Assembly (NCBI GenBank): GCA_951406725.2 | Contig: OX597820.1 | Coordinates: forward strand, 53,072,001-53,136,000 | Length of the DNA stretch: 64,000 nucleotides | Direction: 5' to 3' | DNA from: Octopus vulgaris | Lineage: Eukaryota | Shown here: positions 1 through 64,000 of the stretch, in pieces | Layout: each line of letters starts with the position of its first letter | Position numbering within the stretch: position 1 is the stretch's first letter | Made by a program: the position numbers and the translations under genes | The notes under the pieces: model-generated | What the model was told of the DNA's origin: nothing | What the model saw: the letters and a program-made list of their open reading frames with translations, nothing else | Database searches by the model: none

Positions 1-13630: not shown

Positions 13631-14977
13631 AGAATAATAAATAAATAAATTGTAAACGCTACCACGGTGGTGTTAACCGGGGTGAACTCTACGATCCAAG
13701 AACAGGAAACATCTCATCCATCAGAGCTTCTAAATAATTCTGGTTTAGGAAATTTCAGTTACAAACATTTCTTCAGTTGACGCTATGCAGAAGAAACAGG
13801 CCCATATAGCGACCGAGATATAGGTTCGAGCTAAAATACATGTAGTTGAAAAACGAACTCCTTAATCACACAACCATGCTTGCACATAAATCTACCAAAA
13901 TAAAACAAATCTTACAAGAAGCTATTAAGCAAGATAACAACACATTCATGTATCATACGTATATTCAACAGTCATATATTACACAACATATACGAACAAC
14001 ATAAACTAGATGTACAATTACAGCAAATAACTTAGAAAGCAAAGCTGCAAAGAGGAGCTTATGTACAAACACATTAGCTAATGCAGGGATATTTAGAAAT
14101 AATACCTAAGAAACAGAAATAGATCAACAAAATGAGCGACCATACAAGAAAAATATAAAAGTGAATAAGCTTCCATAAACCAATGGATGTAATGCAGTGG
14201 AATATATCACGCGCAAAAAACCCCTCGCCAAAGAATGAATAAAATGCAAAAACAAAAATACCTGGCTTACAATAAATAAGCCATCAAAAATGCGGCAAAA
14301 ATATTGAAAGATGTACCACGTACGTAGGAAAGTAGGTATCGCAGTAAAACAAACATAGCTAGATTGTTATATAGAAAAAAAAAGAACATCAAAGCGTGAA
14401 CAAGGACCATACAAGACCGTATAGAAAACAACTCACCAAATTATCTGCTACAACAAAAATATATCCCCCCCCACCATCCTGAAAAAAAAAATTGAACAAT
14501 ATAAGAGCGCCTATCACAAGAGACTGATCAGAGTTAACAATGTTGTAAATCTATCGAAGCGATAAGATAAAGGAAACAGAAGTGACCAGAAGAAATTCAA
14601 TAAGCATGGAGAAACTAAAACCCCTGTCCTAGAAGCAAATAAAGAAATAAGCCCGTTATATAATAGCTAAATACAAGAAGGTTCTCCGAAACACGACAAG
14701 GCTAAATAGCCATCTTAATATCAAGAACAACTAGACTCAAATTTTACACATACGAAATAAAACTGTGGAATGAAAAAATGATATACGAAAATTCTAGTAA
14801 AATATTATTAACAGAGAGAGCCACTTTTAAATAACGTAGTAGAGAATTCACTAGCATATAAAAAGAGGAAAATAACGAAATATGAAGAAAATAAAACCCC
14901 AGCTCAATGAAAAAGCTCTTCTGGTGATGTGAAACACTATAAAAAAATCTAAGCAGTAATTGTGTAGTCTGTATATA

Positions 14978-15095
14978 GGCGTGGCTGTGTGGTAAGAAGC
15001 TTGCTTTCTAATCACATGGTTCCGAGTTCAGTCCCACTGCGTGGGACCTTGGCCAAGTGTTTACCACAATAGCCTCGGTTCGACCAAATCCTTGT
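14978..15095 (+). mobile_element. SINE family A, 5' fragment
   Basis: ggcgtggctgtgtggtaagaagcttgctt...gttcagtcccactgcgtgg. Confidence 0.75.
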
Positions 15096-16170
15096 GTATG
15101 CCTTTCTACCAGGTCGATCAATAACGAAGTCGTTCCCTCAGCAGCTCCCTCAAACCGTATGGCTCAGCATAATCAGAAAGGTATACTGGAACATGCAAGG
15201 ATAATAAGCTTAAGTTCACATTATTCCATGTGTGTTTTTTTTAAGATGTAGAATGTGGTTTGGCGGGGTCTAGTTATGCTTTTACTAGTTCCCTCTTATA
15301 TAGAAAGCAAAAGCACCTCCTTCAATCACACTTCACCATCTAATAAAAGCTCACCTTATATAATATCGAATCGAGGCTACTTGGCTCAATTGGAAATTAC
15401 TTAAGACCAAACAATAACGACAACGAATTAACCTATAAGATACTATATGAAATCAAGGGGAAAGCTTACAAAATTACTGACGAAAATATCTCACCAATAA
15501 TCTGATACAGTAGCATTCAAAGGGTTAGTAAGTTGATTTGGATCAACTTTTGACTAGTTACCGAAGAGGAAAATAGTATTAAATCTGCAAAGCAAAATTA
15601 CTGAAGAACACCAACATTACGGAATAAGTTCATTTTTACGAGCAACATGTAAATAATTTAAGCTGTATTCTATAAGAAACTGACTGCTATATTATGGAAA
15701 GTAATAAGATCTTAGCAGAGAAGCAGAAAGAAGTGCAATAAAAAGACGTATAGTTGTAAAGTGTAGATACAGAAGAACCAAGCAATTACTGAAGTTGGTA
15801 AGAATAGAAAAGGTAAAATTGCAATTACGAAGGACTGATTAACAGAAACAAATTTACAACTTACCACATTCACTGATATAGGAGAGGCAATATATAAAGA
15901 AAGCAACTCTTGACAATAGGGTATCATCAATGGCATGCCGAAATACGAATCAATAGTATCACGCCATAACAAGTAAAGGGTGATAAAAAATAAACATGAC
16001 TGTACCCTAAAGAAGAAAACTGATTCAGAGAGATTCCTTACTAGCTTTGAATGTATTAGAACAGTTGCTGGAGTTTATTGACCACTCTCGTTAACTGAAT
16101 AGTTAGAACAGTAACTTTATGTATTAATTCCTGATTTATAGACTTACACACACGCACACGAACATGCACG

Positions 16171-16661
<491 letters not shown>

Positions 16662-17457
16662 GTCTGCGGCAGAGACTTCAATATCGCATAGATTAATGGC
16701 GTTCTGTTTGAGGTTGCTTTTCAGAGTATCTTTGACACACGACATATATATCATATATCCTATATACAGGCTTCCTCAAATCAGGCACTGTCCTTATTAC
16801 AAAAGAGAAATATGTATTTGATAAATTAAACATAGATATACCTTGTCTTTATAAAAGACGGCATAAAGAATAGTAGTTCCAAAATATAGAAGTCATTGAA
16901 CCACAGCTGAAAAGCTTTCACCATAGAACTGCACAATTCTGGCTGTTCTGCATCTAAACTGTCACAATTACGAACGTTTCAAGTCAACTGCGAATTATCT
17001 GTGTTTGTAATTCTCAGAGTTTCTTTTCATTTGCCGATATATATTTCCATTAACCTCTTTACTACATGCGAAAATATACATTAAATGATGTCTACGTATA
17101 GAAGTACTTGACACTGCCAAACTTTTGTCGCCATTTAGGCGCATGTCATTTCTTTGTATAATGATAATGTCACTGCCAACGATTATATTTAAAACAGCAT
17201 GTTAGTGTTAGTTGTACATTAATATAGTACACATAGAGTATAGATGATGCAACGACATAAAAAATACAAGTTCAATACTACATATAATGCTTCAATAAAA
17301 CTACAAATGTTCCGATAATTTTATAGGTGACTGAATTATCCGTTCATTAATGTTCGTAAGCTCAGAACAATTATCATAAGCACAGAATGATACAATTGTC
17401 CTGTCTGTGCGTTTTCAACTCAGAACTTTGATGTAACTAAATGCTGTGAATATGAAA

Positions 17458-17494
<37 letters not shown>

Positions 17495-17530
17495 TGTGTG
17501 TGTGTGTGTATAAATGTATATAAATATATA

Positions 17531-17568
<38 letters not shown>

Positions 17569-17739
17569 CATATATATAATATATATATATATATGTATGT
17601 ATACATATATATAAAGACAGTACTACTTATCCCAGTTGTCTTCCCAGATCTATTTACAATTTACTCTGCTGAAAACTTAGTCAAACAGACAGGAAGCTGT
17701 GTTAAACTAATAACTCTTAGAAGGAAAATGGTCCATGTT

Positions 17740-18870
17740 TAGTTACTTTTACGAATGTTGATCGAAATGAAGAACCCGTAATTATGAATGTGCTTAATAA
17801 TTAGGTTGACTTGAAAGCAGACCGAGTTTTAAAAATACCGACTTTTTGAATGAACATTCAGATGAAGAAGATTTAACCATTGCCAGTGCTATTAAGAAAG
17901 TGGAAAACTTGTCAGTTCATCTCGCAGATCTCCAACAAAAATGCTAGAAATGTTTATAAAATAAGTAAAATAAAAACATGATCAAAAATTTGAATTATTC
18001 TTTTCTACTCTGGGCACAAAGCCTAATATGTTGGAAGAGGTGCCAGTGGATTAGATCAATCCCAGTACGTTACAGGTACTTAATTTATCGAAACCGAAAG
18101 GTAGAGTCGACCATTGCGGAATTGGAACTCGGAAAGTAAACAGACGAAATACCTATTTCTTTATTACCCACAAGGGGCTAAACACAGAGGGGACAAACAA
18201 GGACAGACATAGGTATTAAGTCGATTATATCGATCCCAGTGCGTAACTGGTACTTAATTTATCGACCCCGAAAGGATGAAAGGCAAAGTCGACCTCGGCG
18301 GAATTTGAACTCACAACGTAACGCAGACGAAATACCGCTAAGCATTTCGCCCAGCGTGCTAACGTTTCTGCCAGCTCGCCGCCTTAAAAAATTGTGTTAA
18401 TAAATGATAATAAAACAAGATGGAATGGTCTATTTGTAATGTTTGAGAGATTCTTGTTCTTTACAGGTTCTGTTATAAAAAATTATTATCAGCACGAAAG
18501 AATCTCTTGAATTTTCTAGCAATGAATTTAATGCAATTCGTGATTTTGTATCAGCATTGAAACCAGTTACAATTGCATTTGAAGAAAAAAAAAAAAAGTT
18601 AGCCGAAGGAAAGTCTCTTGTTACTGAAAAAGTGGATCGACAAAAATTCCAATAACAATTTTACTAAAAGGAAGTGTCAAGAAAAGAATTCAATAGTCGA
18701 AAAGGGAAAATAGAATTAGATTGATTATCTAAATAATGATTATTTAATTTTTCTTGCAATTTTGCCGCTTTTGAAATTATGTTATCTTAAACTCCAAGGC
18801 AAACCATCGTACAGAAACTATATGGAAAAATATGCATCGCTTTGTTACAAGTATCTCCAGCTTTCCGGAA
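17740..18870 (+). mobile_element. Degenerate hAT-like transposase remnant, split by a SINE
   Basis: DNKTRWNGLFVMFERF at ~18405-18452 resembles the hAT TRWNS motif. IRDFVSALKPV lies downstream and AIKKV...RRSPTK upstream of the SINE. Confidence 0.5.
17996..18383 (-). mobile_element. SINE family B (Deu/Nin-domain-like), two internal units
   Basis: Minus head ggcggcgagctggcagaaacgttagcacg...gagttcaaattccgcc followed by gcctttcatcctttcggggtcgataaattaagtaccag. Confidence 0.85.
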
Positions 18871-19793
18871 CCATGTGGTTGGTAAGCAAGCTACTTACTA
18901 CACAGACACTTTGCTAATGTGATGTACTGCAAGAGTCACTTCTAAATTAAAAGTTCAAAACCAAAATTCAGGCGGTTATATGAATATAGAACATTGGCAT
19001 TGGATATGGCGAATTGGTAACACAAATACACACGCATACGCATGTATACATTCATAATAAATCTATCCATCCATACATACATTCATCTATCCATACATTC
19101 ATCCATCCATTCATACATCCATCCATCCATCCATTCATCCATCCATCTATACATCCATACATCCATTCATCCATCGATACATCCATTCATCCATCCATCC
19201 ATACATACATACATAATACACACCATACATACATGCATACATATGTACACCCTTATATATATATGCATATATATGTATATATGAATACATATTATTGTGT
19301 ATGTAAGCGTGTATATATTTATATATGTGTCTCTGAATCTACGTGTGTATGTGTGTATGCATGTATGTGTATATATACAGAAAGAGAAAGAAAGAGAGAC
19401 AGGCAGAGGCAGAGACACACAGAAAGAGCAAACTCATTAGCAATATCAACAAACACAAACTGGTGCTTCAAATTAAAGTTACATAAATATGGTTAAATAA
19501 AATTTTATTCCTAAATTAAGCAAAAATGTTGTAAATTATATAACCGCAGTCACTTTTGCATCAAACATTTGTGTATGTATATGTATACATTTGCATGTGC
19601 ACATACATACTTGCTGGCATATATATACATGTGTGTGTGTGTGTATCTCGTAATTATAAGTATCTTATGCCTCTGTTTGCGCATATATATATATGTATAC
19701 AATTGACTACACACACACATAACCTTATACGCATGTGTATTTTTACATACATATATTTTTACATAAGTATAAATATACTTATATATACATGTT

Positions 19794-19841
<48 letters not shown>

Positions 19842-19884
19842 AACACACACACACATATATATATGTATGTGTGTATGTATATAT

Positions 19885-20090
19885 CACGTTATCATGTAAC
19901 CGACCAGGCTACCAGATATTGTTACACTTTGCTGGTCACAATGCGCTTTTGCATTGTTTAACCTTCAAATGTCGTCACTCCAGTGGCTAGACCAACAGGC
20001 CAACATTCCACTCTGACCAACGTGAAAAGAAGTATTTTGCACGAGAATATAATGCGCTACCCAGTCAGGGAACCGAACCCCACGAACAAG
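19885..20090 (-). mobile_element. Degenerate third SINE-like repeat
   Basis: B-box-like ggttcggttccctg on minus near 20065-20080, in an isolated non-microsatellite block. Confidence 0.4.
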
Positions 20091-20204
20091 CGTTTGTATG
20101 TTTGTGTGTGCAATAGTCTTACCACTAGGCCACGCGCCTTCATACATACACACGTACACACACGCAAACAGGTACACAAACAGACAAACACATACATATA
20201 TGTA

Positions 20205-20441
20205 TACTCTTTACTCTCTTTTACTCTTTTACTTGTTTCAGTGACTGTGACCATGCTGGAGCACCGCCTTTAGTAAAGAAAATCGACCCCAGAATTTATT
20301 CTTTCTAAGGCAAGTACTTATTTTATCGGTCTCCTTTGCCGTAAACACACCAGCATCGGTTGTCAAACAATGTTGTGTGGACAAACAAACATATACACAA
20401 ACATATACACACACAAACATACACAGACACAGACACACACA

Positions 20442-20527
<86 letters not shown>

Positions 20528-20706
20528 CATATATACATATATACGACGGGCTTCTTTCAGTTTCCGTCTACTAAATCAACTCACAAGGCTTTGGTTGGCC
20601 CGAGGCTATAGTAGAAGACACTTGTTCAAGGTTCCACGCAATGGGACTGAACCCAGAACAATGTGGCTGGTAAGCAAGCTACTTTCCACACAGCCACTCC
20701 TACGCC
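20205..20706 (-). mobile_element. SINE family A
   Basis: Same head, body and tail as 1372-1768. Confidence 0.85.
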
Positions 20707-21143
20707 TATGTATACAAAGATACAAACATACATACATACATGCAAACATACATGCATACACACATACGCATAATATTTTATATATACGTATATATCACAT
20801 CACTTTTACATGATATCTTTGATTACCGCATGTATTGATATTGTCAATACGTTAAATGTAACGGTTTGACTTGTAATCTATCACAAAATTCTGTATTGTT
20901 TATATCTCTGCAGGGGGTGTTTCTCAGAATATAAAAATGTCCAGTGCAATGTTTGTTTGACCTACATTATCGGATGCATAACACAGACACACATCTATAG
21001 ATGCATACGTATGCACATACCTATGATGATCTCTCTCTCTCTCTCTCTCTCACTTTCACTCGCTATCTCTCTCGCTTTCACGCTGTAAGATATATGTGTG
21101 TGCACACACTGACACACATACATAGACATACATACATACATAA

Positions 21144-21175
<32 letters not shown>

Positions 21176-21368
21176 GTATTATGTATGTATGTATGTATAT
21201 ATATGTATGTATGTATGTCTATGTATATATATATATATATATATGTATGTATATATGTATGTATTTATATGTCAATATATATGTGTATGCATACACAAAT
21301 ATATGTATATATACATATATATATATGTGTATATATATATATATAATATATATAATATATATATAATA

Positions 21369-21451
<83 letters not shown>

Positions 21452-22199
21452 GTAGGTGTATGCAATTGTGTACGCATGCATGTATGTATGTACCTATACA
21501 CGGATGGATAGATAAATGGTTGCATGTATGTATTTATTAGATAGTGTTAAATATACGTTTAGCGTACTTAATTGGCTTGTGAGTTAGTGTGCAAATAATG
21601 GCGTCTGACATTTATATCTCACCTAACCTAATACAACTATGTCAGAAAGCTGCCATATTTTCCCAATAATGGCGTTCGTTTTGCTCATTGATATGTACAC
21701 GCACGCACACACACTCACACATATATTTTTACATACCTTGTTACATATATTCCCTTACGTCAGTTATTTTTCCTTACGTTCAGTTACAGTATACTTGTAT
21801 ATGTTTTGCTTTATGCTTTCTCGTTTTGAATTCATTTCCCCCAACTCTTTTCTAATTTAGTAAACATTTACTGATCTATGTTTATCTCGCTCATCTAATT
21901 TAATTTCCTGCATGTTTCCATAGAGATATTTCACATATGTTTGAATACACAATCATGTTACGGCTATAAAGGGAAATTAACAAAAGCGATAAACAACATA
22001 TTGCTCTCTGTTTATCACGAACACAGTGAGATATATGTATCTGTCAAAGTATATGTATGCATATATGTTTGTGTATGAGTATATGTATGTATGTGTAATA
22101 TGCATGAATGTACAAATGGAATCATATGTGTGTGGGTGTCTATTTGTGTGTGTGTGTGTGTGTGTATGGATGTACCTATGGAATTATATCATATATATA

Positions 22200-22600
22200 T
22201 ATATATGAATATACGCATGTATATAATGTATATGTGTGTGTATGTGTATACTTAAGTATAAATATACTTATATATACATGCATATACATAATTATTTAAA
22301 TAAGTGAGTATATGTATATATATATATATATATATATGAATATACGCATGCATATACTGTATATGTTTGTGTGTGTATGTGTATATATAAGTATAATTAT
22401 ACTTATATATACATGCATATACATAGTTATTTAAATAAGCGAGTATATGTGTATATACACATGTATATATATATGAATATACGCATGTATATACTGTATA
22501 TACGTGTGTATGTATGTGTATATATAAGTATAAATATACTTATATATGCATGCGTATACATAGTTATTTAAATAAGCGAGTTATATATGTATATACACAC
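22200..22600. repeat. AT-rich tandem repeat, three ~130-bp units
   Basis: Recurrent gaatatacgcatg...taagtataa-tatacttatatatacatgcatatacata..tttaaataag-gagt. Confidence 0.7.
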
Positions 22601-22959
22601 GTGTGTATGAGTGTGTATGAATATGTGTGCGTTTATGTATGAGTGTGTCTACTTAAGACTATGTATTCCTATGACAAGAAAGAGAAACTACGGATGTGGA
22701 AGTCTATTATATAGCTATAAAAACAATTTTAGATAAGAAAAATTTACAATGCATTATACTTATCTTTTAGTAAAATCGCAGTATTTTACTTATTTGTCTT
22801 TCGCAAGCAAATTTCGCTTCTTTTTAAATACTTTCAAATTTTATTTTCTATCTTCTTTATTGAAAGCGATAAATAATATATGTTGAGAAACACATCTTTA
22901 TTTCCACTAATTATTACGGATGACAATAGTCACGATAGTGTGGTGGTTGTGGTTGTCGT

Positions 22960-24800
22960 TGTTCCTGCTCTAGAGTTGTTTTCTTTTTATTGCGAGCTTA
23001 CAATATTCCACCAAACATAGCTGTCTGTTCTTTGTTTATATGATCAGTTCTCTTGATTTTCTTGTTTCTATTGTAATAACTATATAATTCTTGTAATATC
23101 TAACAGTGTTCTTTTTTCTATATGCAAGGCATACTGTAAATCCTGGAAGTTTTCTGTGTTTTCCGTAATCATTATAATTGTTATTTTGGTTTGGCTCAGG
23201 TTCGGTCTTATTCCTGGTAGAAATTATGTGGATAGCGGGTTACAACCTGTAACCTTACGCATCAAAATTTTTAATTGTTTTACAGCTTTTGTTGTTTCTT
23301 CTTTTTCTTCATAGTTGTTAGGTGCTATGATTTCTTTGTTGCATTTTCAGCTTCCTTAAAGACTGAAACAGCTTTTTGTCTTGTTTGTGTTTTGTGGCTA
23401 TTTGTATTAGTTTTCCTTGCTTCTGAAGTAGGTATTTCTGTAGTCCATTGGTGGCTATTTTTCAATAGTTTTCTAACTGTATAAGACTTCTACCACCTTC
23501 AATACTTTGTATGTATAACGTTTCTATATCAGATTTTGGGTGGTGCATCCTAAATCCTCTCATCATTTTTCTTGTTCTCAGGTCTATTTTAATTCATTTA
23601 GTGTCCAGTTAAGAATAATGTAGTTGTAACTTATAACTGAGATGGCTAGAGTGTTGATATCTATTATCTTGTTTTTAGCATTAAGCTCTGTATTTAGTAT
23701 TGATCTAACTCGTTTATAGTATTCTTTATTTTTTTTTCTCTTTCATTTGTGTGTGTTGTATCATATCTAGTTCATGGATTCCTAAATATTATATAGTGTG
23801 ATGTTGCTGCCCTTAACTAGTTTTCCTCTTTTCAATGTCGCTTTGCCATATTTTTCTAAGACAAATTTCATGTTTATTTCTTTAGTAAATCCTTGTACTG
23901 ACAGTAGTAATGTTTCCAGCTGTTTATAATTTGTAGCGTAGATCACCCATATACAAGAGGTGGTTGATTATTTTGTCGTAACACTTGTATCCACATCCAA
24001 TTCTATATAGCATGTCAGATAAAGATGTCAGAATAAGGAGAGCGTGTCTCCCTGGAATATTACTTTTCTAATGGGGATGGCTTTGGTTTTTATGACTCAC
24101 TCTTATTTTCTGGAACTGTAGCACTGTCTACCAATTATGCATGCTATCTTTTATATATTTTAAGATTATGGGTGCTACGTTGTTCATGATTAATGTTTCT
24201 AGGATCTATGTGTGGGATATATTATCAAAAGTCTTTCGGTAATCGATCTAGGCCATACTTATACCCTTCTTTCCGAGGCTGTCTTCAGTTATGGCTTTAT
24301 TGATCAGTAGCTGATCTTTACAGCCGTATGACCTCTTTCAGCATCCCTTCTGTTCTTCTGGAAAAAGTTTGTTCTCTTCCAGATGTCTGCCCATTCTCTG
24401 CGATGCTATTGCCGTAAAGGCTTTGTAAATTGTAGGGAGACAAGGTATCGGCCTGTAATTTTGTGGGTTTGGCTTTTCAGTGGACTTGGGAATTAGTATA
24501 GTTTTCCCTTCTGGGAGCCATTCAAGCATTGTCTCAGACTCTGCTAGTATTTCATTAAATGTCTCAGCCAGCTTTTTATGTGTTCCTGTTGGATATTTAA
24601 TCAGAGGTTAGGGATCTTGTCGTGCCCGGGTGCCTTTCATTTGCTCAGATTTGCAGTACTTGGATGACCTTCTCAGTTGTTATAGAGGTCCATAGTTGTT
24701 CAGATGCTGCGTTCGTTGTTTTGATATATCTTTTCTGAGGTTGGTCCTTTGCCGAACATATTTCTTTTCAAAATTCTTCCACTTCTTCTGTTGTTGGTGC
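22960..24800 (-). mobile_element. Degenerate RLE-type non-LTR retrotransposon (R4/Dong-like) RT region
   Basis: ORF 24338..24529 (WLPEGKTILIPK...PQNYRPIPCLPTIYK...PEEQKGC) is followed by GCKDQLLINK, IDYRKTFD, FQGD-LS and HLLYM-D on minus. Confidence 0.85.
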
Positions 24801-24814
24801 TGCATTGATCTCTA

Positions 24815-25060
24815 CTTTCAAAGTTATCAGAACAAAATTTTACAAACCAATTTGATACTGTCTGCTGTGTAATAACATTCGAATGAAATACTTCATTAAT
24901 ATCCCGAGCTGTCAGTGATGCTGTATTTCCAAGAAAGAACTCATACTTCAAAACAGTACGAATTTTTGACTTATCCATCTCTAAACAAATATAGCAAAAA
25001 CGATTTATATACACAATTTATAAAGCGCAAAATGACTTAAAATAAAGAAATATATGTGTC
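24815..25060 (-). mobile_element. Mariner transposase N-terminal HTH fragment
   Basis: MDKSKIRTVLKYEFFLGNTASLTARDINEVFHSNVITQQTVSNWFVKFCSDNF resembles the N-terminus of Hsmar1/Mos1-type transposases. Confidence 0.8.
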
Positions 25061-25816
25061 AGCTTTCTAACAAAAAAATAAAGAATAACTGCTTAGATGA
25101 TCTTTGACAACGTCTAGGTCCTTCCAGAGAATTTTACCACTCTTTTCAGCCATTAACCCTCTATAGAAATGAAGTGTTTCACCCATCATATAGTCCGATT
25201 GATAGTGAGGTGTAAGGGCAGCATTGCAAATGGAAGACAGCCAACCTTAGTCGTCGCCTGAGCCAGAACTGCAGCTCTGTGGAAGTGACAAAATTTGAGG
25301 AAGCATGTTACATAAACAGTTGACTAGCCTTGCTCACCAACTACAAATCTCTGCATACGTCGCAGCCTCAGTGAACGCTTGAGCCTTACTAGTCATAACA
25401 TACCAAACCTTCAGAATAGTGTGTGATGGAAGCAAACGAAGTTTCTGTCCCGAAAACCCGATACTTTTACAAGGAAAGGTACGAGTAGACGATCCGTATT
25501 GAGCAAATGAAATGTAAGGTAGAAAGTAGGAATATATATTATGGAGATAAAGTAGACGTTCGCTACTTCTGGTTTCAAATACAATTGCCTCTCAAGTTAT
25601 TTCTGGAAGAGACTTGCTACTCTGTTCATAAAATTGTCTATTTATTTTCTACTCACCTGCAAACCAGGAGCGAATTCAGCACCAAGAACCTTAATTCCCC
25701 CCTTTCTTTCTCTTTATCTTTTATTCCACGTGTTTCTTATATTACAGAAGACGTGACATAGCCTTTTTGAGTTCAATGCTACCATTTCCCGAGGTCTTAT
25801 GCTTATATATGTAGAT

Positions 25817-26371
25817 TATTCTTTTCTACTCTCGGCACAATGCCAGAAAATTTGGAGGGCAGGGGCCACTCGATTACATCGACCCCAGTACGCAACTGGT
25901 ACTTAATTTATCGACCCCGAAAGGATGACAGGCAAAGTTAACCTCGGCGGAATTTGAAATCAGAAAGTAAAGACAGACGAAATACCTATTTCTTTACTGC
26001 CCAGAAGGGGTTAAACACAGAGAGGACAAACAAGGACAGACAAACGGATTAAGTCGATTACATCGATCCCAGTGCGTAACTGGTACTTAATTTATCGACC
26101 CCGAAAGGATGAAAGGCAACGTCGACCTAGGCGGAATTTGAACTCAGTACGTAACGGCAGACGAAATACCTATTTCTTTATTACCCACAAGGGGCTAAAC
26201 ACAGAGGCAACAAACAAGGACAGACATAGGTATTAAGTCGATTACATCGACCCCAGTTCGTAACTGGTACTTAACTTATCGACCCCGAAAGGATGAAAGG
26301 CAAAGTCGACCTCGGCGAAATTTGACTCACAACGTAACGCAGACGAAATACCGCTAATCATTTCGCCCGGC
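25817..26371 (-). mobile_element. SINE family B, three internal ~184-bp units
   Basis: atcgaccccgaaaggatga recurs at ~25910, 26094 and 26278. Confidence 0.85.
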
Positions 26372-27067
26372 GTATATGTGTTCGATTATTAAAGAACGAG
26401 CGAGCTGCGGGTTCGTTCGAAAATGTTACTCAAACAAAGTTAGCTTACGTAGTGTCCACTTGGCGGTTAACTGTCTGTTCTTTACTGAAGACTTCATCAT
26501 TTAAAAGTTTCCTCTGTTGAGAGTTAACCTGATGTTACTTTATGGCTGTCGTAAAACTATATTAACGAGGTGATTTAATATGCGGTTTCTCACTAATGGA
26601 GGATGTCACCTGTAATACAATATCAGACACTGTAACTGTAGCCGTTCGTAGTAACTCACCAAATTTCATTGAATCTATTTCTATTGAATAAAACTACTAC
26701 AGCTAAGAATCGAATATTTACTAAGTAATATGCTAAATATATTACATTTTATGGTGATCAAAAATTTGAACGCATTTGAGGTGACTAATAATATTTTGGC
26801 AATGGTTGATTATACATACAAGAATATTGGTGAAAAAGAACAGCATGAAAAGAAAAAAAATGTAAATTAAGAGAGAAAACTCTGATCAGTTATTTAACAG
26901 AAAGAAAATTATATTTGTCGGATTTCTTACCAGAATACATGTTCGAACAGATGCGAATATAAATGAGAGAAACATATGCTCACTCAAACACATACACATG
27001 GACACGCATATACGTATATATATATATATATATATATTGATAGATAGATAGATATAAATATATATAT

Positions 27068-27108
<41 letters not shown>

Positions 27109-27361
27109 TAGAGAGACAGAGAGAGGGACAGAGAGAGACAGAGACAGAGGCAAAGATAGTTTAATAGATAGAGATCGATCGATAGATAGATAGATAGGTA
27201 GATGCAGAATTATATCATGCATACATACATGCTCACATACATACATGCATACATACATACATACATACATGCATACATAAATACATACATACATGCATGC
27301 ATACATACATACATACATACATACATGCATGCATACATACATACATACATACATACATACA

Positions 27362-27393
<32 letters not shown>

Positions 27394-27642
27394 AGTGCGT
27401 GTATGTGTGTATGGTCCACGCAGACATAATTGATTCTTTTATATATTTTTGTGTTCCTCATTTTTCCGCACCACTATTCACCCAATATTCATCTTCCAAA
27501 GAAGCGTAATGTCCAAAACGTTACATTTATATGAGCGGCAAAATAATAATAATTTTGATGGTAAAATTATCCCGGCTTAATATACCTTCTATTTTAGATT
27601 TTATGTATTTTTATGTTATTTTGTTCTACGTACCTATATAGC

Positions 27643-27700
<58 letters not shown>

Positions 27701-27750
27701 ATGTATGTATGTAAATGTATGTGTATATGTGTGTGTGTCTGTGAGTATAA

Positions 27751-27791
<41 letters not shown>

Positions 27792-27795
<4 letters not shown>

Positions 27796-29421
27796 CTGAA
27801 TTACCCGGCGTTGCCCGGGCTACTGGTGTTCTTATTCTGATTAATAAACAGCAAAATATGAAGGACCCGGTTTCACTCGGGTTATAAACTCATAGCCTTA
27901 ACACAGTACCGCTTGCTTGTAGTAAGATTAGTATGCTTCTAAGAAAGTAATATTTATTTTTAACACTCAAATGTTTTACACTTCTGTGCACATATCATTC
28001 GTGTAAGTGCTTCTTCATACACTCTGTTTTCTGTCTTGCCATGCTTATCACTGAGAATGTTGAGGTTCTTTTAATCTCAATCTCTGGAACATCCAGCATT
28101 TCAGCTGACCATGTGAGAAGCATAGTAGAAGCAAGTTAAGTCCAACCACTTTTAGAGATTGACCTTGTGTTTTGCTGATAGTCATTGCAAAGCTTACTTT
28201 GACAGGAAACTCCAGTCTCTTGAACTGAAAGAGGGGATCATTTGAGATGAGAAGGATTCACGGAATGAAGACATTCTCACATATCATGTTGCCTGTAATT
28301 ACTTTTGCTTCCAACACATTGGGCATGGCTGTTTTAACAACCAGCCTTGTTTCATTGCAGAGCCTGTGTGCATCAAGGTTTGTTAACAGCATTATGGGAG
28401 CACCTGTTTTCATGATTAGAATGTGTGGTGGAAATCCTAGAGTTTTAATTTGTGTTGAAGAACTCCAAGATAATGCGTTGCCTGTTCTTGATCAGTGACA
28501 GAGTCAATAGATCTGTATGAACTTTCAGTTCCTGGAAGCTGAAGCAACACATTTAAATTCAGCTTGTCTACAGCATCATTCCTTGATACTATAATTTTTC
28601 TTTCACATAGTCACTTGTGACTTTTGTAGTTCTTCAAGGGAGACAGTCACATTGCCACATGGGAGGTCGTGCAGACTATCTCCTGGATCCTGTGGAAGTT
28701 TTCCATTTCCATTGTCAAGTAACTTGTTGGAGAACTCTACAGCTAATAAGTCACCATGAATATGAACCCACGCGGAAATTGCAGTGAGTTTAACCTTTGC
28801 GCCACAGCAGCTCAACCCAGGTGTCTCGCCATGTCACTTCCTTGCTTTACAGTGTATGCACTCAGTTGTCATTTCACCAATGGAAACTTTAGTATCAATC
28901 TCTATAATTAACTACTGGATCATAGTTGAAAGCTGCTGTAACTGCTCTTCCTTCTGCAGTGAAGATCTTTATTCCTTGTCAGGCGTGCATACTTCTGATC
29001 GACAGATTGAGATGCTCGGGTAGCAGCAGTAGACTACTGGTTTTGTTTTTGAAGCATAACTCTTGTCCCATCATTCTCAGATGCACTGGCTGCTGTAGTA
29101 CATTGTCTGTTTCTTTCTTGGCGTGTTTCCCGTGCTTTTTTTTTTTCAGGTGTCTCTCTTTCAGTTGACAGAGACATTCTTTTGGCTGACCTTGGCATTG
29201 GAGACAAACTTGGCACCTTTCTTCTAGGCATGGTTATTTACGGATACACAAAAACACTGATTAATTTTTTTTGTACCAGACATGGTTATAGCGACAAATG
29301 CAAGACAGAATGGTTTGACAGAAAGACAGAATGATAGAGTAAGAGACAGAAAGAGAGGAAGATAGATATATATATAGGGAGATATAGATATAACACGTGT
29401 TCTGAAATGAAATAGAAGCGG

Positions 29422-44502: not shown

Positions 44503-45224
44503 AGATAGATAGATAGATTCATAGATAGATAGATAGATAGATAGATCGATAGACTGTGTATATGGAATATAATACGCGCACATGCAGACACAAATATACA
44601 TATACGCACATACGATGAAAGAGATGGAGAGACTTGCAAAGAAACAGAAAGAGAGAAATATGGAAAAGTAGAAAATGTGAATAAAAAATAATACAGACAC
44701 ACACACACATACGCACACTCAGAAATGTACACAGACACACACACATATGTATATGTGCTTATATATACACACACAAACAAGACACACACACACACACAAG
44801 CACAGACAGAGAAACGGACATACACGAGTACACAAAAGACAAGGAAAGATTATCTAAGTGATATAAATGTTGTGGTTGTAATTTGTCATTAGAGTGTCTT
44901 ATATAAAAGTGATGTACGAGAGGAAAGAACAAAAACGGTACAACAGCACACACTAACGTATCAGCAACAGAAATCTTTTTTCCCAGACACCCATACAACC
45001 AACCAAAAACAGATAGAAGAGTAACAACACTAACAACAAATAATACTAACACGACAAAAGCAAGTACATCTAGAACAACAACAACAAAGCTAAGAGTAGC
45101 AGCGAAGATGATGAGAACGATAGGGCTGCAACGACAGAACCAAGTATATATTAAAATAATACAATAGCTACAACAACAAAAAAAAAACTTTCAAACAAAA
45201 TTTCTGGCTAAAAAAAATCATCTG

Positions 45225-45237
45225 TAGTAGTAGTAGC

Positions 45238-45278
<41 letters not shown>

Positions 45279-45470
45279 CGGCGGTGGCGGTGGTGGTGGT
45301 TGTGGTTGTGGCGGCGGAGGCGGCGGCGGCGGTGGCGGCGGCGGCGATGGTGGTGGTGGTGGTGGTGGTGGTGGCGGCAGTGGTGGTGGTGGTGGTATTA
45401 CTATTATTATTATTATTAGTAGTAGTAGTAGTAGTAGTAGGAGGAGGAGGAGGTGGAGGAGGAAATGGTA
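45225..45470. repeat. Compound (TAG)/(GGC)/(GGT)/(TTA)/(GGA) microsatellite
   Basis: Directly visible. Confidence 0.9.
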
Positions 45471-45809
45471 ATGTAGTTCAAAATTTGTGCAAGCGAATAT
45501 TACATTAAGGATATAAAGAGAACTACCAACACCTTCTACGATATAAATGTGACGGTTATGTGGTTATATATGAATGTTTAGCCCCGCCAAAGGGTCTGAA
45601 ACTGCATCCTCGTGGAAAAGGAATTTTATTTTCGAAATAAACCCCCTCACAGACACACACACATACACACACACAGACAATGTTGCTCGTAAATAATATT
45701 AAAAGGAACAATTTGCTCCGAGAATTAACAAGTTTTAGATCGACAAGTCTCCCACTCTCTATCCATCTCCGACTGTCTATGTCTCTCAATATATTTACCA
45801 TATTAAAGC

Positions 45810-46394
45810 AGCGAGCTGGCAGAATCGTTAGCACGCCGGGCGAAATGCTTCGCGGTATTTCGTCTGCCGTTACGTTCTGAGTTCAAATTCCGCCGAGGTC
45901 GACTTTACCTTTTATCATTTCGGTGTTGATTAAATAAGTACCAGTTACGCACTGAGGTCGATGTAAGTGACTTAATCCGCTTGTCAGTCTTTGTTTGTCC
46001 TCTCTGTGTTTAGCCCCTTGTGGGTAGTAAAGAAATAGGTATTCCATCTGTCTTTATGCTCTGAGTTCAAATTCCGCCTAGGTCGACTTTGCCTTTCATT
46101 CTTTCGGGGTCGATTAAATAAGTACCAGTTACGAACTGAGGTCGATATAATCGACTTAATCCGTTTATCAGTGTTTCTTTGTCCTCTCTGTGTTTAGCCC
46201 CTTGAGGGTAGTAAATAAATAGGTATTCCGTCTGTCTTTATGTTCTGAGTTCAAATTCCGCCGAGGTCGAATTTGCCTTTCATCCTTCCGGGGCCGATAA
46301 ATTAAGCACCAGTTGCGTACTGTAGTCGATCTAACCGACTGGCCCCCTACCCACTAAAAAAAATTACGGGCCTTGTGACCAGAGTAGAAAAGAA
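45810..46394 (+). mobile_element. SINE family B, three units, with degenerate TSD
   Basis: ctgagttcaaattccgcc at ~45877, 46062 and 46245. Flanks are aatatatttaccata and aatacatttatcata. Confidence 0.85.
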
Positions 46395-47279
46395 TACATT
46401 TATCATACTCTTGGACTCTCACTCACACAGTATATGTATTAACTCACGCGTATAGCTTTCAATTTGTTTAAAACCTCGGCTTCTAATATTTACTTTCATT
46501 CTATGACAGCTTATCATGTACAAAATGCATGGCTTCCAAATCCTGTTTTCTGATTGGGTAAAACTGATCCAACTTTAATAAACCATTGTGACATTTAAAA
46601 AATTTTTTCTGGGGAAAAAAAAATGAATCGCAGTCACGGATTCATCATGAAAAAATACATCAATATACCAAATTTGAACATTTTCACTTAATTTTAAAAT
46701 TCCAGAATCCGTGACAGCGACAGAAAAGATCTCTCTTTCTTGCGCTATCTCTCTCTCACTTTTTCTCTCTCTTTCTCTCTCTCCTTCTCTCTTTCTCCCT
46801 CTCTCTCTCTCACTCTCTTTCCCTTTGTCTATCTTTCATTTTCTCATGATAAACTTTTTCACTCTCAATGAAATTATATCGCTGAAGCTGATTGTGTATG
46901 TATGTAACATAAGGTATGTAAATGATAATTCATTTTGATAACATACTTTTCTGTTAGAAAATGATTTTTTATTACACACACAGGTTCGGTTGATGCAGGG
47001 TGAGATTAACAATTTAAATAACAAAATTGTTTGATGTTGTTTAAATGCCAGCAATGAACCAACGCATCATCGTTCCATACAATGTATTTATAGGGGGAAA
47101 AGTATTGTATAGCATCAATACATGTAAGAGGGACAAACAAGTGGTCGTACGAGGCCCTAGAAACAGCAGCTAAATCTACCTTAAATCACTTTTTCGCCAG
47201 AAAATTACTTTGAAATTATAAATTGCGAATAAGGACTCTGTATTTTAAAACTCTGTTGAAAAGAAATTTCGACAAAAAA

Positions 47280-47677
47280 AAAAAAACGAAAATTCTAATT
47301 TTAGGGGTTGGGGGCAGGGTGAATGAAAACATTTTTAAGGATTTCACTATTGTTTTTTAAATTAAGCTTCATTTCCTGTCTGAAAATAAAGAAAGTGTGA
47401 ATTGTAATTTCCAAGTGTTTTGACTCCCAAGTCTTCTTCCACCGTTTTAAGTGCGCAGCGCAAAAGGACATTGGCCCAAATCGGTAATGAGGGGGGAGAG
47501 GGAGAATTTCAAAAATTTATAAATTTTAGATTATATTTTCATAAACAGCTATCCCTCCCCCATCATTCGCAAGGTTGTGGTGACAAAAAGAAATTTGAAA
47601 TATCCCTGTCAAAACGGAGAAAATTCACTGAAATTCTATTGCGAAAATTACCCGGCAACAATGGGTTACTCAACTAG
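47280..47677 (+). mobile_element. Probable non-autonomous Helitron 3' end (5' limit unknown)
   Basis: tacccggcaacaatgggttactcaaCTAG|T resembles the hairpin plus CTAG terminus at 27792. Confidence 0.5.
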
Positions 47678-47697
47678 TATGTGTGTATGTGTGTGTA

Positions 47698-47913
47698 CAG
47701 TAATCCTTCACCGTATCGCAGCTCACCTATCGTGGTTTATTATTTAAGATTACGTCGATTCCTCCGTGTTGATGTTTAGCATTTATAATAAAATGAATAT
47801 ATACAAATTATAAAAATAATAATATAAAATATACAGTACTGTTTCTGCTTCACGGATTTTCAGCCATCACGAGGTTTGGGAACGTTACACCCGCGATAGT
47901 TGAGGGATTCTTG
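47698..47913. mobile_element. Tigger/pogo-like MITE
   Basis: TA|cagtaatccttcaccgtatcgc ... gcgatagttgagggattcttg|TA form imperfect TIRs with TA flanks. Confidence 0.6.
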
Positions 47914-47924
47914 TACATATCTTA

Positions 47925-48745
47925 TCTTTTACTTGTTTACGTTACTAGACTGCGACCATGCTGATGCATCGTCTTGAATAATTATAGTCGAATAAATCAA
48001 TCCCAGTACTTATTTTATTAATCCTAGTGCTTATTCTTTTCTACTCTAGGCTCGAAAGTTTGGGGGAGGGGGCCAGTCGATTAGGTCGACCCCATTACGC
48101 AAGTGGTACTTAATTTATCGACCTCGAAAGGATGAAAGGTAAAGTCGACCTCGGCGGAATTTGAACTCAGAACATAAAGACAGACGAAATACCTATTTCT
48201 TTACTACCCACAAGGGGCCAAACACACAGGAGACAAACAAGGACAGACAGACGGATTAAGTCGATTATATCGACCCCAGTGTGAAACTGGTATTTATTTA
48301 ATCGACCCCGAAAGGGTGTAAGGCAAAGTCGACCTCGGCGGAATTTGAACTCAGAACGTAACGGCAGACGAAATACGGCTACGCATTTCGCCCGGCGTGC
48401 TAACGTTTCTGCCAGCTCGCCGACTTGCCTGGTGCTTATTCTATTAGTTCCTTTTTGACAAACCATTAAGTCACGGAGATGTAAAGACTTGAAGAGCAGT
48501 TGTCAAGCGGTGGTGGGGAACAAACACAGATACAAAGACATACACACTCATACACACACACATACACACACACACACACACACACTCACACATACGACGG
48601 GCTTCTTTTAGTTTTCGTCTACCAAATCCACTCACAAGACTTTGGTCGGCTCGAGGTTGTGGTAGAAGACACTTGACCAAGGTGTCACACAGCGGGGCTA
48701 AACCTGGAACCAAGTGGTTGAGAAATAATCTTTTTACTACACAAT
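47925..48745 (-). mobile_element. SINE family A interrupted by a family B copy
   Basis: The family A 3' part (47925-48037) resumes at 48428. Confidence 0.8.
48038..48427 (-). mobile_element. SINE family B, two units, nested with 15-bp TSD
   Basis: TSD cctagtgcttattct (48023-48037) and cctggtgcttattct (48428-48442). Confidence 0.85.
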
Positions 48746-49841
48746 GAAAGTGTACAGTATTATACATCCACTATGGCCTATCTTACCTCTAGGTTTCACA
48801 CTAGGTGTTCAACCAGCTGTTAGATAACAACACGATTATATAAACCTACGTTCTTCAGAGTTGACAGTTATGGACAACGATATGGCAACTGCTCTCTATT
48901 ACTAGAGGTGAAAAGATACATCTGGTTTGTGATTGCTGTGAAAAGACGACAAAAGAAATTGAGCAAAGTGTAAGTTAAGGTTCAAAAAACCGCCTCTGGA
49001 GGTATTGCAAAGTGACAAGAGATTTCTGTTAAAGTGCGTATAAGAAAAGTGGCCTTCCTTTTTAAGAGTAGAGAAGCAAATTCCACTCCATTCTTGTACG
49101 TAGGTATGTGTGTATATATGTATGTGTTTTTGTATGTATGTATGTATGTTTGTATGTATGTATGTTTGTATGTATGCATGCATGCATGTATGTATGTATG
49201 TATGTATGTATGTCGGACACAGGCATGACAAATTGATTAAATTCACAACCGAATTTTGAGTGGTATATCCCACTGAGGTAAGTATCTGCTTTTTTTTATG
49301 AGACTCTGATTGATCAAGACCTTGTCTTGAAATTGAATTGATAGAATATTTGACGAAAGAGTCAGGTTCATATTGACTGTATCCCATTTTCAATTGTCCA
49401 ACCTTGTTACGTGCTGCATCATGCTGATTCGGTTTAGAGATGCGTTAATTTTATGCGTCCCTATGAAAGAACTTAATAATAAATTTCTGAAGTTAATTTA
49501 CATATTTGCGAAAAGTTCATTCTGATCATTCTTTGCAGGCTAGTGACAAATAAATCAAAAGATTCTGTCCATTTGACATCATCACCTTCGCGCAGCGTAA
49601 TCACGATTATCTTTAATTTTATTTTTGCATATAGGAAAATAAGATTCACGTATGTTTTTCGCCAAAAGTGATTCGCATAATCAACAGTAAAAAAAGAGAT
49701 ATGAGTAATAACTGTAGGCAATGATATGATCGCTGATGTACTTGTTTGTGTAATGAAAGCCATCGGCAATAAAGTAATAATGTATCGATATTTCCTCACA
49801 CCGTTATATACATACGCAGACACACGCACACAGATATATGC

Positions 49842-49923
<82 letters not shown>

Positions 49924-50158
49924 ACATATATATATTTATATATATTTATATATATATATATACATACATACATATACATACATACATATATATATATATA
50001 CATACATGTATATGTATGTGTGTGTGTTTACAAAAATATATATATATACATATTATCAATAATAATAAAGGGTAAAATTAATTAGTCAATTAATAATTAA
50101 TAATTTTACCAAGTAGTTCGGTATGTTAAAGGAATCATTATCGGTAACCTTATACAAA

Positions 50159-50418
50159 AATTCTATAATTATATGCATAATTATAATTAAGGTTCAGCAA
50201 AAATTGCTTCACCACATACCGAAATTTTGAAATAGCAGTTGAATAGCATTCCACTACTATAAGATATCTCCCAGACAGTAATATTCTCAAGTCACGCAGG
50301 TAAAGAGAGATATCTTATGGTAGTGGAATAGTATTTAACTGCTATTTCTAAATTTCGGTATGTGGTGAAGCAATTTTTGCTGAACCCTAATTATAATTAT
50401 GCTTATAATTATAGAATT
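50159..50418. repeat. Fold-back element 1: ~112-bp inverted arms, 36-bp spacer
   Basis: 50159-50270 is the imperfect reverse complement of 50307-50418. Confidence 0.9.
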
Positions 50419-50564
50419 ATAGAATATATATATAAGTTCAGCAAAAATTTAGATTCAAATGAATATGGTACTTAATTTAGATGCACCAGAATTTTGTATG
50501 GTGTTATCCATAAAAATTCGTGGGGTGATTATAATCAAAATAAGCAACAAGAATGACTCCGGTA

Positions 50565-50654
50565 ATTTTGTACGATCGCTTCGTACTACATCATTTTATT
50601 AAATGTTGTCAGTATTACAACAGATTTAAGATGCTGAGTACTCATCGGCCAATT
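50565..50654 (-). ncRNA. Mutated mirror copy of type I hammerhead ribozyme
   Basis: Minus reads aattgg CCGATGA gtac...gtac GAAG c gatc g TA caaaat, with two core substitutions relative to the + copy. Confidence 0.65.
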
Positions 50655-50890
50655 ATAGAGGTTTTCCATTAATACAAAAATTTTCAAATTAAGTGGCAAT
50701 ATCATAGAGAAGGTAGATATACAGACAAAGATGTGGATTTAAATTTTAAGAACATATGAGGTAGTGAAGTCCTTTCACCACTACCTCATATGTTCTTAAA
50801 ATTTAAATCCACATCTTTGTCTGTATATCTACCTTCTCTATAATGTTGCCACTTAATTTGAAAATTTTTGTATTAATGGAAAACCTCTAT

Positions 50891-50980
50891 ATTTGGCTGA
50901 TGAGTACTCAGCATCTTAAATCTGTTGTAATACTTACAACATTTTATAAAATGATGCAGTATGAAACGATCGTACCAAAT
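50891..50980 (+). ncRNA. Type I hammerhead ribozyme, canonical core, long stem II
   Basis: Stem I atttgg (50891-96)/ccaaat (50975-80); CTGATGA (50897-903); stem II gtac..gcatc..tgttgtaa/ttacaaca..gatgc..gtat; GAAA (50963-66); palindromic stem III ACGATCGT; GUA cleavage triplet ending at 50974. Confidence 0.85.
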
Positions 50981-51006
50981 TACCGGAGTCATTCTTGTTG
51001 CTTATT

Positions 51007-51041
<35 letters not shown>

Positions 51042-51173
51042 AAAATAGTAAAGTGTGAAAAAACGACAGAAGGCTTAAATGTTAAAAAATATATATATTT
51101 GTGTCAAAATGTCTGGAGAATATTGGAAAAATTTTTTTCCTTTCCTTAAAATGACATAATTTAAAAATTTTTA

Positions 51174-51213
51174 AAGAAATTACCGGTTTCGCGTGTAGCT
51201 TTTCAAATTTCTT
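51174..51213 (-). ncRNA. Minimal type I hammerhead (U3-A8 variant), inverted copy
   Basis: Exact reverse complement of 53462-53501. Confidence 0.75.
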
Positions 51214-51349
51214 GTGACGTTATGTTTATATTGCATGGAATTATCGTTGTTTTTATTTCCAGGAGATTTCTAAATAAGGGGAGGTAGTGAGTGATTTTTT
51301 CCGGTGTAGGGGAGATAATCGCTTAAAAAATTTTTTTCCCATTTCCTTG

Positions 51350-51928
51350 TTAATTTCTCTGTGTCAGTATGTTCGGATGGTTGAGTCTGGGTTTGTACTT
51401 TTCAATGAAGAATGTTTCCTTGTTCAGTCTCATTTGTGTTGATGATCCGAAAGCACATTGGTAAAATGGGAAGATTAAAAATTGTGGCAGTAGTTGCTTT
51501 GCGCATTTCTCAATGTGCTCACTAAAAGGTATCATTCTATATTCTGGGAATGCAATCTGTTGTCGATGCAGTGTGCATCTGCGCCTGAGTGATAGTCCCG
51601 TGGAACCCACGTAGTCTTGGTGGCAGCCCGAGCATTTAATAACATAAATTATGTTTTCAGAGGCACAAGTAAAGTTAGATTTGATCTTAAATTTCTGTCC
51701 CTCTTTAAAGAAGAATTCTGATCCTTCCAATAGGTTAGGACATGTTGCACAGTTCGATCTACCACATTTTTTTACTTTTGCATCCGTAATTTTAGAAGAC
51801 AATTTTGCCTTTGTGAGAATCTTTTTAAGTGATTTAGGCTGTTTGTAGCTTTTAATGATTTGGTGTATGTTTAGAATTTCCTTTAATTTTGGGTTTTTAT
51901 GAAGTATTGGTAAATTCTGGGTGATGAT
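51350..51928 (-). pseudogene. Inverted duplicate of the GIY-YIG endonuclease half of the PLE ORF
   Basis: Translation is identical to the C-terminal ~190 aa of ORF 51921..53324. Confidence 0.9.
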
Positions 51929-53324
51929 CAACTTGTATACCAGTATACCTCACAATTATGGACTGGAGGCAATACAATTCTGGTTAGACCAATTTCCGGA
52001 AGAAATACCAAAAAGGATCAGTAAGGAATTCATTACCAAATCAATTGAATTCATCCTACACAATAACCACTTCATGTTTGACAATACATTTTACCGTCAA
52101 AAATCCGGAATTGCTATGGGTACAAGGGCAGCACCAGTCATTGCGAACCTAACAATGGGATACATGGAAATAATCATTTACCAGGAATCTCTATCAATCT
52201 TTGGAAACTCCCTCTCTCAATACATAAAAGAGAATTGGAAACGATTCCTAGACGATTGTTTCATTCTCTGGAATGAAAACATAGATAAACTCCTAAAATT
52301 TAAAAACCTATTGAACAGCATAAACCCAAATATACAGTTCACAATGGAATACAACCAAAAGGAGCTCCCGTTCTTGGATATACTAATTAAAAAAATTAAC
52401 CTTAAAATAGAAACAGACATTTTTTACAAAGCCACAGACGCCAAACAATACCTTCTTTTTAATTCATGCCACCCAAGACACACTAAAACAAACATCCCCT
52501 TCAACCTTGCAAGAAGGATATGCACAATAGTGTCAGAACAAAATACCAGGAACTTTAGACTGCAAGAACTCAAAAACACCCTAATTGACAGACATTACCC
52601 AGCTCAACTCATAGAGGATGGGATCAGACGTGCAACAGAAATCAACATAGAAACTTTAAGAAAAGTTCAACACAACAACACACCTTCCCCGAAAATACTA
52701 CCTTACATATCTACATACAACCCCAGAAACAAAGAAGCCTTCACCATCATCACCCAGAATTTACCAATACTTCATAAAAACCCAAAATTAAAGGAAATTC
52801 TAAACATACACCAAATCATTAAAAGCTACAAACAGCCTAAATCACTTAAAAAGATTCTCACAAAGGCAAAATTGTCTTCTAAAATTACGGATGCAAAAGT
52901 AAAAAAATGTGGTAGATCGAACTGTGCAACATGTCCTAACCTATTGGAAGGATCAGAATTCTTCTTTAAAGAGGGACAGAAATTTAAGATCAAATCTAAC
53001 TTTACTTGTGCCTCTGAAAACATAATTTATGTTATTAAATGCTCGGGCTGCCACCAAGACTACGTGGGTTCCACGGGACTATCACTCAGGCGCAGATGCA
53101 CACTGCATCGACAACAGATTGCATTCCCAGAATATAGAATGATACCTTTTAGTGAGCACATTGAGAAATGCGCAAAGCAACTACTGCCACAATTTTTAAT
53201 CTTCCCATTTTACCAATGTGCTTTCGGATCATCAACACAAATGAGACTGAACAAGGAAACATTCTTCATTGAAAAGTACAAACCCAGACTCAACCATCCG
53301 AACATACTGACACAGAGAAATTAA
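51921..53324 (+). CDS. PLE reverse transcriptase + GIY-YIG endonuclease, N-terminally truncated but uninterrupted
   Basis: RT motifs INLYTSIPH, YRQKSGIAMGTRAAP-IANL-M, WKRFLDDCF, IQFTME, LPFLDI, TDIFYKATD and SCHP-H. Cys-rich linker KCGRSNCATC (Neptune-type). GIY-YIG module NIIYVIKCSGCHQDYVGST...RR...H...E..FI. The predicted start codon comes from the inversion junction and is not native. Confidence 0.92.
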   Translation: MMINLYTSIPHNYGLEAIQFWLDQFPEEIPKRISKEFITKSIEFILHNNHFMFDNTFYRQKSGIAMGTRAAPVIANLTMGYMEIIIYQESLSIFGNSLSQYIKENWKRFLDDCFILWNENIDKLLKFKNLLNSINPNIQFTMEYNQKELPFLDILIKKINLKIETDIFYKATDAKQYLLFNSCHPRHTKTNIPFNLARRICTIVSEQNTRNFRLQELKNTLIDRHYPAQLIEDGIRRATEINIETLRKVQHNNTPSPKILPYISTYNPRNKEAFTIITQNLPILHKNPKLKEILNIHQIIKSYKQPKSLKKILTKAKLSSKITDAKVKKCGRSNCATCPNLLEGSEFFFKEGQKFKIKSNFTCASENIIYVIKCSGCHQDYVGSTGLSLRRRCTLHRQQIAFPEYRMIPFSEHIEKCAKQLLPQFLIFPFYQCAFGSSTQMRLNKETFFIEKYKPRLNHPNILTQRN

Positions 53325-53461
53325 CAAGGAAATGGGAAAAAAAATTTTTTAAGCGATTATCTCCCCTACACCGGAAAAAATCACTCACTACCTCCCCTTA
53401 TTTAGAAATCTCCTGGAAATAAAAACAACGATAATTCCATGCAATATAAACATAACGTCAC

Positions 53462-53501
53462 AAGAAATTTGAAAAGCTACACGCGAAACCGGTAATTTCT
53501 T
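53462..53501 (+). ncRNA. Minimal type I hammerhead ribozyme with U3-A8 compensatory core, in PLE 3' UTR/pLTR
   Basis: Stem I aagaaat (53462-68)/atttctt (53495-501); core TTGAAAA (53469-75); stem II gc-tacac-gc; GAAA (53485-88); palindromic stem III ACCGGT; GUA triplet ending at 53494. Confidence 0.78.
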
Positions 53502-53676
53502 TAAAAATTTTTAAATTATGTCATTTTAAGGAAAGGAAAACAAATTTTTCCAATATTCTCCAGACATTTTGACACAAATATATATATTTTTTAACATTTA
53601 AGCCTTCTGTCGTTTTTTCACACTTTACTATTTTCTTATATATTCACCCACGTGCTTTACCAAACAAACTTTCTTA

Positions 53677-53853
<177 letters not shown>

Positions 53854-54006
53854 AAATATCGTATGTTATTCCCTGTTACATTATAGTACCTGCTGTATTA
53901 GACAATGATCTTTGAATTTACGAATCGAATCCTTTTTTTTAATCCATCTTGTGACAATGTTCTCATTCTGCAGCCCATAATAGGGAACGTCATCATCATA
54001 CTGTTT

Positions 54007-54430
54007 TACTCTTTTTACTCTTTTATATGTTTCAGTCATTTGAATGAGGCCATGCTGGAGCACCGCCTTTAGTCGAGCAAATCGACCCCAGGGCTTATTC
54101 TTTGTAAGCTTCGTACTTATTCTATCGGTCTCTTTTGCCGAACCGCTAAGTTACAGGGACGTAAACACACCAGCATCGGTTGTCAAGCGATGTTGGGGGG
54201 ATAAACACAGACACACAAACGTATACACACACATACATATATATATATATAAATATATACATATATACGACGGGCTTCTTTCAGTTTCCGCCTACCAAAT
54301 CTACTCACAAGGCTTTGGTCGGCCCGAGGCTATAGTACAAGACACTTGCCCAAGGTGTCACGCTGTGGGACTGAACCCGGAACCATGTGGTTCATAAGCA
54401 AGCTACTTACCACACAGCCACACCTACGCC
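54007..54430 (-). mobile_element. SINE family A
   Basis: Same structure as 1372-1768. Confidence 0.85.
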
Positions 54431-54659
54431 TATAGATGATTTTTTTATAGTGATCACATGTTTGTGTTGCACATTGGCTAACTCCCTCCATCAAATTGAT
54501 ATTGCCTGTTCATTTATTTCAGTGTTTCTCAATTGGTGTCAACATGGGCTTTGAGGGTCCATATAAGATTTTGCTGTTAAAATTTATCTGAAATAAGTTA
54601 GTTATACTTCGACATTACACAAAATATTTTAAGAATCTTTTTTTATACAATTCCTAATA

Positions 54660-55207
54660 TTGGGTTGACCGAAAGTTCGGGCCGAGTTTGAAAGGAAAGA
54701 AAAAGGTCAATAAATACTTGCCATTACATTTTTAATAAACCAAATATGAACCATTTTGTTGCACAATGCGTCTCCACCTTTCCTTTAACTTGAAAATATC
54801 CTCTTCCCAGAATTGAGGTGGTTTCATGGCAAAGCATTCATCAAGGTATCTTTTTACGTCATCCAAGGAATTGAAAATTTTTACCACTAAGACTAATTCC
54901 TGAATAAGTGGAAATCCGAAGGAGCAATATCTGGTGAATATGGAGGGTGGGGTAACACATCCCAGCCGAGCTGCAGCAATTTTGTCTGGTTCCCACGTGC
55001 CGAAAATGAACTTTCTTATCTTCCATTTTAAAGGGTTACAAAATTAACGCAGGTTAAAGGAACATAAACCTTCTTCCACGAAAAGATAGCTTAAACTGTG
55101 CCCTAAATGGAGGTATAGTCAAGTTCTATTTTATGGACTCAACCGTGTTCTAAAATTAGTCACAGGTAAGCTCCTATAAATCGGCACGAACTTTCCAGAC
55201 AACCCAA
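54660..55207 (-). mobile_element. Internally deleted mariner with both TIRs
   Basis: TA|ttgggttgaccgaaagttcgggccga ... tcggcacgaactttccagacaacccaa|TA. Minus translation LQLGWDVLPHPPYSPDIAPSDFHLF (mariner YSPDLAP motif). Confidence 0.9.
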
Positions 55208-56675
55208 TAGTATCTATTTATATAAATTTATTAGGCTTTATTTAGACATGGGCGTCCAGTATAGTAAGATTGGAACCAAAGGGATCCATTGGTAAAAAAA
55301 TGGTTGAGAATAACCGATCAATATACAAGAAATGCCTAAGTGTTCATCAAAACCATGTATATGCACTGATTCTTTCAGTTTTCCTATATCTGTTACTCAT
55401 TATCTTGCTGTATCGATTTCCTCTTTTCCTCCACAATTAACGAGTCAGCTATACCTGTTTTTATTGTGTATTCGCAAATTAAATGATCAAACATGCAATT
55501 CACACAGTCCTCGGTCATGATGTCTTCTGATAGAGATTTTGTTGAGGACTTATGGCCCTGAAGTTTAGACCTGTTTTTGAATTCTGTCCTGAATTTTTAA
55601 AGACTGATGAACTTCTAAACATATTTCCGATAGTCCTCTTCTATAACGTAGGAAATTTTTAGATTTTTAGATTAGAATATCATCTGCCTTTGGGTGTTGA
55701 TCAAACGAATTCACTGTTATTGTCACTTCGAAGAGTCTGCATAATTCTTATCATCTTTCGTTATCAGTTCCTATATTCATGACACCGAAATCTGATAATT
55801 CTCATCATCTCTTGGCACTTCGGTCACCTCTTATGTATTTTGGTCGATTTTGTAGCTCCACATTCGATCAAAATGTACGACGATGAGAATCAAAGTTCAA
55901 GGACTGTGTGGTAAATGAAATCATTCGACATACGATAAGAATTCCGTGAACCAAGATTTAGAGCAATTCATACTCTCATCTATGAAGATAAGTTTATTCC
56001 AGTTTTCTTCACAAAAATAATCTGCACTAAGGTATGGTTGTGTTTTATGATTCAGCAGCAGCACTTGCGCCTTTTTTTTGGTTTGGCTTGAGTATGAAGG
56101 ATTTATATATATATATATATCATCTACATGGTTATCTTAAACCACATTATCGCTACAGTATTTTCCTAAAGATTCAATACATTCCCTTGACATCACACGG
56201 GATGATAACAGTGAGACCAATGTTAAACTTTCTTACTATCGATATAAGTCAAAGCCAAATTAAAAGTATGTAGTTAGTACACACACTGTTAACATCTCTA
56301 TCTGGGAATCTATTGGGATACTAATAAGTTCCCCGATTTCAGATTATCTCAAACCGCGAATAGAGTCTCATCTGTAGGGAAATGGATGAGCAGTGAGCAC
56401 CTCCACTAATGTGCTCAATGGCTGATAGAATTCATTACATATTATCAAGGTATACATGTAAGTGGGTTGATTATGTCTACAAAGTATCAACCCAGCGGAA
56501 GTCATGGTGCATCTTGACAGCTAGCTATGAATTTTAAAAGAATATTGACTTGTAATTAGGAAGACACTACGTGTGTGATGGCTTAGTGTAACCTTGAAGG
56601 AACTATCTCTTTTCAGTGAGAAAAGGTTTGTATTCTTTTACAGAAATTGTAACAGCTTTCTTTCCAACATATATA

Positions 56676-56738
<63 letters not shown>

Positions 56739-56742
<4 letters not shown>

Positions 56743-56966
56743 GTAGCGTGGAAGGTGTTTATAAGCCATTTAAGAAACGCACAAAAACCGTTAGATTCAC
56801 TTCAACATTTAAATTTAATTTGTCAAATTAAATTTAAATGTTGAAGTGAATCTAATGGTTTTTGTGCGTTTCTTAAATGGCTTATAAACACCTTCCACGC
56901 TGCAATTGTTTTCGTTCCAGCACACGATCTCAGATCAAGTCACTTGCTATGCAAGTACATCTCCGT
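56739..56966. repeat. Fold-back element 4: 84-bp arms, 1-nt spacer, plus unique 3' extension
   Basis: 56739-56822 versus 56824-56907 with two mismatches. (TA)n lies on the left and (TAA)n(TA)n on the right. Confidence 0.92.
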
Positions 56967-56984
56967 AATAATAATAATAATAAT

Positions 56985-57110
<126 letters not shown>

Positions 57111-57144
57111 TGTGTGTCTGTGTGTATGTATATATATATTATGT

Positions 57145-57337
57145 GATCGCGTGTGTATCGTTGGCGATTTTCTTTCTTCGTCTTCCCTTCTTTGGACTTT
57201 TTCTATATTTCTGACTAAGAGCTCCGCTCAAAACGTGGAATCCACCTTCTTTCTTTCCTTTCCTGAGCGTCCAATAATACTGTATTTATTCTACGTCCAC
57301 GTGATGTGTTTTCTCTTTGTTCGTGTTTGTATTAACT
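57145..57337 (+). mobile_element. Probable solo PLE pLTR remnant with decayed hammerhead-like motif
   Basis: ttt CTGACTA a gagc-tcc-gctc AAAAC GT at 57208-57236 in a short unique block flanked by microsatellites. Confidence 0.4.
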
Positions 57338-58757
57338 ATATATATATATATATGCGTGTGTGTGTGTGTGTGTACATATATATATTTGTGCGTGTGTGTT
57401 TGTGTGTGTGTGTGTGTGTGCATACTTATATATAATAATAATAACAATAATCCTTGGATAGAATTTATAAATATATATATATATATATACATATATATGT
57501 ATATACATACATACACACCATACATACTTACACCCCTTCATACTTACATACACACATTTATACAAACATATGCAAGCGTGTCTCTCTATATGTGTAGGTA
57601 GATATCTACACATATATTTTCCTTTTTGTTTCATCATATATTCTGTTTCGAATTCATTATATAATCATGAATATATTTTTTGGAATGATTTTGTTTCAAA
57701 TCTTAAAAAAATAAAAACGTATTTTTGAATCAATAAACACTGTTATATAAGTTATATATATTCTATGTTATACAACTAACGCCAAAGTCTCTTGGTATTT
57801 TAAAAGAAACACGCATTTCTTTTAGCAAATATTTCAAGATAAAATGTCATATAGTTTTTCGATATTTGCTTTGTGTACGTCTGTGATTTGGTATATCTTT
57901 CTCACAATATGTACGTAAAGGAAACTGTTTGTATATTTATTGTACGTATGTGCGTGTATGTATACTTATGAATGATAATCTGTACGAGTACGTATCTACA
58001 CACTTATTCATTTTAATACGTTGTCTGAGTAGGTGTACATACCAGTGGAAATTCAATTGTCAGTCATAATGTCGTGCAAGTAATTCGGAAACTATTTCTA
58101 CAGAAGTATTCTCATATTCTCGAATAGAGCGTTAAATATTCCCCTTGGCTTAAATGCGTATGTCTGTCGCCGTCGAACACTTTACATCGTTCACTATGCT
58201 CAGTTTAACAAGCAGCACCTGTAGCTTACTACGACTGTTACCTACTACATTGTACCTGTGCATTGTTTGTAATATGTGTATGGTCATAATTATGTTCCTA
58301 TGCAAGTACTCTCGTGCTTATGTATATATGTACGTATGCGTGTGAAAAGTGTTCTTGTCGATTCTATGGAGTTATTATGCGATTATATAACGCTGGAAAA
58401 ACCGCAGTTTCAATAAATAACGTAGACAGACAAGTGTGTGCGTAAATGTGAATGCGTGAGCGTGTATGTGTGTGTGTGTGTGTGGGGGGGGGTTAAGCTT
58501 GTACAAATGCATACATTTATTGTTATATGCGTTGTACTCTATCTTTCTCGCTCACTCCTACCTCCTACAGTTCTACCCACCTCTCTCTCTTTCTCTCTGT
58601 CTCTCTGTCTCTCTCTCCAACATGGTTACTGCTGGTGTCTGCCAAAGAAGAATGTTCTTTTTATATATGTGTGTATTTGAGTGCTATGTAATGTATGTTT
58701 ATGCATGTGCATATATACATATATACATATATATACATACATACCTATATATATATA

Positions 58758-58791
<34 letters not shown>

Positions 58792-58961
58792 GCCCTCTTA
58801 TGGTTGGGAATCGATTTTATATGAAATCGGGCAGTGGGAAATTTCAAGTGGCGACGTAACACATGGTTATCCAGTTACACTAAAGTTCACTTGAAATGAC
58901 TGATGATAGTGGATAACGATGCAGTCACTCTTTATGTAACCACTTGGAACGTGCGGATCTG

Positions 58962-59004
<43 letters not shown>

Positions 59005-59064
59005 TTAAATACATAGCCAGTACCGTATTTGGCCGTACATAAATACATATCTCTGTATATATGT

Positions 59065-59294
59065 ATTTCTTTACTGCCCACAAGGGGCTAAACATAGAGA
59101 GGACAAACAAGGACAGACAAAGGGAATAAGTTGATTACATCAACCCCAGTGCGTAACTGGTACTTAATTTATCGACCCCGAAAGGATGAAAGGCAAAGTC
59201 GACCTCGGCGGAATTTGAACTCAGAACGTAACGACAGACGAAATACCGCTAAGCATTTCGCCCAGCGCGCTAACGATTCTGCCAGCTCGCCGCC
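59065..59294 (-). mobile_element. SINE family B, single unit
   Basis: Minus head ggcggcgagctggcagaatcgttagcgcgctgggcg. Confidence 0.85.
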
Positions 59295-59498
59295 TATATA
59301 TCTGTATATATGAACACACACAAACACACGCTTACACACACACGTACGCACGCATGCTCGCACACACACACACACATGTAGAATCCTGTGGATGTGGAAT
59401 ACAGCATCTAAAACATGCGATATGTGGAAACGTACGTAGCAATGCTTTAAAGCATTTATGAATTTCCATCCAAAAGTTTTTGCTTTTACTATATATAT

Positions 59499-59554
<56 letters not shown>

Positions 59555-59630
59555 AGAGTATTTGTATGTGTATATATATGTATGTATGTAAGTATGTATG
59601 TATGTATGTATGTATGTATATATGTATGTA

Positions 59631-60110
59631 AGGCCAGATATGGTGCTGCTGCCGGTTTCAAAAGCATCAAAAATAGGTGGTTCTATTAGAACTCTCTACT
59701 CTCTGGACTGATTCTCATTGAGAGTAAGAGAAAGAAAAGTACTGAACTGATTGAGCTGTTCAAAAACACCGAGCAGCAAGCAAGGTATCGTTACACGGAG
59801 GTGGAATTTAGGCTGTTTGTCAGCCAGTTTCTCTGTAGAGCTTACAACGTGCTAGCGCATCACATGAGCCACAAGGAAAATGGCATAAATTTTCCTGTGA
59901 AAGCAGCAGAGGTTACGTCACAATTACAGCGGCTCAGGAGGTGCGACCCTTATAAACGACAGTGCTAGCACTCGTAATGCTAATTAGACCCGTCTCGGCA
60001 TTTAACTCGCGTTTCGTCGCCTGGGTTATCATTAATTGTTGAGAGACCGAAAGCACCTGATGATCCTTGGAAGCATTACTGATGATATATCCAGAAGTAT
60101 CACATGATGT
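59631..60110 (+). mobile_element. Degenerate HERO-like RLE non-LTR 3' end
   Basis: RPDMVL followed after a frameshift by VVLLEL (RLE motif), then VKAAE-TS. The 3' UTR gtcgcctggg...gagaccgaaagcacctgatgatcc...actgatgatatatcc resembles HERO 3' ends as recalled. Confidence 0.5.
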
Positions 60111-60639
60111 ATGAAAACTATATGCTATGTATGTATATAGATGTCTATATTTATGTGCTAAAGTTTCGAGATATTGATATCGACATTTTTGTTCTTGTAT
60201 TTCGTAGATAAAAATTCTCTAAAATATATTATGTATTTTTAATTATATTGTATTTTTAATCATACGTTTTACAGAATTTTTTTCTACATACATATATATG
60301 TGTGTGTGTTTATCGACTGGTGTGTGTAGCTATAAATCTATGTATGAATATGTATTTATGTACATATGTGAAGGTGTGTGTGTTTGTGTGTGTGTGTGTG
60401 TGCGTGCATGCATGTGTGCGTCTGAGTGTGTCATAAGTACATATATTTGTTTATACATATATGTATCTTTGGATTTGTATATCTGTATATACATGTGTGT
60501 GTATGTATGCGTGTGATTATGTCAACGGCCGTATTGATCTGTATAGGCATTACTATATGCAAGATTTCATTCTTATATGGGCAGAATAGCAGAATAGCAA
60601 GTTCGAAAATCTCTAAGAGATGAAAGTAGTAACAATACT

Positions 60640-61140
60640 AAAAAGTAATGTTTCTCGTCACTTTAATATGGCTGTTCCATAGAACCGTTTTTATCCACAA
60701 GAGGAGCCTCCTCCAGCTGGTTATCGATGCAATCTGCACCCGATATATATTGCGAACCCCTATCAACTTCTGTCAGAGGACGGGATCACCCGACCGTGCA
60801 GTTTCGAGCTATTTGTGCCCATCGTCAGTGTTCTGGCCACTGCATCATGCCTCATAGGAAGAAAATAGCTGGAAGACATTCTCTCGCAGTTGACAATAAT
60901 GTGATTGATACCTTCAGATTTGATCTTGCAAAGCCTACAATTGTGAGTCAATGTTTTCTGCCATTTATGCTGTAGGTACTTGGTGGGAGTTCTCTCACTA
61001 TTCAACTACTTGTAAGTAGCCTTAAAAGTGGAATGTGATAAACTTGTCAGTATTCCATGCCAAGCTTTTGAGATGATCAATCCCTTCTATGGTTGTCTTC
61101 TGCGCCAAATACTATCTTCCCTTCTATGGTTTTTTTCCGT
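60640..61140 (-). mobile_element. Degenerate RLE-type non-LTR fragment, related to 40750-41790
   Basis: CRLCKIKSEGINHIIVNCERMSSSYFLPMRHDAVAR. Confidence 0.75.
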
Positions 61141-62393
61141 GCTGGTACTATCTTCTTAATGAATTACTCCATTTGTTTTATTTTGCTCTTCTAATAAATA
61201 CATTTAACTAATTCACCCAGGGGAAAATAACTGTGTCAACACTTGTTTCATGCCCGTCCTCAAGTTCATTCACTATCATAATCATCGTGTTGATTTCATA
61301 GTCACAAACTTAGGCAAGATCGTTACTGGTCGCTTTCCAGTGCGGCGGATGTTGTTTCACTGCCACTATACTCGCTTCATATGAGGATAGATAGTAGGAC
61401 AGATAAACTAGGTGAGAGGGAGTTTGAAAGAGAAAAGAAAATACAAAGAGAAGCAGACATCTGTGAGGTGGAGGGGAACTTAAGGTGATTTGAGAACTGA
61501 ATGACAAAAATAGGTTAATGAATATAGAGCGAGTAAAGTAGCTGAAGGTAAAATGCTCATGCATATGGAACATTGTATTTTTCTTTCTGTTTCATTGATA
61601 ATATCAATGAACTGTGATGTGCAAAGACACCGCAGACTTAAGAGTGGGCAATGGGTGATGCTATGGATATATTCATATATGAAGTAATCTACAAATGAAT
61701 CGAATTCATTACCCAGTTTCAGTTCAAGCTTGTAGATTATTCACTTCTCCATCCATACGTCAGGGGCGAAATTTATGAATAAAACAAGAAACATCCGCCC
61801 TTCTTTGTCCAAGTTAGTAGATATAACCCTTTTTATTACTACTATAAAACCATTATAATGTAATTTATGGAGTTCAATCAATGCAATAATATATACATTA
61901 CCTGGTATCATAATACGGTCCTGCAATATATTTTTATTCAAAACTGTATTTTCACAAGTTAGTATTTCGAGTTTCCTGTTGCCGCTTTTGTTAGTTTTGA
62001 TGCATTTCTATTTGTTGTGCTTTCACTAATCCATACATTCAGGAAAATATAAAAAGTTTGGCACTTCAATTGTTGGCGCTCCATTGCGGAATAAGAAACG
62101 ACACTTCAAAATATGGTGTTCCGTAATATGATATATCCTGTCACTGATATATGTCGTATATTTATATGTGTTATCTCTACGTATTTGATACCCAGAAAAT
62201 AAAAAGGATGAAAAGATGAAAAGATGAAAAAGTTGTCAATCTTAAGACATATCTCTTAACATAACGTCATGGTTTTATTGATATAATCCACATTTTTTCT
62301 AGATGCCTTTATCTTTTGCTATCTGCACACTCACGTATACATACATAGCAACACATACAAACACACATGCATGTAAATATTCATATATATGTA

Positions 62394-62468
<75 letters not shown>

Positions 62469-62516
62469 TCTTATATATGCTTATAAATATATGTGTACAT
62501 TTATATATATATATAT

Positions 62517-62613
<97 letters not shown>

Positions 62614-62661
62614 AGAGAGAGAGAGAGGGAGAAAGAGCGAGCGCTACATACATTTGTGTGC

Positions 62662-62725
<64 letters not shown>

Positions 62726-63612
62726 TCACACACAGACACACATATATACCTAGATATATGTATGTGTTTACCTATATTTGTTTATTTATACATATGTACA
62801 TATAAATATGTATGCTGTTCGTGTGTGTTTTTGTGTGTGTATGTGTGTGTGCGTGCGTGTATGTGCACGTTTGTGTGTGTGTTTGTACGCGCAAACTTTT
62901 GAAAACTCGACTATGTATTAGTTTTATCTTTTATATCAATGATTTTATATAAAGTTTCGTTTCAGATTCTTTTCAGTTTATATGAAACAATAAAGTACCT
63001 CAATGCGTCACCGAAGTTTCTAGACTTTTATAGTCTTATCTTCAGGATGAAGTTATGTTGACGAATGTTGCCACCTCTTTATAATCCTGGAAGCCAACAT
63101 GATTAATGTAAATCTTTGTAGTCGAAATTTGAACTTTTGACCGCACAGTTTATACATTATCAGTTGTTTGTGACTACACTAAGAATCTTAAGAATACAAA
63201 ATTTCTTTTTCTAGAAAACAACAGATGCATCACGTCCATTTAAACCAAAGGCAAAAATAACTGCATATCCAATACAAGTACGCTCAAATGTCCACAGAAA
63301 CAAAATGTCTGCTGTGAAATTACTACAAGAGCTTTTAGATTCTCCTTCACCAACGGAGTGCTAGATAAAGAAATTCACAGAATAAAATAAGCACCAGCTT
63401 TTCTAGTAAACAAACGAGGCACGCCAATTCAGCCTAAAGTACAATACAACGAATATACCAGACTGTACGTATTTAAAATCCATAAATCCACGCATAAATT
63501 GTAGTATATGAACCAAATGCGTATTATGGAGTAGATGAACACATCAAAACTCGTAAAACAAAACTAGAAATGAGTTATTGTGTTATGTCGTACGTTCGGA
63601 TGACCGCTACTC

Positions 63613-63831
63613 AACTATTCTCGACGTCTAGGCCTCTCCCTCTATATCTACGTATTGGGCTAGCCTACTTCATCGTCTGGGGGCGTCCACACAACACCTC
63701 CCCCTTTTGAGAGGCGAGAAAAACCAATGGATTTATGGTATGATTTGTTCAAGGCCAACCACAAATGGACTATTGACTTCTTGGAAGAACTGTTCTCGAC
63801 GTCTAGGTCTCTCCCTCTATATCTACGTATT
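63613..63831. repeat. 44-bp direct repeat pair, period 175 bp
   Basis: aact-ttctcgacgtctagg-ctctccctctatatctacgtatt at 63613-63656 and 63788-63831. Confidence 0.85.
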
Positions 63832-64000
63832 AACACCTGCCACAAACGACGAGGATTTTACAAATACATAAATAGTACCAGTTCATGTGTTGCACATACA
63901 TACATAGATACATACATACAAACAGACAAACTGTCGTCCGAAGAACGTAAACATTTAAAAAAGGAGTAGAAATTTGTTATACCCTGGGGTAATTTGCTTA

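Follow-up and report, generated by a model that had tools for sequence, protein, structure and literature searches.

A minimal hammerhead motif with a U3-A8 core pair in a young, Neptune-like Penelope element of Octopus vulgaris

The exchange of the C3-G8 core pair for U3-A8 in hammerhead motifs of Penelope-like elements (PLEs) has already been reported for the Cercyon elements of Schistosoma mansoni, where it was missed by a CUGANGA descriptor and about 1,300 hits are given (Cervera and de la Pena, 2014; PMC4209133). One row in Fig. S3 of that paper, S. mansoni(4), even shows the core UUGAAAA in a PLE, and the minimal hammerheads of PLEs are described there as cleaving weakly as multimers, together with the proposal of a model based on religated circles. 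Covariation from C3-G8 to U3-A8 is also known from several natural hammerheads which are active in vitro, and stems II as short as 2 bp are called common (Perreault et al., 2011; PMC3088659). The hammerhead of the Poseidon PLE from the anole cleaves only with the protein of the element, and insertion does not depend on it in vitro (Frangieh et al., 2024; PMC11167929), and the need for hammerheads in PLE transposition has been called unclear by Craig et al. (2021; PMC8557442), who also give the layout with a head-to-head, 5'-truncated inverted copy for Penelope-like elements and regard Neptune itself as paraphyletic. The occurrence of U3-A8, and even of UUGAAAA, in PLE hammerheads is thus already published, and the motif treated here is a further example. 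A report of U3-A8 from a cephalopod or a Neptune element was not found in the part of the literature that was covered, which does not imply its absence from print.

The motif is located in a window of 64,000 nucleotides from contig OX597820.1 of Octopus vulgaris, which is the whole stretch of DNA that was analysed; its features are listed in Table 1. A preliminary description of the window had read a 40-nt structure with a 7-bp stem I, a 2-bp stem II, GAAA, ACCGGU, a GUA site and the core UUGAAAA, and this architecture is found exactly as read. Its assignment as a minimal PLE hammerhead with a compensatory U3-A8 pair likewise agrees with the position of the motif, its architecture and the existence of relatives with C3-G8. 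The motif is thus real, but its exact duplicate on the minus strand had been overlooked.

Table 1. Features of the Penelope-like insertion and of its hammerhead motif, in positions of the window
Feature	Position	Strand	Basis
RT, CX4CxxC linker and GIY-YIG coding region, 5'-truncated	51929..53324	+	
3' untranslated part of pseudo-LTR; 32-nt tail on plus arm only; (TA)n end	53325..53670	+	
Inverted arm of the same insertion, more strongly 5'-truncated; (TA)n end	51033..51928	-	
Type I minimal hammerhead, U3-A8 core, predicted cut after 53494	53462..53501	+	sequence reading, descriptor, alignment
Stem I, 5' strand	53462-53468	+	
Core U3 U4 G5 A6 A7 A8 A9, UUGAAAA (U3 53469, A8 53474, A9 53475)	53469..53475	+	reading; alignment with C3-G8 relatives
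Stem II, 2 bp GC/GC, around 5-nt loop	53476-53477 with 53483-53484	+	
GAAA	53485-53488	+	
ACCGGU palindrome, predicted to form stem III between two molecules of a dimer	53488..53493	+	self-duplex energy
A17 of GUA site	53494	+	
Stem I, 3' strand (7-bp stem)	53495-53501	+	
Stem I extension beyond internal loop (53450-53455 with about 53516-53521)	53450..53521	+	predicted only
Identical hammerhead copy in inverted arm, U3 at 51206	51174..51213	-	

The core set of the hammerhead (U4 G5 A6 N7 A9, G12 A13 A14 A15.1, U16.1 and H17) is present and flanked by stems I and II, the latter being closed by G10.1-C11.1, while positions 3 and 8 correspond to the Watson-Crick pair U3-A8 in the window and to C3-G8 in relatives. 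A scan of the window with a descriptor allowing C3-G8 or U3-A8 returned two matches, i.e. the motif and its inverted twin, and none in 200 block-wise dinucleotide shuffles of the window; a stricter first descriptor had overlooked many true motifs. Because the two matches derive from one insertion, they do not count as independent, and since they lie on opposite strands, no dimer in cis is possible within this copy. The folding energy of the motif is ordinary (z -0.37). Its weak points as a ribozyme are the 2-bp stem II and the value of +3.1 kcal/mol for the hammerhead fold of the monomer, compared with -8.3 kcal/mol for the self-duplex of ACCGGU. No hammerhead family of Rfam matched anywhere in 50500-54000 at E<=10, so standard hammerhead models do miss this motif, and the earlier prediction that a search based on CUGANGA would overlook it is borne out.

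The host insertion consists of two head-to-head arms, a minus-strand arm and a plus-strand arm (about 51929-53670), both of which are 5'-truncated, and the hammerhead lies inside the pseudo-LTR, 137 nt 3' of the RT-EN stop codon. The frame of 473 codons at 51903-53324 is open, as had been noted, but it holds only the last ~465 of 811 RT-EN residues, and its first few codons derive from the inverted arm. The window copy lacks the 5' part of RT-EN as well as the upstream ORF; it is a dead, truncated insertion which only inherits the motif. Full copies elsewhere in the genome have a unit of 3,997 nt with an RT-EN frame of 811 codons and an upstream frame of ~450 codons, and tandem copies carry pairs of motifs about 3,996-4,007 nt apart (L061-L063, L067 and L068). 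The youth of the family is evident from 98-100% identity in the best 40 DNA matches to the window element and from 150 of 150 scored protein matches which are 100% identical across the endonuclease part. Pfam recorded no match for the truncated window protein alone; in the 811-residue frame of the full-length copy L067, it detected RVT_1 (E 2.9e-07) and, weakly, GIY-YIG (E 0.068), and 651 protein homologues were collected, many of them with both the RT and the GIY-YIG domains.

Features known from EN+ PLEs are present, namely an RT followed by a C-terminal GIY-YIG domain with CCHH, tandems joined by pseudo-LTRs, an inverted truncated copy and a one-sided tail. The linker reads CGRSNCATC and is followed by 24 residues up to the next Cys, which may be compared with 25-27 residues in the Neptune rows and ~7 in the Nematis rows of Fig. 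S2 in PMC8557442, as counted by eye. Moreover, (TA)n is found at both arm ends and likewise in the other family copies examined. Linker and spacer fit the Neptune rows but not the Nematis rows, and together with the (TA)n ends they point to a Neptune-like host; with the high identity within the family, they uphold the earlier view of a young, Neptune-like element. A protein labelled Argonauta hians falls into the same clade as the window element, and no relative was detected in viral contigs.

Several further features were observed in and around this family. In the full-length copy L067, two frames of about 450 and 811 codons overlap (1753-3240 and 3066-5501), and a slippery heptamer, U UUU UUA, lies in frame within the overlap; it is also in frame in 14 of the 27 related loci covering the RT start, pointing to a putative -1 ribosomal frameshift. 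The first of these frames had no Pfam match; a frameshifted ORF1 in PLEs is mentioned in the legend of Fig. 1 in PMC8557442. A long hairpin with 237-nt arms of 95% complementarity and a 12-nt spacer directly adjoins the left (TA)n end of the insertion (50530-51015) and showed only microRNA-like Rfam matches below threshold. In the contigs of run X3, which are only presumed to represent RNA, T>C differences were recorded at 25 places of 52750-53665, compared with 4 for A>G, and this excess may result from A-to-I editing of an antisense transcript of the inverted repeat.

As to selection on U3 and A8, the preliminary description had argued from the uninterrupted reading frame. This argument does not hold, because the host copy is 5'-truncated and the family is 98-100% identical, so the open frame indicates youth rather than selection. 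The alignment of family copies which had been proposed indeed shows 36 of 38 motifs to be identical in the 30 best loci, but this reflects the age of the family and does not inform on selection. Conservation within the family was thus dropped as a test, the loci being the closest of 1,827 candidates with 98-100% identity. The claim itself is supported by comparison across families, for which 113 outside loci were collected by their protein rather than by the motif; 58 of these reach the end of the ORF, a few near-duplicates among them. A sense-strand hammerhead within 900 nt was found in 36 of the 58 loci with a complete ORF end, compared with one in antisense orientation and, on averaging over 100 shuffles, 0.9. 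When the descriptor placed no constraint on positions 3 and 8, the 36 motifs contained 30 C-G, 3 U-A and 2 U-G pairs and one doubtful G-G, and C-A was not encountered among them. All 36 have palindromes, which the descriptor requires, and three of them (L074, L098 and L126) combine a 2-bp stem II and CCGG, as in the window motif, with a C3-G8 core.

Closer relatives extend this picture. Two families of the same genome with 56-57% protein identity carry the U3-A8 motif in 14 of 14 loci; their stems I and II differ from those of the window motif and yet pair, and position 7 is occupied by A, C, G or T. In a second young family (L236-L239 and L243-L249), no motif was seen within 1.5 kb of the ORF because it is located ~2 kb downstream, behind a microsatellite-rich 3' sequence common to the copies. 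A genome-wide pattern search returned 12,469 matches, compared with 215 for the reversed control. The 12,469 matches are only partly tied to an ORF: a fourth abundant motif family showed a PLE frame at the expected position in one of six loci. They comprise 188 C-G, 316 C-A and 412 U-G pairs at positions 3-8 and, by subtraction, ~11,550 U-A pairs; a tandem repeat of 359 bp accounts for many of the C-G matches listed. Counts based on CUGANGA would therefore overlook about 93% of the matches of this motif type. In an alignment of 17 motifs, U4, G5, A6, A9, G12, A13, A14, A15.1 and U16.1 are invariant, which is partly circular because the motifs were chosen by descriptor, and position 17 was never G among the family motifs seen. 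In a protein tree built by a quick search from 46 rows, from which the near-duplicates L105, L106 and L117 and the doubtful L081 were left out, the U-A label needs three changes, two of them forced by starred branches, and L092 (U-A) is the sister of L142 (C-G).

As judged from these sequence comparisons, i.e. the outside loci, the families of 56-57% identity, the genome-wide counts and the tree, the motif is genuinely homologous to hammerheads, and its positions 3 and 8 are mostly conserved as a pair, and the cross-family comparison supports putative selection on U3-A8. On the opposite side, the genome is AT-rich, so a drift from C-G to U-A is the expected direction, and one array of the 359-bp repeat (L278) contains tandem motifs with C3.A8.

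The 359-bp repeat itself is non-coding and retrozyme-like, forms inverted arrays (L250:1746-3764 and L278-L280) and carries a C3-G8 hammerhead with a 4-bp stem II, while related dispersed motifs have U3-A8 (L251 and L252). At L274, two U3.G8 motifs are found on one strand at 1357 and 5089, 3,732 nt apart, and the sequence between them has no match to the RT-EN protein of the family. Being without stems, the repeated matches to CTGATAA or CTGATGA at L275-L277 and L281 were not accepted as hammerheads. Many matches from the genome collection which are labelled as bacterial assemblies (L141-L185) encode PLE proteins, some with hammerheads, and likely represent animal DNA in those bins.

Within the family of the window element, subfamilies with altered motifs are recognized. 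In the shortened ones, one base is missing at the junction of stem I, as seen in 17 of 26 motifs from 20 loci that had been chosen for differing from the motif type of the window, while the junction is intact in 1,026 of about 1,930 family-type matches (the two patterns used differ slightly). Another subfamily is characterized by U3.G8, with many repeated matches to TTGAAGA and full-length copies that are 97% identical (L270-L273). The amplification of both the U3.G8 and the shortened subfamilies argues against a strict requirement for cleavage. In subfamily trees, the type with an intact junction and GUC is basal, and the intact GUA type of the window is placed among the shortened ones; 36 of 52 motif flanks, with at least 450 aligned nt, were retained for this analysis, and the bootstrap values of 83-86 on the rooted tree are not starred. 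This nesting suggests that the full hammerhead fold may have been lost and then regained in the subfamily of the window. The wider scenario, in which U3-A8 became fixed genome-wide in several Neptune-like families and the window family lost the junction base, spread in this state and rebuilt a GUA hammerhead in its youngest subfamily, is put forward as a tentative one, which is more doubtful than probable. If it were true, the subfamilies would represent a dated natural series running from intact GUC through the shortened and U3.G8 types to restored GUA, which would render the role of PLE hammerheads in vivo directly testable; insertion could then do without cleavage, and yet cleavage would have been useful enough to be selected again.

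The ends of natural copies were mapped in 31 loci and the window, picked for long frames or paired matches. Among the 18 long copies which extend as far as the upstream cut site, 12 continue across it and six begin 46-309 nt past it; none has its 5' end at the cut site, and all mapped 3' ends lie beyond the downstream cut site. The 5' ends of copies were accordingly rejected as a footprint of cutting. A drop in the depth of run X3 at 53494 was likewise rejected as a sign of cleavage, because this same position varies between sister subfamilies.

The reading that we favour with reasonable, though not high, confidence is a weak cut after 53494, which would occur probably only with the assistance of a dimer or a protein and would probably not be needed for each insertion. 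Two motifs would pair via ACCGGU to form stem III, full-length tandems would supply them on one strand about 3,997 nt apart, and U3-A8 would keep the tertiary Watson-Crick pair. Cleavage would then affect a minority of read-through transcripts, resulting in their release, turnover or circle formation, and RNA in which the hammerhead site has stayed intact or been religated would serve as the template for insertions.

A rather unlikely alternative that still deserves weight is that a descendant of a hammerhead is kept as a structural signal, e.g. for protein binding or dimerisation, with little or no cleavage. The spread of variants expected to harm catalysis (U3.G8 and shortened stem I), the lack of copy ends at the cut in all 18 cases and the hammerhead mutants without effect on insertion of the anole PLE in vitro (PMC11167929) would be explained in this way, but the catalytic set stays fixed across families, although this is partly circular for motifs picked by descriptor, and neither the exclusion of G from position 17 in the family motifs seen nor the covariation of the 3-8 pair is in favour of it. 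It appears improbable that the motif is an efficient ribozyme which defines where the template begins or produces unit circles for rolling-circle reverse transcription, since no 5' end of the 18 copies coincides with the cut. The 12 loci with copies longer than one unit and intact junctions do fit a religated circle, but read-through of tandem copies gives the same structures, and subfamilies with damaged motifs exceed one unit as well (L270, with two motifs 3,977 nt apart); the full fold, apparently restored in the youngest subfamily, would also speak for efficient cleavage. A decaying relic or chance match, with U3 and A8 as two independent AT-ward mutations, is very improbable and already largely refuted by the cross-family and genome-wide counts, because, despite the AT-rich genome, the fold z-score near zero and the missing Rfam match, the shuffled windows gave no match, the genome-wide matches far outnumber those of the control, the same pair recurs in families of 56-57% identity with rebuilt stems, and C-A is absent from the 36 outside motifs.

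The results on copy ends and on damaged subfamilies agree with the dispensability reported for the hammerhead of the anole PLE (PMC11167929); the Poseidon element shares the location of the hammerhead in the pseudo-LTR and a tail at one end (30-40 nt, compared with 32 nt here), but it belongs to the Poseidon clade, has a C3-G8 core and was tested at the bench. With the Neptune clade, as presented in PMC8557442, the element has in common the GIY-YIG domain with CCHH, the CX2-5CxxC linker and a long spacer, as well as (TA)n targets, the inverted 5'-truncated copy and the tail at one end. The PLE hammerheads of Lunse, Weinberg and Breaker (2017), as summarised in PMC6765202, correspond to the window motif in their short palindromic stem III and are described as cleaving in the form of dimers. 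The variants of Perreault et al. share U3-A8 and a short stem II, but are not described as PLE motifs in the part of that paper considered here (PMC3088659). The closest counterparts are the Cercyon hammerheads of S. mansoni, which are likewise minimal type I motifs in a PLE pseudo-LTR with U3-A8 and, in one PLE row, UUGAAAA; differences are the 7-bp stem I found here, a stem II of 2 bp without a bulge rather than 4-6 bp with a bulge as in the Cercyon rows, a palindrome of 6 nt (ACCGGU) instead of 4 nt, and the Neptune-like host (PMC4209133). What is added is a host genome where U3-A8 predominates, and repeated swaps between C-G and U-A are provided on one tree of related elements. The series of subfamilies could help to decide if the transposition of PLEs depends on their hammerheads.
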